Shown piece after piece: positions 1-64,000 of a stretch of 64,000 nucleotides of DNA. The notes under the pieces are model-generated. The model ran no database searches and was not told where the DNA came from. It was given only the letters and a program-made list of their open reading frames with translations. Numbering within the stretch: position 1 is the first letter of the stretch; every line of letters starts with the position of its first letter. Source of the stretch: Bacteroidota bacterium. GTDB lineage: Bacteria; Bacteroidota; Bacteroidia; UKL13-3. The position numbers and the translations under genes were made by a program. Location of the stretch: assembly GCA_040388375.1 (NCBI GenBank), contig JAZKBU010000007.1, positions 3,263 through 67,262 of the forward strand, given 5' to 3'.

Positions 1-10
1 TACCTGCTTT

Positions 11-1855
11 TTATTTAATACTGTATGAGGCAATTGGCAATTCGTCAGTTAATGATTTCATAAAACTGATGATGGATTTGATTTCCTTATCAGATAAATC
101 GAGAGGTTTGGAAGGCAAAGTTTGGTGTTGTAAAGTAAGGCCTAAACCATTGCCACCACCTTTGTTGTAAAACTCCATTACCTCTTCTAAAGTTTTAAAA
201 TTACCGTTGTGCATATAAGGAGCAGTACGTTCAATATTTCTGATAGTAGGTGTTTTAAAAGCACCCACATTGTATTCAATAGGGAAAAAGTGAAAGCGGC
301 CACTGTCGGCATCGCATGTTGGTTTGTTAAAATTGGTATTCTTAGTAGTACCTAAAACTTCCAGTTCTGTAATGGCATAATTGGGAGGTAATAAACCATT
401 AAACAAAGGAGCAAAATGGCAAGTGCCACATTGTGCTTTACCCATAAATAAATTAAAGCCTTCTATTTGTTCATTGCTCAGCGCCTTTTTATCGCCACGC
501 ATATAATTATCGAATGGCGAATTCATAGGAGCGAGGGTACGTTCAAAACTGGCTATAGCTAAGGCAATGTTTTGAATAGATATAATAGAGTCTTTTTTGG
601 AGTTAGGGAAATTATTTTGGAATAGCTGAAGCAGGCGTTTGTTTTTATTTAAGCGCTTAATTAACAAAGGAAGCTTGGCGTTCATTTCTTTTTTATTAAA
701 CAATACCTGTTCAATTTGTTCTTCCAAACTTTGCGCGCGTGCATCTAAAAACTGTCCGTGTTGAAAAGCTGCATACAATAAAGTGGGTGCATTTCTATTC
801 ACTACCGATATGCCATTAAATGCAATACTTTTTTCTAAATTATCAGTAAAATAATTTGTTGGATTATGGCATGAAGCACAACTTACCATTCCGTTCCCCG
901 ATAATGATTTTTCGAAAAATAATTCTTTTCCTAAGGCTGTTAACTGCTCATTGCCATTGTTTGAACCATTGGGAAACAAACCAATATTTAAAGCATCTTT
1001 GGCAAATAAATTTTGATTAGCCTGATGGGTTTTAGCAAGCGTTAAGTTTAAATCGGCAGCTAAAATTTTTAACTGGTTTTGAAGCGGCAAAGCGGCTTCA
1101 GTTAAAAAGATAAGTCGGTTAAAACTATCAAAATGGTTGGTAGTGTTTGTGAAGTCAAGTGCTTTTTGTAAGTACTTATTTACACTGTCTTTAACAGGGG
1201 TGGAGGTCCTGTTTAAATAAGGTGTTAATACGGCTTGTATGGATAAAAATACCTGATGCGATTCAAGAATACCGCTTTTTAATTCAGGTGCATCAAACCC
1301 GCTAATACCTAAAGTTATATTACGCAATAATTCTAATTGCAGGCTTTCTATTATTTTTTCATCGTTTACCGTTAATTCGTACAAAAGCGCATTTAAATCG
1401 TTAGCGTACATATTTACCAGTTCTGCATTCGATTGTAGTTCTGCTAATAAACTGCTATCAATATTGTCTTCAAAAAGCAGCGCTTCTATGTATTGCATTC
1501 CTTTCGGATGTTGAAATTCCATGTGAGGTTCCTCTACCTCGTAAACCGGTGCTACATTAAATGGACGTGCCGTAACGGGAATAAAATACTCCAGAAAAAA
1601 CTCAATTGGTTTGTAAGCTAAACGGCAGTTAACAAGTGCTTGTTTAGCTTGCTTTATGGTATTGCTATCCTTCGTATTAATGTTTTGAATAGCTGCTTTT
1701 AATTGGTTGGAAGTGGTTGCAAAAACTTTACTTTTAGCTTTGTAATAGTCTAGCGTTGAGTTAACACCAATAGATTGATTGGATGGAAAAATAAATCCAA
1801 AAGCAAAACAAAGGCAAATAAAAAAAGTGAAAAGTAAAGGCCGTTTCATGCTCAA
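11..1855 (-). CDS. Di-haem cytochrome c peroxidase family protein (CCP/MauG-like) with an N-terminal extension of about 270 aa and a signal peptide
   Basis: Two CXXCH haem-binding motifs (CASCHNP, CGTCHFAPLFNG), spaced as in bacterial di-haem CCPs. Hydrophobic N-terminus. Complete ORF with stop at 11-13. Confidence 0.8.
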   Translation of the reverse strand: MSMKRPLLFTFFICLCFAFGFIFPSNQSIGVNSTLDYYKAKSKVFATTSNQLKAAIQNINTKDSNTIKQAKQALVNCRLAYKPIEFFLEYFIPVTARPFNVAPVYEVEEPHMEFQHPKGMQYIEALLFEDNIDSSLLAELQSNAELVNMYANDLNALLYELTVNDEKIIESLQLELLRNITLGISGFDAPELKSGILESHQVFLSIQAVLTPYLNRTSTPVKDSVNKYLQKALDFTNTTNHFDSFNRLIFLTEAALPLQNQLKILAADLNLTLAKTHQANQNLFAKDALNIGLFPNGSNNGNEQLTALGKELFFEKSLSGNGMVSCASCHNPTNYFTDNLEKSIAFNGISVVNRNAPTLLYAAFQHGQFLDARAQSLEEQIEQVLFNKKEMNAKLPLLIKRLNKNKRLLQLFQNNFPNSKKDSIISIQNIALAIASFERTLAPMNSPFDNYMRGDKKALSNEQIEGFNLFMGKAQCGTCHFAPLFNGLLPPNYAITELEVLGTTKNTNFNKPTCDADSGRFHFFPIEYNVGAFKTPTIRNIERTAPYMHNGNFKTLEEVMEFYNKGGGNGLGLTLQHQTLPSKPLDLSDKEIKSIISFMKSLTDELPIASYSIK

Positions 1856-1970
1856 AAATAAGCTTTGAACTGGTAGTAACTATATTTTTGCTATTATTTA
1901 ACTATTAAACAATAAAGAGATAATAAGAAAGGTATTAGTTAATAATTTGTCAGCATTTACTTCCGTTATG

Positions 1971-3551
1971 TTATTTGGCTACAATCATGGTTTTCATCAA
2001 TTGCGATTGACCTTGCTGTACCTGGTAATAATAAGTTCCGTTGCTTAAACTATCGGCTTGCATAACAACTTCGTGAGTACCCTTGCTAAAGTTATCTTCG
2101 GCTATGGTTAATATTTCACGACCCACATTGTCAAACAACCTGATTTTAACATAACCTCCGCTGCAAGTAAACCTAATAGTAGTTTGGCTAATTACTGGGT
2201 TAGGGAAGTTTTCAAGCACGCCTATTTTTGCCACTTCTGTTTCTTTAATACTGGTATTACCATCAGCTATAATATCAAGCAGCGGAAATGTTTTATTGAG
2301 CAATAGCGGGTTCAATTCAGCATCGCTTACATTAAACCAATATTTTAAAATACTGGCATAAATGGCTCTGAAATCAACCTGCATAGGTACATTATCGTTG
2401 GTAGTAACTACATCGGGAATAATAGGATTATTACCTGTAATGCCCGGTTTTACTTTTTTACCAAAAATAAATAATGGAGCAGCAGCACCATGGTCAGTAC
2501 CTAAGCTATCATTTGATTTTATTCTGCGGCCAAATTCTGAAAAAGTCATACCCAACACACGCTCATCAATGGCTAATTTTTTCAAATCGTCCTGAAAAGC
2601 ATTTACCGCCTGCGATATTTTTTGCATTAAATTAGCATGGGTTCCTGTTTCGGTAGCACTTGCATCAGTTTGCGAAGCATGTGTATCAAAACCACCTAAA
2701 CTTACCATATATACTTGTGTTTTTAAACCACCTGCAATTAATTGAGCTACAATTTTTAATTGATCGGCTAAAGTATTTTGCCCTGCAGCCGGGTATAAAG
2801 TGGATAGGTTGGTAGCTTTATCGGCTGCAGCTTTAATGGTACCACTGTATTGTTGCGTTTGTTGGGCTACCAAACGTACATAAGTTAATTCGTGTCCGGC
2901 AGGAGTATTGGGTGCAGGGTCAACGGTTCCATTTACAAACTGATAAAAGGAGGTAGGGTCGGTAATAGACATGCCTAAACTGGCTTGATGGCCTTGCAAT
3001 GCTGGTGAAACCATAGCACCAATTTGAATAGCCGGTGGGTCAGGATAATTGGTATTCGGATAATTGACAGGGAAATTTTCGAACTTGGTATCTAAATAAC
3101 GGCCAAGCCAGCCTGTTTCTTCATTTACATTACTATCGCTGCCTGTAAGCCAAATATCAGTAGCTCTGAAATGAGAAAAGTTAGGGTCAGGGTAACCAAC
3201 GCTTTGTACTATGTTTATCATAGCGTTGTCGTACAAGCTACGTATTTCACTTAAACTTGGGTGTAAACCTGTAGCCTGTGTTCCACTTAAAGTCAATACT
3301 TTGTTTTGTTGAATAATAATATTAGGGCGCGCCAACATTAACTTACTATATTGGTCCAATGGAATAACGGTGTTCAAACCATCATTTCCTCCATTAAGTT
3401 GTATCAGTACAAGTACCCTGTCTTCGGCTCCTGTTTTACCTAAAAACTGTACTATTGGATTGTCGGCTAAGGCTTGAATAGGGAAACCATTTATAAATAA
3501 AGGTATGGCGCTAGCGGTAATGGCTTTTTGTAAAAAATCTCTTCTTTTCAT
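1971..3551 (-). CDS. DUF1501 family protein with Tat signal peptide and C-terminal T9SS sorting domain
   Basis: N-terminal 'MKRRDFLQKAITASA' twin-arginine motif. Sulfatase-like core. C-terminal about 80 aa (ENFPNP...GTYYYQV...KTMIVAK) matches the Por secretion tail. Immediately downstream of the DUF1800 gene, the usual pairing. Confidence 0.8.
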   Translation of the reverse strand: MKRRDFLQKAITASAIPLFINGFPIQALADNPIVQFLGKTGAEDRVLVLIQLNGGNDGLNTVIPLDQYSKLMLARPNIIIQQNKVLTLSGTQATGLHPSLSEIRSLYDNAMINIVQSVGYPDPNFSHFRATDIWLTGSDSNVNEETGWLGRYLDTKFENFPVNYPNTNYPDPPAIQIGAMVSPALQGHQASLGMSITDPTSFYQFVNGTVDPAPNTPAGHELTYVRLVAQQTQQYSGTIKAAADKATNLSTLYPAAGQNTLADQLKIVAQLIAGGLKTQVYMVSLGGFDTHASQTDASATETGTHANLMQKISQAVNAFQDDLKKLAIDERVLGMTFSEFGRRIKSNDSLGTDHGAAAPLFIFGKKVKPGITGNNPIIPDVVTTNDNVPMQVDFRAIYASILKYWFNVSDAELNPLLLNKTFPLLDIIADGNTSIKETEVAKIGVLENFPNPVISQTTIRFTCSGGYVKIRLFDNVGREILTIAEDNFSKGTHEVVMQADSLSNGTYYYQVQQGQSQLMKTMIVAK

Positions 3552-3564
3552 AATAATGGCTGTT

Positions 3565-5274
3565 TTAAATTAATTGAAACTCGGCTAAATCCATTAAGTA
3601 TTTAAATAACCCTTGCAAGCGTGAGTAAACGGTTTGCTTTTTCATGGTATCGGTTGGGTCGGCTATATAGTCGTTCCATGCATCTGACCAATAATGATCA
3701 CTGGCTTGTCCTGAAAGTAAAAACACAGTTTTTAATTGTGTTTTGGTATTGGCCGAAACATCAACAGCATATAATAAACCAAGTGATTCACTGATTACAG
3801 TATTGGGATCTTCTGGATAGGTTAACTGACTGGTAAACGCAATAGGGTCTAAAATAAGTTTAAAGCCTTGTCTGTTAAAACCAGTAGTAACTAATCCATC
3901 GCTTACCTGGTTTCGTTTTGGAAGGGAGTCAGAATTAATCCATAGTTCGTAAAACTGGGGCGATTGCCAGTATGCCGGCCAACCTGCTACATTTGGCGCA
4001 TCGCCTATGTCTTGTCCAAAAGCCATTCCTAGTTGTTGTACATAATATAGATGAGCATACAATTGCGATACGTTTGCACTATCAGGGAATTGTAAATTAA
4101 AGGTACGTGCTAAACCAACTAAGTGATCTGTTGGTGGTTTTATAACACAACCCATATTGAGTACATCGTAAAAATGTTCACTTTTTAGCAAAGTGTCCAT
4201 TACCGTTTTTATATTGTAATTGCTGTTTCTAAAAATGGTAGCCAAAGGAATAATTACATTCGTTTCAGTACTTGCATCAATGTTATAGTACACAAAAAAA
4301 CGGTATATTTTTCGGCATATATATTTGGCTACTTCTTCCTGTGCAAAAATCATATTGATTAAATCATCCAATTCGGTTGCACCATTAGTTCCCATTTTGC
4401 CGGTAATTACGGTATTGTTATAGAATGCTGAAAATTGTTTATTGGTAGTATCATGTTTGGTTGAGTCAAAGAATGAGGTATAACCACTTCGGTTATTTCT
4501 CCATCCGGTCATAACCCTTGCCGCTGCTTTTACATCGTCTTCAGTATAATGGTTGGCTAGGTCTTTTCCTACGGTAAAAAGTTCTTGTAGCTCTCTGCCA
4601 AAATTTTCATCGGGTGCGGTTTTAGTGTTTTTTTCTCCGTTTAAGTACACCAACATACCGCAGTCCGTAGCCACTAAACGGGCAAATGTTTTAAAATTTC
4701 CCAAACAGTTTTGGCGCAACATTTTATGGTGGTCATAAGTAAATCTTGCTAATTGTATTACGGTTGATTCTGTGGCAAAATGATTGTGCCAAAACAAAGT
4801 CATTTTTTCTTTAATTGTTCGGTCTTGATTTATCATTAAGCCCATCCACCAAGCCTTAAATGATTGTCGCCTAACGGCAGTTAACGTAGGATTTTCGTTG
4901 GCATTTACCCATGTTTGTCCTAAAGGAACATCAGCATCGGGGAAGTTAACATTGGCACTGTAATGGTTAAGCGGAGGGGTAGGGTCTGTTACTGAAATAT
5001 TTAGGAGGCTATCAACAGCCTGTACCATTGTTTTACTTTTTAAAAAATCAATATCGGCTTTGTTCACGCCAAATAAAGTTCTTCTGCACAAATGTTTAAT
5101 TTGTTCTTCGCCCCATGCACCTTGGTATGGTGCAATACCCGTGGAGGTTTTTCGTAAACTAGTTGGTAATTCTTTGTTAATAGGATCCTTGTAAGGATAA
5201 ACTGGAACTTCTTTTTCATCTAATACATTCAATGCTGCATTTTGAAAAAACTGTTTACGGTTAATTGGTGCCAT
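3565..5274 (-). CDS. DUF1800 family protein
   Basis: 569 aa. Conserved partner of DUF1501, co-oriented, 13-bp gap. No signal peptide. Confidence 0.75.
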   Translation of the reverse strand: MAPINRKQFFQNAALNVLDEKEVPVYPYKDPINKELPTSLRKTSTGIAPYQGAWGEEQIKHLCRRTLFGVNKADIDFLKSKTMVQAVDSLLNISVTDPTPPLNHYSANVNFPDADVPLGQTWVNANENPTLTAVRRQSFKAWWMGLMINQDRTIKEKMTLFWHNHFATESTVIQLARFTYDHHKMLRQNCLGNFKTFARLVATDCGMLVYLNGEKNTKTAPDENFGRELQELFTVGKDLANHYTEDDVKAAARVMTGWRNNRSGYTSFFDSTKHDTTNKQFSAFYNNTVITGKMGTNGATELDDLINMIFAQEEVAKYICRKIYRFFVYYNIDASTETNVIIPLATIFRNSNYNIKTVMDTLLKSEHFYDVLNMGCVIKPPTDHLVGLARTFNLQFPDSANVSQLYAHLYYVQQLGMAFGQDIGDAPNVAGWPAYWQSPQFYELWINSDSLPKRNQVSDGLVTTGFNRQGFKLILDPIAFTSQLTYPEDPNTVISESLGLLYAVDVSANTKTQLKTVFLLSGQASDHYWSDAWNDYIADPTDTMKKQTVYSRLQGLFKYLMDLAEFQLI

Positions 5275-5458
5275 AAAATAGTGGGATTAAAACAATAAAA
5301 AACTCAGACTGTTAAAAAGCCAAAAGGTTTAATAACGTTCCGTAAAATTATTTAAAAAAAGCATATTGTGTAATTTTATTTACTGGTAATAAGTAGTTTA
5401 TGGGTATGTATATTCTTTTTTAATAATTACGAAATCTGCCGGCATAAAATTTCCGTAC

Positions 5459-5476
5459 ATAAGGCTTAAGCCTTAT
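5459..5476. promoter_or_regulatory. Perfect 18-bp palindrome ATAAGGCTTAAGCCTTAT immediately upstream of the hybrid-kinase start codon
   Basis: Read directly. The arms ATAAGGCTT and AAGCCTTAT are reverse complements. The palindrome ends 6 bp before the ATG at 5483. Confidence 0.3.
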
Positions 5477-5482
5477 ATAATA

Positions 5483-7855
5483 ATGAAATATTTATTTTAC
5501 GTTTTAATTTGTATTACAAGTAAAGTTGCGTTTGGGCAGTTACTTATTTCAACCAACCAAAATCAATCCTATGCGTTGTATCCGTACACACAGATAGCAG
5601 ATGTTGGACAATCGAAATTTAGTTTAAGAGAGTTTAAGGCCAAAGCCTCCGGTTTGGAGTTTAAACCCGTTATGCATATGAATGCCAATATTGGTTTTAC
5701 AGCTAATTATTACTGGTTAACTTTTAGCGTACAAAACAATACTGATGTTAAAAAAACGTATTATTTAGAAACAGCACGCCCCATTACAGACTATGTACAT
5801 TTATATACGGAGTTTACCAATGGAATGATCAAAAGTCAGGAGAGTGGCGATGCCATGCCTTTTGCTGAACGCGATTACGAACACCGCAAAACCATATTTA
5901 AAATAGAACTACCCGCCAATGAAAAAGTGAACTTTTATTTAAATTTAAAAAGCGATGGCGAGGTTATAAACTTACCTTTAAAATTAAGTACGGCTGATGA
6001 ATTAATTATACAAACCTATAAAGAGCAATTAGTGTATGGCATTTTTTATGGCATATTGTTATTAGCTACCATTACCTATTTGTTTTTTTATTTTGCCCTT
6101 GACGATAAAAGTTTTTTATATTACTGTTTGTACGTAGGTTTTGTTGGCTTACTCCAGTTTGCACTCGATGGGTTTTTTTATCAGTATTTTGGTCCCAATG
6201 CAGGCATACTTTCACTAAAGGCAGTTATTATTTTTGCTGCTTTAAGCACCCTGTTTTTTGTTAAATATACCCAGTGGTTTTTACATGTAAGCGAACATTT
6301 TAAAAGTTTAGACAAAATATATAAAGGGTTGTTTATAGCTATTTTGGTTTTATTTATTGTTTGTGTTTTAGCGCCCCAAATACCTACATTAAGTTATACC
6401 ATTATTAATGCCATGGCTTTGTTGTCGTTGGTTTTAGTTATAGCAACGGTAGTTGTTTCCATTATAAAAAAAGTAAAAGTCGATCCTTTTTTTATAGCAG
6501 GTATTAGTTGTATGGTACTTGGCTTTACCATATTTATACTCAATAATTTTAGCATTATACCCAATTCATTTATTACCGAAAATAGCTCAAAATTAGGAAC
6601 AGGTTTAGAGGTTATATTTTTATCACTTTCCATGTCCAACAGAATCAGGAAACTAAGGAGTGAAAAAGAAATGGCACAGTCTATAGCTTTAAAAAAATCG
6701 GAAGACATGAACGATGTGAAGTCGTATTTTATGAATAACATGAGCCATGAATTGCGGACCCCTTTAAATGCTATAATGGGTATTGCCGATGTAATGTTGA
6801 GCGAAAATATAGACCCTAAAATAAAAGAGAATTTTGAAATTATTAAATATTCATCGCAAGGTTTACTCAGTTCAGTAAACGATATTTTAGACTTTAGCAA
6901 AATAGAAAAAGGCGAATTAAAGTTAGATTATGTAGAGTTTGAACCCGTTCAGTTATTTATTCAGATTAACTACAGTGCCAATAAACAAGCCCTCGATAAA
7001 GGCTTATTATTTACTTATGAAGTAGATGAAAATTTACCATCCTTACTATTGGGCGATAACGTTAGGTTAAGCCAAATAATGAACAATGTAATTAGCAATG
7101 CCATTAAATTTACCAATGTAGGTTGGGTTAATGTACGCGTTAAAATAATAGCCCAATACGATAACGAAATTGTTTTACAAATAGCCATCAGCGATTCAGG
7201 TGTTGGTATTCCTAAAGAAAAAATAGAATCTATTTACGAGTCGTTTAGTCAGGAAAGTATTACTAACAAACGCAAGTTTGGTGGTTTAGGTCTAGGCTTA
7301 TCCATAGTTAAAAAACTAGTTGATTTACAGGGAGGTAAAATTAACATAACAAGCAAAACTGGCCAAGGTACAAATTGTACCATAGAGTTACCCTTTACTA
7401 TAATTACTCAACCGCAAATGATAAACGAACATATACAAAAAGAAGAACCCGTTGAAGACAATGGGGTCAATATTTTACTGGTAGAGGACAACGCCATCAA
7501 TCAATTAATAATGAAAAAAATAATGAATAAATGGGAAAATGTTCGTTATGCCATTGCCAATCATGGCGAAGAAGGATTACAATTATTACAGCAAGACCAT
7601 TTTGATATAGTGCTCATGGATTTGCAAATGCCCATAATGGATGGTTACGAAGCAGCTACGGCCATTAGAGTAGGTACAGCAGGAGTGAGTAATATAGATA
7701 TTCCTATAATAGCCCTTACTGCCGATGTAATGGAGGGAACAAAAGACAGGGTGAAGCAGATAGGTATGGACGAATACATGTCCAAACCCGTTGACCAAAA
7801 TATGTTGTACCAAACCGTTATGCGTTTAATACAACAGAAACAAAATAAAAGCTGA
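5483..7855 (+). CDS. Hybrid sensor histidine kinase/response regulator with 7TMR-DISM extracellular and 7TM domains
   Basis: Signal peptide, 7TMR-DISMED2-like periplasmic domain, seven predicted TM helices, HisKA (MSHELRTPLNAI), HATPase_c (GLGLSIVKKLVDLQGG) and a C-terminal receiver (LLVEDNAINQ...DLQMPIMDG). Confidence 0.85.
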   Translation: MKYLFYVLICITSKVAFGQLLISTNQNQSYALYPYTQIADVGQSKFSLREFKAKASGLEFKPVMHMNANIGFTANYYWLTFSVQNNTDVKKTYYLETARPITDYVHLYTEFTNGMIKSQESGDAMPFAERDYEHRKTIFKIELPANEKVNFYLNLKSDGEVINLPLKLSTADELIIQTYKEQLVYGIFYGILLLATITYLFFYFALDDKSFLYYCLYVGFVGLLQFALDGFFYQYFGPNAGILSLKAVIIFAALSTLFFVKYTQWFLHVSEHFKSLDKIYKGLFIAILVLFIVCVLAPQIPTLSYTIINAMALLSLVLVIATVVVSIIKKVKVDPFFIAGISCMVLGFTIFILNNFSIIPNSFITENSSKLGTGLEVIFLSLSMSNRIRKLRSEKEMAQSIALKKSEDMNDVKSYFMNNMSHELRTPLNAIMGIADVMLSENIDPKIKENFEIIKYSSQGLLSSVNDILDFSKIEKGELKLDYVEFEPVQLFIQINYSANKQALDKGLLFTYEVDENLPSLLLGDNVRLSQIMNNVISNAIKFTNVGWVNVRVKIIAQYDNEIVLQIAISDSGVGIPKEKIESIYESFSQESITNKRKFGGLGLGLSIVKKLVDLQGGKINITSKTGQGTNCTIELPFTIITQPQMINEHIQKEEPVEDNGVNILLVEDNAINQLIMKKIMNKWENVRYAIANHGEEGLQLLQQDHFDIVLMDLQMPIMDGYEAATAIRVGTAGVSNIDIPIIALTADVMEGTKDRVKQIGMDEYMSKPVDQNMLYQTVMRLIQQKQNKS

Positions 7856-7938
7856 GGGTAAACAAGCCTATATTTAGTAAGCAAGGAATTACTATAATAT
7901 TAGCTTATATTGCATCAATAAAAAACAGTATAAAACTT

Positions 7939-9183
7939 TTGACTTTTCACGATTTTAAATTTAATAAAACCCTGCTTGATAGTTTAGATGCAATGGGTTT
8001 TGAAACACCTACTCCAATACAACAACAAGCTATACCAGTAGTAATTGATAACAAAGATTTAATTGCTTGTGCCCAAACAGGTACAGGTAAAACAGCCGCT
8101 TATTTACTACCCGTAATGAATAATATAATTAACGATGGCTTGGGTAAACTAAGCACCTTAATTATAGCACCCACACGTGAGTTAGCCCAACAAATAGACC
8201 AACAGGTAGAAGGAATGGCTTATTTTACAGGCATTAGCTCAGTAGCAGTATATGGCGGAAGCGATGGACAAGTATTTGTGCAACAGCAAAAAGCCATGCG
8301 CGAAGGAGCAGATATAGTAATAGCAACGCCCGGCCGTTTAATAGCCATGCTTACCTCCAGCGGTTCAGTTGATATGAGTAATATAAAACACTTAATATTA
8401 GACGAAGCCGACCGTATGTTGGATATGGGTTTTAATGACGACATTAACCGAATAATAGGTTATTTACCAAAAGATAGACAAACCCTTTTGTTTTCAGCTA
8501 CCATGCCCCCTAAAATACGCATGTTAGCCAACAAAATATTAAGACAGCCCGAGCAAATAAATATAGCTATAAGCAAACCGGCCGAAGGTATTTTACAACA
8601 GGCTTATATGGCTTACGATAACCAGAAAACAGCGTTGCTTAAAAATATTTTAAACCAAAAAGATTTTGGCAGCACTATTATTTTTGCCAGTACCAAGGAA
8701 AAAGTAAAAGACCTGGACAGAGAATTGCGCAGAAGCAATTTATCAATTAAAGCATTTCATAGCGACTTAGAGCAGGTAGAACGCGAAGCCATTATGAGCG
8801 ATTTTAGAAACCATGCCGTACAAATTTTAATAGGAACCGATATACTTTCACGTGGTATAGATGTAAGCGGAATAGGTTTGGTTGTTAATTACGATGTGCC
8901 GGGCGACCCCGAAGATTATATACACCGCATAGGCCGTACCGCAAGGGCTGAGAGTACAGGTACAGCCATTACTTTTATTAACCCTAAAGATGCACGTAAG
9001 TTTTTCGATATAGAAAGTTTAATAGGTTACGATATTCCAAAATTGTCATTGATGCCGGAGTTAGGCGAAGCACCACTTTACCAACCGGAGGTTAAAATAA
9101 AAAAAGACTTTAGCAAAACAGGTTTTAAGAAACCATTTAAAAAGAAAAACTTTAACAAGAGCAATTCGACTAAGCCTAACTAG
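7939..9183 (+). CDS. DEAD-box ATP-dependent RNA helicase (RhlE-like)
   Basis: Q-motif (FHDF...TPIQ), Walker A AQTGTGKT, DEAD box 'LILDEADRML', SAT, HRIGRTAR. Basic C-terminal tail. Confidence 0.9.
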   Translation: MTFHDFKFNKTLLDSLDAMGFETPTPIQQQAIPVVIDNKDLIACAQTGTGKTAAYLLPVMNNIINDGLGKLSTLIIAPTRELAQQIDQQVEGMAYFTGISSVAVYGGSDGQVFVQQQKAMREGADIVIATPGRLIAMLTSSGSVDMSNIKHLILDEADRMLDMGFNDDINRIIGYLPKDRQTLLFSATMPPKIRMLANKILRQPEQINIAISKPAEGILQQAYMAYDNQKTALLKNILNQKDFGSTIIFASTKEKVKDLDRELRRSNLSIKAFHSDLEQVEREAIMSDFRNHAVQILIGTDILSRGIDVSGIGLVVNYDVPGDPEDYIHRIGRTARAESTGTAITFINPKDARKFFDIESLIGYDIPKLSLMPELGEAPLYQPEVKIKKDFSKTGFKKPFKKKNFNKSNSTKPN

Positions 9184-9196
9184 CAGTTTACCGGGC

Positions 9197-9355
9197 CTAT
9201 TTAAAAGAGTTTCTTATCTTTTTTTGTTTTCTGAAACCATTATAAAAGCCAAGGTAATAGCCTACCAAAAATGGAATCATTAATAATCCTACTACTAAAA
9301 TACATATAACTGTTATATCAGAAACACTCAAACTGTCTATCACTGCGTGTGGCAT
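9197..9355 (-). CDS. Possible small membrane protein (about 52 aa, single TM). Not in the ORF track because it is shorter than 60 aa
   Basis: ATG at 9355. Translation MPHAVIDSLSVSDITVICILVVGLLMIPFLVGYYLGFYNGFRKQKK... has one hydrophobic helix and a basic tail. Confidence 0.2.
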   Translation of the reverse strand: MPHAVIDSLSVSDITVICILVVGLLMIPFLVGYYLGFYNGFRKQKKIRNSFK

Positions 9356-9657
9356 ACTTTCTTAAATTCTATTCGTTTATTTAGCCTCCAAACATACAAT
9401 ACATATAGCATGCATTATGTAGTGAAAACACGGTATTTATAGTAGAATATATATTTTCATCTACTTAAAAATAGCCCTGTTTTAAATGTACTTTTATTGC
9501 TGTTTTTTAGGCTAAACTATTATTTGTAAGAAGTTAACACTATCTCGTTATTCATACTTTGTAATGCCGTATGGTAAATAAAAGGAATAAGATTATGTTT
9601 GTTTGCCGACCAAAAGCAGTAATAAATGGCAGCCATACAACAACAAACCATTACAAA

Positions 9658-10788
9658 ATGAAACAACTTATTACCTTACTTGCTATAGCTATATATTCAT
9701 TAAACTTACACGCACAAACCGACAGATTATTAGGTTGCAGGGCAGAGGGGAGTGGAGCCATATTCAGCTCGTTAAACAATGCCAATACCGCCTTTGCCGA
9801 TATTGATACCATACCCAATATGAAGCTGAGTAGTTCAGGCGAAAGTGCTTTTGATGTAAACAATAACCGCTACTTTATTAAAACCAGTTTAGGCATTACC
9901 ATTATGCATTCCGAAACAGGTGCACTGGTAGATACCATTAGTGCAGGAAGCGTTATAAAAGGCATAGAGTTTGACTTAAACACCAATAAAATAGTAGGAT
10001 ATAAAAAAGTAGGCAATGCACAAATATTTACGGCATTAAACTTAACAAGCAGAAGCATTACCACTATTGATACCTTATATGGTGTAAATGTAATAACACC
10101 CGGTGAAAGCACTTTTGACCTTAGTGGCAGCCGCTATTTTACCATAACAAACTTAGGAATAACCATTATAAACGCACAAACAGGAGCCATTATAGAAAGC
10201 ATTGGCAATACAGCCGATATCAATAATTTAGAATATGACTCCGTTGGAAACAGGTTGTTAGGCGTACGCTGGGATGGAGATGTAGAAATACTGACAGCTT
10301 TAAACCTTACCGATAAAACATTTACCGATATAGATACACTGCCCAATGTAAATGCCATTATACAAGGTGAAAGTACTTTTGACAGAAGCAATGGACATTA
10401 TATTATTAAAACCAATTTAGGTATTACCATTATAAATGCCCAAACAGGAGCCATTACCAATCAACCCAACAATTTAGGCGCATTAAAAGGTTTAGAATAT
10501 ATTAATAAATCAATTGCAGTTGGTATACCAAACATAGCAGTTGAAAATACAGTGAATGTTTTCCCTAACCCGTTTAATACCTATACTACCGTTCAGTTAA
10601 ATATACCTGCCAAGCAAGTAACGCTGGCTGTTTACAATGTAAACGGACAACAGGTAAATACCACACATGAAGCATTTGGTAATAGCTTAATTATAAATAA
10701 AGCCGACTTACCTGCCGGCATTTATTTTATGCACTTACTACAAAACGATACAAACAATATAGTAAAAAAACTAATCATAACCGATTGA
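9658..10788 (+). CDS. Secreted repeat protein with C-terminal T9SS sorting domain
   Basis: True start is probably the internal ATG at 9658, which gives the signal peptide MKQLITLLAIAIYSLNLHAQ. At least three internal repeats of about 80 aa (ESxFDxSxxRYF..TxLGITII.AQTGAI....). C-terminus 'VFPNPFNTYTTVQLN...GIYFMHLLQNDTNNIVKKLIITD' is a Por secretion tail. Confidence 0.7.
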   Translation: MKQLITLLAIAIYSLNLHAQTDRLLGCRAEGSGAIFSSLNNANTAFADIDTIPNMKLSSSGESAFDVNNNRYFIKTSLGITIMHSETGALVDTISAGSVIKGIEFDLNTNKIVGYKKVGNAQIFTALNLTSRSITTIDTLYGVNVITPGESTFDLSGSRYFTITNLGITIINAQTGAIIESIGNTADINNLEYDSVGNRLLGVRWDGDVEILTALNLTDKTFTDIDTLPNVNAIIQGESTFDRSNGHYIIKTNLGITIINAQTGAITNQPNNLGALKGLEYINKSIAVGIPNIAVENTVNVFPNPFNTYTTVQLNIPAKQVTLAVYNVNGQQVNTTHEAFGNSLIINKADLPAGIYFMHLLQNDTNNIVKKLIITD

Positions 10789-10810
10789 TAAAAGGATAAA
10801 TACTGATACC

Positions 10811-10898
10811 AAAAGAGTGTTTTCCCTATTTTGTAGAGTAGTTATTACCCTATGAAAAAAGAGTAGTTTTCCTATGCACATAGGGTGTTTTCCCTATT
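10811..10898 (+). repeat. Three copies of the box AAAAGAGTGTTTTCC(C)TAT, plus the palindrome CCTATGCACATAGG, in the upstream region of the 11057 gene
   Basis: Read directly: 10811-10830 aaaagagtgttttccctatt, 10855-10876 aaaaaagagtagttttcctatg, 10881-10898 tagggtgttttccctatt. A fourth copy lies at 24353-24376. Confidence 0.5.
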
Positions 10899-11056
10899 GT
10901 TGTTGACACAAACATTCCGCAAACTTGTACTCCAAAAAATAACTGATTGCACTTATACAAAGTGTAGGCATATTATATTTTGTAAGTATTAACAGTTACG
11001 GACGAAGCTGAAAATCCGCTAGAGAGTAAGCAAAGCAACAACAACAATACATACTC

Positions 11057-12688
11057 ATGTCAACTTTTCAATTTATGCCTCCTGCTAACATACAGGATTT
11101 TGCAAACGATGCAAGCAACCAAGCAGCGTTAATTAGTTTATGGAATAACAACATCAATGGATTTATTCAACAAGGTATGATGGGCAATCCGTGGAATGCC
11201 ACCAATGCACCCGTACCTACTAATTATTTTAATCCGCTTGTAAATAATCCGGATGGGCAAATAATGCAAGCTATTCCTTGGCCTGCTTTTCCGGGTAGGT
11301 TGGCTTATAACTACCCAACACTTACGCAGGTTGAGTTGTTTGCTTTAGCCGATACAGGTTTGGCACCTGCTGATATTAATAACAACCCATGCAATACAGC
11401 TACAGGTAATAACGTTCCTTATTTTCCGTATGGTCCGCGTGGTTGGCAGGATGAGTATTGTGAGTGGGCTGTTACCCGTAACAGCGAAGGTAAAATTACC
11501 CGTATTGATTTTACTTGCGAGAACCCCGAATATTATAATTCAGTTTGGTTAATCAGCCCACAAAAAGTATTAGAGCTATACCAAAACACATTAAACAAAC
11601 CACAAATAGTATTGAACGATTTATGCGTATTAGATAGCGAAAACAATCCGGTTATCAATCCGTCAACAGGGCAGCCATTATACAATCCATTAAACAAATG
11701 GAATATAGGTTCCAACTCAACCGCTAAAACAGGTGGTGCTATGCACTTAACCAGTACACCCAATACCATACAAACCGAAATAGGTTTGGCTTGCGCTTCG
11801 TCAGTACAACGCAATGGTACCTTTACCGATAACAATGCATTGCTTTGTTGCGGGCAATACGGGCAACCACACAGAAACAGCGACCCGACTATAGGCGCCC
11901 AGGTAAATGCTTTTGTAGGCGAGGGTTACTCTGTAACATTGGCCAATCCTCCAGGCTTATATATACAAACACCTGATTTCTCCAGTTACGTGGCGCCTGA
12001 TAATGCAGACTGCTCGGAGTTTTGGACTATAGTACGTGGAGCAGCATCAATGGACGGTATGCCCGGTAATTTTATATTACATGCCGTTTTTGAAGTACCC
12101 TCATCAAAACCATACGTAGTAGGCGATATATTAATTGGCAAGCAAAAAATCAGTTGGGGCTCACAAGTTACCAATACCTTTTTTATGCATATAGTAGCAG
12201 CCGCTTACAGCTCCTCAACACCCCAAAGCTACTCCTGTGTAGGCACACCAACCCCTGACCGAACCTTTGCGCAACCCCTGCAGTTGTTTTACGAAACAGT
12301 ATACAATGCCATGTATCCTTCACCGGTACCTAACCCCGTAAGGCATCCAATAGCCTTGTTAAGTAACAGCACCTATATAGCACCATTTATTAACCAGGGT
12401 ACTACCGCCAATATGGTTATTACGGCAGATACCTGCACCGCAGTAGCCGGCAATGCATCAACCTACCCAACAATTACTTTTGACGGAACAGGTATAACAG
12501 CAACCGTAAACAGTGTAGCGCCTGTTACCTATGCGGTACCCGGTAATTCACAACCCAGTACCTATACCGCTTTGTTTGTTACCGTAACCGTTGCTGCCAA
12601 TGCTACCCAAGGATACAGAAGTTTAAGCGTAGCCAATGTGGGGCAATCCAACCCAATTGCTATGCCAGCTCTGTTAAATGTATTGTAA
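11057..12688 (+). CDS. Hypothetical protein, 543 aa, Asn/Pro/Thr-rich, no signal peptide
   Basis: Long ORF with a clean start, and the same amino-acid composition and 15-bp spacing as the downstream partner. No motif I can assign. Confidence 0.6.
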   Translation: MSTFQFMPPANIQDFANDASNQAALISLWNNNINGFIQQGMMGNPWNATNAPVPTNYFNPLVNNPDGQIMQAIPWPAFPGRLAYNYPTLTQVELFALADTGLAPADINNNPCNTATGNNVPYFPYGPRGWQDEYCEWAVTRNSEGKITRIDFTCENPEYYNSVWLISPQKVLELYQNTLNKPQIVLNDLCVLDSENNPVINPSTGQPLYNPLNKWNIGSNSTAKTGGAMHLTSTPNTIQTEIGLACASSVQRNGTFTDNNALLCCGQYGQPHRNSDPTIGAQVNAFVGEGYSVTLANPPGLYIQTPDFSSYVAPDNADCSEFWTIVRGAASMDGMPGNFILHAVFEVPSSKPYVVGDILIGKQKISWGSQVTNTFFMHIVAAAYSSSTPQSYSCVGTPTPDRTFAQPLQLFYETVYNAMYPSPVPNPVRHPIALLSNSTYIAPFINQGTTANMVITADTCTAVAGNASTYPTITFDGTGITATVNSVAPVTYAVPGNSQPSTYTALFVTVTVAANATQGYRSLSVANVGQSNPIAMPALLNVL

Positions 12689-12702
12689 TCTATTTACAGC
12701 CT

Positions 12703-14238
12703 ATGAAACAAATAAAATTACCCCTGTCAAAACAGCACATTGGTTTAGTTGGCATGTTAACTATATGTATTGGTTTTTGGGCCTTTACCGGGATAGAAAA
12801 AAATGAAAATAGCCAGCCTAACAATTACGATAGTTGTGCGTGCTTTTCGCCCAATAACCAACTATCCAAACTAACCGTATATTTTAACAACCAAGTACCC
12901 GGTGATACCAAGCGGCCATTTACCAATCAGTCGCAAGCCGACTGTTTTGCATGGTCAGAGTTTATAAGCGTAAACTGGCCAACCAAAGGAAACTATTTTG
13001 GCGACCCGAACGATTTTTCACCCGTTGCCTGGGAAACTTATATGCCCCGAAACGTATTGTTTCAGGCCAATGGAAATCCGCCTCCCGCATGGGGTACACT
13101 CGTATCAAACGAGTTTGCAGCCAAGTTTAAAACAGAAAAATTAATATATAATAAATCAACAACCAAAGTGCTTACCTTTTTAGGTACAGGTGTCGATACT
13201 ACTATTGACCTTGTTTTTGGCGACCCGAATCAGGCAGCACCTTTCGGGCATCCCAGTTGGTTAGGTGCACAAAACGGAGTGAACCTGTGGTACGAAATAT
13301 TATTGAATAAAGACTATTATGATTTTGTAGTAAAAACAGGCTATTACAATGCCAAAACACAACACGACTCCGCCAAAGCAGGCATCCCTCTAAACTTTCC
13401 ACAAGGCGTTTATAACGGACAAGTAGGAGCCATTGAAATAAAAGCGGCTTGGATGGAACTAACCGATACCATTTCAGCACACTGGAACCGTTATAAAAAA
13501 TCAAAGGCTTATGTGTTAGACCCCGGTACCCGTAAAATGAGACAAGCCACTGTTGCTTTGGTAGGTATGCACATACTGCATAAAACAACCACTCAACCCA
13601 CATGGGTATGGGCTACGTTTGAGCAAATAGACAATGTGCCCGATAAAACAAGACCAGCACCACCTTATGGTTACAACTTTTACAACAGCAATTGCAAAGC
13701 ACAACAATTAAATGTTCCTGCTTCCGCATTGGGATACGACTCATTGACTTCACCAGTAACCATTCCCTGCAATGCCAATATACCGCCACCTTATTATTTA
13801 AAAGCAGGCATGAAATCCGTGCCTTTACAATTAGAACGTACCAATATAATTAATACCACCAATGCGCAACCAATTAATACCAATATGCGCGATACCATTA
13901 AAAAGTATTACCCAAAATCAGTATGGCAATACTACGAATTGGTAGATGTAATATGGTCGCAGCAGGTACAGCCTAACCCAACAAAACCTATTAATGTACC
14001 CAGAAATTTAAATCCCGGTTATATGAATCCCTTAACCATTGTGGCCAATACCACCATGGAAAGTTATGTGCAAGGTACCAATACCTGTACCAGTTGTCAT
14101 ATATACGGAACCATAGCCGACTACCCGCCAGACTCCGTAAACAATACCATTTTCGGTGATTTTAGCTTTGCCATAGGCGATGCTAAATACCCAAAACCTT
14201 TACAGACAAAATGGAAAACAAGTAAAGGCAAACACTAA
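12703..14238 (+). CDS. Hypothetical membrane-anchored protein, 511 aa, with a single C-terminal CXXCH (possible mono-haem c site)
   Basis: N-terminal TM or signal anchor (IGLVGMLTICIGFWAFTG). 'CTSCH' motif near the C-terminus. Starts 15 bp after the 11057 gene, so probably co-transcribed. Confidence 0.6.
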   Translation: MKQIKLPLSKQHIGLVGMLTICIGFWAFTGIEKNENSQPNNYDSCACFSPNNQLSKLTVYFNNQVPGDTKRPFTNQSQADCFAWSEFISVNWPTKGNYFGDPNDFSPVAWETYMPRNVLFQANGNPPPAWGTLVSNEFAAKFKTEKLIYNKSTTKVLTFLGTGVDTTIDLVFGDPNQAAPFGHPSWLGAQNGVNLWYEILLNKDYYDFVVKTGYYNAKTQHDSAKAGIPLNFPQGVYNGQVGAIEIKAAWMELTDTISAHWNRYKKSKAYVLDPGTRKMRQATVALVGMHILHKTTTQPTWVWATFEQIDNVPDKTRPAPPYGYNFYNSNCKAQQLNVPASALGYDSLTSPVTIPCNANIPPPYYLKAGMKSVPLQLERTNIINTTNAQPINTNMRDTIKKYYPKSVWQYYELVDVIWSQQVQPNPTKPINVPRNLNPGYMNPLTIVANTTMESYVQGTNTCTSCHIYGTIADYPPDSVNNTIFGDFSFAIGDAKYPKPLQTKWKTSKGKH

Positions 14239-14275
14239 CTAAGAAACAACCTCTAAACAATCATTCATATATAAT

Positions 14276-14308
14276 CCGTAGCCATTAACTATGTGGCTAC
14301 GGGTTTTG
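14276..14308 (+). terminator. Rho-independent terminator hairpin after the 12703-14238 gene
   Basis: ccgtagcca-ttaactatg-tggctacgg: perfect 9-bp stem followed by gtttt. Confidence 0.5.
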
Positions 14309-14332
14309 AATGATAAATAATTTATCAAAGCT

Positions 14333-14362
14333 AGCACACGCTATAAGCGTGTGCTATTCTTT
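14333..14362 (+). terminator. Perfect 10-bp palindrome AGCACACGCT-ATA-AGCGTGTGCT followed by ATTCTTTT (terminator-like, or an operator)
   Basis: Read directly. A degenerate copy with the same downstream 'GTGTGCTATTCTTTAA' lies at 14578-14610. Confidence 0.4.
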
Positions 14363-14374
14363 TAAATATTTTAG

Positions 14375-14610
14375 TAAATTTAAACACCTAATACAAAAAG
14401 GATGCGAGCGCAGGCCAGACAAAAAAGCGGGCCGCGCATCAAGCCTGTGGGGAGAAGCATTTTTTTGTCTAGCGTTTTTGGATACTTTTTTGGCAATGCA
14501 AAAAGTATCGAAGCAAAAAAAGAGAAGAACATTTATTGCAGGCGGGGACGCCTGCAATGGCTATATAAGATATCTGTGCTAACACACACCTATAGCGTGT
14601 GCTATTCTTT
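14375..14610 (+). ncRNA. Candidate structured RNA: a GC-rich intergenic block bounded by two terminator-like hairpins, containing copy 1 of the 88-nt two-hairpin element
   Basis: Local GC is far above the window average (gcgagcgcaggccagac...gcgggccgcgc...gcggggacgcctgc). Several self-complementary stretches. The small ORFs in the track here overlap on both strands. A -7-like TAAATTTA sequence lies just after the first hairpin. Confidence 0.25.
14475..14561 (+). repeat. 88-nt conserved element, copy 1. Hairpin 1 is gatacttttt/aaaaagtatc; hairpin 2 is ttgcaggcg-GGGA-cgcctgcaa
   Basis: About 85% identical by eye to 24156-24242 in the same orientation. In copy 2 the stem changes that are present keep pairing possible. 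Confidence 0.6.
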
Positions 14611-14646
14611 AATTATTGTAATATTACATTTTAAACAACCTTTAAA

Positions 14647-15066
14647 ATGACAATAGCAAAATACCTTTGGGAGCTGGGCTCCCTCATCATTCTTTTATTG
14701 GGAAGCATTCATTTATACTATACCTTTTTTAGCGATAAATTTTTAACAAGAGATAAAAGCCTGAAGCCTGCGATGGAAAAAAGCAGCCCGGTATTAACCA
14801 AAGAAACCAACATGTGGAAAGCATGGATAGGCTTTAATGCCAGCCATAGCAGCGGTGCTATGTTTATTGGTATAGTTAATATGTATTTAGCTTGGCAATA
14901 CTTTCCCGTATTACAATCAGCCTATTTCTTTTTTATATTCAATATTATAACCATTGCCTTTTATGTATGGTTAGCTAAAAAATATTGGTTTAAAGTACCT
15001 TTTATAGGTGTAAGTATTACTTTAATTTGTTTTATTGTATCGTTTATTTTAGTACTGGCTAGTTAA
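14647..15066 (+). CDS. Small integral membrane protein (four predicted TM helices)
   Basis: Hydrophobic segments throughout. Followed 11 bp later by the methyltransferase gene. Confidence 0.55.
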   Translation: MTIAKYLWELGSLIILLLGSIHLYYTFFSDKFLTRDKSLKPAMEKSSPVLTKETNMWKAWIGFNASHSSGAMFIGIVNMYLAWQYFPVLQSAYFFFIFNIITIAFYVWLAKKYWFKVPFIGVSITLICFIVSFILVLAS

Positions 15067-15077
15067 ATATTTATACA

Positions 15078-15710
15078 ATGGACGACCGTAATCAAACAAC
15101 CATAGAAACCTGGGATAAGCTGGCTGCTGCTTATGAGGAAAAATTCATGGATTTAGATTTATACAACGATACGTATGATACCTTTTGCCAATTGATTGAA
15201 AAGCAAGCAGCACATATATTAGAGATTGGATGCGGGCCGGGAAACATTACCAAATACTTGTTAGCGCAAAGACCTGATTTTAATATAGATGCTACCGATG
15301 CAGCGCCAAATATGGTGAAAGCAGCACAGGAAAATAATCCAACGGCATATTGTACATTAATGGATTGCCACGATATAGATACTTTAACCACCAAGTACGA
15401 TGCAGTGATGTGTGGCTTTTGCATGCCCTATTTATCCAAGGACGATTGCCGGAAATTGATAAAGGATAGTGCTTATGTGTTGAACAGTGGTGGTATATTG
15501 TACTTCAGTACCATTGAAGATGAGTATAACAAATCGGGCTACGAAACCAGTAGCAATGGAGAACATACTATATTTGTTTACTACCACGAAGCAGGTTATT
15601 TAAAAGACTATTTACAGGAAAACAATTTTGAGCTGTTGACTATAGAGCGTAAAGATTATCCGCAGGCAGCACACCCCACTCATATTATTTTTATAGCTCG
15701 CAAAAAGTAA
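15078..15710 (+). CDS. Class I SAM-dependent methyltransferase
   Basis: Motif I 'ILEIGCGPGNITKYL', with an acidic residue in the position expected for motif II. Confidence 0.8.
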   Translation: MDDRNQTTIETWDKLAAAYEEKFMDLDLYNDTYDTFCQLIEKQAAHILEIGCGPGNITKYLLAQRPDFNIDATDAAPNMVKAAQENNPTAYCTLMDCHDIDTLTTKYDAVMCGFCMPYLSKDDCRKLIKDSAYVLNSGGILYFSTIEDEYNKSGYETSSNGEHTIFVYYHEAGYLKDYLQENNFELLTIERKDYPQAAHPTHIIFIARKK

Positions 15711-15835
15711 AGAATTAATTTAACTACATATGATAGTTGCAGCATCAACTATTTTTTTTATTTTTACAAAACCCAACATTGTTTAATATAATTACGTACC
15801 CTTAAAAAAACAACTAATAACTAAAACTAACAACT

Positions 15836-17452
15836 ATGAAAAAATTAATCTACTTATTTCTTGGCGTATTTGCCTTATTGTATAACACCCAACTGAAGGC
15901 CAGCCATGTGGTAGGGTCCGACATGAGCTATACCTGTACCACAACACCCAATGTGTATAAGGTTACCTTAAAAATATACAGGGACTGTAGTGGTATTAAT
16001 TTATGCAAAAATTGTGGCGATAATCCTGTTCCTACAGGTAATACAAATGGTTGTAATACCAGCAACGCAGGTTTTTCAACAAATATTATTGGCATGAGTG
16101 GTACGTGTGCAGGAGTTAATTTTGGTAGTTACACATTAGATGCACTTACAACAAATAATGGTTATGATATTATACAAACATGCAACAATACAAAAACAGT
16201 TTGTACCAATTGTAATACCAGAACAGCAGGTACTTTTAGCCCCGGCATTGAAGTATATATATTTGAGGGTTTAGTTGATCTATCAAGTGTGCCTGCATCT
16301 TGTTGCGTAGTAGGCTTAGAACTAAGCCTTTGTTGCCGCAACACTGCATTAACAACTATGGAACCCGGTAATTTTTATACCAACGCCCAAATAAACAGGT
16401 GTGTGAGTGTTTGTAATTCAGCACCCACATTCTCTAACGAGGCTGTAATTATGGCTTGTGTGGGAGTAGACTATGAATATAATTTAGGAGCTATGGATCC
16501 TGATGGCGATTCATTGAGTTATAATTTAGGAGCTTCGCTTGCAACAGCCGGAGCTAATGTAAATTATATTGCACCTTATTCTCCGGCTTATCCTTTTCCT
16601 TATTTTGGTGCACCCAATGCCAATGCTCCTTTACCGGCCGGCTTACATATAGACCCCAATGCAGGCAATTTGTTTTTCAGGCCTACTGGTGTTTTTGTAG
16701 CTAATTTGGTTATAGAGGTTAAACAATGGCGTAATATAGCAGGTACTATGACTCAAGTAGGTTTAACCAGACGCGATGTGCAATTACAAAGCGTTATGTG
16801 TAATCCAAACCTAGCCCCTAAAATAAAAATATACCAAAATGGCGTACTACAAAGCAACAACCAGTTTTCAGTAAGACCCAATCAACAGATTTGTTTAGAT
16901 ATAGTAGCCGAAGACCAAGAAAACAGTTCAATACCAGCCGATACTACTATACTAACATGGAACAATCCTGGTTTGTATGTACCTGCTATGGCCAATGCTA
17001 CCTTTACCAGTAATTACATAGCGAGTTTACGTAGTATAAACGGTCCCAAAGCCGATAGCTTTAAATTTTGCTGGACACCTCCTACAACAGCCGTTAGACC
17101 ACAACCTTATTTGTTTTCAGTAACCGGTAACGATAATTTTTGCCCCTTTAAATCTTTAAGTATAAAAGGGATTAATATTAAAGTGGAGAATCCATTAGGA
17201 GTGAAAGCTATAGCTGCTGAAAACGATTTAATGGTATATCCCAATCCAAGCCAATCATGGGTTACGCTTACACATAAAACCAATTTAGCAGGTAAAAAGT
17301 ATGTGGTTTTAAGTGTAGACGGACAGCAGGTATTAAATGGAAAAATGAATGCTTTTGAAACCATGATTAATGTAGAGTCATTAGCCAATGGTGTTTACCT
17401 GATAGAAATTGAAGGAGCCAATACTAAAGGTTTGAAACTAATAAAAAACTAA
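15836..17452 (+). CDS. Cys-rich secreted protein with C-terminal T9SS sorting domain
   Basis: Signal peptide MKKLIYLFLGVFALLYNTQLKA. Many Cys in the N-terminal half. C-terminus 'MVYPNPSQSWVTLTH...NGVYLIEIEGANTKGLKLIKN' has the Por tail pattern. Confidence 0.75.
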   Translation: MKKLIYLFLGVFALLYNTQLKASHVVGSDMSYTCTTTPNVYKVTLKIYRDCSGINLCKNCGDNPVPTGNTNGCNTSNAGFSTNIIGMSGTCAGVNFGSYTLDALTTNNGYDIIQTCNNTKTVCTNCNTRTAGTFSPGIEVYIFEGLVDLSSVPASCCVVGLELSLCCRNTALTTMEPGNFYTNAQINRCVSVCNSAPTFSNEAVIMACVGVDYEYNLGAMDPDGDSLSYNLGASLATAGANVNYIAPYSPAYPFPYFGAPNANAPLPAGLHIDPNAGNLFFRPTGVFVANLVIEVKQWRNIAGTMTQVGLTRRDVQLQSVMCNPNLAPKIKIYQNGVLQSNNQFSVRPNQQICLDIVAEDQENSSIPADTTILTWNNPGLYVPAMANATFTSNYIASLRSINGPKADSFKFCWTPPTTAVRPQPYLFSVTGNDNFCPFKSLSIKGINIKVENPLGVKAIAAENDLMVYPNPSQSWVTLTHKTNLAGKKYVVLSVDGQQVLNGKMNAFETMINVESLANGVYLIEIEGANTKGLKLIKN

Positions 17453-17484
17453 GTTGAATACGAGCCATACGGATGGCTTTTGTA

Positions 17485-17528
17485 AAAAGACCTCAGTACT
17501 TATCTGTTTGTACTGAGGTCTTTTTTTA
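17485..17528. terminator. Bidirectional rho-independent terminator between convergent genes
   Basis: gacctcagta-[11-nt loop]-tactgaggtc: perfect 10-bp stem, with A-run 5' and T7 3'. Confidence 0.7.
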
Positions 17529-17903
17529 TTATTTGCTTACCTCACCGGTAGCAGGTGCCAAAAACATGGCTTTGTTGCTTAAGAATACCGATACCCATAA
17601 TAAAGTTAAAAAGGCAGCAGCCATAGGAGGGTGTCCACTGGCTAACTCTATTGATAAAGCGCCACCCAAGTAACAACATAACAATAAAAAACCAATGCGG
17701 CTTGTTTTGGGGTAAACGAAAAGCGCTACCGCTAGTATTTCTATAATACCCAATAATGTAATGTAGCTACCCAATCCAATTTTGCCTAAACTGTCTACTA
17801 TTTGCGGTGATGCCATCAGCTTCATTACCCCGCTCATTACTAACATTAATGAAGGAATAGCCATAAGTACTATAGCAATAATACGTGTTGTTTTGTTTGT
17901 CAT
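17529..17903 (-). CDS. DoxX family membrane protein
   Basis: Likely start is the internal ATG at 17903 (MTNKTTRIIAIVLMAIPSL...). Four TM helices, about 125 aa, typical DoxX size. Divergent from the HxlR regulator. Confidence 0.65.
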   Translation of the reverse strand: MTNKTTRIIAIVLMAIPSLMLVMSGVMKLMASPQIVDSLGKIGLGSYITLLGIIEILAVALFVYPKTSRIGFLLLCCYLGGALSIELASGHPPMAAAFLTLLWVSVFLSNKAMFLAPATGEVSK

Positions 17904-17970
17904 ATTTGTTTTGTTTTTAAATTGTTTTGTAATGCGGGCAAATGTATATACGTTTGCTATATAAAAGTAA

Positions 17971-18010
17971 GTACTATACAATAGTATAGCACTATACAAA
18001 AGTATAGTAC
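17971..18010. promoter_or_regulatory. Nested palindromes in the DoxX/HxlR divergent promoter region (candidate HxlR operator)
   Basis: The outer arms gtactatac and gtatagtac are reverse complements. Inner palindromes are tatacaatagtata and ctatacaaaagtatag. Confidence 0.4.
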
Positions 18011-18051
18011 TTGCATACCACAAAAGCTAAACGTAAAATTGACAAGAAATT

Positions 18052-18405
18052 ATGCCTGAATTAATAGTACACAACAAGGAGCAATGCACAAAAGCCATTC
18101 TGCCTGTAAGAGATGCGTTAGATATATTAAGTGGAAAATGGAAGCTACCTATTATCATTTCATTATCGTTTGGCAATAAAAGATTCAGCGAAATATCCAA
18201 ACACATTCCGGGTATTACAGATAGAATGCTTTCTAAGGAATTGAGGGATTTAGAGCAAAACCAATTAGTGAAACGAACTGTGTACGATACCGTGCCGGTA
18301 GTGGTTGAATACTCCATGACCACCTATGGTAAATCGTTAGAGAAAATAATACAGGAATTACAGGTTTGGGGAGCCAAGCACCGCAAGCGTATTATGGAGA
18401 AGTAA
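18052..18405 (+). CDS. HxlR family winged-helix transcriptional regulator
   Basis: 'ALDILSGKWKLPIIISL...FSEI...ITDRMLSKELRDLEQNQLVKRTVY' fits the HxlR/DUF24 signature. 117 aa. Confidence 0.85.
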   Translation: MPELIVHNKEQCTKAILPVRDALDILSGKWKLPIIISLSFGNKRFSEISKHIPGITDRMLSKELRDLEQNQLVKRTVYDTVPVVVEYSMTTYGKSLEKIIQELQVWGAKHRKRIMEK

Positions 18406-18410
18406 AATGC

Positions 18411-20897
18411 TTACCTTTTTACGCCACCTTTGGCTACGGCACTGGCAGTCCAGGGGTCATCGGGCCAGGCATGTTTGGGGTACCTGCGTTTCAATTCTTT
18501 TTTTACTTCAAAATAAGTATTGTTCCAAAAGCTGCGTAAGTCAGCCGTTACCTGCACGGGTTTAAAACCGGGCGATAACAAATGCAACACCAATGGAATG
18601 GTATTGTTGTTTATTTTAGGCGTATCGGCCATACCAAATACCTCCTGCAAACGCACGGATAGGATAGGAGTTTCGCCATTGGCTAAATAAGCAATAGCTA
18701 TGTTGGAGCCACTGGGCACGGGTATTTTAGCCGGAGCCAGTTTGTCTAACGCTTGTTGTTGCTCCCAGCTTAAATGGTTCTTCAATGCTTCGGTTATATT
18801 TATTTTCTTTAAATCTTCCGGCTTTTTTACCTGGGTTAAATAGGGGGCAAGCCATTCTTTATTGGTCAGTAATAAATGAAAGGTGCTTACATCGGGCCAG
18901 TTATCGGCACTATTCCATTTACGTAAACTTAAAATACGGTTTTGTAATTGGGCAAAGCTTTCATCAAAATTCAACAAGGCTTCACCTTCGGTTTTTATGG
19001 CATTGCAAATAGCATCAACCAAATGCTCTGCACTTGGTGCAGGCAATGGTTTTGATTGCAATACAATACTGCCAATGCGTAAATCTTTGGTGGCAATTAA
19101 ACCACCTTTGCGGGTATCCCAGGTTATTACTTCGCGTTCTTTCACCATCGGCAATAAGTCTTTTGGGTTTAAGGGTGAAGCCATAAATATTTTTCCCAAG
19201 CCATCGCGCGTATCAATATGGGCTACGGCTAACCAGGGCTCGTTGGCTAAGTTATCCCTATGTCCGGCAGTAGCTATTTTACCATTGGCTAATTGAAACT
19301 GTGCATTGTTTCCAGGTCTGGCAAAAGCAATGCGTTCCGGATAAGTATAAGCCAATAATAAACCTGTTTCGTAATCATCAACGGGTGTGTTTTCGGCTTC
19401 TACCTGTAACATTTTACGGTACGAGTCGGCTACCTTGTCTATGCGCCCAAACTTATTGCCCAAGCTGTTGGTCTGTCTGGCCCTGCGCAATGCTTCAATA
19501 CGTAAGTTTATATCTATACCACTGTCTTTTGGTAAAGGATCACGTTCCTCTAAAATAGCAGCAATGTCGGTAGCTAAAGCAATGGCATTATCTGTTTTGG
19601 CTTTTAAAAGCATGTGCGCTATACGTGGGTGGCAAGGCAACTGGTGAATGGCTTTACCATGCTCAGTAATACGTTTATTTGCGTCTATGGCATTCAGATT
19701 GGTTAATACATCAAAAGCTTGTGCAACGGCTGCTTTGGGTGGTGGTGTTAACCAGGTTAATTGTTCAATATTGGCAATACCCCATTTGCTCATATCCAAT
19801 ACCAGGGCGGCTAAATCGGCTTCCATTATTTCGGGTGTGCGGTGTTCAGCCAAACGCTGGTGTGTGGCGTTGGTCCACATACGGTAACAAACGCCTGCAC
19901 TTAAACGCCCTGCACGCCCTGCGCGTTGGTCGGCTGAGTCTTTGGTAATGCTTACTGTTTCCAAACGCGATAAACCTGACTTAGGGTCGAAACGCGATGT
20001 GCGGGCAAAGCCTGTATCTATTACTATTTTAATACCTTCAATGGTTAAACTGGTTTCGGCTATGGAGGTAGCCAATACTACTTTACGTTTACCTGTTTTG
20101 TTAGGCATAATAGCTGCGTATTGTTCGCGTTGTGGTAATTGTCCGTATAAGGGATGAATAGCAAAATCAGTGAGTTTGTTTTTTAACAACTCGGCACATT
20201 TTCTTATCTCGCCTTCGCCCGGTAAAAATACCAATACATCGCCCGGGTTTTCTTTAACCGCTTTTATTACTGCCTGCGATGTTGTTTCGGGCAGCAAAAA
20301 TGGGTCTTGCTCGCCTGTATAATGTATAGCCACCGGGTATTGTTTGCCCTCGCTTACGGCTACAGGGCAGTTTAACAAAGCTGTTAGCTGTGGCATATTT
20401 AAGGTTGCCGACATAATCATAATACGCAAATCGGGCCTTAATATTTGTTGTGCTTCGCGGCATAAAGCCAAAGCTACATCTGCAAATAAACTGCGTTCAT
20501 GAAACTCATCAAATATAACCAGCCCCACATTTTCCAAAGCATTATCAGTATGCAACATGCGGGTTAAAATACCTTCGGTTACTACTTCTATTTTGGTGTT
20601 TGGGCCTATTCTGTTTTCAAACCGAATGCGGTAACCTATGGTTTGCCCTACTTCTTCTTCCAATAGTTCAGACATACGCATGGCAATACTGCGCGCAGCT
20701 AAACGCCTTGGCTCCAGCATTATTATTTTTTTACCGCTGAGCCATGTTTCTTCCAGTAAGGTTAAAGGTAATAAGGTACTTTTTCCTGCTCCCGGAGGGG
20801 CATTTACGATGAGGGTATTGTTATTGGTTAAATGTGTTTTTACCTCAGTAATAATATCGGCAACGGGTAAATTATATTGGTATGGATTAAATGACAA
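18411..20897 (-). CDS. hrpB: ATP-dependent helicase HrpB (DEAH-box)
   Basis: Walker A GAGKST, DEFHERSL, and the HA2 and HrpB C-terminal regions. 828 aa matches the HrpB length. Confidence 0.9.
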   Translation of the reverse strand: MSFNPYQYNLPVADIITEVKTHLTNNNTLIVNAPPGAGKSTLLPLTLLEETWLSGKKIIMLEPRRLAARSIAMRMSELLEEEVGQTIGYRIRFENRIGPNTKIEVVTEGILTRMLHTDNALENVGLVIFDEFHERSLFADVALALCREAQQILRPDLRIMIMSATLNMPQLTALLNCPVAVSEGKQYPVAIHYTGEQDPFLLPETTSQAVIKAVKENPGDVLVFLPGEGEIRKCAELLKNKLTDFAIHPLYGQLPQREQYAAIMPNKTGKRKVVLATSIAETSLTIEGIKIVIDTGFARTSRFDPKSGLSRLETVSITKDSADQRAGRAGRLSAGVCYRMWTNATHQRLAEHRTPEIMEADLAALVLDMSKWGIANIEQLTWLTPPPKAAVAQAFDVLTNLNAIDANKRITEHGKAIHQLPCHPRIAHMLLKAKTDNAIALATDIAAILEERDPLPKDSGIDINLRIEALRRARQTNSLGNKFGRIDKVADSYRKMLQVEAENTPVDDYETGLLLAYTYPERIAFARPGNNAQFQLANGKIATAGHRDNLANEPWLAVAHIDTRDGLGKIFMASPLNPKDLLPMVKEREVITWDTRKGGLIATKDLRIGSIVLQSKPLPAPSAEHLVDAICNAIKTEGEALLNFDESFAQLQNRILSLRKWNSADNWPDVSTFHLLLTNKEWLAPYLTQVKKPEDLKKINITEALKNHLSWEQQQALDKLAPAKIPVPSGSNIAIAYLANGETPILSVRLQEVFGMADTPKINNNTIPLVLHLLSPGFKPVQVTADLRSFWNNTYFEVKKELKRRYPKHAWPDDPWTASAVAKGGVKR

Positions 20898-20959
20898 GCG
20901 TGGTATGTAATTAGGGCTGCAAGTTTAGCAAAAATTGATGAATAAGGCAGGCTTGTTTT

Positions 20960-21003
20960 GCAGGTATAAAAACACAAAATACCTTGGCTTTACAAGCAAG
21001 GTC
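20960..21003 (-). terminator. Probable terminator of the kinase/LytTR operon (minus strand)
   Basis: On the minus strand: ccttgcttgtaaagccaagg hairpin followed by uauuuuguguuuuu. Confidence 0.4.
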
Positions 21004-21033
21004 TTTTAATATATAATACATTTTTAGCAAGGT

Positions 21034-21783
21034 TTATTTGCTCAACCAGTTTTTAAAATCGGCAGAGCGGTCAATACTTACTATTAACTCCTCGGTACTG
21101 GCAGGGGTGGTTTCTATTTTTATACGCCCTTTGGTATAAGCAGTCATTTGTTTAATAGCCTGAATTTTTATAATAAACTGTCGGTTTATACGGAAAAAAT
21201 ATTCAGGGTCTAACATCGTTTCCAGTTTATCTAAAGTATAATCAATCAGGTGGGTAGATTCATCGTTGAGTATTACTTTAACATAACGTCCCTCTGATTG
21301 AAAGTAAGCAATATCATCTATACCAATAGAGCGTATTTTACTGCCTGATGTAACCATAAAACGTTTCTGAAAAGTGTCCTGATTTTTCATTTCATGTAGT
21401 AGCTTATCCAATACTTCTTTCGATACAACTTTTGTATCGTGGTACTTATCCAGTGCATTTTTAAGCTCACTTTTATCAAAGGGTTTCAACAAATAATCAA
21501 TGCTGTTTAGCTTAAAAGCTTTCAGGGCATAGTGGTCGTAAGCGGTAGTAAAAATAATAGGTGCTTTTACCACTACGCTGTCAAAAATACTAAAGCTTAT
21601 ATTGTCTGATAAATAAATGTCAAGGAAAACAATATCGGGTGCCAGGTTATTTTTAAACCAGCTAATGGCTTTGCTTGCTGATGGAATAACCGCCAATACT
21701 TCTATGCTGCTATCTATTTCCTGCAATAGCTTTTGTAAATAGTCAGCCGCTATTTGTTCGTCTTCAATAATCAATACTTTCAT
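21034..21783 (-). CDS. LytTR family two-component response regulator
   Basis: Receiver domain (MKVLIIEDE...DIVFLDI) plus C-terminal LytTR DNA-binding domain. Overlaps the upstream kinase gene by 4 nt. Confidence 0.9.
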   Translation of the reverse strand: MKVLIIEDEQIAADYLQKLLQEIDSSIEVLAVIPSASKAISWFKNNLAPDIVFLDIYLSDNISFSIFDSVVVKAPIIFTTAYDHYALKAFKLNSIDYLLKPFDKSELKNALDKYHDTKVVSKEVLDKLLHEMKNQDTFQKRFMVTSGSKIRSIGIDDIAYFQSEGRYVKVILNDESTHLIDYTLDKLETMLDPEYFFRINRQFIIKIQAIKQMTAYTKGRIKIETTPASTEELIVSIDRSADFKNWLSK

Positions 21784-23609
21784 ATAGTGTGGGCTTGTAT
21801 CAATGGAATAATGACTATGTATTTATTATCGCGGGTTTCAAAACGGGGCGTTTCGTTGTGCAAAATAGCAAATCGGGCCATAATATTTTTTATACCAACG
21901 CCCATGCTGTTTGTTTTGTGCGTACGTATTTGCAGGTTGTTTTCTATAATCAGGTAATGCTGTTGGGTGTATATATTTATTTGTAGAGGATGCTCTTCTT
22001 CTATGGTATTGTGTTTAAGCGCATTTTCTATCAACATTTGTAAACAAAAGGGCGGAATAAATAGCGCCATACTTTCTGCCGCTATGTTTTTATGCAATAA
22101 CAAATTATTGCCAAAACGTATTTTTTGCAAATACATATAATCATCTACCAAGTTTAGCTCCTCTTGTAAGGGTATCAGCGAGTCGCCTTTTTGTGAGAGT
22201 ATGTTGCGGTAAAATTTAGAGAATACGGTTACAAATTCGGCAGCCTTTTTTACATCGGTTTGTATAAGCGAGCTTAAAGCATTTAAGCTGTTGAATAAAA
22301 AGTGTGGACTAATCTGGCTGCGTAGTATTTCGTATTGTGCCATTATGTTTTCGGTTTGTAAGCCTACATTTTCGGTGGTTAGGGTTTGGTTGGTTTTCTT
22401 TTTTAACCGGGTATTTCTATACAGTAAAAACACCAGTAAAAACATAGCCCCAAGCAATATTATAAATATGGTTTTTTGCAATAAGGCTTTGCTCAGTTCG
22501 CTTTCCTTTAACTCGTTGGCGGTTTGTAGCAAAGCCAGCTCTTTGTTTTTACGTTCTACGTTAAACTTGGTTTCTGTTTCGGCCAGTTGGGCTACATGCG
22601 ACTGGTTAATTAACGAATCGTTTAAGGCTATAAACCTGTTTTGCCACGCGTAAGCTTCGGCCGGCTTATGGGTTTGAAAACACAGCTCCCCCATATTGCG
22701 GTAGTAGTTGGAAACTACCGAGCGTGCGCCTATTTGTAAGGCCAATTGGTAGCCGCTGTCCAGGTAGTGTTTGGCTTCCTTATAATTACCTGTGCCTATT
22801 AAAACACTGGCCAGTGTGGTGGCGGTGCTGGCACAGCTTAGTTTGTTATTGGATTTTTTCTGGTATGCAATGGCCTGTTTTAAATAGTCAATGGCTTTGT
22901 CGTTTATGCGTAACTCCGCATAGGCTATACCTATACTGCAGTATAATACAGATTGATTAACAAAAGTGCTGTCCTTGTGGGCAGAAGGAAGCGCTTTTAA
23001 ATACAAGGCAATGGCTTCTTTGTATTTTCCTTCCGAGGTATAAATATTGCCTATATTATTGGCTATGGATACATATTTTTTATAATCGCTGGCTTCTAGT
23101 TTCGATAGTGCTTGTAGGTAAAAACCCAATGCTTTCTTTTTGTTGTTTAAATAAAAATAGTCGTTGCCAATATTAACCAGGGCAGATATATATCCTTTTT
23201 CATATTGAAGCGAATCGTACAGGCGCAAAGCATGTAAATGCAAATCAACGGCCTCGTTGTATAAACCTTCTGTGCGCAGCATATTGGCGTTTAAATCCAT
23301 GGCCATAGCCAAACCCGGAGCGTAATGTATTTGGGTGCTTAGTGTAGTTATTTCGTGTGTTAAAACTTTACCCGCTTCTCTGTCAGATAAAACAACGCCA
23401 AAGGCCAAATCGCGCAGCGCTTTTACCTTGTTGCTGTCGTTAGGCATGTGCTTAATAGCCTTTTGCAGGCTATCTATATTGTGGTTTTGCGCATGTATGG
23501 GGTTGCTAAAACAGACCCAAACAATGGTTAGTATCCATAAGGCTTTAAACATATGGCAACTTAAATATTTCAGCGCTAAAAAAGTATTATGCTGTGCTGA
23601 AAGTGTCAT
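21780..23609 (-). CDS. Sensor histidine kinase, LytS/YehU type (His_kinase domain), with periplasmic TPR repeats
   Basis: Signal or TM segment, TPR-like repeats, one TM (IFIILLGAMFLLVFLLY), then 'SPHFLFNSLNALSSLI' His_kinase motif and an ATPase domain. The internal Met about 20 codons in (MFKALWILTIVWVCF) may be the true start. Confidence 0.8.
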   Translation of the reverse strand: MTLSAQHNTFLALKYLSCHMFKALWILTIVWVCFSNPIHAQNHNIDSLQKAIKHMPNDSNKVKALRDLAFGVVLSDREAGKVLTHEITTLSTQIHYAPGLAMAMDLNANMLRTEGLYNEAVDLHLHALRLYDSLQYEKGYISALVNIGNDYFYLNNKKKALGFYLQALSKLEASDYKKYVSIANNIGNIYTSEGKYKEAIALYLKALPSAHKDSTFVNQSVLYCSIGIAYAELRINDKAIDYLKQAIAYQKKSNNKLSCASTATTLASVLIGTGNYKEAKHYLDSGYQLALQIGARSVVSNYYRNMGELCFQTHKPAEAYAWQNRFIALNDSLINQSHVAQLAETETKFNVERKNKELALLQTANELKESELSKALLQKTIFIILLGAMFLLVFLLYRNTRLKKKTNQTLTTENVGLQTENIMAQYEILRSQISPHFLFNSLNALSSLIQTDVKKAAEFVTVFSKFYRNILSQKGDSLIPLQEELNLVDDYMYLQKIRFGNNLLLHKNIAAESMALFIPPFCLQMLIENALKHNTIEEEHPLQINIYTQQHYLIIENNLQIRTHKTNSMGVGIKNIMARFAILHNETPRFETRDNKYIVIIPLIQAHTI

Positions 23610-23747
23610 TTATTGACATGAAGGAGCAGTATACTATTTTAAAAATGACACATTTAAACGGTATGAAAAAGGGCTTAGTAGTTTACGAGTTAATAAGAGA
23701 TGGGTTGATTGGCTGCCTACTTAAAACCCGGACAGTATGAAAAAAAT

Positions 23748-24052
23748 GTTTTTGGTACATTCCTGAAACTGGGACTATATAAAAAATATATTTTTATTAC
23801 GTTCCTCAAATTCGGAATGTATATAAAATAAATTTTTACTACGTTCCTGAAACTAGGACTGTATATAAAATATATTTTTATTATGTTCCTGAAACTCGGA
23901 ATATATATAAAATAAATTTTTACTACGTTCCTGAAATGAGGAATGCATATAAAATAAATTTTTATTATGTTCCTGAAATGAGGACTGTATATAAAATAAA
24001 TTTTTACTATGTTCCTAAAACTAGGACTATGTGTAAAATAAATTTTTAGTAC
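23748..24052 (+). repeat. Tandem array of seven 42-bp direct repeats (plus a degenerate eighth), consensus TTTTTAYTAYGTTCCTGAAAYNRGGAMTRTATATAAAATAAA
   Basis: The GTTCCT core recurs at 23759, 23801, 23843, 23885, 23927, 23969 and 24011, exactly 42 bp apart. Units alternate between two subtypes (ATTAY...CGGAAT and ACTAC...AGGACT). No unique spacers. Confidence 0.9.
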
Positions 24053-24155
24053 TTATTTATAACTAACATATCATATAAAAAGCAGAAATACCTTCAGCGT
24101 GCGTACAGAAGTATTTTGCCCTTATTGTGTCTTCAGACCAATAAGTAGCCTGGCA

Positions 24156-24242
24156 TTTTTGGATACTATTTTGCTCATGCAAAAAGTATTGAAGCAAGAA
24201 AAGGGAAGAATATTAATTGCATGCGGGGACGCCTGCAATGGC
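24156..24242 (+). repeat. 88-nt conserved two-hairpin element, copy 2
   Basis: Aligns with 14475-14561: ...tttttggatact..tttg...atgcaaaaagtatYgaagcaaRaaaRgRgaagaaYattWattgcaKgcggggacgcctgcaatggc. Confidence 0.6.
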
Positions 24243-24352
24243 GTAATTACAATCCGTAAAGTGCTTCGTTAACTATATGAACTGTAAGATATAAAAATGT
24301 AATCCTACCTATATACCAATATTTATATTTTTTCGTTTTACATATTAGTTTT

Positions 24353-24376
24353 AAAAAAAAGAGTGTTTTTCCTACT
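24353..24376 (+). repeat. Fourth copy of the AAAAGAGTGTTTTTCC box
   Basis: aaaaaaaagagtgtttttcctac, followed by a partial second copy aaaaaagggtattt. Confidence 0.45.
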
Positions 24377-24672
24377 AAAAAAGGGTATTTATACTATTGG
24401 ATAGTAATAAATACATATTTACTATTGCAGTCAATATATATATAAGTAATATAACAAATATAGATAAAAAGCCCATAGGTGCGCTAACACCTACAGGCCA
24501 TGTAAATAAATAAAACGTTGTCCTATGCTGATAAAACTACATCCTATTTAGCTACGAAAGTAGCCAAATAACAAAACATAGCAATACTGATTTGCTGATA
24601 CACTAAAAATGCCATAACCCCAAGGCTAGCTTTAAATAGTGAGGTAAATAACAAACTATTAAACAAACAATA

Positions 24673-25167
24673 ATGAAACGAATAATAATTATAATGACTA
24701 CTCTTGTACTTGTTGCCTGTAGTCGTGAAAAACAACAGGAAAGTGCTTTACCCTTTAAAAAAGCTATTCCTAATCTTACCTCGACAAATACAAAAAAAGA
24801 CCCTAAACCTACTTCTGGTAAAAATGCAAAAATGATAAAAACCAATAAATGTGATGCAACAGTGACTACAAACTGTACACTGATGAATAAAGGCACACGG
24901 GAAGCTCCCAGAAAGTATGATGAGTTGGTGGATATGCTTAAACTGGCGCCTGCAAATGGTAATCATTATGTGAGCGATTTATTTAACTCAAGTGATTTTG
25001 AAGAAATTTCGGAACAACTTGACTCCATAGATTTGGTTAAATTGCAAAGTGATACTTACTATTTAAATATTAATTATGAAGCTGACGATGTAGTAGTTTT
25101 TATGGCAGGACCTACTAACCCAGTTAGTACGGAGAATATGGACTTTGGATTTCAATTACCTAAATAA
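24673..25167 (+). CDS. Hypothetical lipoprotein (164 aa)
   Basis: Signal peptide with lipobox LVLVAC-S. Lys/Thr-rich linker, then a globular C-terminus. Confidence 0.55.
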   Translation: MKRIIIIMTTLVLVACSREKQQESALPFKKAIPNLTSTNTKKDPKPTSGKNAKMIKTNKCDATVTTNCTLMNKGTREAPRKYDELVDMLKLAPANGNHYVSDLFNSSDFEEISEQLDSIDLVKLQSDTYYLNINYEADDVVVFMAGPTNPVSTENMDFGFQLPK

Positions 25168-25176
25168 TACACTTAC

Positions 25177-26277
25177 ATGTTATCAATTAAAAATATAGCT
25201 TTTGTATTCCTGGCAATTTGTTTTTTTACAAGTTGCCGGGAAAAGGTAAATGGAAATACTTACAATGCTGACGAGTTCATTACGGACTCTTTTACCATAA
25301 ACATTAACGATTTTAACAGCGTTTGCCAGTTTATCAATTTTACCAATGCCCAAACTATTAACTCATTTGACCCGGTAAAAAATGAAATTGAAACCTATCA
25401 ATTAAAGGGTAATACCTTTGTGCTTGATAGTACTCAAAACATACGGGTGAATCAGCGGGTGGATTTTTACTTTTTTACGCCTTTGCAAGGCAAATACTAT
25501 TTAACGGATGCGGAGAACAATTGGACCATTGTAGACGCTGCTACTAAACAATCGCAGTTTTATAAACGAACCGCTACTATTCCGTTTATTGAACAAGAGT
25601 ATCGCTTGGGTTATAACAGACAAACTCCCCTTATTAAACAGGGTAATGTATTATACTGCCAATATACAAGCCCTGCCGGGACAGCCCAAATAGATGAACA
25701 TATTATGGCTTCGTTTACGCCTCAAAATGGTGTTATTGATAACATCAGTAATTATTTGGATAAGCCTAAGGCTTTATATAATTATGTAGAAAGACTGCAT
25801 ATGTATTGCGTAAAGGATAGTATTGTATCACTTCTGTTTCCTTGTTTTGATACGCTGTATAGGTTAAACATAACCACAGGTATGGTTACCAAGAAGGTAC
25901 TCCAAAACAAAAACTTTTGTTTACCTGTACAAACGCAATTAAATGTTGATGATCCCAATTATTTTAGTGCTTTGAGTAAATATACTTATGCTAATTTCAG
26001 GTACTACGGTATTCAATACAACCCTGCTACCGGGCATTACGTAGCCTATTATAAATTACCTGTAAAACATGTAAAGGATAGAAATATAGTTGATACAGAC
26101 CAACCGCTACAAGCCATTGTAATGGATAGTGATTATAATATTCTTAACTATGTATTGTTTAAACCTGTTTATGATGACCCTTTTTGTTTTGCAGTGCATC
26201 CCACAAAAGGTATAGCCATTCCTTTACTTAAAGAGCCTAAAACCAATGCTAAGAATTTTTATTATTTTAATTTTTAG
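25177..26277 (+). CDS. Hypothetical lipoprotein (366 aa)
   Basis: Lipobox FFTSC-R. Rich in Tyr, Asn and Thr. Size and composition are compatible with a beta-propeller-type Bacteroidota lipoprotein, but the family is not assigned. Confidence 0.6.
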   Translation: MLSIKNIAFVFLAICFFTSCREKVNGNTYNADEFITDSFTININDFNSVCQFINFTNAQTINSFDPVKNEIETYQLKGNTFVLDSTQNIRVNQRVDFYFFTPLQGKYYLTDAENNWTIVDAATKQSQFYKRTATIPFIEQEYRLGYNRQTPLIKQGNVLYCQYTSPAGTAQIDEHIMASFTPQNGVIDNISNYLDKPKALYNYVERLHMYCVKDSIVSLLFPCFDTLYRLNITTGMVTKKVLQNKNFCLPVQTQLNVDDPNYFSALSKYTYANFRYYGIQYNPATGHYVAYYKLPVKHVKDRNIVDTDQPLQAIVMDSDYNILNYVLFKPVYDDPFCFAVHPTKGIAIPLLKEPKTNAKNFYYFNF

Positions 26278-26656
26278 TTGCTTGCTTGGGTGTAAACAAG
26301 TCAACTACACTACCAATAAGGAGTTTTTTAGCTATGCGGCTATGTGGGGTATAAAACCGGAAACGGATACGCAATTGTATGCGCTTTTTCCGGCTAACCA
26401 ATGTACCAAATGTTTTACGATACACAATACCAACCCAGCTTTAACCCATCAAGTTACCATTATACATGCTTTGAATAAGGAAATGTTTAGTGGTTTTCAA
26501 TCTATGTATTACGACAGTACAAATACGCTGCAAACCCTGCAACTGGTTAATTATGCCAATACTTTTGTAGTGGTTAAAAACAAAAACATAGTAGCCATTA
26601 GCCCTATTACCGACTTTTTCCCCCAAGCGGATAGTTTACTGGCAGTATACCCGTAA
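26246..26656 (+). CDS. Hypothetical small lipoprotein (136 aa)
   Basis: Lipobox CLLGC-K. Overlaps the preceding gene by 32 nt. Confidence 0.5.
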   Translation: MLRIFIILIFSCLLGCKQVNYTTNKEFFSYAAMWGIKPETDTQLYALFPANQCTKCFTIHNTNPALTHQVTIIHALNKEMFSGFQSMYYDSTNTLQTLQLVNYANTFVVVKNKNIVAISPITDFFPQADSLLAVYP

Positions 26657-26803
26657 TAGCGTACCATAATCAGTTAATTTAAATAAACACCAAGTATAAA
26701 AAATAGATTTCTCCTTTATTAACAACCCAATAATAAATACCCAAAGTTTGTAAATGGTATTAAAATAAATATTTTTGGCTTTACTAAAACTAAAAATTTA
26801 TTT

Positions 26804-27766
26804 ATGGAACAAACACCTACAACTGAAACAAAAAATTACCAACTTGATTATCACGGCAGAGGCAGTGAGTTATTTGGGGTACTTATTATTAATTGGCTGC
26901 TTACCTTAGTAAGCTTGGGTTTATATTACCCTTGGGCCAAAGCCAAACAACTCAACTATTTATTTGGAGCTACCTCTTTAAATAATGATAGGTTTGCTTT
27001 CCACGGCACCGGACAAGAAATGTTTAAAGGCTTTATTAAAGCCATAATACTGTTTGCTATTATTTATGGTATTTTTTTCCTGTTTATTTATTTGCAAATG
27101 CCTGTTATAGGTGCATTGCTAATGTATATAGGCTTTTTGGCTTTAATTCCATTGGCTATACATGGTTCGTACCGTTACCGCATGTCAAGAACCTCATGGA
27201 GAGGCATTCGTTTTGGCTACCGTGGCGATAGAGATAAACTAATAGCGCTATTTGTAAAAGGTATATTATTAACCATCGTAACTTTTGGTATTTACGGGGC
27301 TTGGTTTGCTGTTAATTTAAGAAGGTATGTATTGAGTAATGTACGTTTTGGCAATATTAGTTTCCGCTACGAGGCCGATGGTAGTGATTACTTTTGGTTG
27401 GTATTTAAAGGTTATATATTGTCAATTTTAACCTTAGGTATTTATAGTTTTTGGTGGATGAAAGAAATGTTTGCCTTTTTTGTAGATAACCTAAGCATGT
27501 ATAAAGATGGCGAAAGAATAAACTTACATTCAAAAGCAACCGGAGGTGGTTTTTTTGCTTTAATGGTGGTTAATTTTTTAATTATAGTATTTACCTTAGG
27601 CTTGGGTTATGCTTGGGTAGTAACCCGCACCATGCAATTTATGGCCGAAAATATAGTAGTAGAAGGCGATATAGACTTAGACACCATTAGTCAAACCGAA
27701 GAAGAATTTACTGATGCTACAGGCGAAGATGTAAGTGACTTTTTAAACCTTGACATTACGTTATAA
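26804..27766 (+). CDS. DUF898 (YjgN-like) family inner membrane protein
   Basis: Repeated 'LGLYYPWAKAKQLNY / FGIYGAWFAVNLRRY / LGIYSFWWMKEMFAFF' helix-pair modules typical of DUF898. Confidence 0.8.
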   Translation: MEQTPTTETKNYQLDYHGRGSELFGVLIINWLLTLVSLGLYYPWAKAKQLNYLFGATSLNNDRFAFHGTGQEMFKGFIKAIILFAIIYGIFFLFIYLQMPVIGALLMYIGFLALIPLAIHGSYRYRMSRTSWRGIRFGYRGDRDKLIALFVKGILLTIVTFGIYGAWFAVNLRRYVLSNVRFGNISFRYEADGSDYFWLVFKGYILSILTLGIYSFWWMKEMFAFFVDNLSMYKDGERINLHSKATGGGFFALMVVNFLIIVFTLGLGYAWVVTRTMQFMAENIVVEGDIDLDTISQTEEEFTDATGEDVSDFLNLDITL

Positions 27767-28857
27767 TGTATAGAACCACGGCTATCTATTTTGATGGAAA
27801 CTCGTCTACTGCGCAAACCATAGATTTGTTGCTTGATACGCAAAATGCTTTATTGGTTTTTGCTTCGGACACTTTAAGTATACAAAAATGGCCTGTAGAA
27901 GATATTATCCTAAACCATGTAAGCGGATTGCATACCATACAATATGGCAGCAGCCCTATACAAACCATTAAAATAGAAGACCAGGCATTTATACACCAGT
28001 TAAACCAATATAGAAAAGCAATAGGTAAGGACAGTTGGTATCAGGGTTTGCTTAATTTAGGTTTTATAGCCCATATATCTATAGCCCTTGCCCTGTTTGC
28101 ACTTTTAGTAGTTAGTTATATATGGGTATTGCCGGCCGTGGCCGAACATGCAGTAGTATTAGTACCCGAAAGTTACGATATAACAGTAGGTGAGGAGTTT
28201 TACGAGCAGTTTATGGAGTACAACGAAATAGATTCATTCCGAACCGAAAGCCTTAATCAGTTTGCTAAAAAGCTGCAATTGCATAACCAAAAGCCGCTTC
28301 AATTTACGGTAGTAAAATCGGAAACCGTAAATGCTTTTGCTTTACCCGATGGACACATAGTAGTATTTACGGGTTTAATAGAGCTAATGGATAATTACGA
28401 TGAGCTAGTAGCCCTCATAGGCCACGAAGCTACTCATGTAAATGAAAGGCACTCCGTAAAAATGCTTTGTCGTAATGTATCAGGTTATTTAATCGTATCG
28501 GCCATATTGAGTGATGCCAATGGTATTATGGCTACCCTTGCCGATAATGCCAATGGTTTATATTCCTTATCCTTTTCGCGAGGTTTTGAGCGCGAAGCCG
28601 ACTTAAAAGGATTTGATATTATGGAAAGCAACCGCGTAAACCCATATGGCATGACCCATTTGTTTGATAAGCTGGTAACTGGTAACGATACCACTATAAT
28701 AGTTCCTGAATTTTTAAGTTCACACCCTGTTACCAAAGATAGAATGAGCTATATGCACAAAACCATTGAGAGTCGCCCGTACAGCTACAAAAGTAATTTA
28801 CTACTTAAAAAATTGTTTGACGATATTAAACGGGGCGAGGCTATTCCTATAAAATAA
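27766..28857 (+). CDS. M48 family zinc metallopeptidase with N-terminal domain and TM segment
   Basis: 'ALIGHEATHVNERH' HExxH motif. Its start codon overlaps the stop of the DUF898 gene (ATAATG), which suggests translational coupling. Confidence 0.8.
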   Translation: MYRTTAIYFDGNSSTAQTIDLLLDTQNALLVFASDTLSIQKWPVEDIILNHVSGLHTIQYGSSPIQTIKIEDQAFIHQLNQYRKAIGKDSWYQGLLNLGFIAHISIALALFALLVVSYIWVLPAVAEHAVVLVPESYDITVGEEFYEQFMEYNEIDSFRTESLNQFAKKLQLHNQKPLQFTVVKSETVNAFALPDGHIVVFTGLIELMDNYDELVALIGHEATHVNERHSVKMLCRNVSGYLIVSAILSDANGIMATLADNANGLYSLSFSRGFEREADLKGFDIMESNRVNPYGMTHLFDKLVTGNDTTIIVPEFLSSHPVTKDRMSYMHKTIESRPYSYKSNLLLKKLFDDIKRGEAIPIK

Positions 28858-28871
28858 AGCTTCCCATAAAA

Positions 28872-28905
28872 AAGCGCAAAGGCCAAGCCTTTGCGCTTTT
28901 TTTAT
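28872..28905 (+). terminator. Rho-independent terminator
   Basis: gcgcaaaggc-caa-gcctttgcgc: perfect 10-bp stem followed by T7. Confidence 0.75.
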
Positions 28906-29080
28906 AACCATTCCGTAAGTATTAAGTAGTTGTAATGGCATACGTTATTAGTATTATAAAATACTAAAACACAAAATAAATACTGACAATCAACAGGATG
29001 AAGGATATATAATTTTTATCAATACCCGTAAGCACCTCCCATACACATAAGCAACTATAATTGCGCCCAATTTTTTAAGT

Positions 29081-30913
29081 ATGAAATATAAAATATTGGG
29101 GGGAATATTGGCTGTTTTCAGTTTAATAAACGGAGCCACAGCACAGCAAGACAGTAACCAATTAAATACGGTAGTAATACAAGAAAACCGATTACAGATT
29201 AAAGAATTGCCCAACAGCCATGTGCTCTTAAAAATGGAGTTGGCACTATTACAATCACATAAAAGCGTAGCCGACCTGTTAAGTAACGTAAATGGAGTAG
29301 ATATACGCCAAAGGGGTCCTGCGGGTATACAGTCCGATGTATCTATAAGAGGTGGTTCCTTTGACCAAACACAAATTTTATTGAATGGCTTAAAAATGAA
29401 CGACCCACAAACGGGTCATCATAACATGAATTTGCCATTGCCCGAAGAAGCCATTAAAGAAATAATAGTAGCCAAAAACTCAGCCGCCCGTAAATATGGT
29501 TTAAATGCTTACAGTGGTTATGTAAACATACTAACACAAGTACCTAAAAACAATATGGTGTATGCAGGTGTTATGGGAGGAGAATATGGTTTGTTTGCTG
29601 CTCAGCTTGGGGCCGCTTGGCACATAAAAAACTGGGCGCAGCATATAGCGGTTAAACAATCAACCAGCGATGGGTATACCACCAATACCGATTTTAAAAC
29701 CAAAGAAATATTTTACCAATCAAGCATTCATACATCCAAAAACCAATTGGATATTTTTGGTGGTTATGCCGAGCGTGCCTTTGGTGCAAGAGGTTTTTAT
29801 GTAGCAAAATCAACCGAGTTTGAAACAACCAAAAGTACTTTTATAGGTATAAAAGATAAATTTAAAATAAACAATTGGCATATACTTACACAAGCCTATT
29901 GGCGCAATAATGGCGACCAATATATTTACCTGAGAAACAATCCCAGCATCTACGAAAACCAACATTATACCAATACCATGGGTTTAGAGTTACATGCTAC
30001 GCATTATAATAAATTAGGGCAAACGGGTATTGGTATTGATATAAGAAACGAAAGTATTAGGAGTTATAATTTTTCGTCAGGTAAAAGAAATGAACAGTTG
30101 GGCATAAGAGATAGAAATATACAAGGACTTTTTGTAGAGCATGCGTTTAGCTTATTAAACAAAAAACTATTCATTACGCCAGGGGTGTATGTTAATTTAT
30201 TAAACAATAACCAACTGGATTTTTTCCCCGGGTTTGATGCACAATACAAAGCCACCACGCAAATAACTTTATTTGCCACGCTCGATAATGCTTTGCGCTT
30301 ACCTACGTATACCGATTTGTATTACAAAGGGCCTGCTAACATAGGTAACAGTGCACTGACGCCAGAAAAATCAATCAATTCAGAAATAGGAATACAATAT
30401 AAAAAACAAGCCATTAGCATAGCTGCATCGTATTTTAATAGGTACTCCAACAATACCATTGATTGGGCTAAAATGGCCGATTCGCTAAAATGGCAACCTT
30501 TAAATGTAAACCACTTACAAACCGATGGTATGGAGTTTTCGTTTGCTTATTTTACCAAAGGCATTTTAAACAAATTGTCTGTTGACTATACTTATATAGA
30601 TATGAAACTTTTGCAAAGCGAAAATTATAAAAGCTATTATGCACTCACCAACTTAAAACACCAACTGATTATAAAAGCAGCTATTAAATTACCCAAAAGT
30701 ATCATGCTTACTTTATCGGGCAGGCACATAGAAAGAGTAAGTTTGGTTGATTACCAATTGTTAGACGCCAGATTGAGTTGGCAATACAAAGGCTTATTCA
30801 CTTACATTGATATGAGCAATATATTGAACAAACAATATACAGAGGCAGGTTATGTACAAATGCCAGGAAGATGGTTCAGTGCTGGCATACAATATAAACT
30901 GGTGGGTAAATAA
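29081..30913 (+). CDS. TonB-dependent outer membrane receptor
   Basis: Signal peptide and plug domain (DLLSNVNGVDIRQRGPAGIQSDVSIRGGSFDQTQILLNGLKMND). Beta-barrel with a C-terminal aromatic residue region (...RWFSAGIQYKLVGK). Confidence 0.85.
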   Translation: MKYKILGGILAVFSLINGATAQQDSNQLNTVVIQENRLQIKELPNSHVLLKMELALLQSHKSVADLLSNVNGVDIRQRGPAGIQSDVSIRGGSFDQTQILLNGLKMNDPQTGHHNMNLPLPEEAIKEIIVAKNSAARKYGLNAYSGYVNILTQVPKNNMVYAGVMGGEYGLFAAQLGAAWHIKNWAQHIAVKQSTSDGYTTNTDFKTKEIFYQSSIHTSKNQLDIFGGYAERAFGARGFYVAKSTEFETTKSTFIGIKDKFKINNWHILTQAYWRNNGDQYIYLRNNPSIYENQHYTNTMGLELHATHYNKLGQTGIGIDIRNESIRSYNFSSGKRNEQLGIRDRNIQGLFVEHAFSLLNKKLFITPGVYVNLLNNNQLDFFPGFDAQYKATTQITLFATLDNALRLPTYTDLYYKGPANIGNSALTPEKSINSEIGIQYKKQAISIAASYFNRYSNNTIDWAKMADSLKWQPLNVNHLQTDGMEFSFAYFTKGILNKLSVDYTYIDMKLLQSENYKSYYALTNLKHQLIIKAAIKLPKSIMLTLSGRHIERVSLVDYQLLDARLSWQYKGLFTYIDMSNILNKQYTEAGYVQMPGRWFSAGIQYKLVGK

Positions 30914-31052
30914 GGTGACGTTTTGTTACCTTTTTCCCTTTTCAAAATTTGCAAGTAATCAGCGTAGTTTAAATACTATAGAAAGTTAATCATAAAAATA
31001 ATGCCATATTTCATTTAATTTATTTAATTGCACGCTACAAAACAAAACAACT

Positions 31053-32948
31053 ATGGGAGAATTTTTAACGCATTATGGCTGGATTATTATATTGGTCATC
31101 TGTTTATTACTGTACAAAATTATATTGAGGTTTTTATTCGGAATGGTAATAGTTCCCGAAGATAAAATAGGTTTAGTAACCAAAAAATTTGTACTGTTTG
31201 GTACTGATAAGGAATTACCTGATGGACGCATTATTGCTACCAAAGGCGAAGCAGGTTTCCAGGCAAAAACATTGGCTCCCGGTCTATACTTCTGGATGTG
31301 GGTTTGGCAGTATGATGTAACCATGGAAAGCTTTATGATAATACCGGAAGGAAAAATAGGTTTGGTATTGGCAAAAGATGGTGCAGAGATTCCAACAGGT
31401 AATATATTAGGTAAACGTGCAGAGTGCGATAATTTTCAGGATGCAGAAAAGTTTTTAAACAATGGCGGACAACGTGGTCGCCAAACGGTTTATATAACGG
31501 CCGGTTCGTACCGTATCAATACCATGTTGTTTCAGGTATCCATAACCGATATGATACGCATACAGGAAAGCATGGTGGGTATAGTAACCACTTTAGATGG
31601 TATGCCTATAGATGCAGGACAAATAGCAGGTAAGCTGGTGGACGGACATAATAATTTCCAGGACTTTGATACCTTCCTTAAAAATGGTGGTAACAGAGGT
31701 TTACAACCACAGGTTATTTTAGCAGGTTCGTATAACTTAAATCCTTGGGCAGTGCAAATGGAAGAAATTCCGATGACGGAAATACCTATTGGTTATGTGG
31801 GCGTTGTTATATCGTACATAGGGCAAGAGGGAAGCGATTTAACAGGCTCAGAGTTTAAACATGGTAATATAGTAGAAAAAGGATTTAAAGGCGTTTGGCT
31901 AGAGCCGCTTGGTCCGGGTAAATACCCTATTAACAAATATATTATGAAAGTAGAGTTGGTACCAACTACCAACCTTGTTTTAAACTGGGCTGCAGCCCGA
32001 AGCGAAGCCCATAATTTAGATAAAAACTTATCGACCATTACCGTACGCTCTAAAGACGGATTTCCGTTTAACTTAGATGTGGCGCAAATTATACATGTAC
32101 CTACTACGGAAGCACCAAAAGTGATTGCCCGTTTTGGTAATATGGTTAATTTAGTATCGCAGGTATTAGAGCCAACTATTGGTAACTATTTTAGAAACTC
32201 GGCACAGGATAGCGATGTAATTGCTTTTTTAAGCACCCGTAAAGAGCGTCAGGAATCAGCCAAAGGACATATTAAAAAAGTATTGGATGAGTATAACGTA
32301 AATGCTGTTGATACTTTAATTGGCGATATAGTACCACCAGAATCGTTAATGAAAACATTAACCGACAGGAAGCTGGCAGAAGAGCAAAAGATAACTTACA
32401 ATACACAAAAGCAGGCACAGGAAACTCGCCAAGGAATGGAGAAAGAAACTGCCATTGCCGATATGCAGAAAGATATAGTAAAAGCACAACAAAGTGTAGA
32501 GATAGCCGAACGTACAGCTAACGCAACGGTTAAAAAATCGGAGGGAGATGCTGCCAGTGTAAGGTTAGCCGTAAGTGCGGAAGCAGAGGCTACCAAGCTG
32601 CGTGCGCAAGCCGAATCAGAATCTATTAAGCTAAAAGCATCGGCACAGGCAGAGCAAATAGTTTTAACTGGTAATGCCGAAGCAGGTAAAATTTTAGCCA
32701 TTGGTAAGTCAACAGCCGAAGCCTATGAGTTAGCCGTAAAAGCATTGGGTGGCGAAAACTTTACCCGTTATAAAATTACCGAAGAGTTATCGAAAGGCAA
32801 TATCAAACTAATACCGGATGTATTAATTGGAGGTAACAACGGTGGCGGCAATGCCATGGAAGGTTTATTGGGATTAAAGCTCATGGAAATGATGAACCCT
32901 GATAAGAAAGAAAATCCTGTTACTATTGAAAAGAAAGACGAAGCGTAA
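31053..32948 (+). CDS. Flotillin-like (SPFH/band-7) membrane protein
   Basis: N-terminal TM. Duplicated PHB-like region (PEDKIGLV / PEGKIGLV). Long Ala/Glu-rich coiled coil (AEAEATKLRAQAESESIKLKASAQAEQ), as in YqiK/FloT. Confidence 0.7.
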   Translation: MGEFLTHYGWIIILVICLLLYKIILRFLFGMVIVPEDKIGLVTKKFVLFGTDKELPDGRIIATKGEAGFQAKTLAPGLYFWMWVWQYDVTMESFMIIPEGKIGLVLAKDGAEIPTGNILGKRAECDNFQDAEKFLNNGGQRGRQTVYITAGSYRINTMLFQVSITDMIRIQESMVGIVTTLDGMPIDAGQIAGKLVDGHNNFQDFDTFLKNGGNRGLQPQVILAGSYNLNPWAVQMEEIPMTEIPIGYVGVVISYIGQEGSDLTGSEFKHGNIVEKGFKGVWLEPLGPGKYPINKYIMKVELVPTTNLVLNWAAARSEAHNLDKNLSTITVRSKDGFPFNLDVAQIIHVPTTEAPKVIARFGNMVNLVSQVLEPTIGNYFRNSAQDSDVIAFLSTRKERQESAKGHIKKVLDEYNVNAVDTLIGDIVPPESLMKTLTDRKLAEEQKITYNTQKQAQETRQGMEKETAIADMQKDIVKAQQSVEIAERTANATVKKSEGDAASVRLAVSAEAEATKLRAQAESESIKLKASAQAEQIVLTGNAEAGKILAIGKSTAEAYELAVKALGGENFTRYKITEELSKGNIKLIPDVLIGGNNGGGNAMEGLLGLKLMEMMNPDKKENPVTIEKKDEA

Positions 32949-32954
32949 GTAAAT

Positions 32955-33009
32955 AACCTATACTAAAAAAGCCCAACTGCATTGCAGTCGGGCTTTTTTA
33001 GTATAGGTT
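32955..33009. terminator. Bidirectional terminator: a 55-bp near-perfect palindrome between convergent genes
   Basis: aacctatactaaaaaagcccaactgc|at|tgcagtcgggcttttttagtataggtt. GC stem flanked by an A-run and a T-run. Confidence 0.7.
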
Positions 33010-33021
33010 ATTTTGTTTGTA

Positions 33022-33483
33022 TTAACGTCTCCGTTTTACAAAGGTTAGCTTTTTTGCTTTAGGAGCAGGTTTCAGGCTTATTTCCTTTTCAGCCAAAGCT
33101 ACATCGTAATCAATCCAGATAATGTTTAAATGGTAGTTGTCATATAGCACAATAACACGGTGTGTAATGTCTTTATCCTGTATATATTCTATAGCAGCAA
33201 TGGTATATTTTCTGCCACCCATAGAGCAAGGCAATCTTTTACCATCAAGACTTGGCGTATTGAAAAATACTTTGGTAAAGCCTTCGCCCGTAATGGAGTC
33301 GTAAGCCGTTTTATCGTAAGCCGCAGTGCGGCTATACAATTCTATACCTACATATTCAGGTTTGTTTTTTACACAGGCGTTTATATGCAATTGCTGACCA
33401 ACAGTAAAGGGCACTTTGTTTTTTTGCTGCGCAAACAAAGCAACACTGCTCAACACATACAGGATAATGAATAACTTTTTCAT
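33022..33483 (-). CDS. Hypothetical secreted protein (153 aa)
   Basis: Signal peptide MKKLFIILYVLSSVALFAQQ. Confidence 0.5.
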   Translation of the reverse strand: MKKLFIILYVLSSVALFAQQKNKVPFTVGQQLHINACVKNKPEYVGIELYSRTAAYDKTAYDSITGEGFTKVFFNTPSLDGKRLPCSMGGRKYTIAAIEYIQDKDITHRVIVLYDNYHLNIIWIDYDVALAEKEISLKPAPKAKKLTFVKRRR

Positions 33484-33489
33484 ATTATT

Positions 33490-35370
33490 TTATGCTTTAA
33501 CAACCAATACCGGAATATTTACCAAATGCCTTACATCGTCAACAGTTGAGCCAAAAATTAAATCGCTTATACCAGCATGTCCGTGTGCACCCATTACCAA
33601 CACATCCATATTGTTTTCATTTACAATTTGTGCAATACTTTTAGCCCTGTTGCCGTAGCCTAACTGTATATCAGCGGTAATACCCAATTCTTTTAAGTTG
33701 TTTTGGTAAGCTTCCAAATTAGCTTGGTCTGATAGGGTTTCCGTATCCAATGCATCTTTACCCAAGCGTTTAGCCATAGCCGATTCTACCACATGTATCA
33801 ATAAATAATCCATATCCTTTCCGCCCAAAGTAATAGCGTGGTTTATGGTAGCCTGGTCCTGTTTACTGAAATCAACTGAAATGGCAATTTTTTTGTATTG
33901 AACAGGTTCAATGTATTCCAACTGCACCGCATTGCCGTGAGGGACTAATCGTTTTTGTGTATTGAGTTTTACAAACAACGGATTGAAAGTAATGTATAAT
34001 AAAAGCCCCAATGCAAATAAGCAGGTAGCCAATACCAATAGTTTTACTATAATATAATCACCACCCAATACATCAAATAGTTTTATAATTTCTTCAATAA
34101 CCAGTTTTATATTTAAGCTTACAATAATAATGGCCGTAATCCATGCAGCTATTTTTACCCAATTATTAATAGCAAAAGAGCCCATTAGTTTTTTACTGCT
34201 GGTAAAGTGAATAAGCGGAATAACTGCAAAACCAAGTTGTAAGCTTAACACCACCTGGCTAAGTACCAACAGGCTGCCTAATTTATCGTTACCAAAAAAT
34301 AAAATGGTTGCTACTGCGGGTATAATAGCTATTAAACGGGTTATCAACCTGCGTAATAAAGGGCTGATACGTAAGTTTAAATAACCCTCCATAATAATTT
34401 GTCCGGCCAGTGTGCCCGTAATGGTAGAGCTTTGCCCTGCACAAATTAAAGCAATGGCAAACAGGGCAGGAGCCAGATTGCCAAATAAACTTTTCAGTAA
34501 AATATGTGCATCCTGTATACTTGAAACCTCATGATGCCCCAGCTTAAAAAAGGCAGTAGCGGCTAAAATTAATATAGCAGCATTTACAAAAAAGGCCATG
34601 TTTAAAGCAATGAACGAATCAATAAAATTAAACTTAATGGCTTTGCGAATACCCTCATCGTTTTTTTCAATTTTACGCGATTGAACCAATGCCGAATGCA
34701 GGTACAAATTATGGGGCATAACGGTAGCACCAATAATACCAATGGCTATGTACAAGGCATTGCCATCTAGGTTGGTAGGTATAAAACCTTTGCTTACTTC
34801 TATATAGTCAGGATCAACAATAAACAACTCTGTTAAAAACGAAAGCCCAATAATACTAACCAGCGAAACAATAAATATCTCAAGCTTGCGTACTCCTTTA
34901 TTAATTAAAAGCAATAATAAAAAAGTATCAAGCACCGTAATTAAAACACCATATATTAAAGGCAAACCAAACAGTAAATTTAAACCGATTGCCATCCCTA
35001 TTATCTCCGCTAAATCGCAAGCGGCAATGGCTATTTCGGCAAATACATACAAAGAAACATTGGTCCATTTTGGGTACTGTTGTCTGCTGGCTTGGGCTAA
35101 ATCCCAGCCTTTTACTATGCCTAACCGAGCGGCTAAACCCTGTAAGAGCAAAGCCATTAAATTACTCATTAACAATACCCAAATGAGTTGGTAACCAAAC
35201 TGGCTTCCTCCGGCTATATCAGTAGCCCAATTACCCGGGTCCATATAACCAACACTTACCAAATAAGCAGGCCCTATAAACGCCAAAAGCGTACGCCACC
35301 AGTTTTTCTGAACAGGTATATTTACGCTTTCGTGTATTTCGCTTAATGATTTATCAGAGTGCTTATCCAT
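33490..35370 (-). CDS. mntH: Nramp-family divalent metal (Mn2+/Fe2+) transporter MntH fused to a C-terminal universal stress protein (UspA) domain
   Basis: 'GPAYLVSVGYMDPGNWATDIAGG' Nramp signature. 11-12 TM helices. The C-terminal 150 aa (ISVDFS...VLVMGAHGHAGISDLIFGSTVDDVRHLVNIPVLVV) is a UspA fold. Confidence 0.9.
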   Translation of the reverse strand: MDKHSDKSLSEIHESVNIPVQKNWWRTLLAFIGPAYLVSVGYMDPGNWATDIAGGSQFGYQLIWVLLMSNLMALLLQGLAARLGIVKGWDLAQASRQQYPKWTNVSLYVFAEIAIAACDLAEIIGMAIGLNLLFGLPLIYGVLITVLDTFLLLLLINKGVRKLEIFIVSLVSIIGLSFLTELFIVDPDYIEVSKGFIPTNLDGNALYIAIGIIGATVMPHNLYLHSALVQSRKIEKNDEGIRKAIKFNFIDSFIALNMAFFVNAAILILAATAFFKLGHHEVSSIQDAHILLKSLFGNLAPALFAIALICAGQSSTITGTLAGQIIMEGYLNLRISPLLRRLITRLIAIIPAVATILFFGNDKLGSLLVLSQVVLSLQLGFAVIPLIHFTSSKKLMGSFAINNWVKIAAWITAIIIVSLNIKLVIEEIIKLFDVLGGDYIIVKLLVLATCLFALGLLLYITFNPLFVKLNTQKRLVPHGNAVQLEYIEPVQYKKIAISVDFSKQDQATINHAITLGGKDMDYLLIHVVESAMAKRLGKDALDTETLSDQANLEAYQNNLKELGITADIQLGYGNRAKSIAQIVNENNMDVLVMGAHGHAGISDLIFGSTVDDVRHLVNIPVLVVKA

Positions 35371-35399
35371 AGATATAATTAGTTTCGCAAAACTAGTAA

Positions 35400-35415
35400 G
35401 TTAGACGCATCTAAC
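35400..35415. promoter_or_regulatory. 16-bp palindrome GTTAGACGCATCTAAC, about 30 bp upstream of the mntH start
   Basis: GTTAGA and TCTAAC are reverse complements around a CGCA centre. Candidate metalloregulator operator. Confidence 0.3.
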
Positions 35416-35472
35416 AAATAAATATTCTTATTTTGTTGTTAAAACTTTTTTTGAGGTATAATTGTAAATAAT

Positions 35473-35640
35473 ATGATGATTAAGAAATTTTTGAGCTACA
35501 TACTGTTTTGGAAAAAAACGCCCGAAACAGACAATACGTCAAACTTTAGCCTGAAGGTTATGCATGGAATTAACAAAATTTCCATTTTAATGTTCTTATT
35601 GGCAGTTATAGTGCTTATAGTACGCTATTTGTTTGCTTAG
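35473..35640 (+). CDS. Possible small membrane protein (55 aa) in the mntH / zinc-peptidase intergenic region
   Basis: MMIKKFLSYILFWKKTPETDNTSNFSLKVMHGINKISILMFLLAVIVLIVRYLFA, with a C-terminal TM helix. Shorter than 60 aa, so absent from the track. Confidence 0.25.
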   Translation: MMIKKFLSYILFWKKTPETDNTSNFSLKVMHGINKISILMFLLAVIVLIVRYLFA

Positions 35641-35665
35641 GCTTATAAATTAAACAATAAAAATT

Positions 35666-36346
35666 ATGTTACCTTATCTAATATTAGTATTACTACCCAT
35701 TGCTGCCAGCTATTTTATAGGATGGCGCTTTAAAGCAAAAGCAAAACAATATGCCGAAAGTTTTTTACAAAACGGACTAACAGGCGCACAAATTGCTGAG
35801 CGTATGTTACACGACCATGGCATATATGATGTAAAAGTTCTTTCAGTAGAAGGACAGTTAACTGACCATTATAACCCGGCTAATAAAACAGTAAATTTAA
35901 GCCAGGTAGTATACCATAGTAACAGCGTTTTAGCTGCTGCGGTTGCTGCGCATGAGTGTGGTCACGCAGTGCAACATGCCAAAGCTTACAGTTGGTTAAT
36001 GCTTAGAAGCAAAGTAGTACCCGTAGTAAGTATTACCAGTCAGTTTATACCCTTTGTATTAATGGGAGGTGTATTAATGATTAATATATTCCCGCAATTG
36101 TTACTGTTAGGCATAGTTATTTTTGCCTTAAGTACCTTGTTTAGCATTATAACTTTACCCGTAGAGTTTGATGCCAGCAAAAGAGCTTTAGCCTGGTTAA
36201 ATACAAAAGGTTATGTAGTAGGCAGAGAAGCAAACGAAGCTAAAACAGCTTTAAACTGGGCAGCTTCTACTTATGTAATGAATGCTATTGCATCAATTGG
36301 TACCCTTATGTATTACGTACTTTTGTTTACAGGCAGAAGAGACTAA
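35666..36346 (+). CDS. YugP-type membrane zinc metallopeptidase (Zn_peptidase_2 family)
   Basis: 'AHECGHAVQH' HExxH motif. Size and TM topology fit PF04298. Confidence 0.7.
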   Translation: MLPYLILVLLPIAASYFIGWRFKAKAKQYAESFLQNGLTGAQIAERMLHDHGIYDVKVLSVEGQLTDHYNPANKTVNLSQVVYHSNSVLAAAVAAHECGHAVQHAKAYSWLMLRSKVVPVVSITSQFIPFVLMGGVLMINIFPQLLLLGIVIFALSTLFSIITLPVEFDASKRALAWLNTKGYVVGREANEAKTALNWAASTYVMNAIASIGTLMYYVLLFTGRRD

Positions 36347-36368
36347 AATAGTTAACAATAGGTTTTAA

Positions 36369-36404
36369 AAAGTTGTGGTTTAGCAGTAAGCCACAACTTT
36401 TTTG
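36369..36404 (+). terminator. Rho-independent terminator
   Basis: gttgtgg..ccacaac stem followed by tttttt. Confidence 0.6.
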
Positions 36405-36452
36405 TTTATACACTTTTGTTGCTTACCATATCCTAAACTTTATATTTACCGC

Positions 36453-37574
36453 ATGAAACAAAAGGCTTTACTCATTATTATTAGTTGTCTGCTTTGGCTT
36501 GGTACTTGGGCACAAGTGAGCAATACGGGTATGGTAGATCAAATGGACAGTGCTGAAAATGGTAAACTAAGTATTTCTGGTTACGTTGATATTTATTATG
36601 GATTCGATTTAAATCAACCAAAAACATCTGACCGTGATTATGCTGTTTCTTCTCCCAGGCATAATGAGTTTAACATTAACCTTACCTATATTGATTTAAA
36701 ATACCGTAACGATAAAGTAAGAGCCAGATTAATACCTGGTTTTGGTACCTATGTAAATAGCAACTATGCCAACGAAAAGGGCTCGTTAAAAAATATTATA
36801 GAAGCCAATGTAGGCATAAAGCTATTTAAGGCTAAAGATATTTGGGTAGATGTTGGGGTAATAGGTTCTCCTTATACCAATGAGTCTGCTGTTTCTAAAG
36901 ATCATTTTATGTACACACGCTCTTTCGCACCCGAGTATGTGCCTTATTATCTATCGGGAGCAAAGCTAACCCTTCCGTTAAGTAAGAAAGTAAATGCCTA
37001 TTTATATTTACTCAATGGTTGGCAACAAATTTCTGATGTAAACAATCCATTATCAATAGGTACACAAATAGAATATAGGCCAACCAATAAAATACTTTTG
37101 AATTGGGATACTTATTTAGGTGATGAAGAGTCGAAAGTAACCCCACATTTTGGGAATAGATACTTTACAGATATATATGCTATTTACAATCCTGACGGGC
37201 AATTTTCATTTACCAGTTGCGTATATATTGGTTGGCAGCAAGTAAAAGACACCGTGGCTAATAAAACAAATTTCAATCAGTGGTGGCAAGCCAATTTTAT
37301 AGGAAAATATAAAATAAATAAAAACACCTTTATAGCAGGGAGAGTGGAGTATTTTGAAGATAACCATGAAGTAATGATAAAACCGGTAACAGGTATTAAT
37401 GGCTTTAGTACATATAGCAGTGGTTTATGTTTAACAACTAAAGTGAGTAATAATGCTTTATTTAGAATAGAAGGCCGCAATTATTATAGCAACAAAGAAG
37501 TATATATAGATACTGACGGTAATAAAGCAAATAGTAGTAATTTATTAATTACCAATATTACAGTTTGGTTTTAA
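36453..37574 (+). CDS. Outer-membrane beta-barrel (porin-like) protein
   Basis: Start is likely the internal ATG at 36453 (MKQKALLIIISCLLWLGTWAQ signal). Alternating hydrophobic beta-strand pattern. C-terminal 'ITVWF' aromatic residue. Confidence 0.55.
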   Translation: MKQKALLIIISCLLWLGTWAQVSNTGMVDQMDSAENGKLSISGYVDIYYGFDLNQPKTSDRDYAVSSPRHNEFNINLTYIDLKYRNDKVRARLIPGFGTYVNSNYANEKGSLKNIIEANVGIKLFKAKDIWVDVGVIGSPYTNESAVSKDHFMYTRSFAPEYVPYYLSGAKLTLPLSKKVNAYLYLLNGWQQISDVNNPLSIGTQIEYRPTNKILLNWDTYLGDEESKVTPHFGNRYFTDIYAIYNPDGQFSFTSCVYIGWQQVKDTVANKTNFNQWWQANFIGKYKINKNTFIAGRVEYFEDNHEVMIKPVTGINGFSTYSSGLCLTTKVSNNALFRIEGRNYYSNKEVYIDTDGNKANSSNLLITNITVWF

Positions 37575-37654
37575 AACTTAGCCTTACATTATCAATAACA
37601 TGATTTCTTCAGTAAAATGAGATAACAACAACATTTATAAACTTTCTAAACCAA

Positions 37655-38836
37655 ATGACTATTCCAATAATTATTACTATTTGTATACTCCTTATTTTAG
37701 CTTATATCTTTGATGTTAGTTCATCAAAAACAAAAATACCATCCGTTATTTTATTGCTGCTTTTAGGCTGGGTAGTAAAACAAATTGTAGTGTTATTTCA
37801 ATTATCCATTCCCGACCTTACATCCATATTACCCATTTTAGGTACTGTTGGTTTAATTTTAATTGTATTAGAAGGTTCGTTAGAGCTGGAGTTTAATAAA
37901 TCAAAACTTCCTATCGTTATACAATCATCAATTATTGCATTGTTACCTATGTTATTGTTAAGCTTTGGTTTAGCCTGGGCTTTTCATTATGTTGGCCATA
38001 CCGGCTTTAAAAATGGTTTAGCCAATGCTATACCTTTTGCCATAGTGAGTAGTGCCATTGCCATACCCAGCGCTAAAAACTTAATAGCCCGCAACAAAGA
38101 ATTTGTGACTTACGAAAGTAGTTTGTCAGATATTTTTGGTGTTATACTTTTTAACTTTATTACTTTAAACGACAATATAGGCACCAAATCTATTGGTATA
38201 TTTTTGATAGAATTACTCATTATTTTAGTCGTTACATTTATTGCTACCTTGGGCTTGGCTTATTTGTTAAGCAAAATAAAACACCATGTAAAATTTGCCC
38301 CCATCATCTTAATCATTATTTTGATTTATGCCATTTCAAAAGTGTACCATTTACCGGCTTTAATTTTTATTTTATTGTTTGGCTTATTTCTGGGTAATTT
38401 AGACGAGTTGAAACAGTTTAAGTTTATCCAAAAACTAAAACCCAATATACTCAATCAGGAAGTACATAAGTTTAAAGAGTTAACTACCGAAATAGCCTTT
38501 TTAATTCGTGCCTTATTTTTTCTGCTTTTTGGTTACCTCATAGAAACAGCCGAACTGTTAAATTCAGAAACCATTTTATGGGCATTGGGGATTACCCTTG
38601 GTATTTTTAGCATACGTTATTTGTTTTTAAAAGTATTTAAATTACCAATAAGTCCCTTGTTGTTTATTGCACCCCGAGGACTCATTACCATACTTTTATT
38701 TTTAACCATACCCATTACGCAAACAATTGACATAGCCAATAAATCATTAATTATACAAGTAATAGTTTTAACGGCCTTGGTAATGATGTATGGTTTGATA
38801 AAACATAAAAATGCAGAAACCGTAGCAGCAACTTAA
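37655..38836 (+). CDS. Cation:proton antiporter family membrane protein
   Basis: About 12 TM helices and the Na+/H+-exchanger-like arrangement. Assignment from topology only. Confidence 0.5.
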   Translation: MTIPIIITICILLILAYIFDVSSSKTKIPSVILLLLLGWVVKQIVVLFQLSIPDLTSILPILGTVGLILIVLEGSLELEFNKSKLPIVIQSSIIALLPMLLLSFGLAWAFHYVGHTGFKNGLANAIPFAIVSSAIAIPSAKNLIARNKEFVTYESSLSDIFGVILFNFITLNDNIGTKSIGIFLIELLIILVVTFIATLGLAYLLSKIKHHVKFAPIILIIILIYAISKVYHLPALIFILLFGLFLGNLDELKQFKFIQKLKPNILNQEVHKFKELTTEIAFLIRALFFLLFGYLIETAELLNSETILWALGITLGIFSIRYLFLKVFKLPISPLLFIAPRGLITILLFLTIPITQTIDIANKSLIIQVIVLTALVMMYGLIKHKNAETVAAT

Positions 38837-38868
38837 TGCTTCTTGAGTCTGTTTATAAATCGTGTTAT

Positions 38869-39852
38869 TTACGATTCCTTCATAGCCATTTTATTGTATT
38901 TATTCCGGTACTCAATAGGAGTAAGCCCTGTTATCTTTTTAAATATAGTTCTAAACGATTTCGTGTCAGTATAACCTACATCAAACATCACCTCATTTAT
39001 ATTTTTTCGGCTGTTTTCAAAGCTACGTTTAGCCGCTTCAATTTTTATACGTTGTATGTATTCTAAAACCGAATTATTGGTAGCCAGTTTAAAACGCCTT
39101 TCAAAACTACGTCTGCCCACAGCTATAATAGTAGCCAAATCATCTACGCTTAGTTTTTCGTGAATATTGTTCTCTATATAAGTTTGTATTTTTTTGATAT
39201 CATCATCTTTATGATTCTTTTGGCCCTTAAACATGGCAAAAGTGGTCTGACTATCCCTGTCAATATCAATAGCAAAATATTTAGAGGCCAGTATAGCCGT
39301 TTCCCTATCCGTATATTTCTCCACCAGGTGCAATAATAAATTCCAGTACGAGTTAGCGCCACCACTTGAGTACAAACGGTTTTCTTCCGTAATAATACTA
39401 CCATCAATAACATCAACCTCAGGAAACATTTCCCTGAACTCATTTTGAAAACCCCAGTGTGTTGAACATTTTTTGCCATTTAACAAACCCGTAGAAGCCA
39501 GTAAAAAAGCACCTACACATAACGAGGCTACCTCCGCACCATTTTCATATTGTTTATTAATCCACGGTAATAAATCCTTGTTTTGGTTAATAGCTGATTG
39601 CATATCGCCAAACAGTGCAGGAATAATAACCAAATCACTTGGCGCATCATCATGTATTTGCGTATCAGTATGTATGGAGTACATGCCATTATTTATTTTT
39701 ACCTCCTTGGTACCGCCCACCAATTGTACTTGGAACAAAGGGCTTTTACCCGATGCCATTAAAAACTGGTTGACAGCCGAAAACAAATATTGAGGATCGG
39801 CAACGGCTTGCATAACCGATGATTCAGGAACTAATATGCTTACATGTTTCAT
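38869..39852 (-). CDS. GlxA-type transcriptional regulator: DJ-1/PfpI domain fused to an AraC HTH
   Basis: N-terminal class I glutamine amidotransferase-like fold (nucleophile-elbow Cys within LCVGAF). C-terminal AraC signature (TGLTPIEYRNKYN). Confidence 0.85.
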   Translation of the reverse strand: MKHVSILVPESSVMQAVADPQYLFSAVNQFLMASGKSPLFQVQLVGGTKEVKINNGMYSIHTDTQIHDDAPSDLVIIPALFGDMQSAINQNKDLLPWINKQYENGAEVASLCVGAFLLASTGLLNGKKCSTHWGFQNEFREMFPEVDVIDGSIITEENRLYSSGGANSYWNLLLHLVEKYTDRETAILASKYFAIDIDRDSQTTFAMFKGQKNHKDDDIKKIQTYIENNIHEKLSVDDLATIIAVGRRSFERRFKLATNNSVLEYIQRIKIEAAKRSFENSRKNINEVMFDVGYTDTKSFRTIFKKITGLTPIEYRNKYNKMAMKES

Positions 39853-40001
39853 GTTGTTTTATTGAAGTGATTGCGAATATAATAAAATAAATTGTCGCAA
39901 AACACCCTTTTGTTGCCGTTTATACACTGCTTTTATTTTGTAGAGTTATTACATATTTGTAGTGTTCAAAATCAAATAATATTCATTTAAAAAATATAGA
40001 C

Positions 40002-40850
40002 ATGCAAAAATTAGATTTTAAAATTAACATACAGGCAAGTGCTGCAAAAGTATGGCAGGTATTATGGACCGATGCACTTTACCGTAAATGGACCAATGTT
40101 TTTCACGAAGGTTCGTATGCCGTTTCCGATTTTCAACAAGGCAGCAAAGTATTGTTTTTAGGACCCGATGGTGGTGGTATGTATAGCGAAGTAACCGTAT
40201 GCAAACCCAAAGAAGAAATGTCGTTTACCCATTTGGGTATGGTAAAAGATTTTAAAGAATTACCTCTTGACGAAGAAACAAAGAAATGGAGTGGAGGAAT
40301 GGAACGTTATTTTTTAACAGAAGAAAACGGAACTACCCTATTGCATATAAGCTTAGATTCAGTAGAAGAATTCAAGGATTATTTTAATGAAACATTTCCC
40401 AAAGCAATCAATACCATAAAAGAGTTAGCTGAGCAACCCATATTAATTACCATAGAAGCACAGGTAGATGCACCCGTAGAAAAAGTATGGGAGTTTTGGA
40501 CTTCGCCCAAACACATTATGCAGTGGAACAATGCTTCTGATGACTGGCATACCACAAAAGCCGAAAACGATGTAAGAATAGGAGGTAGCTTTTCGTCAAG
40601 AATGGAAGCCAAAGACGGTAGCTTTGGGTTTGATTTTGGTGGCGTGTACGATGAGGTAAAACCAAATGAAGTACTGGCTTATACACTTGGCGATGGCAGG
40701 AAAGTAAAAATACTATTTAGCGAGCAAGGCAACCAAACAAAAATAACCGAAACCTTTGGTGCTGAAGAACAAAATACCATTGCATTACAGGAATTTGGCT
40801 GGCAGTCTATTTTAAACAATTTTAAAAAATACGCAGAAGCTAATAAATAG
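40002..40850 (+). CDS. SRPBCC superfamily protein with two AHSA1-like domains
   Basis: Two tandem copies of the Aha1/polyketide-cyclase-like module (…ASAAKVWQVLWTD…, …APVEKVWEFWTSP…). Confidence 0.6.
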   Translation: MQKLDFKINIQASAAKVWQVLWTDALYRKWTNVFHEGSYAVSDFQQGSKVLFLGPDGGGMYSEVTVCKPKEEMSFTHLGMVKDFKELPLDEETKKWSGGMERYFLTEENGTTLLHISLDSVEEFKDYFNETFPKAINTIKELAEQPILITIEAQVDAPVEKVWEFWTSPKHIMQWNNASDDWHTTKAENDVRIGGSFSSRMEAKDGSFGFDFGGVYDEVKPNEVLAYTLGDGRKVKILFSEQGNQTKITETFGAEEQNTIALQEFGWQSILNNFKKYAEANK

Positions 40851-40868
40851 TCAAAACAGTTTAATACC

Positions 40869-41282
40869 ATGACTACGCAAATTAATACCTACCTGACCTT
40901 TAGTGGCAATTGCCGCGAAGCAATGACCTTTTACCAAAGCTGTTTGGGAGGTGAATTGGTGTTCCAAACTATTGGAGAGTCGCCTTTGGCAGCACAAATG
41001 CCTGAGCAAATGAAAGCGTGTATTTTACATGCTACACTTACCAAAGATAGTTTGCTGTTAATGGGATCCGACATGGTAGCTTCAGCCGGGTTAATATTTG
41101 GTAATGCTGTTTCACTTTCTTTAAATTGCGCTAGCGAGGAAGAAATAAGAAACTGTTATAGCAAACTTTCGGTAGGTGGCCATGCTACCCATCCCTTAGA
41201 AAATAGTTTTTGGGGTGCTTTGTTTGGTGGCTTAACAGATAAGTATGGAAACCATTGGCTACTTAATTACAATAAAAATTAA
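40869..41282 (+). CDS. VOC/glyoxalase-family protein (PhnB-like)
   Basis: 'YLTFSGNCREAMTFYQSCLGGEL' N-terminus is typical of PhnB/3-demethylubiquinone-MT-like VOC proteins. Confidence 0.6.
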   Translation: MTTQINTYLTFSGNCREAMTFYQSCLGGELVFQTIGESPLAAQMPEQMKACILHATLTKDSLLLMGSDMVASAGLIFGNAVSLSLNCASEEEIRNCYSKLSVGGHATHPLENSFWGALFGGLTDKYGNHWLLNYNKN

Positions 41283-41311
41283 CAACACAATTAAATTAAA
41301 AATAAACTACT

Positions 41312-41680
41312 ATGAAAAAAACAACTACCCTTTACTGGATTATTACTTCTTTGTTTAGTGCATTTATGATTTTCACTGCTGTCCCGGATATTTTAATGGT
41401 GCCGGAAGCAGTTACTTTTATGAACCATTTAGGTTATCCCAATTATTTTATTCCATTTATTGGTGTAGCTAAAATTTTAGGTGCTATAGCTATTCTTATT
41501 CCTGGTTACCCACGTATTAAAGAATGGGCTTATGCAGGGTTAGCTTACGATTTAATAGGAGCCGTTTACTCAGCTGTATCTACTGATGGTTTTGACACCG
41601 GTATGTTATTTATGGTATTGCCATTTGGCTTCTTTGTTTGGTCGTATGTGCTATACCACAAAAAAATAGCAGCTGTTTAA
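41312..41680 (+). CDS. DoxX family membrane protein
   Basis: 122 aa with four TM helices. Confidence 0.6.
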   Translation: MKKTTTLYWIITSLFSAFMIFTAVPDILMVPEAVTFMNHLGYPNYFIPFIGVAKILGAIAILIPGYPRIKEWAYAGLAYDLIGAVYSAVSTDGFDTGMLFMVLPFGFFVWSYVLYHKKIAAV

Positions 41681-41691
41681 AGCAGACATAA

Positions 41692-41904
41692 ATGGTTGAA
41701 GTTTTTAAAACAAATGTGCAGGGAGTGGATGAATCAAAAATGATTATTCAGCAACTCCTTGCACATTTACCCGACAGTAAAATTAACTTTGATTTAGACG
41801 ATTGTGATTATATTCTGCGAGTAGAATCACTTTGCACCGCCACCGAAAGTATTATTTCTACAGTGCAATCAATGGGCTACCAGTGTGTGGAACTGGTTGA
41901 TTAG
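41692..41904 (+). CDS. Small hypothetical protein (70 aa)
   Basis: ORF 11 bp downstream of doxX. No recognisable motif. Confidence 0.35.
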   Translation: MVEVFKTNVQGVDESKMIIQQLLAHLPDSKINFDLDDCDYILRVESLCTATESIISTVQSMGYQCVELVD

Positions 41905-41913
41905 TAAATACAA

Positions 41914-41950
41914 GTAACTGCTTTACAGTTAGGAACGGGCAGTTTTTTTG
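41914..41950 (+). terminator. Probable rho-independent terminator
   Basis: aactgc...gcagtt stem followed by T7. Confidence 0.45.
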
Positions 41951-42061
41951 TTGGTTAAGTATTACTCCAATACCTTCAAAACCAAATCAAACCTCTTAAA
42001 AAAAATATTTATATAGCCCGTAAATAATTTTTACATTGCCCCCTCAAAATTTTATTAAAGA

Positions 42062-44209
42062 ATGAAGAAAATAATTACAAGTGTGCTTATTTTATTGATG
42101 CTTGGTGTAAAAGTATCGAAAGCAGATGAAGGCATGTGGTTACCATTGCTATTGCAGGAAAACTATGCCGACATGAAAAAGAAAGGGTTGAAATTAACAG
42201 CCGAACAGTTGTACAGTGCCAATAACTCAAGCATGAAAGATGCGATAGTTTGGTTTGGTGGCGGTTGCACAGGCGAGGTTATTTCAAACCAAGGTTTGGT
42301 TTTAACCAATCACCATTGCGGATACGATGCCATTGCAGGTAAATCAACCCGAAAAGACAATATTTTAGATAACGGTTTTTGGGCTAAAGATAAAAGCGAA
42401 GAAAAACAGATTGAAGGTTTAACAGTAGCTTTTGTAAAAAGCATTAGTGATGTAAGCGCCAAAGTAATGGAAGAGGTAAAAGGCATGGACGAAAAAACAC
42501 GTACCGCTAAACTACCTAGTATATACAAAAAAATAGTTGACGAAGCTATAAAAGGAACAGGTTACGAAGGCTTGGTACGCGAAATGTACAAAGGCAATGC
42601 TTATTACCTGTTTATATTAGAGCGTTTTACCGATATCCGTTTAGTAGGTACACCACCACAAAACATTGGTAAATTTGGTGGCGAAACTGATAACTGGATG
42701 TGGCCACGCCACACTGGCGATTTCAGTATGTTCCGTATTTACAGCAGTAAAGACGGCAAGCCGGCTAAATACAGTGAAGAAAATGTTCCTTACACACCAA
42801 AACACTCATTACCCATTAACTTAAAAGGTATAAAAAGTGGCGATTACGCTATGATTATGGGTTTTCCTGGTCGTACCAACCGTTATGAGTTTAGCAAAGG
42901 TGTGCAGATTATTACCGATAAAGTAGATCCAACCATAGTAGCTTTACGCGATATCCGTTTAAATGCATGGAACGAACAAATGAGCAAAGATGTGGATACA
43001 CGTTTAAAACTATCTTCAAACAAAGCATCAATTGCCAATTACTGGAAATTTTACAGAGGTGAATATGAGCAATTAAAAAAGAACAAAGTATTTGAACAAA
43101 AACAAGCCGAAGAAAAAGCATTTGCTAAATGGGCGGCTGATAAAGACGAATACAAAAACTTATTGGCAGATGTTGACAAAACTTTTGATGCTTACAGGCC
43201 AATAAGCCAACAACGTACCTTCTTAAACGAAGCTATTTTAGCACCCACCGTTTCAGCATTGGCAAACTTAGCAAGCGCTATGGAAGATGCAGTAAGCAAA
43301 GGCGATGAAAAACAAATAACAGGTTTAAAAGAACAAGTAATGGGCGCTATGGAAGATTTACCATACGAATCGTTAGTGGTAAAAGCCGATAAACGTATTT
43401 TTGATAGTATTTTATTGTACTACTACAATAATGTACCAAAAGACCAACAAGCACCATTAATGGGTGAGATTATTGCAAAATACAATGCAGGAAATCCGGC
43501 AGCAGCTATTAAAGCTTATACTGATGATGTGTTTGCACACAGTATTTTTGCCGATAAAAAAATGGTAGAAGGCTGGGTTGTTAACCCCCGTTTAAGCATG
43601 TTACATAACGATATAGCTTACAAACACGTAAAAGCATTTAAAGACCATTATATCAATAACTATAAATCTAAAGTAGACGCTTTTAACGAAAGCAGTTTAG
43701 CCTTAGGCAGATTGTATATTAAAGGTTTAATGGAAATGAACAAAAGCCGCAAGTTCTATCCTGATGCAAATTCATCGTTGCGTTTAACTTACGGTACTGT
43801 AAAACCATATGGTAAATTTCCTTTGATTACCAATTTAGATGAAGTAATAGCTAAAAACATAAAATACGCTGATCAACCAGAACAAGAGTTTGCTATTCCT
43901 GAAAGATTAAAAGAATTACACAAAGCCAAAGATTACGGTCGTTATGCTATGAAGGATGGTAAATTACCAGTTGCTTTTTTAACCGATAACGATATTACAG
44001 GTGGAAACAGTGGTAGCCCGGTAATTGATGGCGAAGGCCAGATTATAGGTTTAGCTTTTGACGGAAACTGGGAAGCTATGAGTGGTAATATACACTTTGA
44101 CCCGGCTAACAAACGTACTATCTGTGTTGATATCCGTTACGTATTGTGGTTAGTTGACAAATTTGGTCAGGCTCCACATATAGTAGCAGAAATGAACATT
44201 GTTCAATAA
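42062..44209 (+). CDS. S46 family dipeptidyl-peptidase (DPP7/DPP11-like)
   Basis: Mature N-terminus 'DEGMWLP'. Catalytic His (NHHCG), Asp and Ser (TGGNSGSPV). 715 aa. Confidence 0.9.
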   Translation: MKKIITSVLILLMLGVKVSKADEGMWLPLLLQENYADMKKKGLKLTAEQLYSANNSSMKDAIVWFGGGCTGEVISNQGLVLTNHHCGYDAIAGKSTRKDNILDNGFWAKDKSEEKQIEGLTVAFVKSISDVSAKVMEEVKGMDEKTRTAKLPSIYKKIVDEAIKGTGYEGLVREMYKGNAYYLFILERFTDIRLVGTPPQNIGKFGGETDNWMWPRHTGDFSMFRIYSSKDGKPAKYSEENVPYTPKHSLPINLKGIKSGDYAMIMGFPGRTNRYEFSKGVQIITDKVDPTIVALRDIRLNAWNEQMSKDVDTRLKLSSNKASIANYWKFYRGEYEQLKKNKVFEQKQAEEKAFAKWAADKDEYKNLLADVDKTFDAYRPISQQRTFLNEAILAPTVSALANLASAMEDAVSKGDEKQITGLKEQVMGAMEDLPYESLVVKADKRIFDSILLYYYNNVPKDQQAPLMGEIIAKYNAGNPAAAIKAYTDDVFAHSIFADKKMVEGWVVNPRLSMLHNDIAYKHVKAFKDHYINNYKSKVDAFNESSLALGRLYIKGLMEMNKSRKFYPDANSSLRLTYGTVKPYGKFPLITNLDEVIAKNIKYADQPEQEFAIPERLKELHKAKDYGRYAMKDGKLPVAFLTDNDITGGNSGSPVIDGEGQIIGLAFDGNWEAMSGNIHFDPANKRTICVDIRYVLWLVDKFGQAPHIVAEMNIVQ

Positions 44210-44227
44210 ACAATTATTTAAACTCAA

Positions 44228-44626
44228 ATGAAAAAAGTATTTGCTATAGCATTGTTAAGTATAAGCTTGGTGGCTTGTAATAACGACCCTCGTGCAAAAT
44301 TACCTGCAACAGGTAGTTTTGGTCAACCAGTAGTGGCTGATACCGTTAAAACAGTAAGCGATGTATTGACCTTGTTACAAACGGGTAATAATATACCCGT
44401 TAAAGTAACCGGTACCATTGACAAATACTGCAAAGGCGAAGGTTGTTGGTTAACCCTTGAAAATAAAGGTAGCGAACCTTTGTTTGTAGAGGTGGAGAAC
44501 AAAGCCTTTGTTTTACCTTTAAATATTGAAGGTAAAATAGCTACTGTACAAGGCAATGCTGTAAAAGAAATCAAAGATGGTAAAGAAGAAGTGAGGATTA
44601 TAGCTTCAGGAGTAACCATTCAATAA
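44228..44626 (+). CDS. Hypothetical lipoprotein (132 aa)
   Basis: Lipobox LVAC-N. Immediately downstream of the S46 peptidase gene. Confidence 0.5.
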   Translation: MKKVFAIALLSISLVACNNDPRAKLPATGSFGQPVVADTVKTVSDVLTLLQTGNNIPVKVTGTIDKYCKGEGCWLTLENKGSEPLFVEVENKAFVLPLNIEGKIATVQGNAVKEIKDGKEEVRIIASGVTIQ

Positions 44627-44743
44627 TTATATTTTTATTAAAAAAATGCTCTATGCTGCAACGGCATGGGGCATTTTTTATGTCTAAGGTTCGAATGTTA
44701 GTTTAAAAATCATTATTTTACTACTTTCGCCTTTCCAATAGGT

Positions 44744-46408
44744 ATGCTACAAAAGTTAAACATTAAAAATTACGCTATTATTAAACAAGTTGATATAGAG
44801 TTTCATAAAAACTTTAATATTATAACGGGTGAAACAGGTGCCGGTAAATCAATATTGATGGGCGCTTTGGGCTTAATTTTAGGCGATAGGGCAGATGCAA
44901 AATCTATTATGACCGATGAAGATAAATGTGTAATTGAGGCACAATATTTCATCAAATCGTACAAGCTAAAGCCTTATTTTAGTGCTAATGAATTAGATTA
45001 TGACGATGTATGTATAGTAAGACGCGAAATTACCAGCAACGGTAAATCAAGAGCATTTATTAATGATACACCGGTAACTTTAAATCAGTTAAAAGATTTA
45101 GGCAGTTTATTAATTGATATAGTTAGCCAGCATGAAACATTGGCTTTAAACGATAATGCATTCCAATTATCGGTAATAGATGCCATTGCCGATCATGAAG
45201 ACGTTTTAAACAATTATAAAAATAACTTTCAGCAGTATAAAAAAGCAGAAAAGTATTTGGCTGAATTGATGGAGCGTGAAGCAAAATCAAAACAAGATGA
45301 AGACTATTTCCAGTTTATTCTAAACGAATTGGTGGAAGCCAATTTACAGGAAAATGAACAACAGGAATTAGAATTACAGCTAAGCATATTAAGCAATGCA
45401 GAGCAAATAAAAGAAGCTACTTATAACGCTTATGCAGGTTTAGATGTAGCAGAGCAAAATATAATAGACCAATTACGCGCTATTAAAAATACCATTACGC
45501 CCGTTGCTAAACACAATATCTTAATAGTTGATTTGGCACAAAGAGTTGAACAAAGTATAGTAGAGTTAAAAGACATAGCTGCGGAGTTAGATGGCATTTC
45601 AGAAAAAACCAATGCAGACCCCAAAGAACTAGAACGTGTAGAAGAAAGATTACAGTTGTTATTTGCTTTGCAAAAAAAACACCGTGTAGCAAACAATGCA
45701 GAATTGTTGGCATTGCAACAAAAACTGGAAAATGATTTATTGCAAATAGGTTCATTACAACACGAAATTGAAATAAAACAAACAGAATTAACGTTACTCA
45801 AAAACAGTTTAACAAATAGTGCACAAACCATTAGTAGCAAGCGAGCCAGTGTTAAAACACAAGTGGAGCAAAAAGTAAAACTATTATTGGCACAGGTGGC
45901 TATGCCCGATGCGTCATTGCAAATAAACCAAACCGTATTGGCTACCGAGCAAATGAACATAAACGGAATAGATAAAATAGAGTTTATGTTTTCGGCCAAT
46001 AAAGGTTCCGCATTTCAACCCATTAGCAAAGTAGCCAGTGGGGGAGAGCTGAGCCGTTTAATGTTATGTATTAAATCGCTCATTAGCGAAAAAGTAAGTT
46101 TACCAAGTATTGTTTTCGATGAGATAGATACAGGTATTAGCGGGGAAGCGGCATTAAAAGTATCGCAGGTATTACAAAAACATGCAAGTAAGCACCAAAT
46201 AATAGCCATTACCCATTTACCACAAATTGCAGCCAAAGCTGATGCGCATTTTAATGTTTACAAACAAAACATAGGCAATAAAACAGTATCAAATATTAAA
46301 TTGCTGAATAAAAGTGAACAAATTAATGAGATAGCAGTGATGCTAAGTGGTAATAATCCAACCGACCAGGTAGTATTAGCAGCCAAAGAATTAATGATGA
46401 GTAACTAA
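44744..46408 (+). CDS. recN: DNA repair protein RecN
   Basis: N-terminal Walker A 'ITGETGAGKSIL', long coiled-coil middle, and C-terminal SMC signature and Walker B (LPSIVFDEIDTGISG). Confidence 0.9.
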   Translation: MLQKLNIKNYAIIKQVDIEFHKNFNIITGETGAGKSILMGALGLILGDRADAKSIMTDEDKCVIEAQYFIKSYKLKPYFSANELDYDDVCIVRREITSNGKSRAFINDTPVTLNQLKDLGSLLIDIVSQHETLALNDNAFQLSVIDAIADHEDVLNNYKNNFQQYKKAEKYLAELMEREAKSKQDEDYFQFILNELVEANLQENEQQELELQLSILSNAEQIKEATYNAYAGLDVAEQNIIDQLRAIKNTITPVAKHNILIVDLAQRVEQSIVELKDIAAELDGISEKTNADPKELERVEERLQLLFALQKKHRVANNAELLALQQKLENDLLQIGSLQHEIEIKQTELTLLKNSLTNSAQTISSKRASVKTQVEQKVKLLLAQVAMPDASLQINQTVLATEQMNINGIDKIEFMFSANKGSAFQPISKVASGGELSRLMLCIKSLISEKVSLPSIVFDEIDTGISGEAALKVSQVLQKHASKHQIIAITHLPQIAAKADAHFNVYKQNIGNKTVSNIKLLNKSEQINEIAVMLSGNNPTDQVVLAAKELMMSN

Positions 46409-46415
46409 AATTTGC

Positions 46416-47639
46416 ATGAAAGTAATTTTTAATAAATATAATCAATCCATTATGCTGTTTTTTTTATGGCTTTGGACTGTTGGTTTATTTACCGTAGATA
46501 AATTCAGAGTGCTTTCCAGTATATCCATGATTGGGTTTTCAGCCATTGGTTTGTTATCAGCACCACCTAAATATTGGTTTAAAAACTATTATAACAACAA
46601 ATCATTTTTTGCATTAGGCATTAGTTTTTTTATACTATTTCCATCCTATTTATACTCTACCAATACCGATTACTTGTGTAAAAAAGTATTACTACTCCTG
46701 CCTTATTTTGTATTGCCCTTTACCTATGTACAAATTAAACCATTCAATAAAGACCATATACAAATTATCATCAATACCTTTTGTATAGGTGTAATTATAA
46801 CTGCCGTACAGGCATTAATTTACTACTATAACAATGCCAGCGAGGTCAATCAGGCTTATTTAGAAAGCAGGGTAATGCCAACCGCAGTAGCACATCATCC
46901 AACATTTAGTTTAATGTGTGCTTTAGCCATTTATTTTTTATACTATAATTTTAAAAATGCTGAAACACTCAAATACCAAATTATCAATGCCGTAGGAGCT
47001 GTTTTATTAGTTGTATTTATTCATATATTTTCGGTAAGAGCAGGCTTACTAGCGTTCTATCTGCTAATGCTTTTAGCTATTTACGAACAAGTAATCATAT
47101 ACAAAAAGATAAAATTAGTAGTGGCTATGGTAGTGGTATGCTTAACCGTGGCAGGTTTAACCTTCGCGTTTTCACCTACCATTCGCAACAAAATAGCCAA
47201 TACACAAAACGACATAGACAACTACCAAAGCGGTAAAAGTGTAAACAACCAATCATTGGGAAGCAGAATTATTTCCTACAAAAATGCCATTGAAATAGCC
47301 TCCAATACCTCCGTATTATTTGGTTGTGGGTTAGGCGATATTGAAGACCTCAATAACCAATTGTTTGCCACCAAATATCCCGAAGTAAGTAAAAGAATCA
47401 TACCACATAATCAGTTCCTTTTTTATTATGCAGCCATTGGTTTATTAGGCGTATTCATATTTATACTAGCCTTTTATTTTCCATTGTATAAAAATTTCAG
47501 CAACCTGTACTTAGTAGCACAATACATAGTTGTTACCGTAGCGTTTTTAATTGAAGCCTTTCTAACCACCCAATTAGGTGTATCATTTTCACTGTTATTC
47601 CTGCTGTTGTTTATCAATAATAAGCAAGCAAGCTTATAG
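46416..47639 (+). CDS. O-antigen ligase (Wzy_C)-like polytopic membrane protein
   Basis: About 10 TM helices. 'SVRAGLLAF' loop resembles the Wzy_C/WaaL motif. Confidence 0.5.
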   Translation: MKVIFNKYNQSIMLFFLWLWTVGLFTVDKFRVLSSISMIGFSAIGLLSAPPKYWFKNYYNNKSFFALGISFFILFPSYLYSTNTDYLCKKVLLLLPYFVLPFTYVQIKPFNKDHIQIIINTFCIGVIITAVQALIYYYNNASEVNQAYLESRVMPTAVAHHPTFSLMCALAIYFLYYNFKNAETLKYQIINAVGAVLLVVFIHIFSVRAGLLAFYLLMLLAIYEQVIIYKKIKLVVAMVVVCLTVAGLTFAFSPTIRNKIANTQNDIDNYQSGKSVNNQSLGSRIISYKNAIEIASNTSVLFGCGLGDIEDLNNQLFATKYPEVSKRIIPHNQFLFYYAAIGLLGVFIFILAFYFPLYKNFSNLYLVAQYIVVTVAFLIEAFLTTQLGVSFSLLFLLLFINNKQASL

Positions 47640-47654
47640 AATAATAGCCCTGTG

Positions 47655-48980
47655 CTAATTGCTTCGGTTAATATAAGCCATTAAGTCGCCACTTATTCTC
47701 ATCAACTCTATTTCCGCCAGTTTTGCATCGTAGGTAGCACTTAAATAGCGGTTATTACTTAATAATAAATTTTGTTGTGCATCCCTTAACTCCAGCGAAG
47801 TAATAGTTCCTACTTTGTATTGTTCATCTGTAATGCTAAAGTTTTGCGTTACAATAGATACATTTTCCTTTTCGAATTGCACCAGTTGGTTATTTAACGT
47901 ATACGTATTATACGATTGCTGTAAGTTGTTTTGCAGTTTTGCTAACGAATCCTTATACACTAGCTCGCTTGATTTTAAAGTGATTTTAGCATTCTGTAAA
48001 CGCTTATTTACATCAAAACCATTAAACAAATTAATATTAAGCGCAGCTCCATAATGAAAACCTAAGTTTTGCGATGACTGTAAAAAGCCGGCTTCCGAGG
48101 TTTGTTTACTATAATTATAACCACTTTTTAATTGCACCGTAGGCATACGTTCTGCATTTATTTCCTGTATAGCCAAAGCATTTACCTGCTGGGTTCTTTT
48201 AGCTGCCAATACATCGGCATTTTGAGCCATTACTTTTGTTTGCAAATCAGTTAGCTTTAGTTCTGCATTCAAGGCAATCGAATCAGGTACATCAAAATCA
48301 GTACTCACATCTCTGGCCAATAATTGGTTTAAATTGTTCTTACTGTTTTTAAATTTAATCTCTTGTTTCATCAGGTTTGATTTATCAGTATTTAAATCAA
48401 CCTTAGCCTTCAATACTTCATTAAGCGAAGCCTTACCGGCATCATATTTGTCTTGTGCCAACTGAACCCTTTTTTCAGAAATAGTTAAAGCACTTTTATT
48501 TACATTGGTTTGTTGTTTAGCCAATACTACATCATAATAGGCTCTTATTACCCTGGTGAAATTTTGTTCAATTTGCGAACGCATTCTTAATTCACCTATA
48601 TTTTGTAACTCGTTTAATTTGCTTTTAGTGGCAAACATTTTTAAACCATCAAAAATAGTCCAGCCCAATTCAACGTTGGCCGCTAACTGACTACTTTTTG
48701 CCCCATCCTTGTTGTTTTCAGTACCATTTAAAAACTGTTGTTGGGTATTAATTACCTGATTGTCCTGAAGGGCAGTTCCAGCTACATTGGGTAACATTCC
48801 TGCTGCCCCAATGCGGTTATTGTTCTTGCTCAGTTCAGCTTCGTTTTTAGCCAGTTGAATAGCATAGTTATTGCTTAATGCAATAGTTAAAACATCGCTT
48901 AAATTCAATACCTGTTGGGCTTTACTTATGTTAGCATTGCCAATAAAATAAATGAGAAATAATACAATATACTTATTCAT
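47655..48980 (-). CDS. TolC-family outer membrane efflux protein
   Basis: Signal peptide. Two repeated alpha/beta halves rich in Q/N/L coiled-coil segments. Last gene of the RND operon. Confidence 0.85.
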   Translation of the reverse strand: MNKYIVLFLIYFIGNANISKAQQVLNLSDVLTIALSNNYAIQLAKNEAELSKNNNRIGAAGMLPNVAGTALQDNQVINTQQQFLNGTENNKDGAKSSQLAANVELGWTIFDGLKMFATKSKLNELQNIGELRMRSQIEQNFTRVIRAYYDVVLAKQQTNVNKSALTISEKRVQLAQDKYDAGKASLNEVLKAKVDLNTDKSNLMKQEIKFKNSKNNLNQLLARDVSTDFDVPDSIALNAELKLTDLQTKVMAQNADVLAAKRTQQVNALAIQEINAERMPTVQLKSGYNYSKQTSEAGFLQSSQNLGFHYGAALNINLFNGFDVNKRLQNAKITLKSSELVYKDSLAKLQNNLQQSYNTYTLNNQLVQFEKENVSIVTQNFSITDEQYKVGTITSLELRDAQQNLLLSNNRYLSATYDAKLAEIELMRISGDLMAYINRSN

Positions 48981-51900
48981 GATTCGATTCTTCTTTTAAT
49001 TCGTTAGCGTTACCTTTTTGCTCTTTCGACATAAAACTATAAATAGCCGGTATTACATACAGCGTTAAAAAACCACTAAACAATAATCCGCCAATAATTA
49101 CTATACCCATTGAAACCCTGCTTTTAGCTCCGGCTCCTAAAGCTAAAGCAATAGGTAAAGCACCTAAAATAGTAGCCAAGCTGGTCATCATAATGGGTCT
49201 TAGCCTTGAAACAGCAGAGTCAATAGCTGAATCAAATACCTTTTTACCCAAATGTTTTTGATGGTTGGCAAACTCAACAATTAATATCCCGTTTTTAGTT
49301 ACCAAACCTATTAGTACAATAATGCCTATTTGCCCGAAAATGTTAAAGGTTTGGTTAAAATACCAAAGCGAGAGTAGGGCTCCTGCCAAAGCCATTGGAA
49401 CAGTAAGCATAATAATTAAAGGGTCAACAAAACTTTCAAACTGAGCTGCCAAAACCAGATAAACCAATACCAGTGCCAGCACCAATGCAAAAGTGGTATT
49501 TGATGAGCTTTCGGAAAAATCGCGCGAAGGTCCGGTTAATGCAGTAGTAAATGATTCATCCAAAACTTTTTTGGCTATTTTATCCATTTCCTTAATACCA
49601 TCGCCAATTGTTTTACCCGGTGCTAAACCCGCCTGTACAGTAGCTGCCTTATAACGGTTATAATGGTATAGTTGAGGTGGACTACTGCGTTCTTCTACTT
49701 TCAATAAGTTATCCAGTTGCACTATCTGTCCTTTGTCGTTTCTTACAAATAACGATTTTAAATCAAGTGGTTCATCACGATTGCCCCTGTCTACTTGTCC
49801 TACCACCTGGTATTGTTTTCCATTCATGGTAAAATAACCGTAACGTAAACCACTGTATGACAGTTGTAAGGTTTGTGCTACACTTTGAATGCTCACGCCT
49901 AAACTTTTGGCTTTATCCCTGTCAATAGTTACCACCAGTTCAGGCTTATTAAACTTTAAGTTTACATCAATACCCTGAAAGGTTTTGTTGTTATTTACCT
50001 CTTCCATAAACTTTGGTAAAAAGGTTTGTATTTTTTCAAAGCTTTGGTTTTGCAATATGTATTGCACAGGAAGCCCGGCTCTTGAGCCTCCTGAACCATT
50101 AATGGTTTGATCCTGTATTACAAATGTTCTAGCATCAGGATAAGCTTTTAAGTTTTGAGTAATATAATCAGCTATTTCCTGTTGCGTTCTTTGTCTGCTA
50201 TCCGGAGGACCTAATAAAATACGTGTGAAACCCGTATTTACGGCACCACTCCCAATAAATCCTGGAGCCGTAACTGATAACATAACCCTTTTTTCATCCA
50301 CAGAGTCCATAACCATTTGACCTATTTTATCCTGAAAATCTTCCATGAACTCATACGAAGCACCTTCAGGAGCAGTACTGCTGATACGCATTACACTTCT
50401 GTCGTCTAATGGTGATAACTCAGATGGTATATTAATCCAAATCAAAACAATCAAAACAAACGAAGCCAATACAATAACCCAGGCCAACCATCTTTTATGC
50501 ATAAAACTAGTTAATGATTTTCTATAAGCCTCGTTTAACCATTCAAAAAATGGCTCGGTAGCATGGTAAAATTTGCTTCTCTTTTTTGCATCTTTTCTGG
50601 TCAGAACCACGTTTAACATAGGTGTTAGCGTTAACGATACAAAAGCTGAAATCAATACCGCACCCGCTACCACCACACCAAATTCCCTGAATAAACGGCC
50701 AACAAATCCTTGCATGAAAATAACAGGTAAGAATACAACAGCAAGTGTAATAGAGGTAGAAACAACGGCAAAGAAAATTTCATTAGAACCTTTAATGGCT
50801 GCTTCGCGAGGTGATAAACCTTCTTCTATTTTTTTGAAAATATTTTCAGTTACCACAATTCCGTCATCAACCACCAAGCCCGTTGCCAGCACTATAGCTA
50901 ATAAGGTTAATATATTAATAGAAAAACCCGCCAGATACATAATAAAGAAAGCCCCTATTAACGATACAGGTATGTCAATTAAAGGCCTGAAAGCAATCAA
51001 CCAATCCCTAAAAAACAGGAAAATAATAAACACTACCAATATAAAAGCTATCAATAAAGTTTCTTTTACTTCCGTAATCGAAGTTTTTATAAAACCAGTA
51101 TTGTCAATAGCTATATCCAGTTTAAAGTCTTTTGGAACTTCTTTTTTTATTTGCTCATAACGTTTGTAAAACTCATCCGCTATTTCAATATAATTAGCTC
51201 CCGGTTGAGGTACAATGCCAAGCCCTATCATAGGTACACCCGATTCCTTTAAAATAGTTTCTTCATTTTCAGCTCCAATAATAGCATTACCAATATCCTT
51301 TAGTTTAATGGTTTGGTTATTATCCGACTTAATAATAAGGTTGTTAAACTCATCTTCAGTTGCAAATCTACCTACTGTTTTTACTGTTAATTCCGTATTG
51401 TTTCCTTCAATTTTTCCGCCCGGTAATTCAACATTTTCTTTATCCAAAGCATTTTTTATATCCAAAGGAGTTAATCCGAATGAGGCCATTTTAATAGGAT
51501 CTAACCAAAGACGCATAGCATATTTCTTTTGCCCCCAAATTTGAATAGTACTAACACCCGGAATAGTTTGTAACTTCTCCAATAATACATTCTCAGCATA
51601 GTCACTTACCATTAATTGGTTTTTAGTATCACTCTGAACAGTTAATGAAATTATAGCATCAGAGTTAGCATCAGCTTTACTCACTACGGGCGGAGCATCA
51701 ATATCTTGCGGTAATTGACGTACTGCCTGAGAAACTTTATCGCGTACATCATTGGTAGCACTTTCTAAATCTGCATCCAAATTAAACTCAACAGTAATAC
51801 TGCTTGTTCCTAAATTACTAGCTGATGAAATAGAACGAATACCTGCAATACCATTAATAGCTTTTTCTAAAGGTTCCGTTATTTGCGACTCTATAATATC

Positions 51901-52068
51901 AGCATTAGCCCCCGTATAACTTGTTCTAACGGTTATAACTGGTGGGTCTATGGATGGGTATTCTCTTATACCTAAAAAGGTGTAACCAATAATGCCAAAT
52001 AAAACAATAATGATTGACATTACTGTGGCTAATACCGGTCTGTTTATACTTATTGAACTTAAACTCAT
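48973..52068 (-). CDS. RND efflux transporter permease (AcrB/HAE1-like)
   Basis: 1031 aa with 12-TM architecture and two large periplasmic loops. Conserved TM4 region. Confidence 0.95.
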   Translation of the reverse strand: MSLSSISINRPVLATVMSIIIVLFGIIGYTFLGIREYPSIDPPVITVRTSYTGANADIIESQITEPLEKAINGIAGIRSISSASNLGTSSITVEFNLDADLESATNDVRDKVSQAVRQLPQDIDAPPVVSKADANSDAIISLTVQSDTKNQLMVSDYAENVLLEKLQTIPGVSTIQIWGQKKYAMRLWLDPIKMASFGLTPLDIKNALDKENVELPGGKIEGNNTELTVKTVGRFATEDEFNNLIIKSDNNQTIKLKDIGNAIIGAENEETILKESGVPMIGLGIVPQPGANYIEIADEFYKRYEQIKKEVPKDFKLDIAIDNTGFIKTSITEVKETLLIAFILVVFIIFLFFRDWLIAFRPLIDIPVSLIGAFFIMYLAGFSINILTLLAIVLATGLVVDDGIVVTENIFKKIEEGLSPREAAIKGSNEIFFAVVSTSITLAVVFLPVIFMQGFVGRLFREFGVVVAGAVLISAFVSLTLTPMLNVVLTRKDAKKRSKFYHATEPFFEWLNEAYRKSLTSFMHKRWLAWVIVLASFVLIVLIWINIPSELSPLDDRSVMRISSTAPEGASYEFMEDFQDKIGQMVMDSVDEKRVMLSVTAPGFIGSGAVNTGFTRILLGPPDSRQRTQQEIADYITQNLKAYPDARTFVIQDQTINGSGGSRAGLPVQYILQNQSFEKIQTFLPKFMEEVNNNKTFQGIDVNLKFNKPELVVTIDRDKAKSLGVSIQSVAQTLQLSYSGLRYGYFTMNGKQYQVVGQVDRGNRDEPLDLKSLFVRNDKGQIVQLDNLLKVEERSSPPQLYHYNRYKAATVQAGLAPGKTIGDGIKEMDKIAKKVLDESFTTALTGPSRDFSESSSNTTFALVLALVLVYLVLAAQFESFVDPLIIMLTVPMALAGALLSLWYFNQTFNIFGQIGIIVLIGLVTKNGILIVEFANHQKHLGKKVFDSAIDSAVSRLRPIMMTSLATILGALPIALALGAGAKSRVSMGIVIIGGLLFSGFLTLYVIPAIYSFMSKEQKGNANELKEESNHE

Positions 52069-52087
52069 TTTTTATTTGGTGTAAATT

Positions 52088-53152
52088 TTATGGTTTGGTA
52101 ACTTTTACTTTGGCGCCTTTTTTCATTTGTATTACGCCTTGCACTATTACACTATCATTTTCATTTAATCCGTCAATTACCTCAACAGTTAAATCATTTC
52201 TGTTTCCAATGGTTACCTGTTTCTCAATAGCAGAGTCACCTTGTATTAAAAATACTTTCTGTCCTTTTAAAATTGGAACAATAGCTTGAGTTGGGATTAA
52301 TAAGGCATCAGGGTTACTATCCAACGTAATGTTTACTTTGGCAAAAGCACCCGGCAGTAACTTTTTATTAGTGTTATTACAGATAGCTCTGGCAATTACA
52401 TTTCTGTTAACGGGGTCTATTTTTGGGTCAATGGCATATATTTTTGCAGTAAAGGTTTCTTTTTGTCCTTCTACAGTAAAGTTAATAAGCATACCGTTTC
52501 TTATTTTAGAAGTGTACTTTTCAGGAATGGCAAACTCAATTTTAACCTGATCGATATTTTGTAAATGACTAATAGTAATTGTATTGTTAATAAAGCTTCC
52601 TTCACTAATATTTCTCAACCCTATCAATCCATTGAAGGGAGCTATAATTTCGGTGCGTCTGATTTGTTCTTTCAATAAATCAATATCAGCATTAATACTG
52701 TTTAAGTCAGTTAACGATAAGTCGTAGGCTTCAGTGCTGATAGCTCCTTTGGCTAAAAGTTGTTTGTTCCTTTTTTCAGTTTCATCCTTTAGCTTTTTAG
52801 TTGATAAAGCCTTTTTCAATTGTGCCTGCAAGTCAGCATCGTTAATTTTTACTAACCATTGTCCTTTGTGTACTTGTTGCCCTTCGTTAAAGTTTATTTT
52901 TACAACCTTACCCTGTGTTTCACTTTTTAAATCAACCTCTTCATTGGCTAAAATATTTCCAACGGTTTGAATGCTATTATTTAAAACACTTTTCTTCACT
53001 ACATAAATACCAACACTTACCGGAGCAGCAGGTCCTTTCTTTTTGCCGTTATTAGCTGTCTGTGCTGATTTGCTTGATGATATTTTAAATAGGGTCAATA
53101 ATGCAATGATTGCAATAATGACTATCGTCCAGATTATTTGTCTTTTATTCAT
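52088..53152 (-). CDS. RND efflux periplasmic adaptor (membrane fusion protein, HlyD family)
   Basis: N-terminal anchor, coiled-coil hairpin, lipoyl and beta-barrel modules. Confidence 0.9.
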   Translation of the reverse strand: MNKRQIIWTIVIIAIIALLTLFKISSSKSAQTANNGKKKGPAAPVSVGIYVVKKSVLNNSIQTVGNILANEEVDLKSETQGKVVKINFNEGQQVHKGQWLVKINDADLQAQLKKALSTKKLKDETEKRNKQLLAKGAISTEAYDLSLTDLNSINADIDLLKEQIRRTEIIAPFNGLIGLRNISEGSFINNTITISHLQNIDQVKIEFAIPEKYTSKIRNGMLINFTVEGQKETFTAKIYAIDPKIDPVNRNVIARAICNNTNKKLLPGAFAKVNITLDSNPDALLIPTQAIVPILKGQKVFLIQGDSAIEKQVTIGNRNDLTVEVIDGLNENDSVIVQGVIQMKKGAKVKVTKP

Positions 53153-53157
53153 GTCTT

Positions 53158-53670
53158 TTATTTTCTTTTTTCAATCTTTAATTCGTATTTGTTAGCAGGT
53201 AGTTTACCAAGGTTATCTAACATTCTATTGGTAAGGTCATAAAATGTGGTTTTTTCCTTTTCTGTAAAGCCATCGAATGCCGCTTTATTGATATCTATAA
53301 ATACTTGGCTAATTTTTGGAGCAAATTTTAAAGTTTTTTTAGTGGCTACAATTCTGTGTTCACGCCTGTCTTTTGGGTTTATTTCTCTTTTAACCAAGCC
53401 TTTTTCCGAGAGGTAATCAATAACACGTACTATCATTGCTTTGTCAATACCAAAGTATTTTGCCAAACATTGTTGGGTCATGTTTTCATTTTTACTAACC
53501 AGACTTAGTAAAAGAAAATACTTGTCCAGGTTAATATCTTCAAACTGTTTTGAGGCTACTCCATAATACGTTTTAGCTAATGTTTTAAACCCAAAGTAAA
53601 GAGGAGTTTCTTCATCGGCAAAAGGAGCCAGCGGTAATTCTCGTGTAGTTTTCATAATTGAAGGGCACAA
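53158..53670 (-). CDS. MarR family transcriptional regulator (first gene of the efflux operon)
   Basis: Winged-helix core (LLSLVSKNENMTQQCLAKYFGIDKAMIVRVIDYLSEKGLVKRE...DRREHRI). Confidence 0.85.
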   Translation of the reverse strand: MCPSIMKTTRELPLAPFADEETPLYFGFKTLAKTYYGVASKQFEDINLDKYFLLLSLVSKNENMTQQCLAKYFGIDKAMIVRVIDYLSEKGLVKREINPKDRREHRIVATKKTLKFAPKISQVFIDINKAAFDGFTEKEKTTFYDLTNRMLDNLGKLPANKYELKIEKRK

Positions 53671-53699
53671 ATATAGTTGTTTCTGTCAATAGTTGATTT

Positions 53700-53716
53700 A
53701 ATCAACTAATTTTTAC
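53700..53716. promoter_or_regulatory. Perfect 8-1-8 palindrome AGTTGATT-T-AATCAACT, 30 bp upstream of marR (candidate MarR operator)
   Basis: Read directly. The arms are reverse complements. Confidence 0.45.
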
Positions 53717-53813
53717 AAAACGATGAATATTTAAATTATTTTAACAATTATCTTTTATTCAAATAATTTATGTATAAGTTTGCACTTACCAAAAAATCGG
53801 ATATATTTTCATT

Positions 53814-54179
53814 ATGAGAGATGCAGGCGTTTATACACAGCTTTGGAAGAAATACCTTCCTATAATCAGAATTTTACTAAAAAAAACTGAGGATAGTGAT
53901 CAAAAATTACAAATTTACAAACATGAATTTGTTTCTACCGGAGCTAAAAATAAATTAGGCTATATCTTTAACTTAGAGCTTGTAAACGGTAAAGCAATCA
54001 ATAAATCAAATTCAACAGCTCCTGCCTTTGATTTATTAAACTTAATGAACGATAATGAACTTATTGCTCAATGGTTAAAAGAAAAAAGTGTTAAAATTAG
54101 TGTAAATAAAGCCTGTGAGTTAAACTTACAGCTTATTCAAAAAGCAGAAGTGCCAGAAGTAGTTGAAGCTGCTATGTAA
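53814..54179 (+). CDS. Hypothetical protein (121 aa)
   Basis: ORF only. No motif recognised. Confidence 0.4.
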   Translation: MRDAGVYTQLWKKYLPIIRILLKKTEDSDQKLQIYKHEFVSTGAKNKLGYIFNLELVNGKAINKSNSTAPAFDLLNLMNDNELIAQWLKEKSVKISVNKACELNLQLIQKAEVPEVVEAAM

Positions 54180-54185
54180 ACTTAT

Positions 54186-54842
54186 TTAGTCTTTAATATA
54201 AGAACTTTTAGCTCCCTGGTATTTACCTTGGGCTAAAAGTTTTTTCATTTTTAGGAGGGTGTTATACGGGCCATCAACCAAAAATAAATTAATCAGCCAA
54301 ACAGGAATATTACCTCCCGGATTTACATACAAATAATATTCACCTTCCACTATTCCGTTTGCTTTTGGTGTAAATGTCCAGCTTGCTTTTAAGGCAGGTA
54401 CTTCTACCATGTCAGCTTTTGGAGGTAATAAGCCAAGTATATTACTTGATTGTATAACCACTGTTTTATTTGAGGCCTGCCTTATTTTGTAGTAAATAAC
54501 CACATATCTATTAGCCACTGGCCAGGGTGCTTCCGTTTCCTGATAATAATACAATTCAGAATCATTCACATTTCTGATGATATAAGCACTTTTGCATCTT
54601 TCAATGTATTGTTCATGTATAGCAATGTCTTTTACAAAAGCTACTAAACCGTTTAAATTGGAATTAAAATTAGTCACTGCTTTTATTTCATTAATGGCGT
54701 AGTTGTTATTCTTTTTTACATAAATCTTTATATTATTCTGGTCTTTTTTCAACTCCCAACGGTCATTATTATCACGTACATTTTGCGAAGTAAAACCAAA
54801 GCAACATACTAGGATGACAGGTACTAAAATCTTATGGTACAA
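54186..54842 (-). CDS. Secreted START/Bet-v1-like (lipid-binding fold) protein
   Basis: Signal peptide. About 200-aa domain with the hydrophobic-pocket pattern of START/SRPBCC. Weak assignment. Confidence 0.45.
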   Translation of the reverse strand: MYHKILVPVILVCCFGFTSQNVRDNNDRWELKKDQNNIKIYVKKNNNYAINEIKAVTNFNSNLNGLVAFVKDIAIHEQYIERCKSAYIIRNVNDSELYYYQETEAPWPVANRYVVIYYKIRQASNKTVVIQSSNILGLLPPKADMVEVPALKASWTFTPKANGIVEGEYYLYVNPGGNIPVWLINLFLVDGPYNTLLKMKKLLAQGKYQGAKSSYIKD

Positions 54843-55183
54843 TTTTTTAAATTAATTAAGTGTATACAATTTAGTTATTGATTCTATTAAGTAGCTAATT
54901 TATTTTAGCTAAATAAGCCTTATTTTGTTGTATTTTATCCAAAATCCCTTTAATTGCAACTGCTAGTTTGAGTAATTAGCTGTTTTAGTGGTTGTTTTTT
55001 TAGTTTCAATGATTTTATTTTTTTAATCAGTTTAGACAAGAACTTGAGTAGAATATTTAAAAGACATCATGGGGCAATTAACACGATATCTTCTGAAACA
55101 GTATTTATAATTTATATTGACCAATACTTTAAATGAGAATAGAATAATTCTATTAATAAACGAATATTAGCAATAAACAATTA

Positions 55184-58100
55184 ATGACAAATATTAATAC
55201 TGAATTATCCCTATTTGATAAGGCCTTAAAGGAGACATTATTTAGTAGTTTTGAACATCCATTTGTAATCATTAATGAATATTACGAAATACAGAGTATA
55301 CACGGAAATATAGAGTTGTTTTTACCCCCTACCTATTACAACAATAATTTATTAGAAATAGTTAATAGTAGTTTACAAACAGAAGTAAGCTCCATTACTT
55401 CACGCGCTATCAAAGAGCAAAAAGATACTAAAAGCGCTATTAAAAAAATAAACATAACAGGTAGTACTTATTATATACAATTATCAGTTAAAGTTTTATT
55501 GTTAAATGGCGTCAAGACAAAATTATTTATGGTAATTTTTGAAGAGGTTTTTTTTGATGATTTAGAACTTGACACCGTTAAGAACTCATTAGATTTAATC
55601 GTTAATCCACATTCAGTAGCCGAAAGACATATTACCGAAGAAAAATACAAAGCGTTTATTGAAAACTCAATGAGTGCCTTTTTATTGACCAAACCTGATG
55701 GAACAATTTTAGAAGTAAATAATGCGGCTATTGAAATATTTGGCTATTCAGAAGAAGAGCTTAAACAAAATGCCTGTCAAAATATAATTGACCATGACGA
55801 CCCACAGTTTTCAAAATTACTGGAAGCCCAATTTAAAAAAGGAAGAATAAAAGGAGAAGCCATTGGCATTAGAAAAAACGGAGAATATTTTCCTGTGGAG
55901 TTTTCTTCAGTTGTATTCAAAGATTTTGTTACAGGTGAAGATAGAATTAGTAAAGTAATAACAGATATTTCTGAAATTAGAAAAACAGAAAGAATGTTGG
56001 AAGAAAGTAGTAAAGTGGGGAGGATAGGGGGATGGGAATTGGATTTGTTCCACAATACACTTTATTGGAGTGAGGTAACAAAAGAAATTCATGAAGTACC
56101 TAGTGATTTTGTTCCCAATTTAGAAACAGCAGTCAATTTTTATAAAGAAGGATATAATAGAAAAACGATTAATAGGTTATTGAAAGAGGCCGTAGACAAA
56201 GGCTCTTCTTTTGATATTGAATTGAAAATTGTTACCATTAAGCAAAGAGAATGTTGGATTAGGGTAAAAGGAGAAGCGGAATTTAGAAATGGAAAGTGTT
56301 CCCGTTTATTTGGAATTTTTCAGGATATAGATAAACAAAAAATAATACAAGAGAAATTAGAAATTAGCCAGCAAGAATACAAATCACTATACGAACAGAA
56401 TCCGGCAGCCGTTTTTTCCGTTAATTTAGAGGGTGAGTTTATTAGCGCTAATGATGTTTTTGCACAAAAAGCAGATTGTACCAAAGAAGAAATTTTAAAT
56501 AGTAATTTCAATAAATTTATCCATCAGGATGATTTAGCCCGTGTAAGTACCTATTTTGATGATGCTAAAAAGGGCGCGGTTAGCGAAGCTGAAATAAGGA
56601 TAATCAATGCGAAGCAAAAAGAAATACTCATAGCCTTAATAGTTTTACCTATTATAGTTAACAATAAAATTACGGGAGTATATGGAATTGCTAACGATAT
56701 AACGGCTGATAAATTAATTCGTCAATCTATTGAAAAAGCTAAAAACGATTTAACTAAAATTATGTCCGCTTCTCAGGATATTATTTGCACCATTGATAGA
56801 GAAGGGAAATTTGTTTTATTAAATAAAGCGGCAGAACATATACTTGGTTTTCCAATTGATTATTTAAAAGGAAAATCATACAACGAGTTTGTTTATGAGG
56901 CTGATATAGCAGACACTGAAAAATCAATGTTTTTGATTATGAATGGTCAGTTGGCTTCTAATTTCGAAAACAGGTATATCAGGATAGACGGAACAATGGT
57001 TCCATTATCGTGGTCAGCCAGATGGGACTCAACTGACCAGTTAATGTATTGTGTTGCACGTGATGTAACCCAAAAGAAAAAGGCCGAGGAGGAAATAATA
57101 AAAAGCAACGAGCGCTTTGAATATGTTACACAAGCTACGTTTGATGCCATTTGGGATTGGGACATAGTGAATGATTTAATATATTGGGGAAGTGGTTTTA
57201 AAACATTATTCGGTTATTCCAATATCAATGAATTTGTAAAAGGAAATGAGTGGAAGAACAGAATTTACAAAGACGATATAAAAAATGTAATACAATCATT
57301 AGATACTTTTTTACAAGGAAGAGAGTTAAACTGGACCTATGAATATAAGTATTTAAAAGCCGATGGAACTTATGCTTACGTATTAGATAAAGCCATTGCA
57401 GTGAGAGATGCAGCAGGTAATGCCATTCGTATGATTGGTGCTATGCAGGATTTAACCAAACAAAAACAAGAAGAGCATAGGCTTAAATTATTAGAATCAG
57501 TAATTATTAATGCCAAAGACGGTGTAATAATACTAGAGGACGAATTCAGTGCAAATGCAAGTAAAAAAATTATATATGTAAATGATGCACTTTGTAAAAT
57601 AACTGGCTATTCAAAAGAAGAACTGATAGGATGTAGTCCCAACATATTTCAGGGTTTTAATACCGATAAAAAAGAAATAGAGCGTGTAAAAAAAGCAATG
57701 AATGATTGGCAACCAGTAGAAGCCGAAGTAATTAATTATAGAAAAAATGGTGAAGAGTTCTGGATGAATTTCTCCATTGTACCTATAGCAAATGAAACAG
57801 GTAAATATACACATTGGATTGCAATAGAAAGAGATGTAACAGCAAGGAAAACATCAGAGGAAGAGAAAGAACATTTACTAAAAGAGTTAACCCAAAATAA
57901 CAAAGAACTTAAACAGTTTTCTTATATTACTTCCCATAACATGAGGGCTCCATTAACCAATTTATTGGCTATTTTCGATATTTTAGATTTATCTAAAATT
58001 ACAGATATGGAGACAAAAGTTTTATTAGATGCTATGAAAACATCAACGTATCACTTAAATGAAACTTTAAATGATTTGATAAAAATCCTCATTATAAAAG

Positions 58101-58567
58101 AAAATACAAACCAGGATGTAGAGGAAATATATTTTAGTGATTCAGTACGGGCAGTAACCAAATCAATAGATTCACTATTGAAAAATGCCAAAGCAAGTAT
58201 AAAAAGTAACTTTAGTAAAGCAGAAAAAGTAAACTTTAACAAGAGTTATTTAGAAAGTATATTTTTAAATTTAATTACCAATTCAATTAAATATGCTCAC
58301 CCGGATAGAAGGACCCAAATGAGCATTACTACCACTACTATCAATAATACCATAGAACTTGTTTTTACAGACAACGGATTAGGCTTTGATAATGAAAAAG
58401 TGAAGGGTAAAATTTTTGGATTGTATCAAAAATTCCATAGCCATCCCGACAGTAAAGGGATTGGTTTATATTTGGTATATTCGCAGGTGACTTCTTTGGG
58501 CGGGAATATTAAAGTAAGCAGTAAAGAAAATGAAGGCACCACTTTTACAATAACATTTTTAAATTAA
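55184..58567 (+). CDS. Multi-PAS/PAC sensor histidine kinase (paralog 1)
   Basis: At least five PAS/PAC modules, then a HisKA-like 'ELKQFSYITSHNMRAPLTNLLAIF' and a HATPase_c (DNGLGFDNEKVKGKIFGLYQKFHSHPDSKGIGLYLV). Confidence 0.85.
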   Translation: MTNINTELSLFDKALKETLFSSFEHPFVIINEYYEIQSIHGNIELFLPPTYYNNNLLEIVNSSLQTEVSSITSRAIKEQKDTKSAIKKINITGSTYYIQLSVKVLLLNGVKTKLFMVIFEEVFFDDLELDTVKNSLDLIVNPHSVAERHITEEKYKAFIENSMSAFLLTKPDGTILEVNNAAIEIFGYSEEELKQNACQNIIDHDDPQFSKLLEAQFKKGRIKGEAIGIRKNGEYFPVEFSSVVFKDFVTGEDRISKVITDISEIRKTERMLEESSKVGRIGGWELDLFHNTLYWSEVTKEIHEVPSDFVPNLETAVNFYKEGYNRKTINRLLKEAVDKGSSFDIELKIVTIKQRECWIRVKGEAEFRNGKCSRLFGIFQDIDKQKIIQEKLEISQQEYKSLYEQNPAAVFSVNLEGEFISANDVFAQKADCTKEEILNSNFNKFIHQDDLARVSTYFDDAKKGAVSEAEIRIINAKQKEILIALIVLPIIVNNKITGVYGIANDITADKLIRQSIEKAKNDLTKIMSASQDIICTIDREGKFVLLNKAAEHILGFPIDYLKGKSYNEFVYEADIADTEKSMFLIMNGQLASNFENRYIRIDGTMVPLSWSARWDSTDQLMYCVARDVTQKKKAEEEIIKSNERFEYVTQATFDAIWDWDIVNDLIYWGSGFKTLFGYSNINEFVKGNEWKNRIYKDDIKNVIQSLDTFLQGRELNWTYEYKYLKADGTYAYVLDKAIAVRDAAGNAIRMIGAMQDLTKQKQEEHRLKLLESVIINAKDGVIILEDEFSANASKKIIYVNDALCKITGYSKEELIGCSPNIFQGFNTDKKEIERVKKAMNDWQPVEAEVINYRKNGEEFWMNFSIVPIANETGKYTHWIAIERDVTARKTSEEEKEHLLKELTQNNKELKQFSYITSHNMRAPLTNLLAIFDILDLSKITDMETKVLLDAMKTSTYHLNETLNDLIKILIIKENTNQDVEEIYFSDSVRAVTKSIDSLLKNAKASIKSNFSKAEKVNFNKSYLESIFLNLITNSIKYAHPDRRTQMSITTTTINNTIELVFTDNGLGFDNEKVKGKIFGLYQKFHSHPDSKGIGLYLVYSQVTSLGGNIKVSSKENEGTTFTITFLN

Positions 58568-58583
58568 CAACAAATAGACCAAT

Positions 58584-59009
58584 ATGATTCCTTTAGTACT
58601 TTGCGTTGATGATGATAAAGTTGCTTTAATGATAAGCAAGTTAAACTTTAAAAAGGCAAGTTTTTGTTCAGAGGTGGTAACTGCTGAAAACGGTAGAGAA
58701 GCACTTAATTATTTTGAACAACAAGATGAATTGGCCGAAAACGGCAGGAAAATACCCAATTTGATTTTCCTTGACTTAAACATGCCGCTTATGGATGGAT
58801 GGGAGTTTTTAGATTTGTTTGCTAAAAAGTACGGAAGTATTTATCCCAATATAAAAATAGCGTTATTGTCTTCCAGTGTTAATCCGGAAGATAAAATAAA
58901 AGCAGATCAAAATCCAATGATTTTCTGTTTTATAGACAAAGCATTAGGAATAGATAATTTAAAGGAATTAAGACAAAATAAAGAAGTGAAGCATTATTTT
59001 GCAGAATAA
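58584..59009 (+). CDS. Stand-alone response-regulator receiver domain (CheY-like)
   Basis: 'LCVDDDKVA...LIFLDLNMPLMDGWEF...IALLSSS'. No output domain. Confidence 0.85.
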   Translation: MIPLVLCVDDDKVALMISKLNFKKASFCSEVVTAENGREALNYFEQQDELAENGRKIPNLIFLDLNMPLMDGWEFLDLFAKKYGSIYPNIKIALLSSSVNPEDKIKADQNPMIFCFIDKALGIDNLKELRQNKEVKHYFAE

Positions 59010-59185
59010 TAATTTTATAAGTGAGCTATGTATTTGTCGCGTTAATGTTAGCAAGTAACTATAAAACTCTATAAAATGATACAGCAAAATAGTTCTAAGT
59101 GAATTATTTTTGATTCGTACCATTTGAGATAAATTTTATATTAAAGGTCTATCAAAAATGTGTAAAGGATTTCAGTAAAATATAA

Positions 59186-62100
59186 TTGATAATAAAATTG
59201 AATAGCTCAATTAACTATAATACTTTAAAAACTATATTAGATAATGCAAATCAGGCATTATTTGTAACCAATGCAAAAGGTAATATTTGTAATGCCAATA
59301 ATACAGCCGGCAAAATATTCGGATATAGTAATGAAGAGTTACTGAATTATTCATTCAATGATTTAGTTAAAAGTACTGCTGGAAGCCTTGATTTTACTAG
59401 CTTTATTAAACAACAAATAAGCCCCTTAACAAAATTTATTGGTATTCATAAAGAAGGGTTTAGCTTCCCTGTGTTTGTTGCTAATACTTCCTTCACAGAT
59501 GAACAAAATGGCGAGCAGTATTATTACATCACATTCAATAACGGTAATCAAACACAAGCAATAAACTCAGCAGATACATTAGAAAAAAACGAAGCCAAAT
59601 TAAAGGCCATACTTGAAAATTTAGCAGATGTAATAACGGTTGTAAATAGTGATTTAGAAGTTGTGTTTCAAAGTTCCATCAAAAACATATTAGGCTATGA
59701 GGAAAGTGAATTAATTGGACAAAATATTTTAAATTATATTCATAAAGACGACTTAGCGCTTATAAAACAAGAATTTGAAAAAGGTATTGAAAAGGGAGGA
59801 ATAAGCAATTTAATTGAATTTAAGTTTTTAAGTAAAAGTGGCAATTATATATATTTTGAGGCCAGTGGAAATAACCAATTGAATAATCCCGCTGTAAATG
59901 GTATTATAATTAATTCAAGGGATATAACCACAAGGAAACAGATTGAAAAAGAAGTAGTATTATCAAGATTTACTTTAAATAATATAGAAAGTTCCATATT
60001 ATGGAATATGCCTGATGGTACTTTTTTAGACTATAATGACTATGCTTATAAAATGCTAGGTTATACTAAAGAAGAGTTTAAAAACATATCAGTTGCTAAT
60101 ATTGACTCCACTTACACACCAGAAGCTTGGGCAGAGCATTGGGAACATTTAAGAAAAGAAAAACACCTAAGTTTTGAAAGCAAACATATTCGTAAAGACG
60201 GTACTTTAATTGATGTTGAAATTAATGCCAATTATATTCAATACGGAGACTTTGAATTAAATTGTGCTTTGGTTAACGATATAACCAACCGTAAAAAAGT
60301 AGAAGATGCACTTCAGGCATCAGAAAGCCAGATTCGCTCTGTTTTTGATAATACAGAAATAGGTTTTATTTTATTTTCAGCCGATTTAAGAATAGTTTCA
60401 TTTAACGCTACTGCTGAAAAATATACCATTGAAGAGCACGAAAAACAGTTAGTTAATGATGCGTATTATTTAGATTATTTTCCTTTAGATTCAAGAGCGA
60501 ATATTTTAAAGCATGCTCAAAATGTGCTGGCAGGTAATAAAATGGATTTTGATTTACTTGGAAAAAAAAATAAAGCCAATCAGGAGAATTGGTTTAATGT
60601 TAAGTTTTCGCCAGTTACAAATAAAAACAATGAGGTTGTTGGTTTATTAATGGCAATGGAAAATATTAGTGAACGTAAAAAAATTGAAAAAGATTTAAAA
60701 ATCAGCAACGAACGATTTGAATATGTTACGCAAGCTACATTTGATGCTATTTGGGATTGGGATTTACTAACCAACCATTTGTTTTGGGGTAAAGGTTACC
60801 ATACTTTGTTTGGTTATAATGTAGTTGAAAGTAATAATTACATTAATGAATCAAACTATTTTATTCATGAAGAAGATAGAGAACGCATATTTGATAGCTT
60901 GCAACAAGCAATAGATAAAGGTGAAAATAACTGGAATGCTCAATATCGATACTTAAAATCAAATGGCGAATATGCCTTTGTTGAAGATAAAGGTGTAATA
61001 GTGAGGAATGAAAATGGCAAAGCCATTAGAATGATAGGAGCTATGCAGGATATAAGCTCGCAGAAACAAAAAGAACAACAGTTGAAATTGTATGAATCCG
61101 TTATTACAAACTCAACAGATAGTGTTTTAATAACAGGAGCCAATGCAACAGAAGAAGGTTATGAAATAGTTTTTGTAAACGAAGCTTTTACCAAAATGAC
61201 AGGTTATACCAAAAAAGAAGTAATTGGTAAAACACCCAAATTATTACAAGGACCTAAAACAAATAAAAAATCATTAGACCGCTTAGACAGAGCTTTAAAA
61301 AACTTTAAACCTTGCGAAATTGAAGTAATCAATTACAAAAAAAACGGGGAAGAGTTTTGGGTTAATTTAGCTATTGTTCCCATTGGCGATATGAATGGTT
61401 CATATACCAACTGGGTTTCTATTCAACGCGATACAACAGAGCGCAATAAAAATATAATTGAAAAAGAAGCCATATTTGAAATAGTTAAGTCAATTAATGG
61501 CAGTAATAATCTAGAAAACTCTTTAGGAGAAGTAATAGAAAAAGTTTGCAGATATTTAGATTTTCAATATGGTGAAGTTTGGTCGCTGAATATTGATGAA
61601 AATAAAATGGTTTTTAGGGCAGATTGGAGTGCCAATAAAAAAATATTTTTAAAGCGGAGCGATGCTAGCATAAGTACCATAGAAAAAGGAGAAGGTTTAC
61701 CCGGTACAGCCTGGTTAAACAAAGAAAGAATATACATAAAGGATTTACAGAACTCTATTTTTGTAAGAAAAGAAAGTGCTAAAAAGGCAGGTTTAGTAAG
61801 TGGAATGGCCTTGCCGATTTATTTCAATAATGAGGTAGTAGCCGTGTTTAATTTATTTTCAAACAAGCCATTTACCAAAGACCAGCTATATGCAGATTTA
61901 CTTAATAAACTAACAAGCCAAATAGGAGCTGATATTCAAAAAAACAGGAAAGAATTAGAACTGAACCAGTTTTTTACTTTATCACCCGATTTGCTTTCCA
62001 TATCAGGTATGGATGGCTATTTAAAAAAAATAAATCCGGCTTTTACCAACATTTTAGGTTATACAGAGCAGGAGTTATTGGCTGTACCACTCATAGAATT

Positions 62101-63007
62101 TGTCCATGCAGATGATAAGCATAAAACACTATTTACGGCTGAAAACTTTTTGGATAATAATTCAAACATTTATATTGAAAACAGATTTATAGCTAAAAAT
62201 GGTGAAATAAAATGGCTGGCTTGGACATGTACTCCACTGGTTAAAGAAGGGCTGATTTTTTCAGCTACCAAAGATATAACAGAAAAGAAAAAAATGGATG
62301 ATGAGCGTAAAAAGCTTATCAATGAATTAACGAGCAATAACAAGGAGTTAAAACAGTTTTCATATATTACCTCACATAACATGAGAGCGCCATTAACTAA
62401 TTTATTGGCTATTTTTCAAATGTTAGATACTTCAAAAATTGTTGATGAAGAAACATTGACTTTAATAGAAGCAATGAGGCAGTCAACCCATAATTTAAAT
62501 GAGACACTTAATGATTTAATTAAAATTTTAATTATAAAAGAAAATACCAACCAAAAAGTATTTGACCTTGAATTTAAAGTAGTGCTTGATTATGTACGTG
62601 AAAGTATCAGTTCTATTATTAATAATTCAAATGCAGTTATTAATGTTAATTTTTCTAAAGCCCCAATAGTTAGGTTTAATAAAGGTTATTTGGAAAGTAT
62701 ATTTTTAAATTTAATAACCAATTCAATTAAATACGCTCACACAACACGAAAACCTACTATACACATTGAAACCAGAGTAGGCAATGAGTTTATTGAATTG
62801 ATTTTTAAAGATAATGGGCTTGGTTTTAATGAAGAAAAAGTAAAAGGTAAAATATTTGGGTTGTACCAAAAATTCCATAATCATCCGGATAGTAAAGGGA
62901 TAGGTCTGTATTTGGTTTACTCTCAGGTAACAGCATTAGGTGGCGAAATATCAGTTAATAGTATAGAGGGCGAGGGTACTACGTTCGTAATAAAGTTTAA
63001 AAAATAA
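59186..63007 (+). CDS. Multi-PAS/GAF sensor histidine kinase (paralog 2)
   Basis: PAS repeats, a GAF-like region (about residues 760-920), and a C-terminal kinase core nearly identical to paralog 1 (ELKQFSYITSHNMRAPLTNLLAIF; GLGFNEEKVKGKIFGLYQKFHNHPDSKGIGLYLV). Confidence 0.85.
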   Translation: MIIKLNSSINYNTLKTILDNANQALFVTNAKGNICNANNTAGKIFGYSNEELLNYSFNDLVKSTAGSLDFTSFIKQQISPLTKFIGIHKEGFSFPVFVANTSFTDEQNGEQYYYITFNNGNQTQAINSADTLEKNEAKLKAILENLADVITVVNSDLEVVFQSSIKNILGYEESELIGQNILNYIHKDDLALIKQEFEKGIEKGGISNLIEFKFLSKSGNYIYFEASGNNQLNNPAVNGIIINSRDITTRKQIEKEVVLSRFTLNNIESSILWNMPDGTFLDYNDYAYKMLGYTKEEFKNISVANIDSTYTPEAWAEHWEHLRKEKHLSFESKHIRKDGTLIDVEINANYIQYGDFELNCALVNDITNRKKVEDALQASESQIRSVFDNTEIGFILFSADLRIVSFNATAEKYTIEEHEKQLVNDAYYLDYFPLDSRANILKHAQNVLAGNKMDFDLLGKKNKANQENWFNVKFSPVTNKNNEVVGLLMAMENISERKKIEKDLKISNERFEYVTQATFDAIWDWDLLTNHLFWGKGYHTLFGYNVVESNNYINESNYFIHEEDRERIFDSLQQAIDKGENNWNAQYRYLKSNGEYAFVEDKGVIVRNENGKAIRMIGAMQDISSQKQKEQQLKLYESVITNSTDSVLITGANATEEGYEIVFVNEAFTKMTGYTKKEVIGKTPKLLQGPKTNKKSLDRLDRALKNFKPCEIEVINYKKNGEEFWVNLAIVPIGDMNGSYTNWVSIQRDTTERNKNIIEKEAIFEIVKSINGSNNLENSLGEVIEKVCRYLDFQYGEVWSLNIDENKMVFRADWSANKKIFLKRSDASISTIEKGEGLPGTAWLNKERIYIKDLQNSIFVRKESAKKAGLVSGMALPIYFNNEVVAVFNLFSNKPFTKDQLYADLLNKLTSQIGADIQKNRKELELNQFFTLSPDLLSISGMDGYLKKINPAFTNILGYTEQELLAVPLIEFVHADDKHKTLFTAENFLDNNSNIYIENRFIAKNGEIKWLAWTCTPLVKEGLIFSATKDITEKKKMDDERKKLINELTSNNKELKQFSYITSHNMRAPLTNLLAIFQMLDTSKIVDEETLTLIEAMRQSTHNLNETLNDLIKILIIKENTNQKVFDLEFKVVLDYVRESISSIINNSNAVINVNFSKAPIVRFNKGYLESIFLNLITNSIKYAHTTRKPTIHIETRVGNEFIELIFKDNGLGFNEEKVKGKIFGLYQKFHNHPDSKGIGLYLVYSQVTALGGEISVNSIEGEGTTFVIKFKK

Positions 63008-63124
63008 AAAGCTTACCAATAAAAAGCAGGTGAAATTACTTTTATGATTTAAATATCCATACCATACTAAAATGTAATCAGTATGATTGTAGTGTTATAA
63101 TAACATTGTTTAAATGGCGAGTTG

Positions 63125-64000
63125 ATGAGTTTAGAAAACGAAAATATTATCCTGAAACAAAAACTGTCTCAACTTGAAATAGAGTTGCAGCAAGTACGTG
63201 ATACAATTTCAATTCCATTAAGTAAATTAAAACAAGAAACTATTTATCGCCAATTAATTGAATACTCCAGCGATATTATTTATGAGATTAATACCGAAGG
63301 ATTACTTACCTATATTTCTCCAAGTTGGACAAAATTATTAGGACACCAGCCACAAGAAGTTTTAGGACACCAATTTGAAATATTTATTCATCCCAATGAT
63401 TTAGCTGAAAGAAAAGCTTTTTTACTAAAATTAATACGCAATAAAACAGATGATGAAATTGAATATAGAGTGCTGCACAAAAACGGTAATTATATTTGGT
63501 ATAAATCAAGAGTTACAATAGTAAAAAGCGGCAACGAAAAATTTTATATTGGCAATGCACGAGATACGAGTGCAGAGAAATACGCACAAGAAAAGGTACA
63601 CTTAGTTGAGTTTACCATTCAAAAAGCAACTATGTCCGTTTTTTGGATTAAATCAAATGCTACATTTTTTGAAATGAGCGAAGCTGCCCATAATACACTT
63701 GGATATACCAAAGACGAATTAATGCGTTTAAGTATAGAAGACATAAACCCTGAATATAGTATTGAAACGTGGCCAAACCATTGGGAAGAATTAAAGAAAA
63801 ACAAAACACTTGAATTTATAACAAAACAAAAAAAGAAAGATGGAACAGAGCTTTTAGTTGAAATAAAGGCTAATTTTATTCAGTTTGGCGATATAGAATT
63901 AAACTGTGCTTTTGTTACCGATATAAGTGAAAGGAGTAAAATAGAACAAGAATTAAAAGAAAGTGAACAACGCTTTAACGTAGCCATAGCCGGTTCAAGC
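63125..64000 (+). CDS. PAS-domain sensor protein (paralog 3), 5' partial, cut by the window end
   Basis: ATG at 63125. The frame stays open to position 64000. PAS blocks parallel paralog 2 (NHWEELKKNKTLEFITKQKKKDGTELLVEIKANFIQFGDIELNCAFVTDISER). Confidence 0.7.
   Translation, partial: MSLENENIILKQKLSQLEIELQQVRDTISIPLSKLKQETIYRQLIEYSSDIIYEINTEGLLTYISPSWTKLLGHQPQEVLGHQFEIFIHPNDLAERKAFLLKLIRNKTDDEIEYRVLHKNGNYIWYKSRVTIVKSGNEKFYIGNARDTSAEKYAQEKVHLVEFTIQKATMSVFWIKSNATFFEMSEAAHNTLGYTKDELMRLSIEDINPEYSIETWPNHWEELKKNKTLEFITKQKKKDGTELLVEIKANFIQFGDIELNCAFVTDISERSKIEQELKESEQRFNVAIAGSS

Follow-up and report, generated by a model that had tools for sequence, protein, structure and literature searches.

What is a strictly phased array of 42-bp repeats doing in a wide intergenic region beside a two-component operon, and does it serve the genes next to it? 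The array occupies positions 23749–24052 of the window (the whole 64-kb stretch of DNA analysed), in which TRF finds no other array of such size (period 42, 7.2 copies, 83% matches, score 373). Its units are contiguous, head-to-tail and in exact register, are 74–90% identical over their full length and have the consensus TTTTTAYTAYGTTCCTGAAAYNRGGAMTRTATATAAAATAWA, the motif strand (TTCCTGAAA...GGA) being the + strand. The sequence TAYGTTCCTGAAA recurs at 23756, 23798, 23840, 23882, 23924, 23966 and 24008, with a spacing of exactly 42 bp and at most one mismatch each; at up to two mismatches it has 15 matches, a number that none of 100 shuffles reached. Invariant across the seven units are 26 of the 42 columns, and G+C content is 23% in the array versus 35% in the window. 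Preceding the array is a degenerate ‘unit 0’ (GATTGGCTGCCTACTTAAAACCCGGACAGTATGAAAAAAATG, 23707–23748, + strand; alignment reading), and directly following it is a short flank (24053–24087, + strand), identical at 30 of 35 positions in the close relative L163, beyond which the next 63 bp are unrelated between window and L163.

Each unit carries two dyads. Dyad A, TTCC-N8-GGA[A/C], lies at 23759–23774 in unit 1 and is repeated every 42 bp through 24011–24026; in arrays of the window type it is weak, with arms of 3–5 bp. Spanning the unit junction is dyad B, the AT-rich palindrome AAAATAWATTTT (23782–23793 and every 42 bp; score 7/10, unit position 39.5–40.5), 21 bp from the centre of dyad A. 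This half-unit distance is not matched by a direct sub-repeat, the cyclic self-similarity of the consensus unit being lowest of all shifts at shift 21 (6/42).

The first-pass annotation, made from the same DNA, had described seven phased 42-bp repeats in a non-coding region of about 1 kb with no ORFs, with a period of four helical turns, and these points are confirmed by TRF, by the spacing of TAYGTTCCTGAAA, by the shuffles and by the 1064-bp gap (23610–24672), which holds just unconvincing ORFs of 40–63 aa. Its exclusion of CRISPR also stands, the units being contiguous, with no unique spacers and no cas-like domains in the neighbours. Other details need amendment. The GTTCCT cores are indeed 42 bp apart, the first of them reading ATTCCT; the TTCC-N8-GGAA dyad assigned to every unit ends in GGAA in three of the seven and in GGAC in the other four, often with 3–4 bp per arm; and the odd and even subtypes attributed to an 84-bp dimer are weak in the window, where strict alternation is confined to unit position 7, mean identity is 35.3/42 for neighbouring and 36.2/42 for next-but-one units, and TRF matches are 83% at period 42 versus 86% at period 84. 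A clear 84-bp dimer is present in the related arrays L039 (72% at 42, 88% at 84), L168 and L174. A coding repeat or multi-core peptide was rejected: no reading frame that includes a start codon extends across the array, the minus strand stays open because 42 is a multiple of 3, and related arrays also have periods of 41, 43 and 44. Neither terminal inverted repeats nor target duplications were seen at the array borders, and no composition break was found around it. Judged from its sequence, the window array is most plausibly a DNA-level element, either protein-binding or architectural.

To the left of the array, on the minus strand, are a sensor kinase gene encoding TPR and His_kinase (PF06580) domains (21780–23609; Pfam) and, in an operon with it, the gene of a response regulator with a receiver and a LytTR DNA-binding domain (21034–21783). 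The kinase start earlier placed at 23609 is probably 23552, which gives the 590-aa form of public annotations; the array ends 140–197 bp upstream of the kinase gene. To the right, 620 bp from the array, are three + strand genes (24673–26656) for proteins of 164, 366 and 136 aa without a family match, the first lipoprotein-like. Other neighbours encode an HrpB helicase, a DUF898 protein and an M48 peptidase. Within the intergenic region is also element X (24150–24245), a dispersed hairpin-rich repeat that is separate from the array and includes the G+C-rich hairpin TTGCATGCGGGGACGCCTGCAA (24215–24238); further copies lie at 14469–14561 of the window, at three sites in L163 and in L164 and L165, and the G+C-rich hairpin sequence is found beside the array of L168 as well. 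The region is thus a hotspot of repeat turnover.

Comparison with close relatives separates the array from the genes on both sides. The kinase/LytTR operon is kept in all four loci compared (the window, L163, L165 and L167). In L163 (GCA_040384145.1, a 1.35-Mb contig on which the flanking genes are syntenic and chromosomal; kinase 99% identical) the array has 8.4 copies and the three right-hand genes, present in the window, are absent. In L165 (MAG CAYTWI01; kinase 91%) the three genes are present and the array is absent, a block of ~565 bp comprising the array and its right flank (23717–24281) being missing from the intergenic region. L167 (kinase 89%) lacks both, retaining one degenerate solo unit that, by our reading of the alignment, is at the same place as ‘unit 0’ and similarly degenerate. 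Because these patterns of presence and absence differ, the array depends neither on the LytTR pair nor on the lipoprotein-like genes; for the latter, L163 (array without genes) and L165 (genes without array) break the proposed tie in either direction. Variation in copy number, which the first-pass annotation had suggested checking, is borne out by 7.2 versus 8.4 copies at 99% kinase identity; constant residence beside a LytTR pair is not. Identity of the window to L163 is 98.6% in the kinase-side flank and 88% in the array, which further differs by one whole-unit indel, so that the array evolves about eight times faster than its flank. Elsewhere, L028 and L153 are one locus with 2.9 versus 2.2 copies. 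The short-read contigs L042 and L164 end within the array. In this lineage the window array is dispensable, accessory and fast-evolving.

Arrays of the same kind are dispersed well beyond this lineage. When 185,579 species genomes were scanned for pairs of TTCCTNAAANNNGGA cores at a distance of 37–47 bp, 41 loci emerged, about 20 of which are tandem arrays of exactly 42 bp; the scan selects the core, and neither the excess of period 42 nor the palindromic extensions past the imposed bases are selected by it. The arrays belong mostly to Bacteroidota (Chitinophagales and Marinilabiliales), with Ignavibacteria and a few other MAGs. Across the class, gene-linked arrays included, cores read TTCCTGAAA..GGAA, CTCCTTCAAAAATGAAGGAG, ATCCTAAAAAGTTAGGAT or AACTTCAAAATGAAGTT, among others, all with a period of 41–43 bp; in the scanned loci the remaining ~26 bp of the unit vary from array to array. 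Some genomes have several arrays, frequently at contig ends. Among the matches listed from a metagenome scan (periods 20–50, TTCCY allowed) are period classes of 20–22 and 40–45 bp, so that arrays with this motif are not confined to a 42-bp period. The motif was not found in viral contigs (IMG/VR). Orphan arrays are found between divergent, tandem and convergent genes alike and follow no rule of orientation; in tandem contexts their orientation relative to co-directional genes is 2 against 2. Near the arrays in L004, L023, L034 and L015 are T9SS-cargo genes, three of these being paralogous loci of one MAG. We found no paper on 42-bp phased arrays in Bacteroidota.

The sole locus of the genome scan close in sequence to the window array is L039, with 75% identity over ~310 bp of array alone; the similarity ends at the array borders, and the flanks have no homology. 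L039 and L165 lie in one MAG, which has no copy at the kinase locus but carries the array at L039. A further window-type array is found in L169, 75 bp upstream of the gene for protein P0134. Since L169 and L042 stem from one sequencing run and L042 is 100% identical to the window, the population of the window very probably has this array type at at least two loci. Units of the window are 75–80% identical to those of the L039 and L169 arrays, and invariant columns are common to 25 window-type units from four arrays in three genomes.

Clustering of flanking ORFs identified a protein family adjoining the arrays in L014, L015 and L039 that has no match in Pfam, NCBIfam, PHROG or PADLOC, and that we refer to here as the Pfam-less family. 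An HMM of the family adds array-neighbouring ORFs in L022, L058 and L151 and retrieves 1360 representatives of 50%-identity clusters (E ≤ 0.001), in forms of ~230 aa and ~315 aa. All 11 loci examined have a dyad-bearing array with a period of 41–43 bp, ending 45–400 bp before the ATG. As an unbiased test, L168, L169, L170, L174 and L176 were fetched via the protein alone: each has an upstream array (5/5; period 41–42, 3.3–6.5 copies), with a longer super-period of 83–126 bp in three (L168, L170 and L174). Genes of a second family, DUF6261, have a like array upstream in L030, L089 and L165, the last of which had been fetched for reasons unconnected with DUF6261.

An array of this kind is retained before every examined member of both families, down to ~20% protein identity, and its period and dyad character persist at these gene-linked loci while its sequence diverges. 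In the paralogous loci L039 and L168 (one MAG, proteins 75% identical) the dyads differ and the AT-rich spacers are recognisably related. The T-rich dyad centre lies on the gene-sense strand in eight of ten polar cases, and likewise relative to the kinase in the window, so that the window array has the polarity of arrays before helical-protein genes. Located between the array and the start codon in L170, L058, L174, L176 and L015 is, by our own reading, a perfect TAnnTTTG box, which we take to be the Bacteroidota −7 box; at these loci the array is therefore upstream of the promoter and outside that mRNA.

High-confidence predictions make both families all-helical, and their short and very long helices follow one another in parallel fashion; hhalign detects no homology between the two (probability 0.5%). 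Proteins of the Pfam-less family are mostly acidic to neutral (median pI ~6.2), and no recognisable DNA-binding fold was found in the helical protein adjacent to the arrays. Our literature search found nothing functional on DUF6261, and a search of IMG/VR found no relatives of P0134 and P0122. In the window itself, no homologue of the Pfam-less family was detected in any frame (HMM, E-value up to 10), and Pfam scans of the eight genes flanking the array gave no match to DUF6261.

Set beside the gene-linked arrays L168, L170, L174, L176, L089 and L165, the window array falls in the same period class (41–43 bp, or an 82–84-bp dimer) and has at least three units, one or two dyads per unit and A/T-rich dyad centres, and its unit is homologous to that of a gene-linked array in its own lineage (L039, L169). 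It differs in what lies 45–400 bp downstream, the kinase gene occupying the position of a gene of the Pfam-less family or DUF6261. By this comparison of sequence and context, the window copy is an orphan, accessory or co-opted member of a gene-linked class of arrays. Taken together, the arrays behave as a DNA-level cis element under selection would, because position, polarity, the four-turn period and dyad character are kept upstream of two families and the sequence is not. Its association with these families is apparently widely distributed and undescribed so far. The outcome that the first-pass annotation had named as damaging to its proposal, a widespread satellite with no positional conservation, is half realised: the array is dispersed and not conserved in position at the kinase locus, yet its position is maintained with respect to another gene family.

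Our tentative reading is that the window array is a functional DNA-level cis element, one of a dispersed family of dyad arrays with a 42-bp period. The two dyads per unit, TTCC-N8-GGA(A/C) and AAAATAWATTTT, 21 bp apart, would be the putative sites, and units recurring every four helical turns would place all of them on one side of the duplex, where dimers of a putative factor may bind and assemble cooperatively. Alternatively, the array may be an architectural spacer; in either mode it could modulate a promoter 50–400 bp away. Arrays of this kind constantly accompany, on the upstream side, two all-helical cytoplasmic families (~230–320 aa) in Bacteroidota and some neighbouring phyla. The window copy has the unit type of the lineage’s Pfam-less-family locus and is placed upstream of the TPR-kinase/LytTR operon with canonical polarity and at a similar distance from the kinase gene, which makes it an accessory copy, co-opted or ‘orphan’. 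The number of units would shift by slippage or unequal exchange, with the integral-turn period keeping flanking sites in phase after whole-unit changes, and the sequence would drift while being homogenised within each array. The background is low, with a single such array in the 64-kb window.

Several observations count against parts of this reading, among them the weak dyad A of the window-type unit, its hairpin energies, which do not exceed those of shuffles, and the lack of a recognisable DNA-binding fold in the adjacent helical protein. The dyads differ even between the arrays of 75%-identical paralogues (L039 versus L168), and a single conserved sequence-specific binder is therefore unlikely. 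The period could have been retained by descent and concerted evolution rather than by selection. Orphan arrays in every intergenic context would fit neutral spread equally, and close relatives do without the window copy.

The main rival is accordingly that the window copy is a neutral or selfish minisatellite, a functionless offshoot spread by recombination or template switching into an intergenic region that tolerates repeats and kept by slippage alone, which we regard as somewhat unlikely. Its presence/absence polymorphism at 89–99% kinase identity and the roughly eightfold faster evolution than the flank are what such an element would produce, as are the adjoining dispersed element X, orphan arrays in all contexts, convergent included, and the breaking of short-read assemblies by arrays at many loci, which implies multiple copies. 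Harder to reconcile with neutrality are the retention of the array before every examined member of two gene families, the canonical polarity of the window copy and its distance to the kinase, and the specific columns that are invariant in 25 units from three genomes. The likeness to bacterial minisatellites (VNTRs) is real: these too are intergenic units of ~40–100 bp at several loci per genome, differing in copy number between strains and homogenised within a locus, and the window array has 7.2 versus 8.4 copies and a second locus (L039/L169). Such membership describes behaviour, not function. The mycobacterial MIRUs, with units of 46–101 bp, sit inside operons, whereas the present arrays keep to positions 5′ of specific gene families, have units carrying dyads, and keep a period of 42 ± 1 bp despite sequences diverged beyond recognition. 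REP/BIME and MITE-like palindromes are likewise dispersed, intergenic, palindrome-containing and assembly-breaking, but the present units are head-to-tail with a fixed period and no alternating orientation, and we saw no terminal inverted repeats, target duplications or RAYT-like gene.

Rather unlikely, in our judgement, is a more specific arrangement in which genes of the two helical families and their arrays form a widely conserved, hitherto unrecognised module of Bacteroidota and neighbouring phyla: a protein assembly would load onto the 42-bp-phased DNA lattice, the loader being the helical protein or a co-evolving partner. Orphan arrays, that of the window included, would then be further loading or regulatory sites. 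If true, this would be a new locus-specific chromatin-like or switch system, and not a variant of an operator, iteron or VNTR.

The adjacent regulator gives rise to a different proposal, which we consider improbable: the array would be an autoregulatory LytTR site, with the phosphorylated regulator (21034–21783) binding it and the array of the helical-protein gene to form one regulon. One type of cis element before a transcription-factor operon (the window) and before another gene (L169, L039) follows the usual logic by which regulons are inferred; TACGTTCCT resembles LytTR half-sites known from published work, for example TACGTTAAT; and Bacteroidota have many LytTR regulators whose targets are not known, which the many PF06580 kinases among the matches fit. 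The presumed service of the array to its neighbour is nevertheless unsupported. The array is missing from the orthologous operons of L165 and L167, although the genome of L165 keeps it at L039, and the unrelated locus that does carry it (L039/L169) has no LytTR pair. Near ~135 other array loci, the fetched flanks contain no LytTR or PF06580/LytS-type kinase gene. A typical LytTR site has direct half-sites of 9–10 bp at 21–22 bp centre to centre, and operator pairs such as those of AgrA, ComE, PlnC and BtsR are 9–10-bp direct repeats with a 12–13-bp spacer. The array resembles them in placing repeated sites before a LytTR two-component operon and in a TACGTT-like submotif; it differs in a period of 42 rather than 21–22 bp and in having no direct half-site pair within the unit (6/42 at shift 21), the conserved feature of the class being the dyad. 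Other arrays do not preserve the ACGTT part, and direct repeats are absent from the conserved promoter-proximal stretch beside the kinase start. In sum, the window array is not conserved at orthologous operons, and the class is mostly found away from LytTR genes.

Slightly less probable still is an RNA-level element, in which the array is transcribed, either as a leader of the kinase operon from a promoter lying further to the right or as a separate RNA, and forms a string of small hairpins that might serve as a sponge for a protein or a substrate for processing. A perfect −7 box (TATATTTG) at 24462–24455 on the minus strand is directed through the array to the kinase, some arrays of the class (L168, L038, L151 and L004) have strong hairpins of 7–8 bp, and the arms of the dyads show covariation across lineages. 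Hairpins of the window type are no better than those of shuffles (z −1.1 to +0.3), however, and in the fold of the whole array AT pairing between units predominates on either strand. No Rfam 15 family scores above noise within the array, the best match near it being the trpB motif at 24459–24570 (− strand; 31 bits versus a gathering score of 59). At gene-linked loci the recognisable promoter lies between array and gene, which leaves the array outside that mRNA; arrays in tandem contexts point either way relative to co-directional genes (2 against 2), and an RNA offers no reason for a fixed 42-nt period.

The suggestion that the repeats are iterons, or a sopC-like centromere of an integrated plasmid or mobile element, is very improbable and, for the window array, largely refuted. 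The sopC centromere of the F plasmid consists of 12 repeats of 43 bp, and SopB binds the 16-bp inverted repeat that each of them contains. Shared with it are a near-equal unit length, direct tandem repetition with an inverted repeat in every unit, sites in helical phase on one face and adjoining genes that are served, to which an AT-rich block per unit may be added. Unlike sopC, the present arrays are chromosomal and multi-copy, several being possible per genome, and are without a ParA/ParB partner; the linked product is an acidic-to-neutral helical bundle without a DNA-binding fold. No rep, par, integrase or transfer gene is near the window array, its flanks are syntenic and chromosomal on the 1.35-Mb contig with no composition break, and both the motif and the linked proteins are absent from viral contigs.

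Three remaining candidates were rejected: a sigma-70-type or Bacteroidota promoter in each unit (near-matches only, TAAATTTT, at sites no commoner than in shuffles), a sigma-54 activator array (no −24/−12 element, GG-N10-GC, at ≥8/12 positions within 300 nt upstream of 11 helical-protein and four kinase genes), and a link to phages or defence (no motif or protein relatives in IMG/VR, no PHROG or PADLOC match). With sigma-54 enhancer-binding arrays and ARG-box-type phased palindromes the present arrays share helically phased dyads 60–400 bp upstream and a potential for oligomer assembly; they differ in having no −24/−12 promoter before the gene and in a sequence that varies between paralogous loci, and to our knowledge described activator arrays have far fewer sites than the up to 10 units seen here. 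The nearest described elements are thus MIRU-type minisatellites in dynamics and the sopC repeats in architecture.

For the window, these results take away the tempting but unsupported idea that the array belongs to the LytTR regulator, and it is the association at the level of the class, rather than the orphan copy in the window, that merits follow-up. A cis element that is strictly associated with DUF6261 and the Pfam-less family and keeps a four-turn period provides the first handle on them, and the association points to a shared mode of control or of DNA association for both. The array sequences are ready-made baits for pull-downs, and the arrays explain why assemblies break just upstream of helical-protein genes. 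If the arrays prove neutral, they would serve as VNTR markers for strain typing of uncultured Bacteroidota; if they are phased lattices for protein loading, they would constitute a new type of bacterial regulatory architecture.

Adjoining the 42-bp arrays of both the window and the orthologous kinase locus L163 is a second dispersed repeat, element X, which is about 90–170 bp long and distinct from the array. Each element X comprises three hairpins, one of them G+C-rich (ATTGCAGGCG-N4-CGCCTGCAAT), and is MITE- or REP-like in appearance. Copies lie at window 14400–14561 and 24150–24245, at L163 9258–9359, 19747–19834 and 21468–21527, at 9989–10062 of L164 (a related contig that ends inside the array) and at 660–759 of the orthologous locus L165, where the element is placed between the array and a DUF6261 gene. 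An identical G+C-rich hairpin sequence, read from the sequence and with no blastn match, adjoins the array at L168, upstream of a Pfam-less helical-protein gene. L165 and L168, together with a second such helical-protein locus, L039, belong to GCA_964442045.1 (contigs CAYTWI01...), labelled 'uncultured Bifidobacterium sp.'. Its contigs encode T9SS sorting domains and a kinase 91% identical to the Bacteroidota kinase of the window; the bin is mislabelled or chimeric.

Both the window and L165 have the three-gene cassette (window 24673–26656; 164-, 366- and 136-aa genes, none matching a family), which is absent from L163, the kinase of which is 99% identical, and from the orthologous locus L167. 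It is an accessory insertion separating the kinase operon from the DUF898 and M48 genes. Next to the cassette in L165 is the DUF6261 gene, and upstream of that gene is an array of 82-bp period (899–1177, 3.4 copies) with CCCAAAAGGG dyads; the window has no counterpart of this array and gene by the cassette, which is directly followed by DUF898.

Just upstream of the 164-aa gene, the minus strand has a pair of terminator-like hairpins (window 24470–24499 and 24544–24571), both kept in L165, followed on the same strand by a perfect −7 box, TATATTTG (24462–24455). The Rfam trpB motif matches weakly here (24459–24570, minus strand; E = 0.055, with 31 bits where the gathering score is 59). The hairpins and box, near 24455–24571, could mark a leader, or a small RNA transcribed from the minus strand. 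For the kinase itself, the longest ORF starts at 23609 and encodes 609 aa; because all homologues in databases are 587–590 aa, comparison of lengths points to the ATG at 23552, not 23609, as the probable true start.

Palindromic repeats of shorter period also occur. An 18-bp unit, CTATACAAAAGTATAGTA, is repeated 3.1 times at window 17957–18011 and is kept in L163 (16294–16348) and L164. As it sits there between divergent genes for an HxlR-family regulator and DoxX, it is probably an HxlR operator. At five metagenome loci (L047, L066, L069, L150 and L084), paired TTCCC-N6-GGGAA palindromes of 20–21-bp period are placed at, or just beyond, the 3′ ends of roughly 460-aa ORFs, which match the regulator of the window only in the receiver part. 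Their products may be NtrC-type activators; if so, the palindromes could be sites bound by the activators of a different system that has the core motif in common with the arrays.

The arrays at L004, L023, L034 and L015 adjoin genes whose products are large proteins sorted by the T9SS (Por_Secre_tail). A single Chitinophagales MAG accounts for three of these four loci, which are paralogous and also have in common about 190 bp of sequence beyond the downstream end of the array. L040 (358–929), L106 and L162 each have at least two different tandem arrays next to one another, all with a period of about 42 bp; in L040 one array has the TTCC..GGAA core and abuts another that lacks it. This adjacency suggests that the arrays diversify in place.
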